Below are positions 1 through 64,000 of a DNA stretch of 64,000 bases, in pieces. Made by a program: the position numbers and the translations under genes. The notes under the pieces are model-generated. The model searched no databases. It was not told the origin of the DNA and was given only the letters and a program-made list of their open reading frames with translations. This stretch comes from Octopus vulgaris (taxonomy: Eukaryota), in NCBI GenBank assembly GCA_951406725.2, contig OX597830.1:40548001-40612000 (forward strand), written 5' to 3'. How positions within the stretch are numbered: position 1 is the stretch's first letter; each line of letters begins with the position of its first letter.

Positions 1-208
1 TCACCACCACCCCTTGACAACGGTGCTGGTTTGTTTACATCCCAGTAATTTAGCAATTCAGTAAAAGAGACCAATAACATAAGTACAAGATTTACAAAAA
101 AATAAAGTGCCTGGGGCTGTAATTCATTTGACTAAACCCTTAAACCCTTCAAGGTGGTGACCCCAGCATGGCCGTAATCTAATGACTGAAGGATAAAATA
201 TAAAAGAA
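1..208 (+). mobile_element. SINE family A, 3' half
   Basis: cttgacaac..ctggtttgtttacatccc..taagtac..ccagcatggcc..gactgaa matches the 3' half of the near-full copy at 31672-32114. Confidence 0.8.
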
Positions 209-1042
209 AAGGTTGGACACAACAATTACAGATATAAAAAAAAAGATCAGTAAAAATGTAAAAAGAAACAAAAACAAATAATTTTTAATGTAAATAATAT
301 TAAACACAAAACACAACAGTTGGAGATAGAAGAGACAAATACAGATTTACTGATGCAACTCAAACCACATATCGAGATAAAATAATATTGTTAAAATAGC
401 AGAAACAAATTATTGTATGTAACTCAAGAAGATACATCGGTCAGGCGATCTGTAGTGTTATTTGTAACGCAGTCAACCAGTAAGCAATAGATACATGATT
501 TAAGTCCCCTGTCAGTAGACTTGATTCTCTTTTCTGTTTCATATTAATGCCTGTGATGTCTAACTATAAATATTTCTAAGAGACAAGCAGTGAAAATCAG
601 ATTAGAGTCATTCTGTGAACATATATATGTACAGAGAGAGGTCGTAAGAAAACTGTGGCCAAGAGAATTAATTATTCAACTGCAAATCCTGATCAAATTT
701 TACCTTCTTCTGATAGAAACTTTTTATTAAAGCAAATGTCGCCTATTGCATTTATAATACGTAGCTCTTCCTTTGTTCATTCTTGTGTGGATTGGTTAGG
801 TCTGCAGCACAACAACCACAGGAATGGATGATCCACCTCTGTACCACGTTCCCCATAAAGAATTACAACTATACACAAGTGAAGTAGTGTTCTATATATT
901 ATAACATGTGTAACAGGTAGCAAAGGGTTTCATGGATGGCTGCACTAACTGACATTGACAATCAGATGATGCGAAAAAAAAAAGAAAAAAAGCAGAAAGA
1001 AGAAGAGGAAAAAGGGGAAGCCATTTAGACAAAGTGAAAAAA

Positions 1043-1073
<31 letters not shown>

Positions 1074-1310
1074 GAGTAAGAATTGTGTGCATGTGTGTAA
1101 CAAACAGCAATAAAAGAGATGCAAGAAGTGATAAAAGCAAATTAATCTACCAACTGAGAGAAATACGTGAGCATATGCGTGTGTATGTGTATATGGATAT
1201 ATATATATATATATGTATATGTATATATGTTTAAAGCATACATATATACACACACACACACACATATAATACATACTCACATACATATATGTCAGAAGCA
1301 CCTTTATCAC

Positions 1311-1356
<46 letters not shown>

Positions 1357-1358
<2 letters not shown>

Positions 1359-1575
1359 GGCACCAAGCTGGCAGCATCGTTAGCACGCTGGATGAAATGC
1401 TTAGCAGCATTTCGTCTGCCACTATGTTCTGAGTTCACATTCTGTTGAGGTTGATTTTGCCTTTCATCCTTTCAGGGTCGATAAACTGAGTACCAGTGAA
1501 ACACTGGGGCCGATGTAACAAGCTAACCTCCACCCCACAAATTCCAGGCTTTGTGCCTATAATAGAAAACATTAT
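1357..1575 (+). mobile_element. SINE family B (tRNA-like head, conserved central domain)
   Basis: aaggcaccaagctggcag..ttctgagttca..gcctttcatcctttcagggtcgataaa..gtaccag; similar copy at 1872-2085. Confidence 0.8.
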
Positions 1576-1577
1576 TA

Positions 1578-1785
1578 TTTATTTACATTATTTATATTTG
1601 ACAGATATTTGTCCTCATCTTGTTTGTTGTTAACAGCCTTCATCAGGTGTCTTGGGGAAATTTTGAACCTGGGTTCTCCTTCCTAAGGTAATTTTTGATG
1701 TTGTTATTATTATTATTAAGGTCACTGCCTGGAATCGAACTCAGAATCTTGGGGTTAGTAGCCCGCACTCTTAACCACTACTTTT
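1578..1785 (-). mobile_element. Probable Penelope-like (PLE) terminal-repeat fragment with half a hammerhead core
   Basis: Minus strand reads cctgatgaaggctg (1647-1634); the GAAA half of the core is absent. Confidence 0.35.
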
Positions 1786-1797
1786 AAATACAGAACT

Positions 1798-1844
<47 letters not shown>

Positions 1845-1871
1845 AATAATAATAATAATATCATTATCATT

Positions 1872-2085
1872 AGGGCAGCAAGCTGGCTGAATCGTTAGCA
1901 TACTGGACAAAATGCTTAGTGGTATTTCACCTGTAGCTAGATTCTGAGTTCAAATTCCGCCAAGGTTGACTTTGCTTTCCATCCTTTCAGGGTCAATAAA
2001 ATAAGTACCAGTTACATACAAAGGTCGATGTAATTGACTCGTCCCCACCTCCCCCAAGCTACCCTTGTGGCAAAAATTTAAAATA
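1872..2085 (+). mobile_element. SINE family B
   Basis: ggcagcaagctggctgaatcgttagc..ttctgagttcaaattccgcc..catcctttcagggtcaataaaataagtaccag. Confidence 0.8.
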
Positions 2086-2192
2086 ATTATTATAACTGTT
2101 GCGGTGACTGATATTGTTTTCATTATGCAACTTATTGTTAGAATGTTTATAGTATATGTGATGTGGATGTAAATGTGTACATAAAATATGAT

Positions 2193-2512
2193 AGGTGCAG
2201 GAGTGGCTGTGTGGTAAGTAGCTTGCTTCCAGACTTCATGGCACCTTGAGCAAGTGTCTTCTACTATAGCATCTGGCCAACCAAACTCTTGTGAGTGGAC
2301 TTGGCAGGTAGAAACTGCAAGAAGCTCATATATATATATATATATATATGTATGTGTTTGACCCCCACCGTCACTTGGAAACTGATGCTGGTGTGTTTAC
2401 ATCCCTGTAACTTAGTTCGACAAACTGTTAGAATAAGTACTAGGCATAAAAAGAATAAGTCCTGGAGTGGATTTGCTCAACTAAATGACTGAAACAAGTA
2501 AAAGAATAAAAG
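2193..2512 (+). mobile_element. SINE family A, internally deleted
   Basis: A-box-like tggctgtgtgg head, internal (TA)n, tail gactgaaacaagtaaaagaataaaaga. Confidence 0.85.
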
Positions 2513-2530
2513 ATATATATATATATATTT

Positions 2531-2770
2531 ATTCTTTTATTTTTTTTTACTTGTTTTAATCATGTGACTGCAACCATGCTGGAGCACCACCTTTAGTTGA
2601 GCAAATCAATCTCAGGACTTATTCTTTGTAAGCCTAGTACTTATTCTATCAGTCTCTTTTGCTAAACCACTAAGTTACGGGAACATAAATACACCAACAT
2701 CGGTTGTCAAGTGATGGTGGGGGGACAAACACAGACACACAAACATACATAAATACATACACACCCACAT

Positions 2771-2827
<57 letters not shown>

Positions 2828-2988
2828 ATGTATGTATGTATATATATATATAATGGGTTTCTTTCAGTTTCTGTCAACAAGATCCACTCACAAGGCTTTG
2901 GTTGGCCTGAGGCTATAGTAGAAGACACTTGCTCAAGGTGCCATGCAGTGGGACTGAACCCAGAACCATGTGGTTCACACAGCCACTC
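2531..2988 (-). mobile_element. SINE family A, tail-to-tail with the previous copy
   Basis: Reverse complement of the family A consensus with an internal TA/TG/TATG microsatellite. Confidence 0.85.
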
Positions 2989-3017
2989 TTGCACACACAC
3001 ATACACACACACACAAA

Positions 3018-3071
<54 letters not shown>

Positions 3072-3440
3072 AGACATACACACACACACAAACACACACA
3101 TATATATATGTATATAATATATACACTTTCATACATGCTTACGTATATACATACATTAACACATACATATATAAATACATACACGCATACATGCATAAAT
3201 GCATATGTATATGGTGAGGAATTTTTGATTCTTGAAATTATCTTCCATTCTCATTTGGAGTCGGTCCCAATTGCTCCCAAGCGATACTTCTATCATCTCC
3301 GAAAGTAGAGATAATTTCGATAAATCAAAGAATTTATCTCATATGGAATTTTAATATATTCTTATCTGTCTTTGTTGTTCAAATCAGCCACTGGCCACTT
3401 TGAGTTATGTCTCTTAGCACATTTTTTGTTTCATGTATAT

Positions 3441-3750
3441 AGGCACAGGCGTGGCTGGGTTGTAAGAGGTTTGCTTCCCAGCCACATGGTTCTGGGTTCA
3501 GCCCCACTGTGTGGCACCTTGGCCAAGTGTCTTCTACTATAGCCTTGGGCTGATCAAAGCCTTGTGAGTGGATTTGGTAGACGGAAACTGAAAGAAACCC
3601 ATCATATATATGCATTCTTTTATTTGATTCAGTCATTTGATTGCAGCCATGCTGGAGCACCATCCTAAAGGTTGTTAGTTGAAGAAATCGACCTCAGTAC
3701 TTATTCTTGGAAATCCCAGTACTTATTCTATTGGTCTCTTTACCAAACCG
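3441..3750. mobile_element. Rearranged SINE A (5' half on +, 3' half on -)
   Basis: 3441-3610 is the head in + orientation; 3613-3750 is the tail reverse-complemented. Confidence 0.7.
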
Positions 3751-4265
3751 TTCCTAACACTTAACTTAATGATAACTAAGTTATTTTACTAAATTCTTTG
3801 TTATATTTAGAATTAATTGAAAGAAACACAGAACATCTCAACAGAAATATGATAACAAAAGGGTCAAATAGATTTTTGTAAGGGTAGACTGAGCTCCTTA
3901 GCTGCAGTGAAAGCAATCAATGTAGGAGAAGGAAAATTCAAAAATGAATACCCTCTTCCAGCATGCCCCCCACCCCCCCATAAGCCAGCAGAGAAGCCAG
4001 TAAGGCTAATAGAACTAACACGAGGTATGTCCAATAATAATATATGGAAGTAACAATCTCATATTGGTGTGCACTGTGTCGCAAGCAGATATAGTGAGAA
4101 ATGGTGGTGGTGGTGGTGATGGTGGTGGTGGTGGTGGTGGTGGCGGCAATGATGATAACAATGATGATGATGATGATGATTCCTATTATTAGAATTGAGA
4201 TTCACCGTTTCTGAAAAGAATTATTTCACATTCTGAAAATTTCTAAATTCTTGTGGCATCAACAA

Positions 4266-4348
<83 letters not shown>

Positions 4349-4582
4349 ATTTGTGTGTGTGTGTGTGTGCATGTGTGTGTGTGTGTGTGTGCATGTGTGT
4401 GCATGTGTATTTGTGTGTGTGCATGTGTATTTGTGTGTGTGTGTGATTGCACCATCATGCACACATACAGCTGCTTCTCTGTCTACTGTGAAAGTTCACT
4501 GAAGATTAAGGGTCTGAATTCCTGATGGACACTAACGCTAAACTGCGATTGAAAATAACTACACTCGTTAGATACACATTTT

Positions 4583-4614
<32 letters not shown>

Positions 4615-5169
4615 CCTGCATGTGTCCCTGTATGTGAAGACATATTTACACACATACACACATACATGTGTATGTATGCAAGAATGCAATGTGTGTATGT
4701 GTGTACTTGTGTATGTACATATGTATGTATACATACATGCACATATATATGTATGTATATGTATGTATGTATGTATGTATGCACGCTTGCATGCAAGTGT
4801 GTGCATGTGTGAATGAATGTATGTGTATATGTGTATATGTAAGTATGTTTGTACATACACTACTGATAGAGCGACACAGCATAAAAAAAAAAAAAACTTC
4901 AGTGTACCAAAGTATAACTAGATGCTTAAAACACATATTGATTATAGATTTACTGCGAAATTAAACCACAGTAGTGGTGGTGGTGGTGGTGGTGGTGGTG
5001 GTGGTACATGTATGGGGTAGAAGGTTATACACCAAGATCTTGTCAGCACAACGAAGTTATATCGAACATGTTGCAGTTTCAAACTTCATTAAGTTCTTGT
5101 CAAGGTTCATTTAACTTCAGTAACTGCACTGTACTGTCTCTCCCTCTCCCTCCCCCTCTCTCTCTCTTG

Positions 5170-5225
<56 letters not shown>

Positions 5226-5288
5226 ACGTATATATATATGTATATGTATATATATATGTATATGTATATATATATGTATATGTATATA

Positions 5289-5330
<42 letters not shown>

Positions 5331-5510
5331 TACACACACACATATATACTCATATACATATATACACACACATACACATATATATATATGATACATATGC
5401 GTGTGTGTATAAATATTGGTACATTCACATGTAGAAATATTACATGTATGTGTGTGTGTATATATATATATATAAAAATACATATATTTGTATGTGTGTG
5501 TCTGCATATA
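4266..5510. repeat. Compound (TG)n/(CA)n/(TATG)n/(TA)n microsatellite cluster
   Basis: Directly visible; source of the [12 protein letters not shown] ORFs. Confidence 0.95.
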
Positions 5511-5854
5511 TTGATGTATATGGACGAGTGTTCCAGTTGTTCGATCAAATGAAATACCTACACAGTGAATTGTTATTCAGGTGGGTGGTTGTGTATTCCA
5601 TAGACACTGATACCATTAATGTAATCTTGAGGCTGAATCAGAATGATACAGTCTTTGACAAGTACTACCCCACCTCCTTGAACTACACATGCACAGTCTA
5701 TCTAACAGACTTCTATACAGTTTTTGCCAACCCAATTTCCTGTCTCTCTTCCTCTCTCAGCTGGATAACCATGTGCCTCCTCTTTAGCAAGAAACCTCTT
5801 TCTGCTTCTCTGTCTCTCTGTCACACTCTAACCTTTCATCATCCGAAACAAGGT

Positions 5855-6212
5855 CACCTCCTCTAATGCTCCCCACCCTCAAAATTCCTTGTCTTGTAAG
5901 TTACTTGGTGACTCTGCCAGTGCTGGTGCCACATAAAAGACATCCAGTTCACACTGTGAAATGGAAGGGCATTTGGAGGGGCATCCAGCTGTAAAAACCA
6001 TTCGAAAACTGATCTTGCTTGTGCCAGTGTCATGTAAAAAGCACTCAATCCACTCTGTAGAGTGGTTGGTGTTTGGAAGAGCATCCAGCCGTTAAAAACC
6101 ATGCCAAAACAGGCACAGTAGCCTAAGGAAGTCTTCTACATGGTTGGCTTTTGCCAAACCATCCAACCCAAGCCAGCATGGAAGACAGATGTTAAATGAT
6201 GATGATGATGAA
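5855..6212 (+). mobile_element. RTE-LINE 3' UTR-related repeat
   Basis: agtggttggt..gcatccagc..ccatccaaccca..ccagcatggaagacagatgttaaat(gat)n, homologous to 21690-21860. Confidence 0.75.
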
Positions 6213-6494
6213 GGTGAAAGTATGGATGACCTAAGACCAGTAAAAGACACTTAGTAAAGACATCACACAATAGGGTCAAATCCGGGACCTTATCTTGATC
6301 TCTCAGCCATGTCTGCATCAATGTATATATCTTTGACTTCACACATGCATAGATGAAATCTACCGAAGAAAACACCAGGTTTCAACAGGGGAGAAGAACA
6401 ATGCATTACGGAGTGCAGAGAGCAAGATGAACCAAGTTAGAAATCTTGTTGTTCCCTGCAGCCATCTCCATTCCTAGTTATCTTTACCTGACCT

Positions 6495-6680
6495 ACTTCC
6501 TAGAGAGAAGCCATGAAAGATATGCAGTGATATACATATGGAAGATACTGGAAGATCTAGCTACCAACTTTAGAATTGAGAGCTATATCAACCACTATAT
6601 AACACTGCAGAGTACCAAAGATCTCATCTTTTTCCATCTAAAATAAGGACCCAATATCTTAACAGCTTGAGTTTCTTGAA
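6495..6680 (+). pseudogene. Decayed CR1-group LINE ORF2 C-terminal fragment
   Basis: Translates as LERSHERYAVIYIWKILEDLATNFRIESY; homologous to 12320-12800. Confidence 0.65.
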
Positions 6681-7289
6681 GATGGTCACAGATGAAAGGG
6701 TGAGGTTGATAGCATGCATCTCTTCTTCACTTTAACCCTTAAATGATGGACATCATCGACTGATGCTTCGTTATAGAACAATAGACATCATCATTTGATG
6801 TCTCAAAATCCTTATATGGATATGGCCATCATCAAAGGAAAGTGAAAGTGGCACTATTTGATAATGAGATTGTAAATATAATTGTGCAAGTGACCAAGAA
6901 TTATCATAGTTTTCAGACTTATTTAAAGTGATAATAAGTATAATGATTACCCTTATGAAAAAGTGTTTTGCTTAAGAACACAATGCCCCACCCTGTTGGG
7001 GAATTGAAATCACAATCTTAGAATCATTGATGCAACACCTGAATCACTGGGCCATGCACCTTAACAATTGTGCTTCTCTTAGCTCTATAACTAAAATGAC
7101 TTTCTCTAGTTGCTTCTTTGGTTTTACTTTTCATTTTGTCAAGGAAAATTCTTTGATGTTTTTCCTGGTATTAAAAAGAAAGAGAAACCAACAGTAGTTC
7201 TGAGGTTTCTACTATTAACAGCAAACAGCTTCAGGCTATTGCAGTCTTATTTTGTTGTCCACAGTATGTTTAATATCACATGCTGCAGA

Positions 7290-7595
7290 GAAGGTACCAG
7301 GCTTAGTGGCCAGTGTATTCAGCTCATAAGTATTAGGCAATGAGTTCAATCCCCAGTGGCACATTGTATCCTTGAATGAGTCACTTCATTTCTCATTGCT
7401 CCAGTCCACTCGGCTTTCAAAAAGGGCCAGCCTTATCACACTGTGTCACACCAAATCTCTCTGGGAACTACATTAAGGGTACATGTGTCTGTGGAGTATT
7501 CAGCCACTTGCACATTAACTTCACAAGCAGGTTATTCTCTCGATCAGATCAACTGGAACACTCACCTTCATAACCGATGGAGCGCCATGTCACAT
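7290..7595 (+). mobile_element. Old tRNA-derived CORE-like SINE
   Basis: ggcttagtgg..gagttcaatccc..ccttgaatgagtcacttcatttctcattgctccagtccactcggct, similar to the head and core of the copy at 44684-45021. Confidence 0.55.
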
Positions 7596-7689
7596 GCTGC
7601 ATACTAGACATGTGTTCCCTGCTTCTAGTAAGTCAGCACAGATGGCATCTGTTCGGGGGGGGGGGACATACAGTTCTTCGATCTTTTAA

Positions 7690-8080
7690 TTGCCTTTTCT
7701 ATTTGGTTTTTTTTTTCTACTCTAAGCACAAAGCCCAAAATTTTTGGGGAGGGAGGCATTCGATTAGATCAACTCCAGTATGCAACTGGTACTTAATTTA
7801 TCAACCCTGAAAGGATGAAAGGCAAAGTCAACCATGGTGGAATTTGAACTCAGAACATAAAGACAAGGGGCTACACACAGAGGGTACAAACAAGGATAGA
7901 CAAACAGATTAAGTCGATTATATCGACCCCCAGTGCGTAACTGGTACTTATTTAATCAACCCCAAAAGGATGAAAGGCAAAGTCAACCTCGGCGGAATTT
8001 GAACTCAGAACATAGCAGCAGATGAAATACCGCTAAGTATTTTGTCCAGTGTGCTAACGTTTCTGCCAGCTCACCACCTT
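7690..8080 (-). mobile_element. Two tandem or nested SINE B copies
   Basis: ctggtactta..aggatgaaaggcaaagtcaacc..ggaatttgaactcagaac occurs twice. Confidence 0.8.
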
Positions 8081-8627
8081 TTCTATTTCTTCTTTTTTTA
8101 TTTCCACAAGAGTGCCTGCATCAGATAGACTGTCAGGGATTTCTGATATGGTTTGTGTAAGAATTTAGTGCTAAAATGTTGTTCAAAATGATCTTTCCAA
8201 AATCGAAGTACCATAACTGTATTTCTAAGTGAAAAAAATAAAATATATCACATAGCTAAGGTATATTCCAAAGAATTTCTGCTTGTGGCAAACTTTAATT
8301 GCACAAAAAAAAAAAAAAGGAAGAAAATAAAAGAAAACACAGAAAGTGACAAAGCAATTTATGTGAACAAAATTTCTAATAAAATCTGGTTTGAGAGTTT
8401 GAAATATGGATAGGAGACATTTCTGCACCTTTTGACATAAAGAGTGTCTTTTAAGGAAAGAATAACCAGAATGGCAGAAGAAAAGAGCATTATGAAGTTT
8501 GCTTCCTAACAACATGATTTTGGGTTCAATCCCATTGTGTGGCAACTTGTTTTCTTCTAAAGCTTAAAGCCAAGGCTGACCAAAGCCTTGTGAGTGAATT
8601 TGGTACATGGAAAGTGAAAGAACCCAG

Positions 8628-8684
<57 letters not shown>

Positions 8685-8688
8685 TATA

Positions 8689-8762
8689 TACGAGGTGGGT
8701 GTTGAAAAGTTCCTGGCTTTGAGTAAAAGAAAATACAGGAGGATAAGTTAATTATGATTTTA
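8689..8762 (-). mobile_element. Mariner-derived MITE terminus
   Basis: tacgaggtgggtgttgaaaagttcctggcttt after (TA)n; the same terminus occurs at 9360 and 61860. Confidence 0.6.
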
Positions 8763-9080
8763 TTTATCATTGCTATCACTACACAAACCACCACCACCAC
8801 CACCACCACCATCATCATCATCATTATCATCACTGTTTTGCCGTGAAGACTTCTATGCTTGCATGGGTCAGATGCAATTGTTGAAATGGATTTTCTACAG
8901 CCGGGTGCCTTTCCTATCGCTGACCCTCATCTGTTTCCAAGGAAGGCAATAATTTCCCATTACCAGATATGTTTCCAGCAAAGATTAAAAAACAAAGGAC
9001 ACCACTCACATGAAGGTGACACTCATTTACAACTATCACATGATGTCAAAGTAATGAAACCATAACACACACACACACAC

Positions 9081-9287
9081 ATCATTTAATATACACAATT
9101 ACAAAAAAGCTACCAATAGTTTCATGCTTTAAGGTACATTAAATTGGCAGGTTCATATAATATGCCATGAGATGAGCCTGAAAGACTGTTTGGAGATATA
9201 TGGCGTATTATATGAATCTGGCAATTTAATGTACCTTAAAGTATGAAACTATTGGTAGCTTTTTTGTAATTGTGTATATTAAATGAT
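9081..9287. repeat. 88-bp-arm hairpin (9081-9168/9200-9287) with a degenerate hammerhead-like core
   Basis: Arms are reverse complements with a few mismatches; gagc-CTGAAAGA..GAAA-ctattgg-TA-gctt. Confidence 0.8.
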
Positions 9288-9359
9288 ATTTATCTCTCAC
9301 CGGATGGAGTGTGTTTTTGCTGATCCTACCTATAGTGGAAATGTAAACTCTCTATATAT

Positions 9360-9490
9360 ATGAGGGGATGCTGAAAAATTCTAGGCTTTAAGGGTACTGT
9401 GAAAGGCCTGGTTGGAGGCCCAACATTTCAAGTTCTTTTACAGGGCTTAGAAAAACTGAAGGACCACTGCAATAAGTGTGTGAATCAGAA
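9360..9490 (+). mobile_element. Mariner-derived MITE, left part
   Basis: TIR-like start followed by GLEKLKDHCNKCVN, resembling a mariner transposase C-terminus. Confidence 0.6.
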
Positions 9491-11024
9491 ACTATAAGTT
9501 GTTATTTTGTAATTGTGTATGTTAAATGATGTATGTGTGTGTGTGTGTGTTACTGTTTCTTTGCTTTGACATCATGTGATAGTTGTAAATGAGTGTCACC
9601 TTCATGTGAGTGGTGTCCTTTGTTTTTTAATCATTGCTGAAAACACATCTGATCATGGGAAATTATTACCTTACATGGAAACAGATGAGGGTCAGCGATA
9701 GGAAAGGCACCCGGCTGTAGAAAATCCATTTCAACAATTCCATCTGACCCATGCAAGCATAGAAGTCTGGACGGCAAAACGATGATGATGGTGGTGGTGG
9801 TGGTTCATGAAGTGATAGCAATGATAATGATGTTGATGATGATGTTGATGATGATGATGGTTATGGTGATTGTGGTGGTGATGGTGGTGGTGGTGGTGGT
9901 GGTGGTGGTGGTGGTGGTGGTGATGATGATGATGATACGATTAACTTGAAAGTTCGAAAACAAGTGATGGGCCTTCCATCAGAAACAGAGACAGTATACG
10001 ATCAAAGGTGAAAAATGAGAACAAAAATGTCAAACAACCTAGACGATTATTATCAAAGCTGAATGATACAAAGAAGGAAAGGAAAAAGAAAAAAAAAAGA
10101 GGAGAAAAGAAAACAACTAAACAAAAACATTCAAAACAACAGTGAAAAAATACCACAAAAGAACAAGAACCTACAAGACAAAACAGAACCGTAAGAAGAA
10201 AGTGAGTCGAAGAACAATAACAGTCATAATCTTTTCAAGTCAGTCTGTAAAATGGAGGGATGAAACATAAAAACATACTTTGCAATAAAAGATAAGGACA
10301 GCAACATAAATACAAACAAAGCTGAAGTGTGTGTGTGTATATGAGTGTGTGTGTGTGTATGTGTGTGTGTGTATTTACATATGTATATATATGTGTGTAT
10401 GGATGCGTGCATGTAGGTATGTATGTATGTACGTAAGTATGTACGTAAGTATTTGTGCACACATATATGTGCGTAGGTAGGCATATACACTTGTATGATG
10501 TAATGGTCTTTCTCATCGTCGTATAAACCAAAATTGTACTCCAGCATGGACTTAGGTGTAAATGGTTAAAATGAACTAAAGAACTAAATAAAATATGCAA
10601 AGCATATATTGTATATATTTGTATCTATGTAGTAACATACACACATATACATCTCTCTCTAGATATATATATGTATGTATGTATGCATATATATGTATGT
10701 GTATGTATAAGGAAAATAAGACAAGGTAGAAAATGCTAAAATAATTTTATCATGAAGAACATTTTAGTACCAGTTTCAGTTTTTGTGACTTTTTCAACTT
10801 AGAGTAAAGCATGAAAACCAATTAAATTGTGGAAAAATTAAGTGAAATGTTTTGTTTTTAAATATTTCCAAACTTTTCAAATGCAAGGGACATTTTCCTT
10901 TTTCCTGTCTGTCTCTGTCTCTCTTTTTTACTCTTGTGAATTCTAGGTAGTTGGCAATATGCATGTATACATCATTTTTTTCTCTCTCTCTTTTTTGTTT
11001 TCTCACCATTTTTTCCCTCCCAAT

Positions 11025-11062
11025 TCTTTCTGTCAAAGAGCACAGGCTCGAAATGTCAAAGA
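11025..11062 (+). ncRNA. Degenerate minimal type I hammerhead-like motif in a PLE-like repeat
   Basis: tcttt-CTGTCAA-A-gagc acag gctc-GAAA-tg-TC-aaaga; related copies on - at about 23085-23105 and 60565-60602. Confidence 0.45.
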
Positions 11063-11214
11063 CATTTCCATTCTTCCAAAGCGTCAAACTAATACACCTG
11101 CTTGTTGTTCCCTCACCTGTCTTTGTCTGTTGTTTTCTGTCTATTTAAACCATATAGTGGTTGTATACTCCTTATACAGAGTTTGACCACCTCCTGTACC
11201 TACACCTTAGCACC

Positions 11215-11560
11215 ATCATGGCATCTGATGTGGCTTTTTAAATCAACATTCTGAAAAGACACTCACATAGATTGCACCTCTGATTTGGACCACCAAGACC
11301 TGCAGATAAGTTCTGTTCTTTGTGGATCTTAGCATGTCTTTTCAGGCCTCCATTGGATTTGCAAACCTTCTGCTATACACTGCATTCAAAGGTGTGCACA
11401 GACATATAGGCAGAATAGTTGGTGGAGGTTCATTTTCCATGCGTTCACAGATATGAGATTTGAGGCCAGCAAAAGGCAGGCATGGTTTGTCACAGACTGT
11501 GCACACAAAAAGGTCATTGTCATTCACCTTCTTGATTGTTACATTCTTCCTTAGATCTCT
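11215..11560 (-). pseudogene. Decayed segment encoding three C2H2 zinc fingers, probably a LINE ORF C-terminus
   Basis: FVCTVCDKPCLPFAGLKSH / FECSV*QKVCKSNGGLKRHAKIH / RCNLCECLF..KSHIRCH, with frameshifts and stops. Confidence 0.65.
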
Positions 11561-12039
11561 TTTGAATCTTACTTGCGTTATCCTGGGGTTAAGTTCACAG
11601 GTGATTTAAATGATTAGGTATGCTAGGTAAGTGCTGTAATGGATTACTAGGGCTCCAAGGTTATAGCCAAGATGGCAGTTATGGAGCCATTGCAGATTTC
11701 CAATGCAGCAGATATATAATTGTTAAAGAGGACAACGAACATTAAGGCAAGGCAAACATCTCAAGTTGTATACAGAACATAAATCAAATACTCTTAGTGG
11801 TGGACATGAAAACCCTACGTACAAGAGATACTGAAAAAATATTGCAGGAGCAAAAAATACCAAATCTATTTTTGTGTTGGATAATTAACATCATTACAGG
11901 AATGGCAGTGAAATTTAATTACACAGTCAAGGAGCTAAACACTCCTAAAGAAAGCTTTTGTCTACTAAGTACAAAGATAAGCTTAACTGATTGAAGTCTT
12001 TCATTTTGTCACCACAAAGCATCAAACACAAAGCATCAA

Positions 12040-12250
12040 GATGGTGAACTGGCAGAGACGTTAGCATGCCGGGTGAAATGCTTAGCGATATTTCTTCTGT
12101 CTTCATGTTCTGAGTTCAAATTCCGCCAAGGTCGACTTTGCCTTTCATCTTTTCGGGGTCGATAAATTAAGTACCAGTTGCGTACTGGGGTCGGTCTGAT
12201 CGACTGGCCACCTCCCCAAAATATCAGGCCTTGTGCCTAGAGTAGAAAAG
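12040..12250 (+). mobile_element. SINE B with 12-bp TSD
   Basis: acaaagcatcaa at 12028-12039 and 12251-12262 flanks the element. Confidence 0.9.
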
Positions 12251-12319
12251 ACAAAGCATCAAACTGGTGATGGAACTTGAGGTAATCCAGCGCCACTACA
12301 CACAGATTGATTTCGTGAA

Positions 12320-12800
12320 GCAGATGATCTACTGGGGGAGGCTAAAGGAACTGGAACTCTACTTCTGAGAGACAAACATGAAAGATAAGCACTGTTATAC
12401 ATATTGAAGATTCTGGAATATCTAGCTCCCAACTCTGGAACTGAGAGCTACACCAACCACCAAACTGCATAGTACCAAAGATTCCATCTTCTCTGTCTCG
12501 AATAAGGACCCAGTATTGTAACAGCTAGGGTTTCAGGAGTCCACAACTATTCAACATTTTGCCAAACAATGTCAGAGATTTGTGAGGTGTAGATGTGGAG
12601 GTCTTCAAAGAGTGTCTTGGCAAATTTTTATGAAATACCAGATGAATCTACATCAAGGCAGAAAGCACAAAGAAAAGCAGCTTCATCCAACTCATTGCTT
12701 CACCAAAAACAGTACAGAAAAGGAACCCAAACAGATATAGAGGTGATGCTCCAGCATGGCCTCAGCCTCTGGCTGAAACCAGCAAAATATAGAAAATGAA
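12320..12800 (+). mobile_element. CR1-group LINE 3' end (decayed ORF2 C-terminus plus tail)
   Basis: YWGRLKELELY..KILEYLAPN..RIRTQYCNS*GFRSPQLFNILPNNVRDL*GVDVEVFK..IPDE..SNSLLHQ, then tail gctccagcatggcctcagcctctggctgaaac. Confidence 0.7.
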
Positions 12801-12879
12801 AGATGGGATGGTTATGGGCAGACATCTCTGACCACAGGTCTATTCAATTGGGACTAACTTGGGGTTAAGCAACAACATC

Positions 12880-13123
12880 AAGGGATCAAAAAGAGAGTCA
12901 CTTCGAAGTGCTTGCTTGATCTGCTAGAAATAGCAACTAAGCCATCTTCAAATCACATAATTCTGTGTTAGACAAGAAGAATAGAAACACATTAACATAC
13001 GAGGTCCTACATTTCTCTAGAACTAACAGCATGGTGGTCATAGCTGGAATGCCATTGATCAGGGGCAGACCCACAACTGAACAACACTAACCACCAACCA
13101 CCACCACTACCACCACCACCAAC

Positions 13124-13155
<32 letters not shown>

Positions 13156-13370
13156 GGAATCAAAAAGAGAGACACTTCTAAGTAGTTGCTTGCTAGAAAT
13201 AGCAACCAAACCATCTTCAAATTACATAATTCTGTGTTAGACATTTCTTAAAAAAATGACAGCATGGTGGTCATAGATGGAAAGCCATTGATCAGGGGCA
13301 GACCCAAGGGCTAAACAATAACAACACCAACCACCACCATCACCACCACCAACAACAACAACAACAAGAA
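12880..13370 (+). repeat. Tandem duplication of an unclassified ~250-270 bp dispersed repeat
   Basis: atcaaaaagagag..ctagaaatagcaac..ccatcttcaaat..cagcatggtggtcatag..gatcaggggcagaccc occurs twice; relatives near 16.2, 30.7, 52.8-53.1 and 54.1 kb. Confidence 0.75.
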
Positions 13371-14122
13371 CCACTGCATGCAAACTAAGAAACTACCACA
13401 AAAAAAAAACAAGAAAAAAACAACAGAAAAGAAACGAAACTGTTGTGATAGTTTGCAGAGAAGTTTCAGGACATGTGTTGTTGTTCGTGTTGATGTTGTT
13501 GTTGTTGCTGTTGTTTGTGTTTGTATTGTTGCCCCAGAAAGCGTAATGGTCCTTTCTTGCATGATAAAATCAATTATTACAGACATAAGAGAAATAAACA
13601 GATATTTCTAGTCAGTAATTGTAGTTTGCAGGCATTCAACCATCGTTTCACTTTCTGCATGCCTGTCTGCCTGCCTTCTTTTCCTACGAGTGGGACTTTT
13701 TTTTTCACTCTTATTTCTTTTATTGTTTTTTTTTCTTAATCTCATTCATTCCTGCTTTCTTCTTTTCTTTTTGTCACTACTTCCAATCCCCCTCTGCGCC
13801 CCCCCTTTTCCATGTATCTAACTATTACATTTTATTTACATATACATATATGTGTGTGTGTGTGTATATAAATATATGTACATATATGTATATATATATA
13901 TACATATATGTGTATATATATATACATATATGTATGTATATATATATTTATACATGTATATATACATACATATATGTATGTATATATATATATATCTACA
14001 TACATACATATATATATGTGTATGTATATATACATATATGTATGCTTCTGTATGTATATATATATATACACACATGTATGTATATATGCGTGTGTATGTG
14101 TGTGTGTTTGTGTGTATGTATG

Positions 14123-14157
<35 letters not shown>

Positions 14158-14599
14158 CTGTGTGTGTGTATGAAAGCAAGAAAGAGAAAAGCAGAGACAG
14201 AGAAAGGAAGATAGATATGTCACTCTGTGTTCAAGAGGTTGCTACCTTCCTTCCTTCCTTCCTTCCTTTCTTCCTTTCTTTTGTTTCTTCCTTCTTTCCT
14301 TTGTTTCTGTAGGTTTTGAGGTTTTGAAGTTCTGCTGTCGATGTTTTGCTGCAGGGAATTTCGGCCTTATGGTTGAACAAGCAACATTTACTCTTAATGC
14401 AGAGACCCACGCATTGGCAAGAAGCTATCACACATAGATATGTGTGTGTGTGTTTGTAAGTGTGTGTAAGTGTGTCTGTGTGCAAAGGTGTGCGTTTGCA
14501 TATGCATGTGTATATATATGTGTGTGTGCGTGTGAATCTGTGTTAAGATACACATACACGCACCATATGCAACAGCATAATGTCAGTCACACGAAAATG

Positions 14600-14637
<38 letters not shown>

Positions 14638-14769
14638 CGTGTGTGTGTGTGTGCATGGATGGATATGTGTAAATGTGAAGAGAAGTTAAACACATCTTAA
14701 AAAAAGAGTAAATACCTTTTACTTTTACTCACAGATCACAGCATCCTGACATATATATGTGTGAGTGTG

Positions 14770-14907
14770 TGTGTGTGTGATAGACAGATAGATAAATGGA
14801 CAGACAGACAAATAGATAGATAGATAGATAGAGAGATATAGATAGATAGAGATAGATAGATAGATAGAGATAGATAGATAGATAGATAGAGAGATAGAGA
14901 GATAGAG

Positions 14908-14961
<54 letters not shown>

Positions 14962-15069
14962 GCAGATAGATAGATAGGCAGATAGATAGATAGGTAGATA
15001 AATAGACAGACAGATAAGTGGCTAGATAGATAGATAGATATAGATAGATAGATAGATAGGTAGATAGAG

Positions 15070-15109
<40 letters not shown>

Positions 15110-15290
15110 GGATGGATGGATGGATGGATGGATGGATGGATGGATGGATGGACGGAGAGACAGACACACAGACAGACAGATAAATAGATAGATAGATGGA
15201 CAGACGGATAGACAGACAAATAGATATGATGGACGGACAGACGGACGGACAGATAAATAGATGGATAGATGAACAGACTAACAGGCAGAC

Positions 15291-15333
<43 letters not shown>

Positions 15334-15400
15334 CGGACGGACGGACAGACACACAGATAAATAGATGGATGGACGGACAGATGGACAGACAGACAGATAG

Positions 15401-15430
<30 letters not shown>
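14770..15430. repeat. Long compound (GATA)n/(GATG)n/(GACA)n array
   Basis: Directly visible. Confidence 0.95.
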
Positions 15431-15437
<7 letters not shown>

Positions 15438-15856
15438 TTACAGTTGTATTGATGAAATATATCACATATTTATGTGATATAGTCCTTAGAACCCAGATTT
15501 TACAGCCACCCCACCCCCATCTCTCTCTCTCTCTCACTAAATACACAAACATACATGCAGATATTCGTTCCAACATGGAAGATAAGAAGCACGTGATCAT
15601 TTCACAAACACTTCACATTTAAGCAGGGATATTTAACACTCAACATACACTACATGAGGCAGTGCTACCCAGGGGCAGTGCTAGCTGGATACTCGCTCTG
15701 TGGCTTGATCTACCCTGGCTAGGTTGCCACCTTTGTGGTGAGACAGAATCACCGATTGTTATTGAAAGGACCCAAAACACCCAATGTTCTTCTCTCCCAC
15801 CCCAGAAACATCACTGATAATATGTCAAGATGCATCACAGGATGATGTATGGCCAA

Positions 15857-15906
<50 letters not shown>

Positions 15907-15926
15907 TGTGTGTGTGCGTGTAGTAA

Positions 15927-16170
15927 CTTGGGCAAGTGTCTTCTACTATAGCCTTGGACTAACCAATGCCTTGTAAGTGAATTTGGTAGATGGAAACTGT
16001 GAGGAAGCCCGTCATGTGTCTGTGCATGTGTGTGTGTATGTGCGTATGTTTGTGTTTATTTCCCCTATTCATTCACTATGTGACAATCAGCATTGGTTTG
16101 TTTACATCCTCGTAACTTAGCAGTTCAGCAAAAAGAGACCAATAGGTTATGTACAACATGTAAACTAAGT
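15927..16170 (+). mobile_element. SINE A fragment
   Basis: cttgggcaagtgtcttctactatagcc..gtaacttagcagttcagcaaaaagagacc. Confidence 0.75.
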
Positions 16171-17489
16171 CACCTTGTCTTTTGTTTTGCTTCCACGGAA
16201 GGACTCAATGTGGTTGCTCAGCCTGTTGGAAATAGCAGTCAAATCTCCTTGCCCTCTTTATAAATGAAAGAAACCATTGGACAGCCAAGCTCCAGAAATC
16301 CTTTTAAAAAATGAACAAACAAACAAAAAAACAAGGCTGTCAATAACTTTCTGTTTTAATCATTTCTGAACATACAGAGTGTCTCTGTGTTCTCTCATTC
16401 GGATTCCCTCTATGCCAATCTGTTTCTAATCTATTTTTGCTTGTCTTTTCTTTGTCTTTCAATATCTCGATCATGCTCAGTGACTCCATTTCAATGTATG
16501 TCTATGGTAAACCCTTTTAGTCATTTCTTTTGATATCTCTTTCCAGCCAGAAATCACTATTCCTTTCAGATATCTGTTTCTGCATGTCTATAGCCCTATC
16601 TTAAATCCTTTCACTGCGAAATTAAATTTCATGGTTATTCCAGCAATGATGTTAAATATCTGCCAAAAAATAGAAAACCAGTATTTTCTGTAAGCCATGT
16701 TGCCTCAGTAAATTTGACATATCTTCATTGAAAATAGTTTCAAACGTGACATTCCTCCAACTGATATTTAAAACTGCTTTCCACAGTTAAGGGTAATGAA
16801 GTTTAGACTGGCTACATCTGTTTTCCGCAGTAAAAGCATAAATAGTCTATCTATCTTCTCTCTGTCTCCTTCTTCTCTGTCTGTCTCTCTCTCTCTCTCT
16901 CCCTCTATTTCCTACTCATTGCTTTCTTTTTTTTTTTGAGGTCATCCATGTGTAGATGACTAAGAAAATGTTTCAGAGGACAAATTTCTCCTGTAGACTT
17001 ATTGGGTGCATAAACACACCATGTTCCAAGTGATATCCGCAGACTACCACACACACACAGTTTCAGCATAACTTCACCTTCTCAGTTACAGATTACTGCA
17101 GTCATTTGAAACTAGACATGAGCCATCATCATCATCATCATCATCCTCATTTAACATCCACTCTCCATGCTGGCATGGGTTAGACGGTTTGACTGAGAGC
17201 TGCACCAGGTTCCAGTCTGATTTGGCATGGTTTCTATGGCAGGATGCCCTTCCTAATGCCAACCATTTCAGGAGTGATGCCAAGCTGGAATTAATTCACT
17301 AGAAGCACACAAGGCTGCAAGGGTTAAAATAAGGGTCAAAATACATTTATTTTTAACATGATCTTGCATATCAGAACTTGAATGTCATTTGCAGTGGGAT
17401 TTTAGTCTTGGGAGTGGACTTGGCAGATGGAAACTGAAAGAAGCCCATCATGCACATATGTATATATATATATATTTTCTTTTCTACAT

Positions 17490-17860
17490 TTTACTTTCAC
17501 TTTTTTCATGTTTGCATGGGTTGGATGAAATTTGTTGAGATGGGTTTTTAATGACTGGATGCCCTTCCAGTCACCAACCCTCACCTATTTCAAACTAAGG
17601 TAATCTTTCTCTGTGACCAGATATATTTTCACAAAAGATTGAAAATAGACTGCTTGCATGATGGTGACACTCTTTTACAACTATCAGATGGCAAGACAAG
17701 GAAACACTAACACATGAAAAAAAAAACATACATAAATGCATAAACACACACACACATGCCAGGCTTCTTTTAGTTTTCATCTACCAAATCCATTCACAAA
17801 GCTTAGGTAGATCTAGGACTATAAGTAGAAGACACTTGTCCAAGGTTTCATGCATATGAC
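17490..17860 (-). mobile_element. SINE family E (A-type head, RTE-type tail)
   Basis: Reverse complement of the layout at 24247-24680. Confidence 0.65.
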
Positions 17861-19107
17861 TAGGCACCATGCATGCAACAGGGGACCCCGTGTGAACTTG
17901 TATTCCCATTGAAACTCCAAACCTGACCTCCACACCTCAACAACAAATGATTACAGCTACAGTGTCCACGCTATCCAATGTGCTTGCTTTCCCAGTGCGG
18001 GGGTGGAGGGGGGGGCATTTTATCAAATTCGCAAGTTGGAATTTTGGGATACAGGTAGAAGCATTACCTTGCCTGCAAGAACACTAGAACCAACTTTCGA
18101 ATGTGGTCAGCATACATGAGGAACATAGTGAACTTGTTGGTCAGAACCAGCTCAACCTACCCCAGGTGAATACCACCGTAAGCACAAGTAAATACGGAAT
18201 CTGAAACTATACGGTTGCAAAGCAAGTGTCTTAACCACACAGCCAAGTTTCAAAACAATTGCATAAATTTCTCTTTTAGAAACTCTGACCATCAGATTGG
18301 TTAAATTTGAAAAGCCACCACAGAAACAATACACAGATGAATGTAGGTTTTATCTGAAAGATACCTATTTATATATATTTACTATCTAAATAGGAAATAT
18401 AATTAAAATTCTCAGTGACAAAAAGAATCTTCTTCTAATGCCATATCCAACTGTTCTATGACATTATCCTACCAAGATTTAACTAAGAATTATAACCAAT
18501 CATAAGAAATTTCAGCTATTTTCAGGTACTAAATATCTTATAGATTTATATCTACAAGAATAGTACAAAAGTTATTGAAAATTTCCTACAGAGACGATAT
18601 TGACATATGAAAAGATGGATGGTGGTGGAAAGGAATAAATAAAAAAGAAAATGTCCTAACTTTTGATATTTCTTGAATTATGAAAAGAATTGATAGACAC
18701 TGCATCTTAGGTCAGTTGGTTGATAAAAATTTATTAATAATGAAAGACTGTGCTGGTTGGCAGGCTGGCTGGCTGGCTGGTATTGAGTGCTGTGAATTGA
18801 CAAAAGACGCCTGCAGTACACAGCAACGAGATCAAAAAAAAAAATTACCCCTTTTGTTATTATATCTCTGTTGAAATACACAACTTTTGTTTTTCAATTA
18901 ATTCCGAAAATAATGAAGAATTTAGTAAAATAACTGTCATTGTTAAGCTGGGTTTTTATGTTCTGAGTTCAAATCCTGGTCAACTAAGGTCAAATTTGCC
19001 TTTCATTCTTTTGGGGGTTGATAAAAATAAACACCAGTAAAATACTGGTAATTAATGTAATCAACAAACCCCTGCTCAAATTGCTGAAGTTAGGAAAAAT
19101 TATTAAA

Positions 19108-19695
19108 CTGGTGGGTCTCACAGAGGCAATGACAGGAGACTGAGATCTTTGGAGATATGCTGTGATTGAGAAAACCCAGTAACTAAAGTGAGATCGCAGC
19201 CATGGCCAATGCCAATGTTGCATTGGGTGATATGATATGCTTGAGAAGACCTGTTGAGTCAAGTAAAACCAAAATCGTAGCTGTAGCCAGTGTCCCCTGA
19301 CTGGCTCCCATTCTGGTGACATGTAAAATGCATCATCTGAACATGGTCGATGTCAGTGTCCACTGACTGGCTCCCATGCCAGTGGCACATAAAAAGCACC
19401 ATCTGAACATGGTCAATGCCAGGTCCACCTGACTGGTTCCCATGCCAGTGGCATGTAAAAAGCATCATCCAAACATTGCTGATGCTAGTGCCTCCTGACT
19501 GACTCCCATTCCAGTGGTCGATGTTAGGTCCACCTGACTAGCTCCCATTCCAGTGGCACGTAAAAAACACCCACTACACTCTCAGAGTAGTTGGTGTTAG
19601 GAAGGGCATCCAGCTGTAGTAACATTGCCAGATCAGACTGAGCCTGGTGCAGCCACTGGCTCTCCAGACTTCAGTCATACTGCCCAACCCATGCT
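19108..19695 (+). mobile_element. Older RTE-LINE 3' end with tandem ~62-bp UTR modules
   Basis: GLTEAMTGD*DLWRYAVIEKTQ* matches the ORF end at 21180-21255; followed by repeated ctgactggctcccatgccagtggcacataaaaagcaccatc. Confidence 0.85.
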
Positions 19696-20740
19696 CAAAA
19701 TATCTGGTAGTGTCGGCTATAGCATAGTGACCCGTATAGTTAACCAGGTGATACACGAAAGAGCCATACCCAATGACTGGTGTAGCAGCATAATAGTCAA
19801 CTGCTACAAAGGTAAAGGTGACGCCCTAGATACAAATAACTACAGGGGTATCAAGCTGCTGGATCAAGTAATGAAGGTTACAGAGAGGGTTATAGCCCAA
19901 TTAATTAGAGAGAGAGTTAGCTTAGATGAGATGCAGTTTGGGTTCGTGCCAGGGAAAAGTAATACTGATACTATATTCCTGGTAAGACAGCTGCAGGAGA
20001 AATACCTAGCCAAAGATAAGCCCCTGTACCTGGCTTTTGTTGACATGGAGAAAGCCTTTGACAGGGTCCCCCGATCCCTTATCTGGTGGTCAATGAGGAA
20101 ACTAGGGATAGATGAATGGTTGGTGAGAGCTGTGCGAGCCATGTACAGAGACGCTGCTAGTAAGGTGAGGGTTGGCAACGAGTACAGTGAAGAATTCCGG
20201 GTAGAGGTTGGGGTCCACCAAGGTTCAGTCCTCAGTCCCCTCCTATTTATCATAGTCCTCCAGGCAATAACGGAGGAATTCAAGACAGGATGCCCCTGGG
20301 AGCTCCTCTATGCTGATGACCTTGCTCTAATTGCTGAGTCACTATCAGAACTGGAGGAGAAGTTTCAGGTGTGGAAACAAGGATTAGAATCGAAGGGCCT
20401 TAGAATCAACCTAGCCAAAACCAAAGTCCTAATAAGTAGGAAGGTGGACCAATCACAAACGACTTCAGGTAGGTGGCCCTGCTCGATCTGTAAAAAAGGT
20501 GTAGGTAGAAACTCTATAAGGTGCACCAAGTGTAAGCTATGGACACATAAGAGGTGCAGCAATGTCAAAGGAAGGCTAACTAGGAAAATAGTTTTTGTCT
20601 GTGGCAGATGCTCAGGAGCAATAAACACTGGAAATGTGCAGAGACCAACTTCTACCACGTTCCAGGGAGACAAACTAGAAGTAGTTGATAGCTTCCACTA
20701 CCTAGGTGACCAAGTCAGGGTGGGTGTGCTGAAAGTGTAA
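19691..20740 (+). pseudogene. Reverse transcriptase ORF (RTE clade), N-truncated and frameshifted near 20720
   Basis: NYRGIKLL, QFGFVPG, AFVDMEKAFDRVPR, GVHQGSVLSPLLF, YADD (20309-20320), INLAKTK, FHYLG. Confidence 0.95.
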
Positions 20741-21255
20741 CGGCTAGAGTAAGAATAGCCTGGGCAAAGTTTAGAGAGCTCTTACCCCTGCTGGTGACAA
20801 AAGGCCTCTCGCTCAGAGTAAAAGGCAGACTGTATGATGCATGTGTACGTACAGCCATGCTACATGGTAGTGAAGCATGGGCTGTGACTGCTGAGGATAT
20901 GCGTAAGCTCGCAAGAAATGAAGCCAGTATGCTCCGATGGATGTGTAATGTCAGTGTTCATAATCGACAGAGTGTAAGTACCTTGAGAGAAAAGTTGAAC
21001 CTAAGAAGCATCAGTTGTGGTGTGCAAGAGAGACGGCTGTGCTGGTATGGTCATGTGACGAGAATGGCTGAAGATAGTTGTGTGCAAAAGGGCTACACCC
21101 TAGCAGTTGAGGAAACCTGTGGAAGAGGTAGACCCAGGAAAACCTGGGACGAGGTGGTGAAGCACGACCTTCGAACTTTAGGTCTCACCAAGGAAATGAC
21201 TAGAGACCGAGACCTATGGAAGTATGCTGTGCATGTGAAGACCCGGCAAGACTAG
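20720..21255 (+). pseudogene. RTE ORF C-terminal continuation in a second frame
   Basis: ARVRIAWAKFRELLPLL..KGRLYDACVRTAMLHGSEAW..RLCWYGHVTRM..GRGRPRKTW..DRDLWK. Confidence 0.9.
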
Positions 21256-21864
21256 TCAGGCCATAACCCGTGGCCCCTACCTGGGACGTAGTCAGTCCAC
21301 CTGTGCATACCTTCCTTCTTGTGACACTTGTGAAGACCTGTTGAGGCCAGTGAGAATCAAACCAAATCAAAATAGATGAACATCAATGGAATTTGTATCT
21401 TTGTGATACCAGTGCCGGTGGCACATAAGAAAACCATCCGAACGTGGCCGTAGCCAGTACCGCATCAACTGGCCTCCATGCTCTGGGCACGTAACAAACA
21501 CCATCCGATCGTGGCCGTTCGCCAGTCTCGTCTGGCACCTGTGTCAGTGGCACATAAAAAACACCATCCAAGCGTGGCCGTCTGCCAGCCTCGTCTGGCA
21601 CCTGTGTCGGTGGCACATAAAAAACACCATCCGAACATGGCCATTCGCCAGCCTCGTCTGGCACCTGTGTCGGTGGCACATAAAATCACCCACTACACTC
21701 TCGGAGTGGTTGGCGTTAGGAAGGGCATCCAGCTGTAGAAACACTGCCAGATCTGACTGGCCTGGTACAGCCTTTGGGCTCCCCAGACCCCAGTTGAACC
21801 GTCCAACCCATGCTAGCATGGAAAGCGGACGTTAAACGATGATGATGATGATGATGATGATATT

Positions 21865-22090
21865 TGTGTGTGTGTGTCTCTGTGTTTGTCTCCACCACCA
21901 CCACCATCACTTGACAACTGATGTTAGTGCATTTACGTCCTCCTAGCTTAGTGGTTCAGCAAAAGAACCCAATAGAATAAGTACTAGGCTTACAAAGAAT
22001 AAATCCGGGGATCAATTTGTTTGACTAAAGGTGGTGTTCCAGCATGGCCGCAGTCAAGTGACTGAAACAAGTAAAAAAAAGTAAAAGAAT
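21865..22090 (+). mobile_element. SINE A 3' half
   Basis: Matches the family A tail. Confidence 0.8.
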
Positions 22091-22569
22091 TAAAACGATA
22101 ATGATAATGATATATAGTGAATAGACCAGTGCTACTTTATGCTAAAGCAGCTCATTACCATTGTCATCATTCTCATCATTGTCACAAGCCAAGGAACACA
22201 CATCTACATGGTAGCTCGACCTGCTAGAAATAAGAGCCGAATAAATGAAACATTTCAGATCTAATTCAAATAATGAAATGATTTCAGATTTAAAGTAAAT
22301 CAACAAACCAGCAGAAGTTCAAACAATTCAAAACACAAATGTATTTTATGTTCAATCTGAATAACTTCCATGGTTGCAGGTATGGGTGTGTGGTTAAGAA
22401 GTTTGTTTTGAAATGAAGTGGTTTCAGGTTCAGTCCCACTGCACAGCACCTTGAGCAAGTATCTTCTATTATAGCCCCAGACTGACCAATGCCTTGTGAG
22501 TGAATTTGGTAGATGGGAATTGTATGGAAACTCATCTTATATATGTGTGTGTGTATGTATATATATATC

Positions 22570-22955
22570 ATCATCATCATCATCATTATCATTTAGCATC
22601 CGCTTTCCATGCTAGCATGGGTTGGACGGTTCAACTGGGGTCTGGGAAGCCAGAAGGCTGCACCAGGCCCAGTCTGATCTGGCAGTGTTTCTACGGCTGG
22701 ATGCCCTTCCTAACGCCAACCACTCCGTGAGTGTAGTGGGTGCTTTTTACATGCCAACCGCACAGGTGCCAGACGGGGCTGGCAAACGACCACGGACGGA
22801 TGGTGCTTTTTACGTGCCAACGGCTCGAGGGCCAGGCAAGGCTGGCAATGGCCACGATCGGATGGTGCTTTTTATGTGCCACCGGCATGGAGGCCAGTCG
22901 GGGCGGTGCTGGCAATGGACACGGTCGGGTGGTGCTTTTTACGTGCCACCGGCAT
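22570..22955 (-). mobile_element. RTE-LINE 3' UTR fragment with four modules
   Basis: Reverse complement of 21690-21860 plus repeated ggtgctttttacgtgcca. Confidence 0.85.
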
Positions 22956-24246
22956 GGATATATATGTGTATATATATATATATATAGACACACACACATA
23001 GTTGAAATTTACAGAAAAACAAGACGAAACAGGTGTATGAACAACAAGCAGGTGTATTAGTTTGATGCTCAGGAAAGTAAGAAAATCTTTTATGTTTCGA
23101 GCCTACAATCTGAGGAAATAAACAGAAAGAATTTTTTTTAAATTGTGGATTTACCGATCAATATATGTGTGCATATATACATATATATGTATGTGCATAT
23201 GTTTATGTGCAGTGTGTGTGTGTTTTTGTGTTCATATTTTACAACCACCACCACTTAAAAAGAACCACTGTTTGTTAGGTTTTCATTCCCCCCTCTAACT
23301 TAGAAGTTTAGCAGAAAGACTGATAGAATAAATACCAGATTTGAGAAATAAGTAGTGGGGTCGATTTGTTCAACTAAAACCCTTTAAGATGGTGCTTCAG
23401 CATAGTCACAGTCCAATGGCTGAAACAGATAAATGATATTTTAATTCGTTTCCGAGATTATTTCAATTTGTTTTCTGCTCATTCTGATTTATACATGCAA
23501 AGGAGTTGCAGCAGCAGCAGCAGTGGTAGTATGGCTGCTGATGCTGCTACTACTACTACCACCACCACCACCACTGCTGCCACCACCACCACCACAACCA
23601 CCACCACCACCATCACCTCTGGTTTAGTTATTACATTGCTGTAATTAACTTCTGTATACTCAGGTGTGTGTGTGTGTGTGTGTGTTTGTGTGTGCGTGTG
23701 TATGTGTGTGTGTATGTGAGTGTGTGTGCGTGCATGTGTGTATGTGAGGCTGAGGAGGATTTCAAAATTTACAGACGAATTAACTGAAGACAAATGTTGT
23801 CAATGAGAGGCAATGTCATAGCAACATGGAAAAAAAAAAAACGGAGCAAAGAGCTACAGAATATGATGACGACGACAACGACGAGGACGACGATGGTGGT
23901 GATGATGATGGTGATGCAGATGCTAGTTGTGTGACAATAGTAATTATATATTGCTAATAATGTTAAACTTGATTCGTAGTGAAGATAATTTAAACAAAAC
24001 CCATTATAATGTTAATTACCCTAGATTGATTGATAAACATTTATACAAAGAAAGAAAATGAAGTAAGCTGAAGAGAAGAGATAGTAAGCTGAGACAGAAA
24101 GGAAAATACACACAGACACACACACAAAATAAATATATATGTGAGAGAGATAAGGAGAGATATTTACATACATACATATACATATATATATATATATGTG
24201 TGTGTGTGTGTATATACATACATGCACACACATACGTATATGTATG

Positions 24247-24680
24247 TAGGCACAGGTGTAGCTTTGCGGTATGAAGTTTGCTTCCCAACCATATGGAAAC
24301 AACAAGCATGACACGTTCAGCAAGTGTCTTCTTCTATAGACCTGGGTCAATGAAAGCCTTGGGAGTGGATTTGGTAGATAGAAACTGTGTGGGAGCTCAT
24401 CATACAGGTGTGTGCGTGTGTGCGTATGTGTGTGTGCGTGTGTGTTACTGTCTCCTTGGCTTGACACTGTGATAGTTGTAAATGAGTGCCACTGTCATGC
24501 AAGTGGTGTCCCTCATTTCCAATCTTCCGCGAAAACATGTCTGGTCGTTGAGAAACATTATTTTAGTTGGAACCAGGTGAGGGCTGTCTGGGAGAGTATC
24601 TGACCACAGAAAATCTGCCTCTCTCTAACCCAAGCAAGCATGGAAAAGCGAACATTGAAATGATGATGATGATGATGATA
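24247..24680 (+). mobile_element. SINE family E (A-type head, RTE-type tail)
   Basis: Head as in family A, (TG)n, distinct body gatagttgtaaatgagtg, tail caagcatggaaaagcgaacattgaaat(gat)n; another copy at 26730-27125. Confidence 0.7.
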
Positions 24681-25685
24681 TATTATCAGTCACACACATA
24701 CATAGTGTATGTGTTTAGTCTTTATGCCGAATTTGCTGCAGGATAGGATCTGGGGAGGACTCTCTATATGCCAAACGTTGAAGAACTCACCTTGGAATTA
24801 CCGAGAATGTCGGACGCTGATTTTCATGATTATTTGTGGCTTACCAGTACCATGTATTCGGATCATCTCAAAGTGAATCAAAGGTATGGAATTTAAATGC
24901 AAATAAATTGAAATCTATTTGCTGATGTGCTGAGGCATAGCACATGTGGATGAATATTAAATTACAAATTTAAAGTAGTTTTACTAATGTAAACAGTATT
25001 AGAGCTGCTTATAATTTAACATATATATATATGTATACACACACACACATATACATTGTTAAAAGGCTGCATCACCTAGTGAAGAGGAATAGCCTGCAAG
25101 AGTCTTGGGCAGGTACCAAGTAGAAAGCACCCAGTACATTCTGTAAAGTGGTTGGCATTAGGAAGGGAATCCAGCCATAGAAACCATGCAAATTAGAATA
25201 GAGCATGGTGCAGCTCTCCATCTTGCCAGCTCTGGTCAAACCATCCAATCCATGCCTGCATGGAAAACACACACTAAACGATGATATATATATATATATA
25301 TATATATATAAAGGAATACCAAAAATGGGACAAGAATGCAAAACATCCAGACAGACGATACAAAAAACAAGGACGGGTCATTCAGACTTTTCTTTCTTCA
25401 GTTGAGTTCCAGATTATCTTTGCAATTTCAGCTGGTTATACATGAGATTGCTCCAATTAGACCAGCCCCAAGGAAAAACTAAGCTAAGAGTGCTAGATTC
25501 CATGGAAGAAAGCAGCGAATGTATACGGAAACAAGGACGGAAAAAATGGAGAAATGGTACACAAATACAAATGCAAATAAAGGACATTAACAACAGGTGT
25601 CTTTCGACTAAGGACAAATTAAATTAAGCTGGCGTGTGTGGAAGTGAAGCCTTACGGTAGGGACATAAAAGATGACAGGCATAGT

Positions 25686-26090
25686 AATAATAACAATAAT
25701 CCTTGGATAGAATTTAAAACATTTAATGCATCACTACATGCATTTCCACAAATCACATGTGTCTTAAAATCACAGCCCATCTTCCTGAGATGATTACAGT
25801 GTAGTCCATAGTATCCATGGGCATCAGGTTGATCATCTTCATGGATTCATTTCTTCAGGCACTGGTCAGAAGGGATAAACATCCCTCCGTTAAACATCCA
25901 TTAATGTTATATTGCCTGAAGAAATTAATCCATGAAGATCATCTACCTGACACCCTTTAATACTACAGACTATCCTGTAATCATCCTAGGAATACATACT
26001 ATGATCTTAAGAAACATGGGATTTGTGGAAACATGCATAGCAATGCATTAAAATATTTATAAATTCCATCCAATGATTATTGTTATTATT
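25686..26090. repeat. ~175-bp-arm inverted repeat with hammerhead-like cores
   Basis: Arms 25686-25861 and 25913-26090; attgc-CTGAAGA..GAAA-catgca-TA-gcaat at 25911-26044. Confidence 0.8.
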
Positions 26091-26867
26091 ATTATATTTA
26101 TCCTACATTATATTGGTACAGCTCAATGCAATCCCCCAAAAATGAGGCCTAACACTTGAAAGGTGCTTTTTATGTGCCACTGGCACAGGTGCCAATTATG
26201 GCCATGTAGCTAAACAGATTGTCAAAAAATATGTAATCCTAAACATTGCGCGTTTTATCTACTTCAACACTGAGCGAAAATAAGTGCCATTACAATGTCA
26301 TCTGACCTTCTAAATATAACAGCTAAAGCCTCCTCAAATCATAGTCTAATGCATTGGCTTTTAACCAGGGCAAAAGTACTTCATTGTAGACATAGCAAAC
26401 ACACAAAGGGGTGATATATGTCAAGGGTATATGATGAGGGCTGCTGGGTGTATAGAACAGCTGGGATTCTACACAGAAATGAAATATTCATTGACATTTT
26501 TATAAGTTAGCCATGTTAGCAGTGTATTTATATCTTGTGTTGATGAACTCAAAATATTTAAGCCATGAGGAATATATACAATACTTTTCAAAAATAATCT
26601 TTGTTGAAATTCCAAAATGTGAAGAATATTGTGTTATCAGTGAATAGAAACATGACTGATGATGTGTCAAGGCCTGATTACCGTTCACCTGTGCTACTAT
26701 CTCACTTTTATTCTCAATGCACTCTCTCTCTGCAGTTAAGAAACTTGCTTTACAACCCCATGGTCACAGATTCAGCCCACAGAGCAAGTGTCTTCAAGTG
26801 TAGCCCTGATCTGACCGGATTTGGTAGATGGAAACTGAAAGAAGACTGTCCTCTGTATGTGTGTCTG

Positions 26868-26898
<31 letters not shown>

Positions 26899-27653
26899 AG
26901 ACCCTTGTCTAGATATCATGTGATGGTTGTGAATGAGCATCATTGTCATACAGGTGAAGTTGTTTCCAGTCTTCTATGAAAAACATGTCTGACCATGGAC
27001 AAATATTATCTTACTTGGAAACATGGAAGTGTTGGTGGCAGGAAGGGCATCCAGCCCATAAGAAAAATCTACCACAGCAAACTCCACCCAAAAAATGGCT
27101 ATTAAATAATGATGTTGATGATGAAAGCAATGGCTTCTTTAGAATATTCCATAAAAGCAATAAAAGCAGAATTAGCTTCCATTTGATTAAAATAATCTTC
27201 TGCTTAATATTTTTATCAAAAATTAGGGGTGGGTATTTGTAAAAAAGATGAAAAAGGGATGTTGAGAGTCTTTACTCTATTGTGTTGTAAAAAAAAAAAA
27301 AACAAGGAGAATTATGGTTGGAAATCTTCTGATAAATCAGCTTGATCAGAGTTGACTCGAAAGCAAACCACTAAGGTAACCATGCTACCACCCAACCAAA
27401 CAACCAGCCAACCACAGCCTGCTGTTTGTGTTGAGATGAGGGTGAATTCAATGTTGGCAACTGTTGTCCTCCCCACAAATTTGTGGGCTTCTGCATAAAT
27501 GTTTGACCATAGAAGGAAATGTTTTGTGGCATTCCTTCTGGTTCTTTACTTTCTGAGTTCAAATCCTCCTAAGGTCAACTTTGCCTCTTATCTGCTCAAG
27601 ATAAAATAAAATACCAGCCAAGTACAGAAGTCAATGGTATCAACTAAGACCCC

Positions 27654-27861
27654 GTGGCGAGCTGGCAGAAACCGCTGAGCATTTCGCCTGTCGCAACGTT
27701 CTGAGTTCAAATTCCGCCGAGGTTGACTTTGCCTTTCATCCTTTCGGGGTCGATAAATTAAGTACCAGTTACGCACTGGGGTCGATGTAATCGACTTAAT
27801 ACCTATGTCTGTCCTTGTTTGTCCCCTCTATGTTTAGCCCCTTGTGGGTAATAAAGAAATA
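27654..27861 (+). mobile_element. Young SINE B with perfect 18-bp TSD, nested in an older SINE B
   Basis: ggtatcaactaagacccc at 27636-27653 and 27862-27879; CpGs retained. Confidence 0.92.
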
Positions 27862-28072
27862 GGTATCAACTAAGACCCCTCAAACTAAGCTCCACTCAAA
27901 ATTGCTAGACTTGTGCTTAAATCAGGAATCATTATTATCATTATTATTATATGAAACTTCGCAGCTTACTTTGTTGGGTATGATGGAAAGTGTCAGCTGT
28001 CCACAACCAGCACAGTAAGGTGACACTTATTTCAAGAACCATTATTATTATTATTATTATTATTATCATTAT

Positions 28073-28364
28073 TAGGCAGCGAGCTGACAGATTCGTTAGC
28101 ATGTTGGGCGAAATGCTTAGTGGCATTTCATCTGCTGCAATATTCTGAGTTCAAATGCTGTCGAGGTCGACTTTCATCCCTTCATCCTTCTGGGGTGGAT
28201 AAATTAAGTACCAGTGAAACACTGGGATCAATGTAATTGACTTGTCCCCTCCCCACAATTTGAGACCTTGTGCCTCAAGTAGAGAGGATTATTATTATTA
28301 TTATTATTATTATTGTTGTTGTTGTTGCTGTTGGTGTTGTTGATGTTATCTTCCTCTTCTCCCT

Positions 28365-28395
<31 letters not shown>

Positions 28396-28545
28396 TTATT
28401 ATTATTATTATTTATTATATCCTTTTGCAGTCGATAAATTAAGTACCAGCTGCATACTGGGGTCAATCTAATCGACTGCCAGCCCCCATCTCCACCCTGC
28501 CCACCAAATTTCAAGTGTTGTGCCCATAGTAGAGAGGATTATTAT
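28073..28545 (+). mobile_element. SINE B plus a second partial copy
   Basis: ggcagcgagctgacagattcgttagc..gataaattaagtaccag; the central domain recurs at 28430. Confidence 0.75.
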
Positions 28546-28560
28546 TATTATTATTATTAT

Positions 28561-28601
<41 letters not shown>

Positions 28602-29139
28602 ATGGTGGTGGTGGTGGTGGTGGTGGTGGTAGTAGTAGCAGCAGCAGTAGCCATTCTAGACAGTAAAACATTAGAAAATGCTGAGACCATCTATCATACC
28701 AACCTATCAGTGAGCAGATAATTTGTTTAATGTTCAAAAGTTGTAAATATGACACTAACAAACAAACAAACAAACAAAACAAACAAAATAAACAAAATAA
28801 ATAGTTAAAAAAAAAAAACTTGTACATAAATGTAATAAACACAGAAATAATCCCTAATTGTCATTTCATTTATTTATTTATTTATTTATATCCATCTCTT
28901 GATATTTAAGAAATTTTTAAAAAGCAAGATTTAATTTAAATTCAGCAAATTGTTTGTACTAAAATCTATAATAAATAAATAAATAAATAAATAAAAATTA
29001 ATTAATTAATTTCTGGAAATTAATGGAGTGGGTGAAGGTAGTAGTGGTGGTGGTGGTAGTGGTGGCGGTGGTTGGGAGAGGAAAGATATTCACATGATAA
29101 AACTTCTTTTTTTTTTTCTTGAAGCTATGAAAAAAAATG

Positions 29140-29770
29140 TACAACAACAACAACAAACATAAACAAGGAGCAATCATTAAAATGTTGTAAACAACAACAA
29201 CAACAGCAGCAATTACGATAGCGAATAACAACAACAATGATAGTGATAAAAACGATGACAATAACAACAAAAGAGGCAACAACAAAGACAATACAAATAA
29301 CAACAATAACCAGCAACAAAACAATAACAGCAACAACAACGAATACAACAACAATAACAACAACAACAACAACAATAGAAATAACAACAACAATAACAAC
29401 AACAATAATGGCAACAACAATAACAACAATAACGACAACGACAACAACAACAATAATGACAACAACAAAAATAACAACAATAACGACGACAACAACAATA
29501 ACGACAACAGCAATAACAACAACAACAATAACAATAATGACAACAACAACAATAACGACAATAACAATAACAACAATAATGACAACAACAGCAGCAATAA
29601 CAACAGTAACAACAACAACAGCAATAATGACAATAACAATAACAACAATAACAACAACAATAACAACAATAATGGCAACGACAACTACAACAATTTACAA
29701 TAGTGATAAGAACAACAACAATGTCAACAACAAAAACAATAACAACAACAACAATGACCAGAAAAACGAA
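29140..29770. repeat. Long degenerate (AAC/AAT)n array
   Basis: Directly visible; gives the poly-L, poly-T and C/Y-rich ORFs. Confidence 0.95.
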
Positions 29771-30068
29771 CAACAAAAGCAAGGGCAAGAAGAATAAGAA
29801 AAACAATCAACAATCAATAGGAGAACATAAACAATAAGAGGAATGCAGAGTGATGAACATTAATGTCAACAACAACAACAACATCACAACTGGCTCTCCC
29901 CCTTCCCCTTCCTCTTCCCACCAACACAACAACAACGACAACAACAATGTCACTAGCATTGGTCTATAACAGCAGCAACAACAATAACAACAACAGTGAT
30001 GATGATAATGATGATGAGGAGGAGGACAATAGGAAAGAAAAAAACTTCAAGAATAATAATATTAACAA

Positions 30069-30450
30069 CTAGCTGCATCACCCGGCGTTGCTCGGGTTTG
30101 TTTCGACCCTTTAGAATTGGAATTTTTGAAAAGTAAAAATTTTGTATTATGTTATTCTCTTTAAGTGAACATTTTTCTGGTTGAAATACACCGAAAAATG
30201 GTGACCCAGCAGTCAAAAAATCGTAAAAAATAGGGATTTTCATAGAAAAAAAGCACCTTTTTGATGTAAATAATTTTTGGTCTTAACATGGTGCGATTTG
30301 AATTTTTTCTTCTATGGAAGGAAGAGCAAGTCTTCTATCATACTTTCAACTTTGTTCAACTTGTGCCGCAGGGTCTCGGAGGAGATAGTGTTAGTTGAAG
30401 GCTACCAAACCTGCCATACACAGACAACTTCAGCTTTATATATAGAGAGA
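30069..30450 (-). mobile_element. Non-autonomous Helitron
   Basis: On the minus strand it starts TC and ends with hairpin cccgagcaacgccggg then CTAG; inserted between A and T with no TSD. Confidence 0.8.
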
Positions 30451-30569
30451 TGACAACTGCAGCATTGATAATGATAATGGTGGTGGTGGTGAAGGTGGTG
30501 GTGATGGTGGTGGTGGTGGTGGTGGTGGTGATGATCATCACCACCACCCACCACCACCACCACCATCAC

Positions 30570-30616
<47 letters not shown>

Positions 30617-30829
30617 CAATGATGTTGGCAGTAGTGACCAAGAGCCTAATAGTCATGTGAAGTTTGTACAAGGACACTCGAACTGCTAGAAATAGCAGCT
30701 AAGTATTCCTAAAGTTACATTTTACTGTCTTAAAAACAAAAAAAGAAAAGGAAGAATGAATCCATTGGCCAGTGTTATCTTAAATACGTAAAAAGACAGG
30801 ATGGTCATGGATGGTTTCAGTCATAGATC

Positions 30830-30869
30830 TGGTAGACGAAAACTGAAAGAAGCCCGTCATATATATGAG

Positions 30870-30940
<71 letters not shown>

Positions 30941-31170
30941 GCGTGTATATGTTTTGTGTGTGTATATGTTTGTGTGTGCATATGTTTGTGTGTCTGTGTT
31001 TGTCCCCCCAGCATCGCTTGACAATGGATGGTGGTGTGTTTACGTCCCCGTAACTTAGCAGTTCGGGAAAAGAGACTGATAGAATAAGTACTAGGCTTAC
31101 AAAGAATAAGTCCTGGGGTCGATTTGCTCGACTAAAAGGTGGTGCTCCAGCATGGCCACAGTCAAAATGA
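30830..31170 (+). mobile_element. SINE A, 5'-truncated
   Basis: Matches family A from ggtagacg onward. Confidence 0.85.
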
Positions 31171-31189
31171 ACAACAATAAAATACCACT

Positions 31190-31442
31190 TTAACCTGCAG
31201 TATTCAGGTTACTCTGTCAAATCCGATGCTTATTTAATCACGGATTTCAATTAATGCTTATTTAATTACTGATTTCAATTAATCTTGCATTATCTTGTAG
31301 CCTTAAGATTTCAATGATGTGATTGCTTATTTTTAGAATGACATTGTAAGGTAGGTGTGATAGGCCAGATCTGGCTGGTTTGAACAGAAAACAGGCAGAA
31401 TATTTTGGCTAGGTACGGCTGGTTTAAATACTAAACGGTTAA
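31190..31442 (+). mobile_element. piggyBac-like MITE
   Basis: Bounded by TTAA, with termini ttaacc../..taaacggttaa; copies at 37532-37760 (+) and 42971-43197 (-). Confidence 0.6.
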
Positions 31443-31671
31443 ATACATGTCCAACTCATGCCAGCATAGGAAAACAGGTATAAATTTTAACAAAAACAAG
31501 TCTCACATTATGAATGACTGCACTTGTATGTGTGCGTGTTACATGTTTGTTTACATTAAAAAAAATAATTGGTTTTATTAAACTTAAACACAAGCATGAC
31601 AGACACATGAACTGTTGCAGCTTTTGTTTTGTAATAAAAATAATAAGAAAAAAGAATTATTTTAATAAAAT

Positions 31672-31835
31672 GTGGCTGTGTGCTAAGTAGCTTGTTTACC
31701 AACCACATGGTTCCGGGTTCAGTCCCACTGCGTGGCACCTTGGGCAAGTGTCTTCTACTATAGCCTCGGGCCAACAAAAAAAGCTTGTGAGTGGATTTGG
31801 TACACGGAAACTGAAAGAAGCCCGTCGTATATATG

Positions 31836-31893
<58 letters not shown>

Positions 31894-32114
31894 CGTGTGT
31901 GTGTTTGTGTGTCTGTGTTTGTCCCCCCCAACATCGCTTGAGAACCGATGCTGGTGTGTTTATGTCCCCGTTACTTAGCGGTTCAGCAAAAGAGACTGAT
32001 AGAATAAGTACTGGGTTTACAAAAGAATAAGTCCCAGGGTCGAGCTGCTCAATTAAAGGCGGTGCTCCAGCATGGCCACAGTCAAATGACTGAAACAAGT
32101 AAAAGAGTAAAGAG
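31672..32114 (+). mobile_element. SINE A, near full length (reference copy)
   Basis: A-box-like tggctgtgtg, B-box-like ggttcagtcc, internal (TA)n(TG)n, tail stem-loop cagtc-aaat-gactg. Confidence 0.9.
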
Positions 32115-32349
32115 TATAACTGCATTTTAATACTTTAATATTTGGTGTTATTGAATTAATGGTTGATTTGAGCATCTGTTGCCTTAATCAGTGATTATAT
32201 ATGTTTTGGTCAAGAACATAATGCATTGCCCAGTTCAGGAATTGAAACCACAATTTGTAATCATGAGCCTAACATGCTAACCACTAAGCCATGCACCTCT
32301 GCTATATGACCCACGACAGCAGAGGAAAACTGGGATTAAAACGACATCA

Positions 32350-32960
32350 GGAGCAGCATGATGATAATGATAGCAATTAGATAAAGATTATGACAATGGT
32401 GTTGGTGTGTGACGGTGGTGGTGGTGGTGGTGGTGGAAGAGGGAAAAAAAGATGTTGGTAAGGGTGTTGGTGATCCTGATCATGATGGTGGTGGGGGCAA
32501 TGGTAGTAACCATACTATTGATGATGATGGTTGTGGAGGTGGTGGAGATGGAGTGATGACAACAATGATGACGTTAGTGATGCCAAAGAAGTGGTTGTGG
32601 TGTTGATGATGATATTGACAATGAAGATGATGAAGACAGATGAAGACAACGATGACGATGATGACGACGACGACGACGATGATGACAATGATGATGATGA
32701 CGATGATGACAGTGGTGGCAGTGGTGACGAGAATAATGACAACGATGATGACAATGATGATGATGACGGTGGTGGCGGTGGTGACGAGAATAATGACAAT
32801 GATGATGAGAATGATGATGATGACGGTGGTGGCGGTGGTGAAGAGAATAATGACAATGATGACAATGATGATGATGATAATGATCATTATCATCATCACC
32901 ATCATCATCATTGTTATCATCATCATCATCATCATCATGACAACAATGACAGCAATACAA
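32350..32960. repeat. (GAT/GGT)n array containing three 57-bp higher-order units
   Basis: gtggtggc.gtggtga.gagaataatgacaa recurs near 32711, 32768 and 32825. Confidence 0.85.
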
Positions 32961-33593
32961 TAAAAGCTACCAATATGTTTCTGTTTGTTTCTTGTTTTTA
33001 TTTTTATTGTTGTTGGCGTTTCTGTTTTATGTAAAAAGTAGGTCTCTATGTAATCATGACAGTAAAATGTTTTGCAAGTTATACCCACCATACAACCCAC
33101 CCACCCAACAACCTTCCCACACACACACACACACACATACACACACACACACACGTATGTCGTAGATCAAAGCAAGAAAACTCCTCGGATAAGATAGTTA
33201 AGTGGTAAGTGTTAGCCAGTGATGATAATCTGGCATCAACTGACAAAAGATGATATGAAAATTCTACAACAGAGGAAATACATCTCTAATTGCTATGGAG
33301 TTTTTAACAAGATTTATGAGCTTTGATTGATATGTATTACATTATAGCTAACCCGACACTCCACCCACACACCCTCATCGTCCCCCTCGCCAGAACAACA
33401 CAATTATTTTATTGTTTAAGCAGACAAACAACAGACTGAATTGTTGGAAGAACAATGAAATGCCGGCTGTTTCTATTGTTAAATGTTTGTATCCGGTACC
33501 CGATTCTTAACTAAGACACTTAGCCACATGACAGCACAGTCTACTTAGATGTATATAGGTACCATCAGTAAAATACATCAAAGTCTTCTAGAG

Positions 33594-33974
33594 CAGTGCT
33601 ACTCTAAGTGGTGGTTCAGAGACCGGTGCCGGTTCGCAAGCCATCAGCTGTTGGCACACGGCGAGTTTCCAGAAAAGAAAGAAACATTATAAAGTGTTTA
33701 TAAAATGTTTACGTAATATTGTATTATTTGTTTACAAAATAAACATTAGATAGAAAGAATTATTCTTTTATTTCTTATTTGTTTCAGCCATATTACTGCG
33801 GCCATGCTGGAGCACCGCTTTTAGTCGAGCAAATCAACCCCAGGACTTATTCTTTGTAAGCCTAGTACTTATTTTATCGGTCTCTTTCGTTGAACTGCTA
33901 AGTTATAGGACGTAAACACACAAGCATCGGTTGTCAAGCGATGGTGGGGAGACAAACACAGACACACACATACA

Positions 33975-34027
<53 letters not shown>

Positions 34028-34319
34028 GATGAGCTTCTTTCAGTTTCCACCTGCCAAATCCATTCACAAGGCTTTGGTTGGCCCAAGGCAATAGTAGAAG
34101 ACACTTGCTCAAAGGGCCACACTGTGGGACTGAACCCAGAACCATGTGTTGGGGAAGCAAGCTACTTGCCACACAGCCACTCCTTGTCAACTTTTATTAT
34201 ATTCATTATATATATTGATTCTGGTATAAATTAATATTATGAAGAAATATTATTGGTCCCTGGCACATTGGAGAAAAAAAACTGCCAGTACGCCACATCA
34301 GACTGTTTGAGAAGCACTG
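33594..34319. mobile_element. hAT (Charlie-like) MITE interrupted by a SINE A
   Basis: TIRs cagtgctactctaa / ttgagaagcactg; flanks ttctagag and atctaaaa resemble the NTCTAGAN target. Confidence 0.65.
33762..34182 (-). mobile_element. SINE A
   Basis: Full reverse-complement copy. Confidence 0.9.
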
Positions 34320-34741
34320 ATCTAAAAGAGCAGGATTGATGTAAAGTCAATCTGGGAGTCTTTATGTGGTTGTTTGATTTGCAAGAAATAGTAGATAAAT
34401 CTCCCTCATATCATACATCTTACCTACAGGTGAGTGAGTGTGAGGGAGCGCATTGTCATTGTGTTAACATCCATTTCCTTATTTCCAGTCTCTTTTTTTT
34501 CTCTAATTCTTCATTTCAAACACTGAGTAAAAAGCTTGTCTTCATTTCAATTTGTACAACCACAGTACTATATGTGGGTCAATTAAAAAGAAAATGATTA
34601 ATTAATCTTTATGAATGAAGTTGTGTTGCAATAACTGAGGAGTTCACAGATGTGTGACGAAAGATTTCCGGACAATCGACATGAGTCAGAATAAGAACAG
34701 TGATAAACGAGTGAGGAACGAATATATAATGTGTGTGTTTA

Positions 34742-35150
34742 TTTACTCATTTATTTGCTTCAGTCATTTGACTGTGGCCATGCTGAAGCACCGCCTTTAG
34801 TCAAATCAAATCAACTCCAGGACTTATTCTTTGTAAGTTTAGTACTTATCCTAGCGGTCTCTTTTGCCAAACTGCTAAGTTGCAGGTACCTAAACACACC
34901 AGCATCGGTTATCAAGCGATGGTGGGGGGACAAACATAGATACACAAACATATACACACACACATACATATATATGTACATATATATGTCGGGCTTCTTT
35001 CAGTTTCCGTCTACCAAATCTACTCACAAGGCTTTGGTCGGTCCGAGGCTATACTAGAAGACACTTGCCCAAGGTGCCACACAGTGAGACTGAACCTGGA
35101 ACCATGTGGTTGGTAAGCAAGCTACTTACCACATAGCTACTCCTGCACCT
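34742..35150 (-). mobile_element. SINE A
   Basis: Full reverse-complement copy. Confidence 0.9.
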
Positions 35151-35180
35151 ATTGGCAACAAAAAAAGAAAAAAGTGACCA

Positions 35181-35343
35181 GGCACTGGCATAGCTCTGTG
35201 GTAAGAAGCTTGCTTACCAAAAACATGGTTCCTAGTTCAGTCCCACTGCATGGTACCTTGGGCAAGTGTCTTCTACTAAAGCCTCAGGTCGACCAAAGCC
35301 TTATGAGTGGATTTGGTAGACGGAAACTGAAAGAAGCCCATCA

Positions 35344-35379
<36 letters not shown>

Positions 35380-35628
35380 TGTACGTACGTACGTATGTAT
35401 GTATGTATGTATGTATGTATTTGTGTGCCTGTGTTTGTTCCCCCCACCATCGCTTCACAACCAATGTTGGTGTGTTTACATCCTTGAAACTTAGTGGTTT
35501 GGCAAAAAAGACTGATAGAATAAGTACTAGGCTTACAAAGAATAAGTCTGGGGGTCGATTTGTTTGACTGAAGGTTGTGCTCCAGCATGGCTGCAGTCAA
35601 ATGACTGAAACAAATAAAAGAATAAAAT
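35181..35628 (+). mobile_element. SINE A, head-to-head with the previous copy
   Basis: Full copy with an internal (TATG)n. Confidence 0.9.
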
Positions 35629-35760
35629 CGCAAAATACAACAAGATAAATTAATTATTAGAAATCTGACATAGCTTTTTTTTTACATACACATGCATAAA
35701 CATATACATATATACATACACATATACCTACATACACACACACATACATACATACATACA

Positions 35761-35794
<34 letters not shown>

Positions 35795-37531
35795 CATATA
35801 TACATACATGCATACATACAGACATACATATATGGCAGACTTTCTTGAGTTTCTCTCTACCAAATAAACTCAAGGTTTTGATCACTTGCAAAAGGTGCCA
35901 TGCGGTGGGACTGAACCCCAAACCATGTGGTTAGGAAACAAGCTTCTAACCACACACCCACACCTTGTCTTTTTCATATTCAAACATGATGTTACATTTT
36001 ACAGGTGCAAAAATTAATCAAATATTTACCTAAGGGCAGAAAGCATCTTCACAAGTGAAGATGCTGCCTCGTTAGCTCAATATTATGTAATATTACAGAA
36101 TTCTAACCAATCAACTGATTCTGTCAGACAAAAGAATTCACCTCCACCTCCATGGATTCCACACTACCTCATTGCAACAAGATACTTGTTATTTATTTAT
36201 CCATGTATTTCAATATAACTACACCATCTGTACATCATTATCATCATCATCATCATCGTCGTTTAACATCTGACTTCCATGTTGGCATGGGTTGGGTGGT
36301 TTGACAGGAACTGGCCAGGCAGGAGCCTGCACCAGACTTCTGTGACTGTTTTGGCAGGGATTTTACGATTGGATGCTCTTCCTAACACCAATCACCCAGC
36401 CGGTAAGGCCTCCCATGTTGGTCAGGTCAAAGGACAGATGCCAGATCAATATGGGCCACCTCATCCCAGAGACAAAAATGGATTTGCATTTTGTAAAAAG
36501 CAAAGTTACATTAAAGCATTGATGACAATTCAAAACCAAAGAGATCTGGAAGAGGGAGGCCTTCCTTCAGGGAAACATGAAATGAGGGGTATAGTAACAG
36601 ACCATCATAAGTGCCACAACTTAAAAACCGAGAAAAATGCAGTCAAAGTTTTGCAACTTTCAGAATGCAGTATCCTGGCAAGGAATGAAGTTAGGAAGCT
36701 GGTTTTGGTCTTAAAATGACTGTGAAGACCTCCTCTAATTATTCCACCTATGTAAAATTATTTATTTACGTATGCATCTGAAAGATGAAACAATGACGGT
36801 GTCTTTCTCATTTTGTAGAATATACCAGTACTATGAAACGGTGTATCGCATGGCATATTTTAGCCATAATACCTACATAAAATATGCAAAGATACCCACA
36901 AAAGTATTGTTCGTGTTTTAATATACCAAGGTAAGTATCTTTAAGAGGTAAGATAAGATAGCAAGATAATAACCCACTATCGTTATAATGGTGACAAGGA
37001 ATATTAGGAAATAAGCCATAACACCTCGTAAAACAATACAGGGATCACACCAAACTTATTCTTTGAGCATGCGTGCTTACAATGGTGTGTTACTAAACTT
37101 TCTGGTCCAAGTTTGGGTGAGCAAGTGTCGTGTCAATAGCGTCAAGGTAAAAGGTTTTTCAGCTGGATTTTCAACCTTATTGCAAGCCTCACCAGTTCTT
37201 CCTCCCAACTCATTCAGATTCTAGGCATTGAAACATAGAAAATGATATACTCATCTCAAAAATGGCCAGGGTGACACTTATGACACTCTGTTACTAAACT
37301 TCTCAAACGATGCAGCAAAACTGAAAAGGAAGTTGCCTGGAAAAGCAAGGATCCAGATGAAGAGAAGCAGAAGAAACAGCAGCTCAGTGAAGAAAACACA
37401 TCAATAGCCAATGCTCCACAGAGAAGTGCTTAAGTAATATTGCTGGTGCAGAAAACCTATATCGCAAAATGAAATATAAAGATAGCACAACAGGAATTTA
37501 ACCCATTGTTGCTGGGTATCAACTAGATTAT

Positions 37532-37760
37532 TTAACCCTTTAACATTCTGGTTACTCTGTCAAATGTTATGATGATTTATTTACATTGTTTGAAATCAAT
37601 CATGTATTTGCTCATAGCTTCAAGATTTCAATAATGTGATTGTGTATTTTTAGAATGACATTGCATGGCAAATGTGAGAGACTGGATCTGGACAGTTTTA
37701 ACATAAAATAAGGAGAATGTTTGGGGCTTGATACAGCCAGTTTAAATACTAAAGAGTTAC
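37532..37760 (+). mobile_element. piggyBac-like MITE
   Basis: ttaacccttt..ggttactctgtcaaat..tttaaatactaaagagtta. Confidence 0.6.
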
Positions 37761-38248
37761 AAGACAGTGCTTATGATTTGTCTTCTTAGAATGTCTATTC
37801 CTTCCTTCAATTTAAACCGATGTTATCTTTTTTACCAAATTATTTTGTGATTCTATTTTTAAAAATAACTTTGATTGATTTTTCATGTTGATACTGAATA
37901 ATCAGTAAACTTGATACCAATTTGGTCTTTGATTTTCTTCCATGTTGTTAATGAAATGCAATGAATTTTATTTACTCTCCGAGTTAAAACTTTAAATAAT
38001 GTTTAGTAATATATTTATCTGCAGATAAAAAGCATGAGAATGAATTTAGCGATAAAATGTTTGGCATGGCAGTGACTTTACAGACAATATATTGGCCAGT
38101 GTAGAAAATTTAATTGTGACAAAATTATCAGGTGATGAAATTACAGGCAAAGTAATTACCATGATATAATTATCCATGATGAATTTACCTTAATGAATTT
38201 ACTGGACATTGTTAAGAAGAGAGGAAACCAATGTATTTAAACTTTTAT

Positions 38249-38428
38249 TACAGTCGATAACCTTTTATCGAAAATGTTTGGAGTCAGTAGCATCCCAGAG
38301 TTTGGATTTTTTCCAAACATCTGAATGATTCTACATTAGCATCTATGAAATGGGTCAGCCTGGGGGAAAAGACTCTAGTCTATCAATCTCATCCATTTAC
38401 ACCTCATAGTACACCTGACACACATACA
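38249..38428 (+). mobile_element. Possible pogo/Tigger-like MITE fragment
   Basis: TA-cagtcgataaccttttatcgaaaatgtttggagtcag..ttggattttt resembles Tigger4/MER46-type ends as recalled; not aligned. Confidence 0.4.
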
Positions 38429-38589
38429 CAAATAGTAGTTCTGTTCTTACAGAATTAACCAGAGCAAGTAAAATCGAGAGCTCTGAGAAGCAAACAGAAA
38501 TAATAATAACAATCATCATCATCATTTAACATCCGCCTTCCATGTTGGCATGGGTAAATAATAATGATGATAATAATAACATTCTACTC

Positions 38590-39035
38590 AATACCACAGA
38601 TCTTCTTGTTAGCTGCTTAACCTTAACCAGTTGAGCAGGTCCCTTAGTGGCTGACAATATGTGCATCTCTGATTATGAGCATAAGTGGGGGGGGGGGTAT
38701 CACAGCCATGCATTGAGAGGAATTCTTTGGGGTTTGAATAATTCGCTTCTGGAAACATGGGTGTTTTGTTCATCGTCCTTAAACAAACCTTATTCGGGGA
38801 CCTTTTGAGTGGGATGGGCTACTCGACCAGAAGAAAATTCTGAGCCCCACCTGCGAGGTCATGCACTGTTTGTCTTGATATAAGGTCACCATGTCGTGCA
38901 CATATGGTTGTGATGGGTGTGCCTGGTGTACCTTTATCAGATGGGAAGTCATGATGAGTATATTGGATTTTATATATTTGTACCCCTGTGTCACTTTGAT
39001 GGCATGCATCGCTCTCACACTCAATAATAATAATG
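38590..39035 (+). mobile_element. Retroposon 3' end with (AAT)n tail
   Basis: Non-microsatellite body ending ctctcacactc(aat)n; family unclassified. Confidence 0.5.
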
Positions 39036-39919
39036 AAGATGATAACAGTAATAGTAAAACACTCCATCAATGCAAGCAAGCCAAAATAGAGGTATAATAT
39101 CATTGCTGTCATACATACACACATACAAACAGACACACAAAGGACTTGTAGTTTCTCTTTACCAAATCCATTCACAAAATTTTGATTGACCAGAGGCTAT
39201 AGAGGAAGACACTAGCTCAAAGTGTCAAGCATTGGAACTGAAACCATGTGGTTGGGAAAGAAGCTTATTAACCTGTCCCTGTAAACTAAAACCATGACAG
39301 GCAGTGCCCCAGCATGGCCACAACCAATGATTGAAACCAAAAATAGACTATAAAAACGGAATAACATATGTATCTAGGTCTGTGTGTTTGTGACCAAAAC
39401 TTTGACTAAAAAAAAGGTGTGCATTGGAAGAAGAGTACCCTATGTGATAATTGTTCCTCCCATGTTACAGTATTTGACCCATCCACTGGAAACCTGGAAC
39501 CAATAGAACTATTGTTTACCAAATGTATGATCTAAATAAATAAATACATAAAATAGCCCAAAAGTATATCCATCAATATTGAACATTTGCGAAAAATAAG
39601 GAAGAAAAAAAAAACAGAAAAAAAAAAAACAAGCAATAAATCTGAAGATTTTTCTTTTCCTTCATGCTTTCCACATATATTTTACCAAAATAACAACAAC
39701 AACAACAAATAAAAAAAAAAGAAGACATTAATATTTATTTATTTATTTATTTATTTATTTCTGCTTGGAAGCGTGTGTTTTATTAGCGTGTAGTTGAAAG
39801 CATATTGCTAAAGTAATGAAATTTCTAGATCTTCCCCTAAGGAAACACAACACGTATCAATCAGGTCAGAAAATTGAGACAAATTTTTTAAATTTTTGAG
39901 ATGTCAATATGTTTTCGAT

Positions 39920-40035
39920 GATTATTACCATCATTGTTATTGTAGTTGTTGTTGTTGTTATTGTCATTGTTATTATTGTCATTGTTATTATTATTGTTGT
40001 TGTTGTTATTGTTATTACTGTCATTATTATTATTA

Positions 40036-40066
<31 letters not shown>

Positions 40067-40172
40067 AGTTATTGTTATTATTGTTGTTGTTGTTATTGTT
40101 GATGGTGGTAGTGTTGGTGTTGTTGCTGTTGTTACTATTACTATTACTACTACTACTACCACCACCACCACC

Positions 40173-40215
<43 letters not shown>

Positions 40216-40275
40216 TCACTTGTTGTTGTTGTTATTACTATTATTACTAATATTGTTGTTGCTGTTGTGATGGTT
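39920..40275. repeat. Compound triplet microsatellite (TTG/TTA/CTA/CCA)
   Basis: Directly visible. Confidence 0.95.
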
Positions 40276-40671
40276 ATTACATATTTTTTAATGCGCGCCA
40301 TTAAAATAAAGCAGTCGTATAAAAAGAATATCAACTGAGGGCATGATATTTTTTTTTTTATTAGCCATTATATTGCTATGCAAATAATCATGAGTGGGTG
40401 TATATATTTCTACATGTGAGAGAGATGCATCTGTAGGAATATAACAGAAAAAGAAGGTGAAATACAAAGTTCCAGCTCCCCACTTTACAACCCAACTATA
40501 AGAAAACAAGGAGCTACTTTAAGTGGTTCTTCCGAAAGACAGTTGAGGGGTCAGAATGCTAGAAGCCCAAAGAATAAAACATCATTAGCTGCAAAAAAGA
40601 AATGGTGATAAACTGGCAGAATCACAAGAGTATTGGATGAAATGCCTAGCATATTTTGTTCCAGGTCTTTA

Positions 40672-40870
40672 TTTTACTTGTTTCAGTCGTCTGACTGTGG
40701 CCATGCTGGAGCACTGCCTTTAGTCGAATGAATTGACCCCAGGACTTATTCCTTTGTAAGCCTAGTACTTATTCTAGCAGTCTCTTTTTCCGAATCGCTA
40801 AGTTATAGGATGTAAACACACTAACATCAGTTCTCAAGCGATGGTGGGGGTACAAACACAGATACAAACA

Positions 40871-40903
<33 letters not shown>

Positions 40904-41069
40904 AATATATACAACGGGCTTCTTTCAGTTTCCATCTACCAAATCCACTCACAAGGCTTTGGTCGGCCCGAGGCTACAGTAGAAGACACTTGCCCAAGGT
41001 GCCATGCAGTGGGACTGAACCCAGAACCATGTCACTGGGAAGCAAGTTTCTTACCACACAGCCACTCCT
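40672..41069 (-). mobile_element. SINE A
   Basis: Full reverse-complement copy. Confidence 0.9.
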
Positions 41070-41147
41070 ATGTTCAAGAGTTCAAATCATATTATGGTCA
41101 GATTTGCATTTTCTCTTTCTAGGGTTGATAAAATAAAATATCAGTCT

Positions 41148-41470
41148 TCAGGGGAGGTTCTCAACCATTTTTTATCTATAGACCACTTTGATTTTTATTT
41201 TACTCCAGTGGACCTTCAAAGTCATTCAATGTTTGAAAAATCCTGTTGTATTTAATTTTATTAGGGATTGTATTAAAAGAAATTGTTAAAATATTTTGTA
41301 TATTGTTAGACATATAAGCAATTTATTGCTCATAGATTTTAGCAACAAAATCTCATATGGACCTCAAAGGGCCACAAGGACCCCCAAGGACCATATCAAC
41401 CCCCAAGGGCCATATTGACCCCCAAGGGCCATACTGACCCCCAAGGGCCATATCGACTTTCAAGGGCTAT
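41148..41470 (+). mobile_element. hAT-like MITE remnant with a 20-bp minisatellite
   Basis: caggggaggttctcaac start; about five copies of gacccccaagggccatat at 41360-41470. Confidence 0.5.
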
Positions 41471-41471
41471 A

Positions 41472-41785
41472 TATTAGGTCATCAAGTATGAAATTTGTAG
41501 AAAAGGAAAAAAAGTTTACTAATGTTTTATAAATACAAGGAATAGTTCTTTTTGTCAAAGTATACCGCCATTTCAGCGGTAGCTTGTCCAGCCTGGAACT
41601 GTAAAAGCCTGGCAATCTAGAGTCAATAAAATCTTGGAAGGCTTGTTTCCAGTATTATTGGAATTAAATTTTTTTCCTATCAAAAAGTTATCCAAATTCT
41701 GGAAGAAGTGGTAGTCAGTGGGGGCAAGATCAGATGAGTATGGTGGATGATGGAGAACTTCCAACTCCAACTGCTGTAATTCTTC
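41472..41785 (-). pseudogene. Mariner transposase C-terminal fragment plus terminal repeat
   Basis: EVLHHPPYSSDLAPTDYHFFQNLDNFL (YSPDLAPxD motif), frameshift, KQAFQDFIDSR..DKLPLKW, TA-ttaggt terminus. Confidence 0.9.
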
Positions 41786-41844
41786 CAAGAATTATCTCCA
41801 CCATAAAACAACACAAAGATTCTGTGAATATTGCTTTAGTTAAG

Positions 41845-42275
41845 CAGTGAACAGACAGAAACATTAGCATGCCAGGCGAAATGCTTAGTGGTATTTCATC
41901 TGTTCTGTATTCAAATTCCACCAAGGTCGACTTTGCTTTTCATCCTTTCGAAGGTCAATAAATTAAGTACTAGTTACGTACTGGGGCCAATCTAATCAAC
42001 TGGCTCCCACCTTCTCAAAAATTTCAGCCCTTGTGCCTAGAGTAGAAATGATTATTAAGGCGGTGAACTGACAGAATCGTTAGCATGCCAGGTGAAATGC
42101 TAAGTGGTATTTCATCTGTCTTTATGTTCTGAGTTCAAATTCCGCTGAGGTCGACTTTGCCTTTCATCCTTTTGGGGGTCAGTAACTTAAGTACCTGTTG
42201 CATACTGGGATTGATCTAATCAACTGGCTCCCTCCCCCAGAATGTCAGATCTTGTGCCTAGAGTAGAAAAGAATA
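41845..42275 (+). mobile_element. Two tandem SINE B copies
   Basis: Units 41845-42055 and 42058-42275. Confidence 0.85.
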
Positions 42276-42789
42276 TTTGGTTTAGTAGCAAGGGTAAGGT
42301 AGTGAGTCAAATGCTGATGTAGGAACCAACACATAGAAAGCAACCTAAGGGTCATCTTGCTAGGACATTTATTGAGAGCTCTGGATGACTGAAGATTAAC
42401 CTACCAAGAACAATGCAGGAGAAGGAATTCTGAAGACAAGAGAAAGATGTTGTTTATCTGCAGACAATGCAGTCAGTCAGTCATAATGTGCACCTGTGCA
42501 CAAGCACCATTCAAACGAAATGTTATCAAAGCTTGTAAATAAAAGAAATGAAAGTTATTCCAAGTGTAAACCCAAAAATGGTAACCTGATGATTAAATAT
42601 TTTGGAGAGAGCAGGATTGTGGTGGAGATCTTAGGAAATCCACCATAATCATTAAGGAAAAATCTAATTTCAGGTTGGAGGAAGAGGGGAGAGAGAGAGG
42701 TGTTGGGGGCATGGTCCTGAAAAATTGACATTTATTACATGATGAATGAGAGTAGAATAAAATACTATAGATAAAGAATGTTGGTAGTA

Positions 42790-42873
<84 letters not shown>

Positions 42874-42970
42874 CAGCAGCAGCAGTAGTGGTCATAGGTT
42901 TGAATTGGAGATACAGTTTGTTTTTAAAGGAAAATTTGAAATGAGTAAAAAGGGTGACAGATGGAGAATA

Positions 42971-43197
42971 CCCTTTAGTATTTAAACCAGCCATATATCC
43001 AGCCCGTATATTCTACTTGTTTTATGTTCAAACTGGCCAGATATGACTTCTCACACCTACTCTACAATGCCATTCTAAAAATATACAATTGCATCATCAA
43101 TACCTCAAAGCTACAAGATAATGTATGATTAATTCAAAATAATATGAATAAATAAGTATTGCACTTGACAGATTAATCTGAATGCTAAAAGAGTCAA
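42971..43197 (-). mobile_element. piggyBac-like MITE
   Basis: Reverse complement of 31190-31442. Confidence 0.6.
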
Positions 43198-44683
43198 GCT
43201 GGCAGTTGTTGTTGTTGCTGTTAAACTCAGGTAGAACTGTAATCAAAGACATCTTAGCTATAGCCAATCATGTAGGTATTTTTTTTTTTTTTTTGTTTTG
43301 CTTTTTGTACCAGTCAGCCATATGGTTAAGAAGTTTACTTTGAAATTACATGATTTCTAGTTCAATCCTGCTATATGGCACCTCAGGTACATGTATTTGC
43401 ATACTATTGTAGTCTAGCCTCAGTTGACCATTGCTTTGTTGCTGGAATTTGGTAGACAGAAGCTTTGCTAAATCCTTCGCGTGCGTGTGTGTGTGTGTGC
43501 AACAAAACCTCTATAACCTAGAGATCCTTAAATAAGTATTACCCTAGCCAGAATTAGAATCCCTGTGAAGAACCATCATTAATATGGTATGATATATGAA
43601 ACAAAATGATGAAGAAACCAAGAACTCCTTAACAAGTTTAATCTTACAAGAATGAAGCACAATTTAAAAGAATGAGAACATATGACATAAAAGATTCACA
43701 GGTAACAAGCAGATCAAATGTATACTTCTATCATCAGCTGCCTATCAGATATCATTATTGTTTTGATACTTGGGCAGTACCATTCATTCTAACAGTGACA
43801 ACAGCATTGAAAACATAAACACTGCCTTGGAAGTAACAGACAAGAAGTAGGAGTGAAATATTAGTGTAATATGTCCATCACATCTACACTTGATTATCAT
43901 TATTATAAATACAAACTTCAAATCTCGAACATAAATCATTTCACATTTATGACTACAAAGCACAGAAATTAAAAATACAACATAAAAAAAAAAGACATGG
44001 AAATATCTCCAAAATAGATGTTGCCACCTCAAAAATTATAGAACTTAAAATGCACTTACAAACAAGAGGTATTGAACAAAAAATATTGAACCTAGTCAAA
44101 AACACACGTTAGCAATACATGAAACAGAAAATAATAATAATGTAAGGAACACCCAGACCCAAACTTCAAAGAAATAGATTAATTAAAGAACACAGACCAA
44201 TAGATATTTTGCTAGTCTACAATCTATAACATATTTCAAATGCAAAGACAAAAATAAAAGACAGGAATTACATAACCATTTTCATTAGCTTACAGCGATT
44301 ACATAACTCTTGTTCTTTTGTCATTGATTTATTAATTAATTGTGTAATCTGTATTGACCTGTTGTCATACAAGAGTCTGGCACACAGAGTGCCAGACAGT
44401 TTGTATCTTCTTATTAACAACATCAAGTATAAGTGTAGTGAGTTCTAATAACTGGGTATTGGTACTCTGCTATAGCAAAGTGGAATCAGAGAGCGTGTGT
44501 GTATGTGTGTGTCTATCTATCAACCTAATGTATATATACATGTATGTATATATGTATGTATGTATATGTATATATGTGTATATATGTGAATGTATATATA
44601 CATGTATGTATGTATGTATGTATGTATGTATGTATGTATGTATATGTGTATATATGTGTATGTATGTGTATATATATATATAT

Positions 44684-45021
44684 AAGGGTAAAGACCCCCT
44701 TCGGTCATGAGTGACCATGGGTTTGCACCTAGAGAGTTACCCTCTGAGGCACAAGTCTGGGCAAGGTTGTTTTATGGAAGACCAGTAGTCGCCCATGCAT
44801 ACCGGCCTCCCCTCTCCACGCCACCAGTGTTATCCAAGGGAAAGACAAAGGTCGATACAGCTTGGCACCTGTGACGTCGCAACTCATTTCTACAGCTGAG
44901 TGAACTGGAGCAACGTGAAATAAAGTGTCTTGCTCAAGAACACAACACGCAGCCCGGTCCGGGATTCGAGCTCACAACCTCACGATCGTAAGCTCGACGC
45001 TCTAACCACTGAGCCATGCGC
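44684..45021 (-). mobile_element. Young tRNA-derived CORE-like SINE
   Basis: Minus strand gcgcatggctcagtggttagagcg..gagctcgaatcccgg (A/B boxes), then ttgagcaagacacttt..ttgctccagttcactcagctgta; CpG-rich. Confidence 0.8.
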
Positions 45022-45284
45022 ATATATATATATGTATATATGTGTGTGTATCTATCAATCTATCTATCTATCTACTTATCTATTTCTCCCCCTTCTCTCT
45101 CTCTATATATATACCGCGATATCTTTTGTGTTCTGTTTTTAATTTATATTTGATATATACTCTCTCACCTCTGCCACTATCTGGCATATACAGGTGCTTA
45201 CACTTATCAAGTATTCACTCTAAATTTACAGTACCTACTTGATCTCTCTCTCTCTATACATACATACATATATGTATGTATAGA

Positions 45285-45578
45285 GCCTTGTGAGTGGATT
45301 TGGTAGACAGAAACTGAAAGAAGCCCATCATATATATGTATGTATACATATATATATATGTATGTGTATGCATATGTTTGTGTGTCTGTGTTTGTCCCCC
45401 CAACATCACTTGACAACCGATGGTGGTGGTTTCCCGTAACTTAGCGGTTCAGCAAAAAAAAGCCGATAGAATAAGTACTAGGCTTACATAGTCCTGGGGT
45501 CGATCTCCTCAACTAAAGGCAGTGCTCCAGCATGGCCGCAGTCAAATGAGTGAAACAAGTAAAAGAGAGTAAAGAAGA
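45285..45578 (+). mobile_element. SINE A, 5'-truncated
   Basis: Matches family A. Confidence 0.85.
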
Positions 45579-45779
45579 AAGTGTTGCTTTGCATGGAAAT
45601 GAGTGAAGGTTGGTGACAGGAAGAGCCTCTCATTTATAGAAACTCTGCCACAACAAAATTGGTCAGACTCATACAAGAATGGAAAAGCAGATGTTAAAAT
45701 GATGGAATACATATACCTATCATCATCATTTAACCTCCGTGCTCCATGGGGATTGAGAGACCTTAACCACTAAGCAATG

Positions 45780-46165
45780 CGCTGTCACTTGGCAGGGGTA
45801 TATTGAGGAGGAAACTGGGTGAAGGGGCCAGTTGTGCTTCTGTCTTCCACACATAGAGCAGGCTTGTCCTTTCAGGTGTGAGTATCACATAAAAAACACC
45901 CGTGTCAGTGTTGTATTGACACAACTGTGCCAGTGCTGCGTAAATGCACCCATGCCGGTGGCACATAAAAAGCACACAGCACACTGTGTGAAGTGGTTGG
46001 CATTTGGAAAGGCATCCAGCTGTAGAAACCATGCCACAACATACAGTTGGGGTCTGGACAGCTTCCCTGCTGGCCAGCTCCATGTCAAACTGTCCAACCC
46101 ATGCCAGCATGGAAATAGGACACTAAACAATGAGGATGGTGATTATGATGATGATGATGATGATT
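45780..46165 (+). mobile_element. RTE-type 3' UTR fragment
   Basis: ggtggcacataaaaagcac..gtggttggca..ggcatccagctgtagaaac..ccaacccatgccagcatgg..(gat)n. Confidence 0.75.
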
Positions 46166-46231
46166 GGTGCTAAGAAGGACATGGACAACAGAATTAAATG
46201 ATGATGATGATGATGATGATGATGCACACGC

Positions 46232-46273
<42 letters not shown>

Positions 46274-46584
46274 CACTTTCAGGACTCGGTTTCGCTAATT
46301 TGAACAGGTCATCTCAAGAACTGCATACTGCCCATCATCCTAATTTTTTATTACCTCCTCTGTGCTTTATGTGCACATAAATAAGTCGATGTCGCTGTTT
46401 ATGCTTGCATCATATATCGCAGTTGGTGTTGTTTATGTATGTCCATTTTTATCTCATAACTTAGCAGTTCAACAAACAGGAAAAATAAAATGTGTCTACT
46501 GAGGGTGATGTGATAAATAAAAACAGTGCTCCAGTATGTCCACAACCTAATAACTGAAACCAAAAAAAATATATATATATTTAT

Positions 46585-46986
46585 TCTTTTTTCTTTTATT
46601 TGTTTCAGTCATTTGACTGCAGCCATGCTGGAGCACCGCTTTTAGTGGAACAAATTGACCCCAGGACTTATTCTTTGTAAGCCTAGTATTTATTCTATCG
46701 GTCTTTTTTGCCAAACTGCTAAGATACGGGGACGTAAACACACCAACATCGGTTGTCAAGCGATGGTGCGGAGACAAACACAAACGCACAAACATATACA
46801 TACATATATATATATATATATAAAATATACGGCTGGCTTCTTTCAGTTTCCATCTACCAAATCCACTCACAAGGCTTTGGTCAGCCCGAAGCTATATTAG
46901 AAGACACTCGCGCAAGATGCCACACAGTGAGACTGAACCCAGAACCATGTGGTTGGGAAACATGCTTCTTACCACACAGTCACTCA
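46585..46986 (-). mobile_element. SINE A
   Basis: Full reverse-complement copy. Confidence 0.9.
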
Positions 46987-47348
46987 TAATCCAATTTAAG
47001 GCACGGTGTGAATGAAAGAAGATTTAGCTGCTATTTCTATCACGAAGAAACCTCCTTGACAGCATCATAGTTTTGGAGGAAGGTAAAACTGGATGCCTGA
47101 GGAAGTTATCTCAAGAAGTGTTGTTATATAATCTATTCAGAGATGTTCAGTCTAACAACGTATTTTATGAGAGAGTCTACTACTACTACTACTACTACTA
47201 CTACTATTTCTACTTCTACTGTCAATGTATCTTGGAGAAGGCTATTCAACCTGCAGTCAAATAATAAATGTGTCAAGTCAGTTCTGTGTGTGTGTGTGTG
47301 CATGTGTATGTGAATCTAAAAGTATATGTGTGTGTGTTTGTGTGGTGT

Positions 47349-47425
<77 letters not shown>

Positions 47426-48357
47426 TTATACATGCAAGAATGTGCTTGTATTAAAAGAAAAAAATCACACAGACAGACATTAGCAAAGATGGATGTTCGT
47501 CTCTGCTGCTGTTTGTGCCAGGTGACGTTGGATTGCGGATGAGTGGAGAGGCATTGTAAGACTTGTCCAACTCACACCAGCAACGACAAACAGATGGAAA
47601 ATTATGCCGATAATATAATATATACACACACATACACACACTTATGTATGTATATATGTATGTATGTATGTATGTGTGGGTGCATGAATGCATATGTATG
47701 CAAACACACATATATGTATGTATATTCATGTGTTTGTGTGTGTGTGTGAGCATCAGTATGTCTTGGAGAAGGTCATTGAACCTGCTTTAATTGGGTAATA
47801 AGCATTACACATGTGTATGCATGCAGATTCAATCATTGCACCCACATGCCTCTAAACATAAAGAGCACAGATACAGAACCTTCAGAGCTGCAATAAATGC
47901 TTGGCTCCACCATTTTCTGATGATATTTCATGGTAAATGCATTTTCTCAGAATAACAAAACTCCATGTCAAAAATTAGATTCCATCCTCCAAATCCATTC
48001 ATGAAGGCTTGGTTGGCCTGGGACTATAGTAAAAGACACTTAGCCAAAATGCCACACAGAGGGACTGAACCCAGAAACATGTGGTTGGGAAGCAAACCTC
48101 TTAACCACACAGCCACACCTGTGCCTACATAATCACTAATTAATCTGCATCAGTGTAGGTGTGTATTTGTGTATATGTGTGTGTTTGTTTGTTTGTCTAT
48201 CTGTCCGTCTGCCTGCCTGTCAGTGTGTATGTGCATGTGTGTCTGTCTGTATGTCTATCTGTGTCTGTCTGTCTGGGTGACTCTGTCCCTCTGGATGTTT
48301 CTGTCTGTCTGTATATGTCAGTCTGTCTATGTGTGTGCGTGTAGTCTGTGTAAGTGT

Positions 48358-48392
<35 letters not shown>

Positions 48393-48899
48393 CGCATGGT
48401 AGGGGTGTATGTTTCAGTTGTGAACATTATCAATTAATCTTGCAATTAAGTAATTGATCGCCAATTAAAATAGCAGCCCCTAACATGTTGGACAATTGTA
48501 ACCTCCATGGTAGGCAAAGGGGACAACATTTGTAATTAAAGTGGAACATATAGATTACACTTGATGCTGTTGGGTCACAGGTCAACCATGGAGTGGTTTG
48601 GGTTTGTTTGGGTTGGGTGGGGGATGAGATGACAGTAGTAGTAGTCGTGGTGGTGGTGGTGGTAGAGACGTTGGCAATGGTTGTTTCAGTGGTATCCCAA
48701 TGCATTCAAAAAGCCTTTGATAGATTAGAATCCCATAAATAATCACTCACCATCAACTTCGAACTCCCTATCAACTTACATACCAATGGGAAACCAAAAA
48801 TTCAATTGTTTCAAAGGGAGAAAGAGAAGAGAGAGGGACACAAACGAGAGGGGGGAAAGGGGGGGGGGATTAAAAAAAGTAAATGTAGGATGCAACATC

Positions 48900-49870
48900 A
48901 CTTCATCGTTATAACCATCATTATCGTCGTCGTCGTCGTCATCATCATCGTCCTTATCATTCTCATCATTGTCATCATCATCACCATAAACATCATCATT
49001 ACCATCATCATCATCATCATTATTGTCATCATCGTCTTCATCATTACCCTCATCATCATCATTGTCATCATCGTCATCATCATTACCATCATCATCATCA
49101 TTGTCATCATCATTACCATCATCATCATCATCGTCGTCATCATCATCACCATCATCGTCATCATCGTCATTATCGTCATCATCATCATCATTATCATTAC
49201 ACATCAGCAGTTCGTCCCCACCCCAACCCCATCACTGCACAATAGCAAGCGTCATCGTCGTTGTTGTGATTGTCACTAATCGCATTGTTGTCATCACAAC
49301 AACCCCCAGTACAACTTTCCCTGTTGTCAACATCATCATCATCATTGAATGAAAGGGACAAATGAGAAAGGAAGAAAATAAGGAAGGCGAAATGCATCAC
49401 CATTATCGTCAGTATTGTCACTATCATCATAACTGCATCATCATCATTTCCACTATTGTTGCCTTCATCATCGTCGTCATCATCAAAATCAAAACCATCA
49501 TCATAATCATCATCAACACCACCATCATCATCCTCATAGTCATCTTCAACATCATAATCTACATCAATATCCTCATCATCATCACCATCTGAGCCATCAT
49601 GATCATCATGATCATCATCATTATCATCATTATCACCACCACCACAACCACCACATTACCACCATCACCACCACCACCATCACCACCATCATCATTATCA
49701 TCACCACAACCACCACCATCACCACCACTGCCAACATCGTAATCATCATCATCATCATCATTGTTGTCATCGTTACTGCTGCAGTTGACATTGCATTGTT
49801 GTAATAGTTGCTAATATCATTGTTGCAGATGCTGATGCTACTGCTGCTGCTGCAGTTGATGCTATAGTTG
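48900..49870. repeat. Long degenerate (CAT/CAC)n array
   Basis: Directly visible. Confidence 0.95.
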
Positions 49871-50160
49871 CAAAATCAATTTTGTGGATTATTTCTAGCA
49901 TTTTCTCAGACACATTCTAATCTACACAGTTTCTTACCACCAGATGACTTCAATCAATATTTGAAATGTTTAATCAATTTACAGCCCTAACATTTTCATG
50001 GTTTTCTATTTCGGTACAGAACTGTTGAATACCATTTTAACAGAACTTCCTGACAAACATACATCAAATGCTGTAAACACAAAGACCAACTTCCATTGAT
50101 TGCATTATCACAAACTCTCTGAAGTTCAGAATCTTGTGATGTTTAAATATTTCTCAAACC

Positions 50161-50372
50161 CCAGGCCTAACCAAACCTAGCCTAACCTAACCTAACATAA
50201 CCTAGCCTAGCTTAGCCTAGCCAAGTACAGCCCGGCCTGGCTTAGCCCAACTTAGCCAAGCCCAGCCTCACTTAACCTAGCCTAATATAGCCAGGCATAG
50301 CTTAACTTAGGCCTTACCCAACCTCATTTAACCAATTCGAGCTTAGTCCAGCCTAGCATGGCCTGGCCTGGC
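50161..50372. repeat. Degenerate pentamer array (CCTAA/CCTAG)n
   Basis: cctaaccaaacctagcctaacctaacctaacataacctagcctag... Confidence 0.85.
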
Positions 50373-50375
50373 TAC

Positions 50376-51839
50376 AAAATTTTTTTCCCACGAGAGTTCC
50401 GGACCCCATTAATGAACTCATTTGCATACAGCCAATCAGAGCTCACCTTCACCTTGTTAACAAACACTGTCTGTCAAGTAAACTCAAGACAAAGAACAGA
50501 TTTGTAAGTCGACCGATCGCCATGTTATGCCACATTTTAGAAGGAGACAAGTAATTAGATAGATTTGCATCTATACCTATTATCGGATTTTATTAGGGTC
50601 CCATATGGTAAAGATGTGAATGGGAAAAATGTGGGTAGAGGGTGATGGGCTAGCAACCCTCTTCCCATGTTGTTTTGCAAAGTAAACAACAACACAAATA
50701 ACTACGCAGAGGCAGCCATGGTTGTAACAAGAAGAAGAACAATAAGCATTCTTAAATTTCTGTGTGTGTGTATGTGTGTCCACCCAACCGACTGCTTGAC
50801 AACCAGTGTTGGTTTGTTCACATCCCCTCACTGAGCAAATCAGCAAAAGTAGCTGATAGAATGAGTACAAGACTTTAAAAAATCAGAAGGGGGACCCCAA
50901 ACAAATAAAAGGGAAAAGAGCAAAATTAGGGTGTGATTCGAGGGATATTTGGTTGCTATTTCTAACATGTCATGTGACCTTATAGCCTCGTAGCAGCGAC
51001 CTCTTGCAATGGCTCATCTGGCTTCAATCAGCAGAAATTCAAGATGGATATCAATCGTGCCCTGACTTCTTCATTTGGATTAAATCTTCTGTTTATAATG
51101 CTTCTATTTCCCAAACTAGCTTCATTAAACAGACATGGAGTCATGGCATCTAACTTGGAGGATTTCTGCTATTATTTATCACCATTCTTTGGCACCATCA
51201 TCACCATCTTCCACCATTATTACCAACACCACCACCACCACCATCACCACCATCATCATCAGTACAGAGATGACCACCATCACCACCACCACCACCACCA
51301 TCACCATCTTCCACCGTTATCACCAATATCAAATGCCACCATCATCACCACCATCACAATCATCATCATCAGCAGCACAGAAATGACCATCATTACCACC
51401 ACTACCACCACCCCCACCAATCGCCATCATCACCACCACCATTACCTTCACCTTTACAATACAGCCACAATAATCTCCACCACTACCATCGTCACTACCA
51501 CCACCACCACCGTCACTACTAGTGCTTCCACAACAAATGCAACCACCACCACCCACCAACGTCACCACTTCTACCATCACCCTAATAACTATTACCACCA
51601 CACTGCCACCAACATCACCACTTCTGCCACCACCCTAATAACTATTACCATCCACACTGCCACCAACATCACCCACCGATACAACAACATACTCATTGAC
51701 AGGTCTCCTGAAATAAAAGAGATCACCTAACATTTGTATATTTATCAAGACCACAATAGCTTTTGCAGTGAGCACAAGTAGAGACAGACAACAACAACAC
51801 ACACTTATACACATACACACACACAAACACAGACACACA

Positions 51840-51885
<46 letters not shown>

Positions 51886-51921
51886 TACATACATACATAC
51901 ATACATACATACATACATACA

Positions 51922-51953
<32 letters not shown>

Positions 51954-52115
51954 AGTATCTGTGTGTGACTAAGATGGCTTTGTTTAGATAAGCCAAGATG
52001 AATATATTGAATACATTTTATTCAATATATTCACTTCATTCCTGATATTTTACATGCAATTTCATCTATTTAAAAACATGAAAAAATGCAATGAATAAAC
52101 AGTTTCTTTCGGAAA

Positions 52116-52154
<39 letters not shown>

Positions 52155-52640
52155 TATGTAAGTGCATACTTAAATCTCTAATTAGGTTTGAATATGAATA
52201 TGTAAATATATATCTGTATATGCATGTATGTAAAAATATATATATATATAGACATACACACAAACACACACACTCTTTTACTCTTTTACTTGTTTCAGTC
52301 ATTTGACTGCGGCTATGCTGGAGCACCTCCTTTAGTCGAGCAAATCGACCCCGGGACTTATTCTTTGTAAGCCCAGTACTTATTCTATCGGTCTCTTTTG
52401 CCGAACCGCTAAGTGACGGGGACGTAAACACACCAGCATCGGTTGTCAAGCAATGCTAGGGGGACAAACACAGACACACAAACACACACATACATATACA
52501 TATATACGACAGGCTTCTTTCAGTTTCCGTCTACCAAATCCACTCACAAGGCATTGGTCGGCCCGGGGCTATAGCAGAAGACACTTGCCCAAGATGCCAC
52601 GCAGGGGACTGAACCCGGAACCATGTGGTTGGTTAGCAAG

Positions 52641-52683
<43 letters not shown>

Positions 52684-53518
52684 GAGCATGCACGCACATC
52701 CATGTGCACACACATTGATAGATATATCTAGAACTAAATAACAATAGCAAAGATCAAATAAGAGAGCCTGTATGTGGTTACCAAATGTGGCCCACTTGGC
52801 ACCATGCACTCATCACACATGTTGCAAGACAGCCACTTCTGATTGGGAAGTCCTCTATGAAGACCTGCAAGAAATAGCAGAGAAATCTTCTACAAATTAC
52901 ATCGTGCATCTTAAAATATGAAGGACACCTTCAATAATGTAGTGCTTAATATTCTGCCTGAATGAAAAGTCAAAGAGGTCAGATGTGAAGCAACTCTGAT
53001 CAAAGGTCTGCTTGATCATGAATGTCTTGGAGCTAATCAAAAACACCATCAATGCCAACCCCTGACAAAGCTATACATGGTCACTTGACCTACAAAAAAT
53101 AGCATCAAAAGTCTCCCTCAAATTGTTGCCTGATTTTAGAAGGAGACAAATAACTAGATAGATTTGCATCTATACCTATTATCGGATTTTATTAGGGTCC
53201 CAAATGGTAAAGATGTGGATGAGAAAAATGTGGGTAGAGGGTGATGGGCTACCAACCCTCTCCCCTTACTGTTTTACAAAATAAACAACAACACAAATAA
53301 CTACACAGAGGCAGCCATGGATGAAACAAGAACAAAAACAACAAGCATTATTAAAATAGAAAAGAAACATGGTCATTCCTTACCCAAATGACATTACCTT
53401 ATCGCCCATCACTTGTTATGCGCTCATAAATTAGTTTGATAGTTGAGCTCTGATTGGCTGTTGTATGCAAATGAGTTCATAACTGGGGTCCAGAACTCTC
53501 GTGGGAAAAAAAAAAATT
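50376..53518. mobile_element. Unclassified unit with ~70-bp terminal inverted repeats and ~220-bp internal direct repeats
   Basis: Inverted repeat 50376-50446/53445-53518; direct repeat 50535-50757/53134-53357. Confidence 0.6.
52272..52642 (-). mobile_element. Young SINE A
   Basis: CpG-rich reverse-complement copy, close to 63662-64000. Confidence 0.9.
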
Positions 53519-53559
53519 CACCACCTGGATGGGACCCAGTCTGTTGCAGGATTACACAT

Positions 53560-54026
53560 TTTTGCCAGCTGAGTGGACTGGAGCAAAGTGAAATGAAGTG
53601 TCTTGCTTAAGAACACAATGCATTGTCCAGGAGGGTGGAGTGAAAATAAAAGATTGTAGAAATTGAAAATGCCTGAGGGTTAAAATGTTGCTATATTTAA
53701 TTACTAGAAAAATGCAAAATTTTTGCTTAGATCAGTCAAGGGCAGTTACTCCCTCGAATCCCCAAAACTCCACTATTGTAAAAAAATTTACAAAAATCCC
53801 CCATTTTCGGAGTTTAGGGGGCTTGAGGGAGTAAATGCCCTTGAGTGATCTCAGCAAAAATTTAGCATTTTTCTAGTAGTCAAATATAGCAAAATTTTAA
53901 CCCTCAGGCATTTTCAATTTCCACAATCTTTTATTTTCACTCCACCCTATTACCCAGTCCTGGAATTGAAACCACAAACTTACAATCATGAACTCAACAC
54001 CCTAACCACTAAGCTACACGCCTCCA
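53560..54026 (-). mobile_element. Old CORE-like SINE split by a MITE
   Basis: cagctgagtggactggagcaa..tcttgcttaagaacacaatg resumes after 53948 as cccagtcctggaattgaaacc..taaccactaagc. Confidence 0.7.
53632..53948. mobile_element. Foldback/MULE-like MITE with ~140-bp TIRs
   Basis: Arms 53632-53770 and about 53809-53948; degenerate 9-bp TSD attgtccag/attacccag. Confidence 0.75.
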
Positions 54027-54910
54027 TGTTCAAAGATCTGCATGACCATGAATGACCTTGGGCTAAACAACTGCACCCATCAATGCCAACAAATGAAGAA
54101 GTTATATGTGGCCACTTGCCCTGCAAGAAATAGCAGCAGAGATCTTCCTTAACTCACACTCTACCATTTTGTAAAAAAGGAAGGACTCATTGACAGCATT
54201 ATACCTGAAACACCTCTGATCTTATCATGAATGACCTGAAGATAAATAACAATAACAACAACAACACCTACTACTACTAATACTACTACTGCTACCACTC
54301 TCATATGATCCCCCTTCCCTCTTTAATTAATGCTACTTACTACCACAGAAATGCTAGCAAACTATTTCCAATGATTTTGCAGCAAAACTAAATATTCTTT
54401 GTTTCCTTCGTTGGTTAAGTTGCCATAAATTTTTAAATAAATCTAAAATTAACAAATTTCAGAAACTAGAGCAACACAAACAGTTCAAGAAAAAGAATCT
54501 CTCTAAGGATTTTCTGCAGTTTCCTTCCAACAAACAAACGAAAACCAAAAGCAAAAAGAGAAAAGAAAAAAATTATTTTAATTAATCAAACATTGAAATA
54601 ACAACAATATTGGAATATCGGACGTCTTTTTAAAATATTTTTTATTTATTTTGCATTAATTTGTATATGAATTTTTTATTAAACAGAAATAGTAACAAAT
54701 TTTCTTTTAAATTATTATTTTGTTTTTGTATTTTCTTTAATTTTCTTTTGTATTTTCGCTACTTTTAATCTTACAGCATGTAAATAATTGCATATATATT
54801 CTTCAAGTAATCAGGAATTTACGTAAACGGGGAAAAACAAAAAGCACCCAATTAATGTATATGCAGGCATGGATGTACGCATGAATATAAATATATATAT
54901 AAATGCATGT

Positions 54911-54971
<61 letters not shown>

Positions 54972-55131
54972 TATATGTGTGTGCATGTGTATCATCTATA
55001 AATATATATGAATGTGCATATATTGGCACATATATTTATGTATATATACACATGTGTATATATAACTGGATATACATAAGATACATGTATATAATAGATA
55101 TAATATTTATATTTATAATATTCATATGCAG

Positions 55132-55169
<38 letters not shown>

Positions 55170-55261
55170 CACACACCCACACACACATTCACATATATAT
55201 ATATACATCGTCATCATCATCATCGATTAATGTCCGCTTTCCATGTTAGATGATGATGCTG

Positions 55262-55302
<41 letters not shown>

Positions 55303-55352
55303 CATATGTGTATATATTTATACATATGTGTATATATATATATATGTATATA

Positions 55353-55416
<64 letters not shown>

Positions 55417-56020
55417 CATACATATATATACATATATATATAAATATATACCACACCTATACATACAAATATATACATGCATGTGTACACACATATATGT
55501 GTGCGTATGTGTCTGTATGTATACACACACCTATATAGACATGCACAACATAAAGTGACAATCAGAAAGATTAATGCAAACATGAGTTCATGTGGAGATG
55601 AGAGAAACAAACTACAATAAAAAAATCAACACAGGAAAAAAAAAACGCACAAACAAAAACAGAAAAAAACAACAACTCATAATTGACTAAAATACAATAA
55701 AAAAAAACAAGAAAAATATAATAGGAAAATTACAAAAATCCAAAGAAATTCAAACACGCATGTAAAAATACACGCATACATATAGATATACCGAACCAAT
55801 ATAAGAAAATGTTGAGCTTCCTGTATTTTGCTGTTGTTGTTGTTTTTCCATGAGGGAAGCCTGCACATCATTTGAAATATCAATAAGTACTGTGTACTTA
55901 TTTATCAGTGGCAGTGATAAATGCAGCAGCATTGATTTATTGGAAGAGAAACACAATCTTAAAATTCCAATGGGATCCACATGATGGCAATCATATATAA
56001 TATATATATATATATCCATA

Positions 56021-56058
<38 letters not shown>

Positions 56059-56139
56059 CATATATATATATATATCCACGCACATACACACACACAAACA
56101 CACATATATATATCTATGTGTGTATGCGTGTGTGTGTGG

Positions 56140-56170
<31 letters not shown>

Positions 56171-56186
56171 ATGCATGCGTGTGTGT

Positions 56187-56222
<36 letters not shown>

Positions 56223-56259
56223 ACATACTTATTGCAGTTAAATAATCATTCTCATTGCT

Positions 56260-59035
<2,776 letters not shown>

Positions 59036-59075
59036 GATATTATATATATATACATACATACACACATATATATGT

Positions 59076-59106
<31 letters not shown>

Positions 59107-59329
59107 AACACATACATCATCATCATCGTTTAACGTCCGCTTTCCATGCTAGCATGGGTATATATATATATATATATATATACATATATATAATGGGTTT
59201 CTTTCAGATGCTGTCCACCAAATCCACTCACATGGCTTTTGTTGGTCCGAGGCTATACACACTTGCCCAATCTACCATGCAGTGGGACAGAACCCAGAAC
59301 TATGTGCTTGGTAATCAATCTACTTACCA

Positions 59330-59628
59330 CAATGTCACATAAAAGCACCTATGCAGTGCCATGGAGAAGTGCCCATGTGGTGCCATGTAAAAATGTCCAT
59401 GCAGCACCATGTAAAAGCACCCAGCACACTGTGTAAAGTGGTTGGCATTAGGAAGGGCATCCAGCCTTAGAGACCATGCCAAATCAGACTGGAGTTTGGT
59501 GCAGTTTCCCACCTTGCCAGCTCTGGTCAAACCATCCAACTGATGCCAGTATGGACAATGGATATTAAATGATGATGATGACGACGACGACGATGATGAT
59601 GATGGTGATGATGATGACGATGATGATA
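59330..59628 (+). mobile_element. RTE-type 3' UTR fragment
   Basis: catgtaaaagcacccagcacact..ggaagggcatccagcc..(gat)n. Confidence 0.75.
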
Positions 59629-59997
59629 TTCTTTTATCATTTGTTTCAATCATTTGACTGTGACCATGCTGGAGCACTGCTTTGAAGGAAATTAATCAAA
59701 CAAATCAACTCAGAACTTATTCTTTTTTTTAACATACTTATCTATTGGTGTCTTCTGTCAGACTGTTAAGTTATGGAGACATAAACACAACAAAACCAGT
59801 TGTCAAGTGGTGATGGGGAAGGGTAAAACAGATAAAACAACATACACACACAGATATACACATATACATATATGGATGTGTGTGTGTGTGTGTGTGTGTA
59901 TAATAATAAAGGGTAAAAACCATTAATGATTTTTACCAGGTGGTCAGCACAGAAATAATACCTCATAGGTAAATTTTATAAATATTTTACAATTAAG

Positions 59998-60374
59998 TAC
60001 ATAATTATAACAAGGGCTTGGCTAGTGCTTCACCACACACTGAAAAATAGACGCTTAAGAGAAGGATAGGAATTCTACTTCGCAGCATATCTCTGCGAGT
60101 CTCAATGACACAGCTCGCTTACATATCCATGGTCACTCGTATATTTATGCCCGGAATACCGATGCTGATGAAGGTAATAGGCAATGTTTTTATTACTTTA
60201 AGCCCGAAACATGATCATGTACGTGGTTAACCAAAGTTTTAATTCATTTTCTTTCTTTTGCTAGCCTATTATGTAGTGTGTTATTCTCAGAGAATTTATG
60301 GTGGTAATAGTGTATTTTGGTATCTATTTTTCAGTGCGTGGTGAGGCACTAGCCAAGCCCTTGTTATAATTATG

Positions 60375-60376
<2 letters not shown>
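59998..60376 (+). mobile_element. 379-bp element with 54-bp terminal inverted repeats, PLE-like
   Basis: 59998-60051 and 60323-60376 are reverse complements with 2 mismatches; internal hammerhead motif. Confidence 0.75.
60158..60227 (+). ncRNA. Candidate type I hammerhead ribozyme
   Basis: accgatg-CTGATGA(60165-60171)..GAAA(60206-60209)-palindrome acatgatcatgt-GTA site(60219-60221)-cgtggt. Confidence 0.6.
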
Positions 60377-60434
<58 letters not shown>

Positions 60435-60437
<3 letters not shown>

Positions 60438-60632
60438 GGGAAGCTTTATGAAAATAGACAAAAGACAAAGGCAGGTTTACGGAAATAAACAAAAGACGAA
60501 GGCAGGTGGAATACAAACAAACAATTGTATTAGTATGGCGCTCAGGAAATATAAATAAAACAAGTCTTTAACGTTTCGAGCCTACGCTCTTAAACAGAAA
60601 GATACACAGAGAAGAAACACAGAAAGAAGGAG
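60435..60632 (-). mobile_element. PLE-like repeat with a degenerate minimal hammerhead motif
   Basis: Minus strand tcttt-CTGTTTA-A-gagc gtag gctc-GAAA-cg-TT-aaaga (60602-60565); relatives at about 10.95-11.15 kb and 23.0-23.13 kb. Confidence 0.55.
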
Positions 60633-60654
60633 ATATATATATATATATATATAC

Positions 60655-60810
60655 TACGGGCTTCTTTCAGTTTCCTTCTACCAAATCCACTCACAAAGCT
60701 TTGGTCAGCCCAAGGCTATAGTAGAAGACACTTGCCCACAGTGACAGGTAGTCAGACTGAACCCAGAACCATGTGGTTAGGAAGCAAGGCTCCTTATCAC
60801 ACAGCCACAC
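60655..60810 (-). mobile_element. SINE A 5' half
   Basis: Reverse complement of the head. Confidence 0.8.
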
Positions 60811-60845
60811 CATATATACAAAAGTATATAGACAGATATAAATAA

Positions 60846-60908
<63 letters not shown>

Positions 60909-61054
60909 CACACACATACATGCATGTAGACATATATATTTACATATGCACGTATGTATATGGACATAAGTATACAGATACACCCATATATACATATATG
61001 AATGTGCACATGTATGTGTGTATGTTTATATGTACATGTAATACACATATATTT

Positions 61055-61088
<34 letters not shown>

Positions 61089-61509
61089 CTGGTGGAGGTG
61101 TGTTCATGTAATATTGAAGATAAGGAGTGGGGGGTAATAATGTTTTATTTGTTATAAATTTATCAATTGCAACAATGTCGAATGAAACTTAGTAAATATT
61201 ATTGATTGGAGTAGGATGGTGCATCAGAGAGATAATGGAAATGATATGGGTACGAGGGAGTGGGCGGGGGTAGGAAGTGAGGAGGGGGGTGATGATGGGG
61301 CAGGAAGGGGGAGAAAGAATCATGGGGAGAGAGTGTTGGGGAGACAGGGAGGGGATGAAAGGGTGAGAGAGGTGAGGAGAGGAAGGAGTAGGTGAAAGGA
61401 GAAGAAGCATGTCTTAGGCATATGGGAGAGAGAAAGTCTAGAAGAAAAAGAGAAGAGAGAGAGAGCTAGAAAAGAATGTGAGATAAGGAAAAGTATAATA
61501 TCTATCCAT

Positions 61510-61569
<60 letters not shown>

Positions 61570-61798
61570 GTACCTATCTAGATATACATCATCATCACCA
61601 ACACCATCATCATTAAATGTCTGTTTTCCATGCTGGCATGGGTTGAACAGTTTGGCTGGGGTTGGTGATTCTAGTCATCTGTTTTGGCTTGGTTTCTATA
61701 GCTAAATGCCCTTCCTAATGCCAACCACATTACAGAGTGTACTGGTTGCTTTTCCTGTGATACCAGCACAGGTGCCTTTTACATGGCACCAGTATGGT

Positions 61799-61861
<63 letters not shown>

Positions 61862-61911
61862 GAAAGGGTGCTGAAAAGTTCCTGGCTTTGGGTAGAAGAA
61901 AATACAAGGAG

Positions 61912-62471
61912 ATGCTTGAGTTTGTTCAAAAGCTTAGCAGCACAGTCTTTCCTCTTGTCCTTGGTGGCTTGGGATAAAAATTGGCCCTTTATCATCTTGT
62001 ATCAGGTATACCGAATATCTTCATGTACTACCTGCCTGATAAGAAACTCAGACACTCCCATGTCCCTAGCGATGGACCTGATTGACTTGGAGGGATTATT
62101 GTCAATCATGGCTTGGATTTCAGGAGTTCTTTTCTTATCAGAATGATTAGAGAGAGTTTTCCAAGCTGCCGTACCTTCGTAATCACCATCAAACTCATCT
62201 AGCTCTTTCCGAATCTTCTGCACTGTCCTCAGATTCACACCCAATCACTTTAAAATGTTCGTATTGAAGTTTTCGGCATGAATACCAAGCAGTACAGCAT
62301 GTTGTTTCCAAATTTCTAGCAGAGTGAATTGCGTCATGGTGCTGTTTTTCTTGCAAACGGTGCCCAACTGACCCTACTATACTGTGTAATCAATAAAATC
62401 AAAAACAAACAAAGTGCATGCATGAAATATAAATATAAATATAAAATGGCAACAATTTACTCATCACACCT

Positions 62472-62478
<7 letters not shown>
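61912..62478 (-). pseudogene. Tc1/mariner-superfamily (maT/DD37D-like) transposase N-terminal fragment and left end
   Basis: ATG at 62337; LGVNLRTVQKIRK and PSKSIRSIARDMGVSEFLIRQVVHEDIRY are two HTH-like motifs; in-frame stops; catalytic domain absent. Confidence 0.8.
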
Positions 62479-62517
<39 letters not shown>

Positions 62518-62576
62518 ATATGTTATATATTGGATATATGTTATCCCATGGTGGGTTGAATTTTCAACCCCTATCT

Positions 62577-62621
<45 letters not shown>

Positions 62622-62681
62622 AGCACATATACATAGGCATATATACATACATATATATATAAATATATATAAACACATACA

Positions 62682-62751
<70 letters not shown>

Positions 62752-63630
62752 CACACATACATACAGGCATACACATATATACTTGTATATTCATATGATC
62801 TATTTTGCTTCTCCTTCCCTACTTAAAGACGCATTCATACACACACATACACACACACACCATATATGTTTTTATATTTTTCTTTTTTTTTACTTGTTTC
62901 TTTTTATGTCTTACAGACAAACACATAATCAACCTAGAAAACATCTAATAAAGAATCTGCTGCATGTGCACGTAGGTTATTCTAGTTTCCACCACCCACC
63001 CACCCACCTATCCACGCAATCACATATATGTAATCAGAGAGATCTGTAAGGTGGGGGAGGCGGAGGAGAAGGAAGAGGAGGAAGAGTAAAACCATGATAA
63101 GAAGGCATCCAGTTTTTTTATTTACATATTTTGTTTTTCATCATCATCATCATCATCATCACCACCACCACCACCACCATCAATCATCATCATCATCATC
63201 ATCATCATCATTATTATGAGTACTACTACTACTACTACTACTAATTTTGCTGCTGCTGCTGCTGCTAATACCACTACAATCACTACTACTACTATTGCTA
63301 AATGGCAAAGACGTTCCCTGTAAATCTAATTGGCAGAATTATGTCTTTAATTCTTTAATTCCAGGCAGAGAAGGAAGAACTCTTCTTCAAGCTTTCCATT
63401 TTAGACAAAACAAATCTGTTGCTTGTATTCAGTTCTCAATTTTCAAAAATATAAAAAGAAAATAAACAAAAAAAAAACGAAACATATACAAAAAAAGTAA
63501 TAAAAGAATGTGTGAGTGTGTATGTAAGTATGTATTTTTATATATATGCATACGTACACACATATGTGGACATGTATTATACCTGCATAGATACACATAA
63601 AGACATGCATATATATATGTATATGTGTAA

Positions 63631-63661
<31 letters not shown>

Positions 63662-63662
<1 letters not shown>

Positions 63663-64000
63663 CTCTTTTACTTGTTTCAGTCATTTGACTGCGGCCATGC
63701 TGGAGCAACTCGACCCCAGGACTTATTCTTTTGTAAGCCCAGTGCTTATTCTATCAGTCTCTTTTGCCGAACCGCTAAAAAAACAGGGACATAAACACAC
63801 CAGCATCGGCTGTCAAGCAATGCTAGGGGGGACAAACACAGACACACAAACACACACACGCATATATATATATATATATACATATATACGACGGGCTTCT
63901 TTCAGTTTCCGTCTACCGAATCCACTCACAAGGCTTTGGTCGGCCCGAGGCTATAGTCGAAGATACTTGCCCAAGGTGCCACACAGTGGGACTGAACCCG
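63662..64000 (-). mobile_element. Young SINE A running off the window edge
   Basis: CpG-rich reverse-complement copy. Confidence 0.9.

Follow-up and report, generated by a model that had tools for sequence, protein, structure and literature searches.

The inverted repeat at positions 59998..60376 of the window (the whole stretch of 64,000 nucleotides analyzed here, from Octopus vulgaris contig OX597830.1, positions 40,548,001 to 40,612,000 of the forward strand) provokes a question: what kind of element places a hammerhead ribozyme between mirror-image ends? An earlier note on this DNA had described a non-coding mobile unit, either derived from a Penelope-like element (PLE) or resembling a retrozyme, with 54-bp terminal inverted repeats and the architecture of a MITE. 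The first part of that description holds up well: the hammerhead belongs to an ORF-less ~525-nt family with the layout of PLE insertions. We consider it probable that the locus is one decayed insertion of this non-coding repeat, a copy that a Penelope-like reverse transcriptase-endonuclease working in trans likely made from RNA at a TA microsatellite.

We first consider the layout of the locus (Table 1). The two 54-bp arms match each other as described, but they are not terminal. The left arm reaches ~98 nt beyond its supposed end, continuing to 59900, and the inverted repeat is simply the stretch over which two pieces of one unit, placed head to head, coincide. The inverted piece carries an extension of ~90 nt that is absent from the other arm, and the forward piece has an 18-nt internal deletion and ends by running into (TA)n. 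A target-site duplication is unreadable at the locus, where both flanks are microsatellites; the window, part of a 2.8-Gb assembly, is rich in such repeats.

Table 1. Features of the hammerhead locus, in window coordinates.
Feature	Position	Strand	Detail
(TA)/(TG)n microsatellite, left flank	59860..59899	unassigned (.)	
Inverted 5'-truncated unit piece	59900..60053	-	unit positions ~465-525 then 1-97; 142/155 identical to family copy (92%)
Left half of the 54-bp "TIR", common to both pieces	59998..60051	-	52/54 nt match
Forward 5'-truncated unit piece	60056..60387 (end approximate)	+	unit positions ~186-525 plus ~10; 301/350 identical
Type I hammerhead, whole motif	60158..60227	+	stem I 60158-60164 with 60222-60227
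Hammerhead core	60165-60171 (CTGATGA) and 60206-60209 (GAAA)	+	exact letters in window
Hammerhead stem II	60172-60205	+	
Hammerhead stem III, 12-nt palindrome	60209-60220	+	predicted cut after 60221 (H17 = A60221)
Right half of the 54-bp "TIR"	60323..60376	+	52/54 nt match with 59998-60051
(TA)n microsatellite, right flank, likely insertion target	60381..60436	unassigned (.)	

Other copies pass the equivalent of 60376 and then continue into sequence found upstream of where the window's forward piece starts. They thus define a family unit of ~525 nt that closes head to tail (periods mostly 516–528); it has no ORF, and its GC content is 0.32–0.34 (<50%). The own-genome search gave at least 111 family matches from the best 40 of 628 candidates. 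In every family search the best 40 of 478–771 candidates were scored, which makes this a sampling and not a census. Pattern searches with the motif returned at least 16, at least 15 and at least 62 exact or near-exact matches, the gap range of the 15-match pattern excluding the commonest length. As later searches mostly returned sites already known, our guess is a family of a few hundred sites. Copies have diverged by 7–10% from the family majority; this divergence, together with a ribozyme core that is barely better kept within copies than its surroundings (see below), marks the family as old and decaying, judging from sequence. The circular-fold z-scores of two natural monomers were -5.2 and -1.8 (40 shuffles each), and four contig sets that we guessed to be RNA held scattered family pieces, mostly 80–95% alike. 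At site L002 (167–1213), a family copy adjoins a broken transposase frame, presumably of the Tc1/mariner type. The literature searched, which was without Repbase and most subscription journals, contained no description of this ~525-nt family; the supplements of hammerhead surveys may list it.

Does the head-to-head layout recur? We examined 98 distinct sites, 69 taken by BLAST rank, which favors long pieces, and 29 by pattern. Head-to-head inversions were present at 47 of them and absent from 51, and none had a tail-to-tail pair. Between inversions, the shorter inverted arm varied from 46 to 487 nt. Partial tandems, visible as same-strand runs of more than 540 nt, occurred at 28 of the 98 sites, and two same-strand hammerheads were seen at site L003. 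Two full units were found at none of the 98 sites, which are not a census; no run exceeded 1050 nt, the longest being 857 nt (~1.6 units).

The ends of the pieces proved informative. The 5' starts were evenly spread over the unit. The 159 3' ends were distributed between cluster A (67 ends; unit positions 1–45), cluster B (59 ends; 88–126) and positions elsewhere (33 ends). Clusters A and B lie ~155–200 nt and ~240–280 nt downstream of the predicted cut, respectively, ~85–95 nt apart. One A end was paired with one B end in 24 of the 27 inversions that had both ends clustered (p = 2.5e-5), a count that leaves out 20 of the 47 inversions for having an end outside the clusters and that uses cluster limits set after the end data had been seen. 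In the 29 later-fetched sites alone, this pairing held in 6 of 7 (p = 0.06). The window's locus is itself such a case, its inverted piece ending in B and its forward piece in A. In 21 of 28 inversions the two arms resembled each other more than unrelated copies did, and the non-majority letters common to both were about threefold more numerous than for unrelated copies (35 vs. 11.1; 34 vs. 13.5). A microsatellite touched 64 of 114 3' ends as against 242 of 1649 control spots (15%), an enrichment that is inflated, with end calls blurred by ~15–30 nt, because the unit has AT-repeat-like tracts where the two clusters lie. The cut site was read through in 60 of 62 anchored copies. The other two, without stem III, started at the cut or within 2 nt of it, against a roughly estimated expectation of ~0.6, a difference without significance. 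Pieces starting within ~10 nt of the cut numbered at most 6 of 79. The family accordingly displays the traits of PLE-type insertion: 5' truncation, a head-to-head inverted copy, a one-sided tail and a microsatellite target. Mirror-image ends of this sort are a known footprint of Penelope-type insertion.

How might two arms with different fixed ends arise? In vitro, a PLE enzyme uses two internal start sites for reverse transcription, whose spacing equals the tail, and uncut RNA is its main substrate, according to the part of that study used here (Frangieh et al., PMC11167929). We propose that the enzyme would nick both strands of an AT-rich target and that two cDNAs would begin on the same more-than-unit RNA (a tandem read-through transcript or a re-ligated circle), one at A and one at B. 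Both cDNAs would stop early and be joined head to head, leaving unequal inverted arms. The hammerhead of the source element, with its weak monomeric stem III, may have cut as a dimer to yield unit-length RNA; the RNA copied into DNA would mostly have been uncut or re-ligated. A bolder version is tentative and rather doubtful: circular RNA would have been the form in which the family spread, copied by twin priming at two fixed internal start sites with a spacing of ~90 nt (threefold the known tail length), and a ribozyme with a non-canonical 10.1–11.1 pair would have been selected through three subfamilies even though insertion uses uncut RNA. Were it true, selection would act at the circle-making step, and the family would give work on the origin of PLE inversions and tails a natural substrate. 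We found no account of twin priming in PLEs in the literature searched (without most subscription journals).

The same element could also owe its inverted arm to events on a single cDNA (fold-back, self-priming or template switching) or to a rearrangement at a later time. Self-priming has been proposed from junction palindromes, in the portion of PMC3846280 drawn on here, and the variants that the arms share fit any single-source origin, or gene conversion. Later rearrangement, however, predicts neither arms that end at two different fixed sites, as they do in nearly all of the inversions scored, nor the absence of tail-to-tail pairs, and we regard an origin of this general sort as unlikely.

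Insertion in trans also calls for an enzyme. This genome holds a large GIY-YIG PLE family (9695 candidates). At two PLE loci, L091 and L092, uninterrupted frames of 784 and 814 aa match RVT_1 and, just under the cut-off, GIY-YIG; both loci have an inverted 5' copy, a ~30-nt tail and a U3-A8-type hammerhead-like motif. The repeat's layout with an inverted 5' copy is therefore also that of an element with an intact RT and GIY-YIG ORF in the same genome, and a trans partner exists here in kind. As a direct parent, this abundant family was rejected: its hammerhead differs from that of the ~525-nt unit, and there is no significant DNA likeness between them (best E 0.01–0.12). PLE protein matches lay near family copies at 3 of 107 sites; these fragments were also rejected as parent, one being on the opposite strand and two being separated from the repeat by unrelated DNA.

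Alternatively, the copies could be stumps (pLTRs) of an autonomous PLE with ORF-bearing copies that are scarce, have been lost or escaped sampling, in which case the unit never spread alone. Most PLE insertions are indeed truncated at the 5' end and come with partial tandems and an inverted pLTR, in the part of PMC8557442 used here; the shortness of the longest same-strand run and the limited sampling described above would likewise suit this reading. Against it, copies that pass end B enter the unit's own start rather than an ORF, a PLE ORF was contiguous with the repeat at none of the 107 sites, and the arrangement that marks an autonomous PLE, an RT and GIY-YIG ORF between pLTRs, was seen at none of the sites examined; we judge the stump reading improbable. 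That a DNA-transposon derivative, a MITE with 54-bp TIRs, captured the hammerhead can be dismissed as next to impossible, for despite the near-perfect inverted repeat and the TA-rich flanks, there are neither fixed terminal inverted repeats nor a uniform length, the left arm overruns its "TIR", the arms are unequal and variable, about half of the sites have no inversion, and 5' truncation and partial tandems are alien to MITEs.

Is the hammerhead a property of the family? Two alignments were used: A1, with 40 of 51 hits (left out were L015, L028 and other deleted or truncated hammerheads), and A2, with 71 hits covering most of the motif, in two main subfamilies of 37 and 23 copies plus 11 others. 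The majority letters of the A2 subfamilies disagree in 22 of 97 columns but in 0 of the 12 core positions. Two-sided changes between subfamilies occur at pairs 1.2 (C-G/U-A) and 10.2 (G-C/A-U), and pair 1.5 appears as three pair types (C-G/U-G/A-U). The proposed pairs were paired in 86% of cells, compared with 24–42% when slid. Two-sided changes numbered 78 vs. 42 when counted by cell and 9 vs. 7.9 in shuffles (174/500) when counted by pair; by the latter figure, no more than a few subfamily events underlie the covariation signal. Within copies, conservation of the core exceeded that of other non-CpG columns only slightly (0.955 vs. 0.903, P = 0.018), and all core letters (C3-A9, G12-A15.1 and U16.1-H17, in type I order) were intact in only 39 of the 71. 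Sequence comparison leads us to regard the hammerhead motif as real. An unchanged core across subfamilies, combined with covariation in stems I and II, makes it likely that the ribozyme stayed functional in the source elements.

This call is carried by the family evidence. The bare core pattern turns up readily by chance (0.71 expected per shuffled window, against 2 in the window itself), and the motif alone therefore proves little. The scan for hammerhead models that had been suggested came back empty, with no Rfam match at E ≤ 10 in 60100–60300; in a wider scan, no hammerhead was among the 150 of 204 matches listed, which were mostly microRNA models on microsatellites.

The family's fold has peculiarities. 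Pair 10.1–11.1 is non-canonical, being A.C in 30 of 37 copies of the window's subfamily and G-U in 22 of 23 of the second; G-C is not the family pair. One stem III pair in the window's subfamily is a non-canonical C.A in 29 of 37. Stem II comprises a basal helix of 3–4 bp, an internal loop and a distal hairpin of 6–8 bp. For the window's subfamily, a register with an extra A and a G-C closing pair is possible, but 2–3 kcal/mol worse and less well paired, and we rejected it. For a typical copy, the predicted probabilities are 0.83–1.0 for stems I and II and, in the monomer, 0.01 for stem III (5–6 bp per half). This weakness fits dimer cleavage of the kind described in the portions used of PMC4209133 and a review (PMC6765202), in agreement with the earlier suggestion that stem III is suited to dimers.

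The window's copy itself has fared less well. Its exact core, the position of its cleavage triplet and a 6-bp bulged stem I are all as first reported, and "near-intact" is apt for the core letters, but the copy is predicted to misfold. Its 12-nt palindromic stem III is no family trait: a perfect palindrome occurs in 5 of 40 aligned copies and the window's own version in 2 of 40 rows, whereas the variant met most often (16 of 40) carries a C.A mismatch. Similarly, the stem II first proposed (aggtaata/tattactt) is the minimum-energy hairpin of this copy, but it is not in the family register, for it pairs A9 and leaves 6–7 nt unpaired before G12. Two stem II changes shift the register so that A9 is paired. 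The hammerhead fold is predicted to lie 6.6 kcal/mol above the minimum here, vs. 2.9 in three other copies. The predicted misfolding makes this copy a poor candidate for assay, and it is likely inert. We read the perfect palindrome and odd stem II as near-private decay, the palindrome likely deriving from CpG decay.

Comparison with known systems, made with the parts of the cited sources used here, places the repeat. As in metazoan non-LTR retrozymes (PMC7229834; 10.64898/2026.07.22.740005), an ORF-less, low-GC unit bears one type I hammerhead, is permuted head to tail and co-occurs with PLEs. Its ~525 nt falls inside the 51–972 bp range of Li, Clavereau and Pollet (2026), yet exceeds the 170–400 nt of the circRNAs of Cervera and De la Pena (2020). 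It departs further from that class in its 7–10% divergence, its enlarged two-part stem II and its lack, at the 98 sites, of two full units; Li et al. term "active" those with two or more complete units. EN+ PLE insertions (Craig et al., PMC8557442; PMC3846280; PMC11167929) likewise combine 5' truncation, partial tandems, an inverted 5'-truncated copy placed head to head, an extension at one end, (TA)n targets and a hammerhead upstream of two 3'-end sites. Unlike them, the unit has no ORF, and its extension is ~85–95 nt rather than the published 30–40. With the minimal and variant type I hammerheads of PLEs (Cervera and De la Pena 2014, PMC4209133) it shares type I topology, a large helix II, a palindromic helix III suited to dimers and motifs close together on opposite strands; in contrast, stem III is not minimal, and 10.1–11.1 is G-U, A.C, A.G or U.U by subfamily instead of G-C. 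On these sequence features we class the repeat as a non-autonomous PLE derivative resembling non-LTR retrozymes, an ordinary representative of a known class though a new family. It appears to behave as a non-LTR retrozyme inserted in PLE fashion, and belongs neither with MITEs nor with autonomous PLEs. The significance is modest, one old retrozyme-like family being added. However small, the locus illustrates that a PLE insertion may be mistaken for a MITE, and the pairing of A and B ends provides a fossil record that can be used to study the origin of Penelope inversions and tails.

Other repeats surround the locus. The same TA tract also contains a second repeat (60439–60620, minus strand), unrelated to the first, that is hammerhead-like and has a short stem II; its core-like motif starts from 60597, with G8 changed in the window copy. 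Similar motifs gave 10 further matches in the loci examined, a few being one site counted twice. At site L183, one of them shares its strand with a different GIY-YIG 3' end and is ~930 nt downstream of it, and this second repeat may therefore be the pLTR of that PLE. A patchy direct duplication (58032–58864 and 61375–62424, ~3.3–3.5 kb apart, some blocks 100% identical) flanks the hammerhead locus, and another repeat forms an inverted pair at 59413–59595 and 61587–61753 (70–86% alike, ~2.1 kb apart). Farther away, at 19601–21255 on the plus strand, long frames of 379 and 181 aa overlap each other and resemble an RTE-type LINE reverse transcriptase broken by a frameshift.
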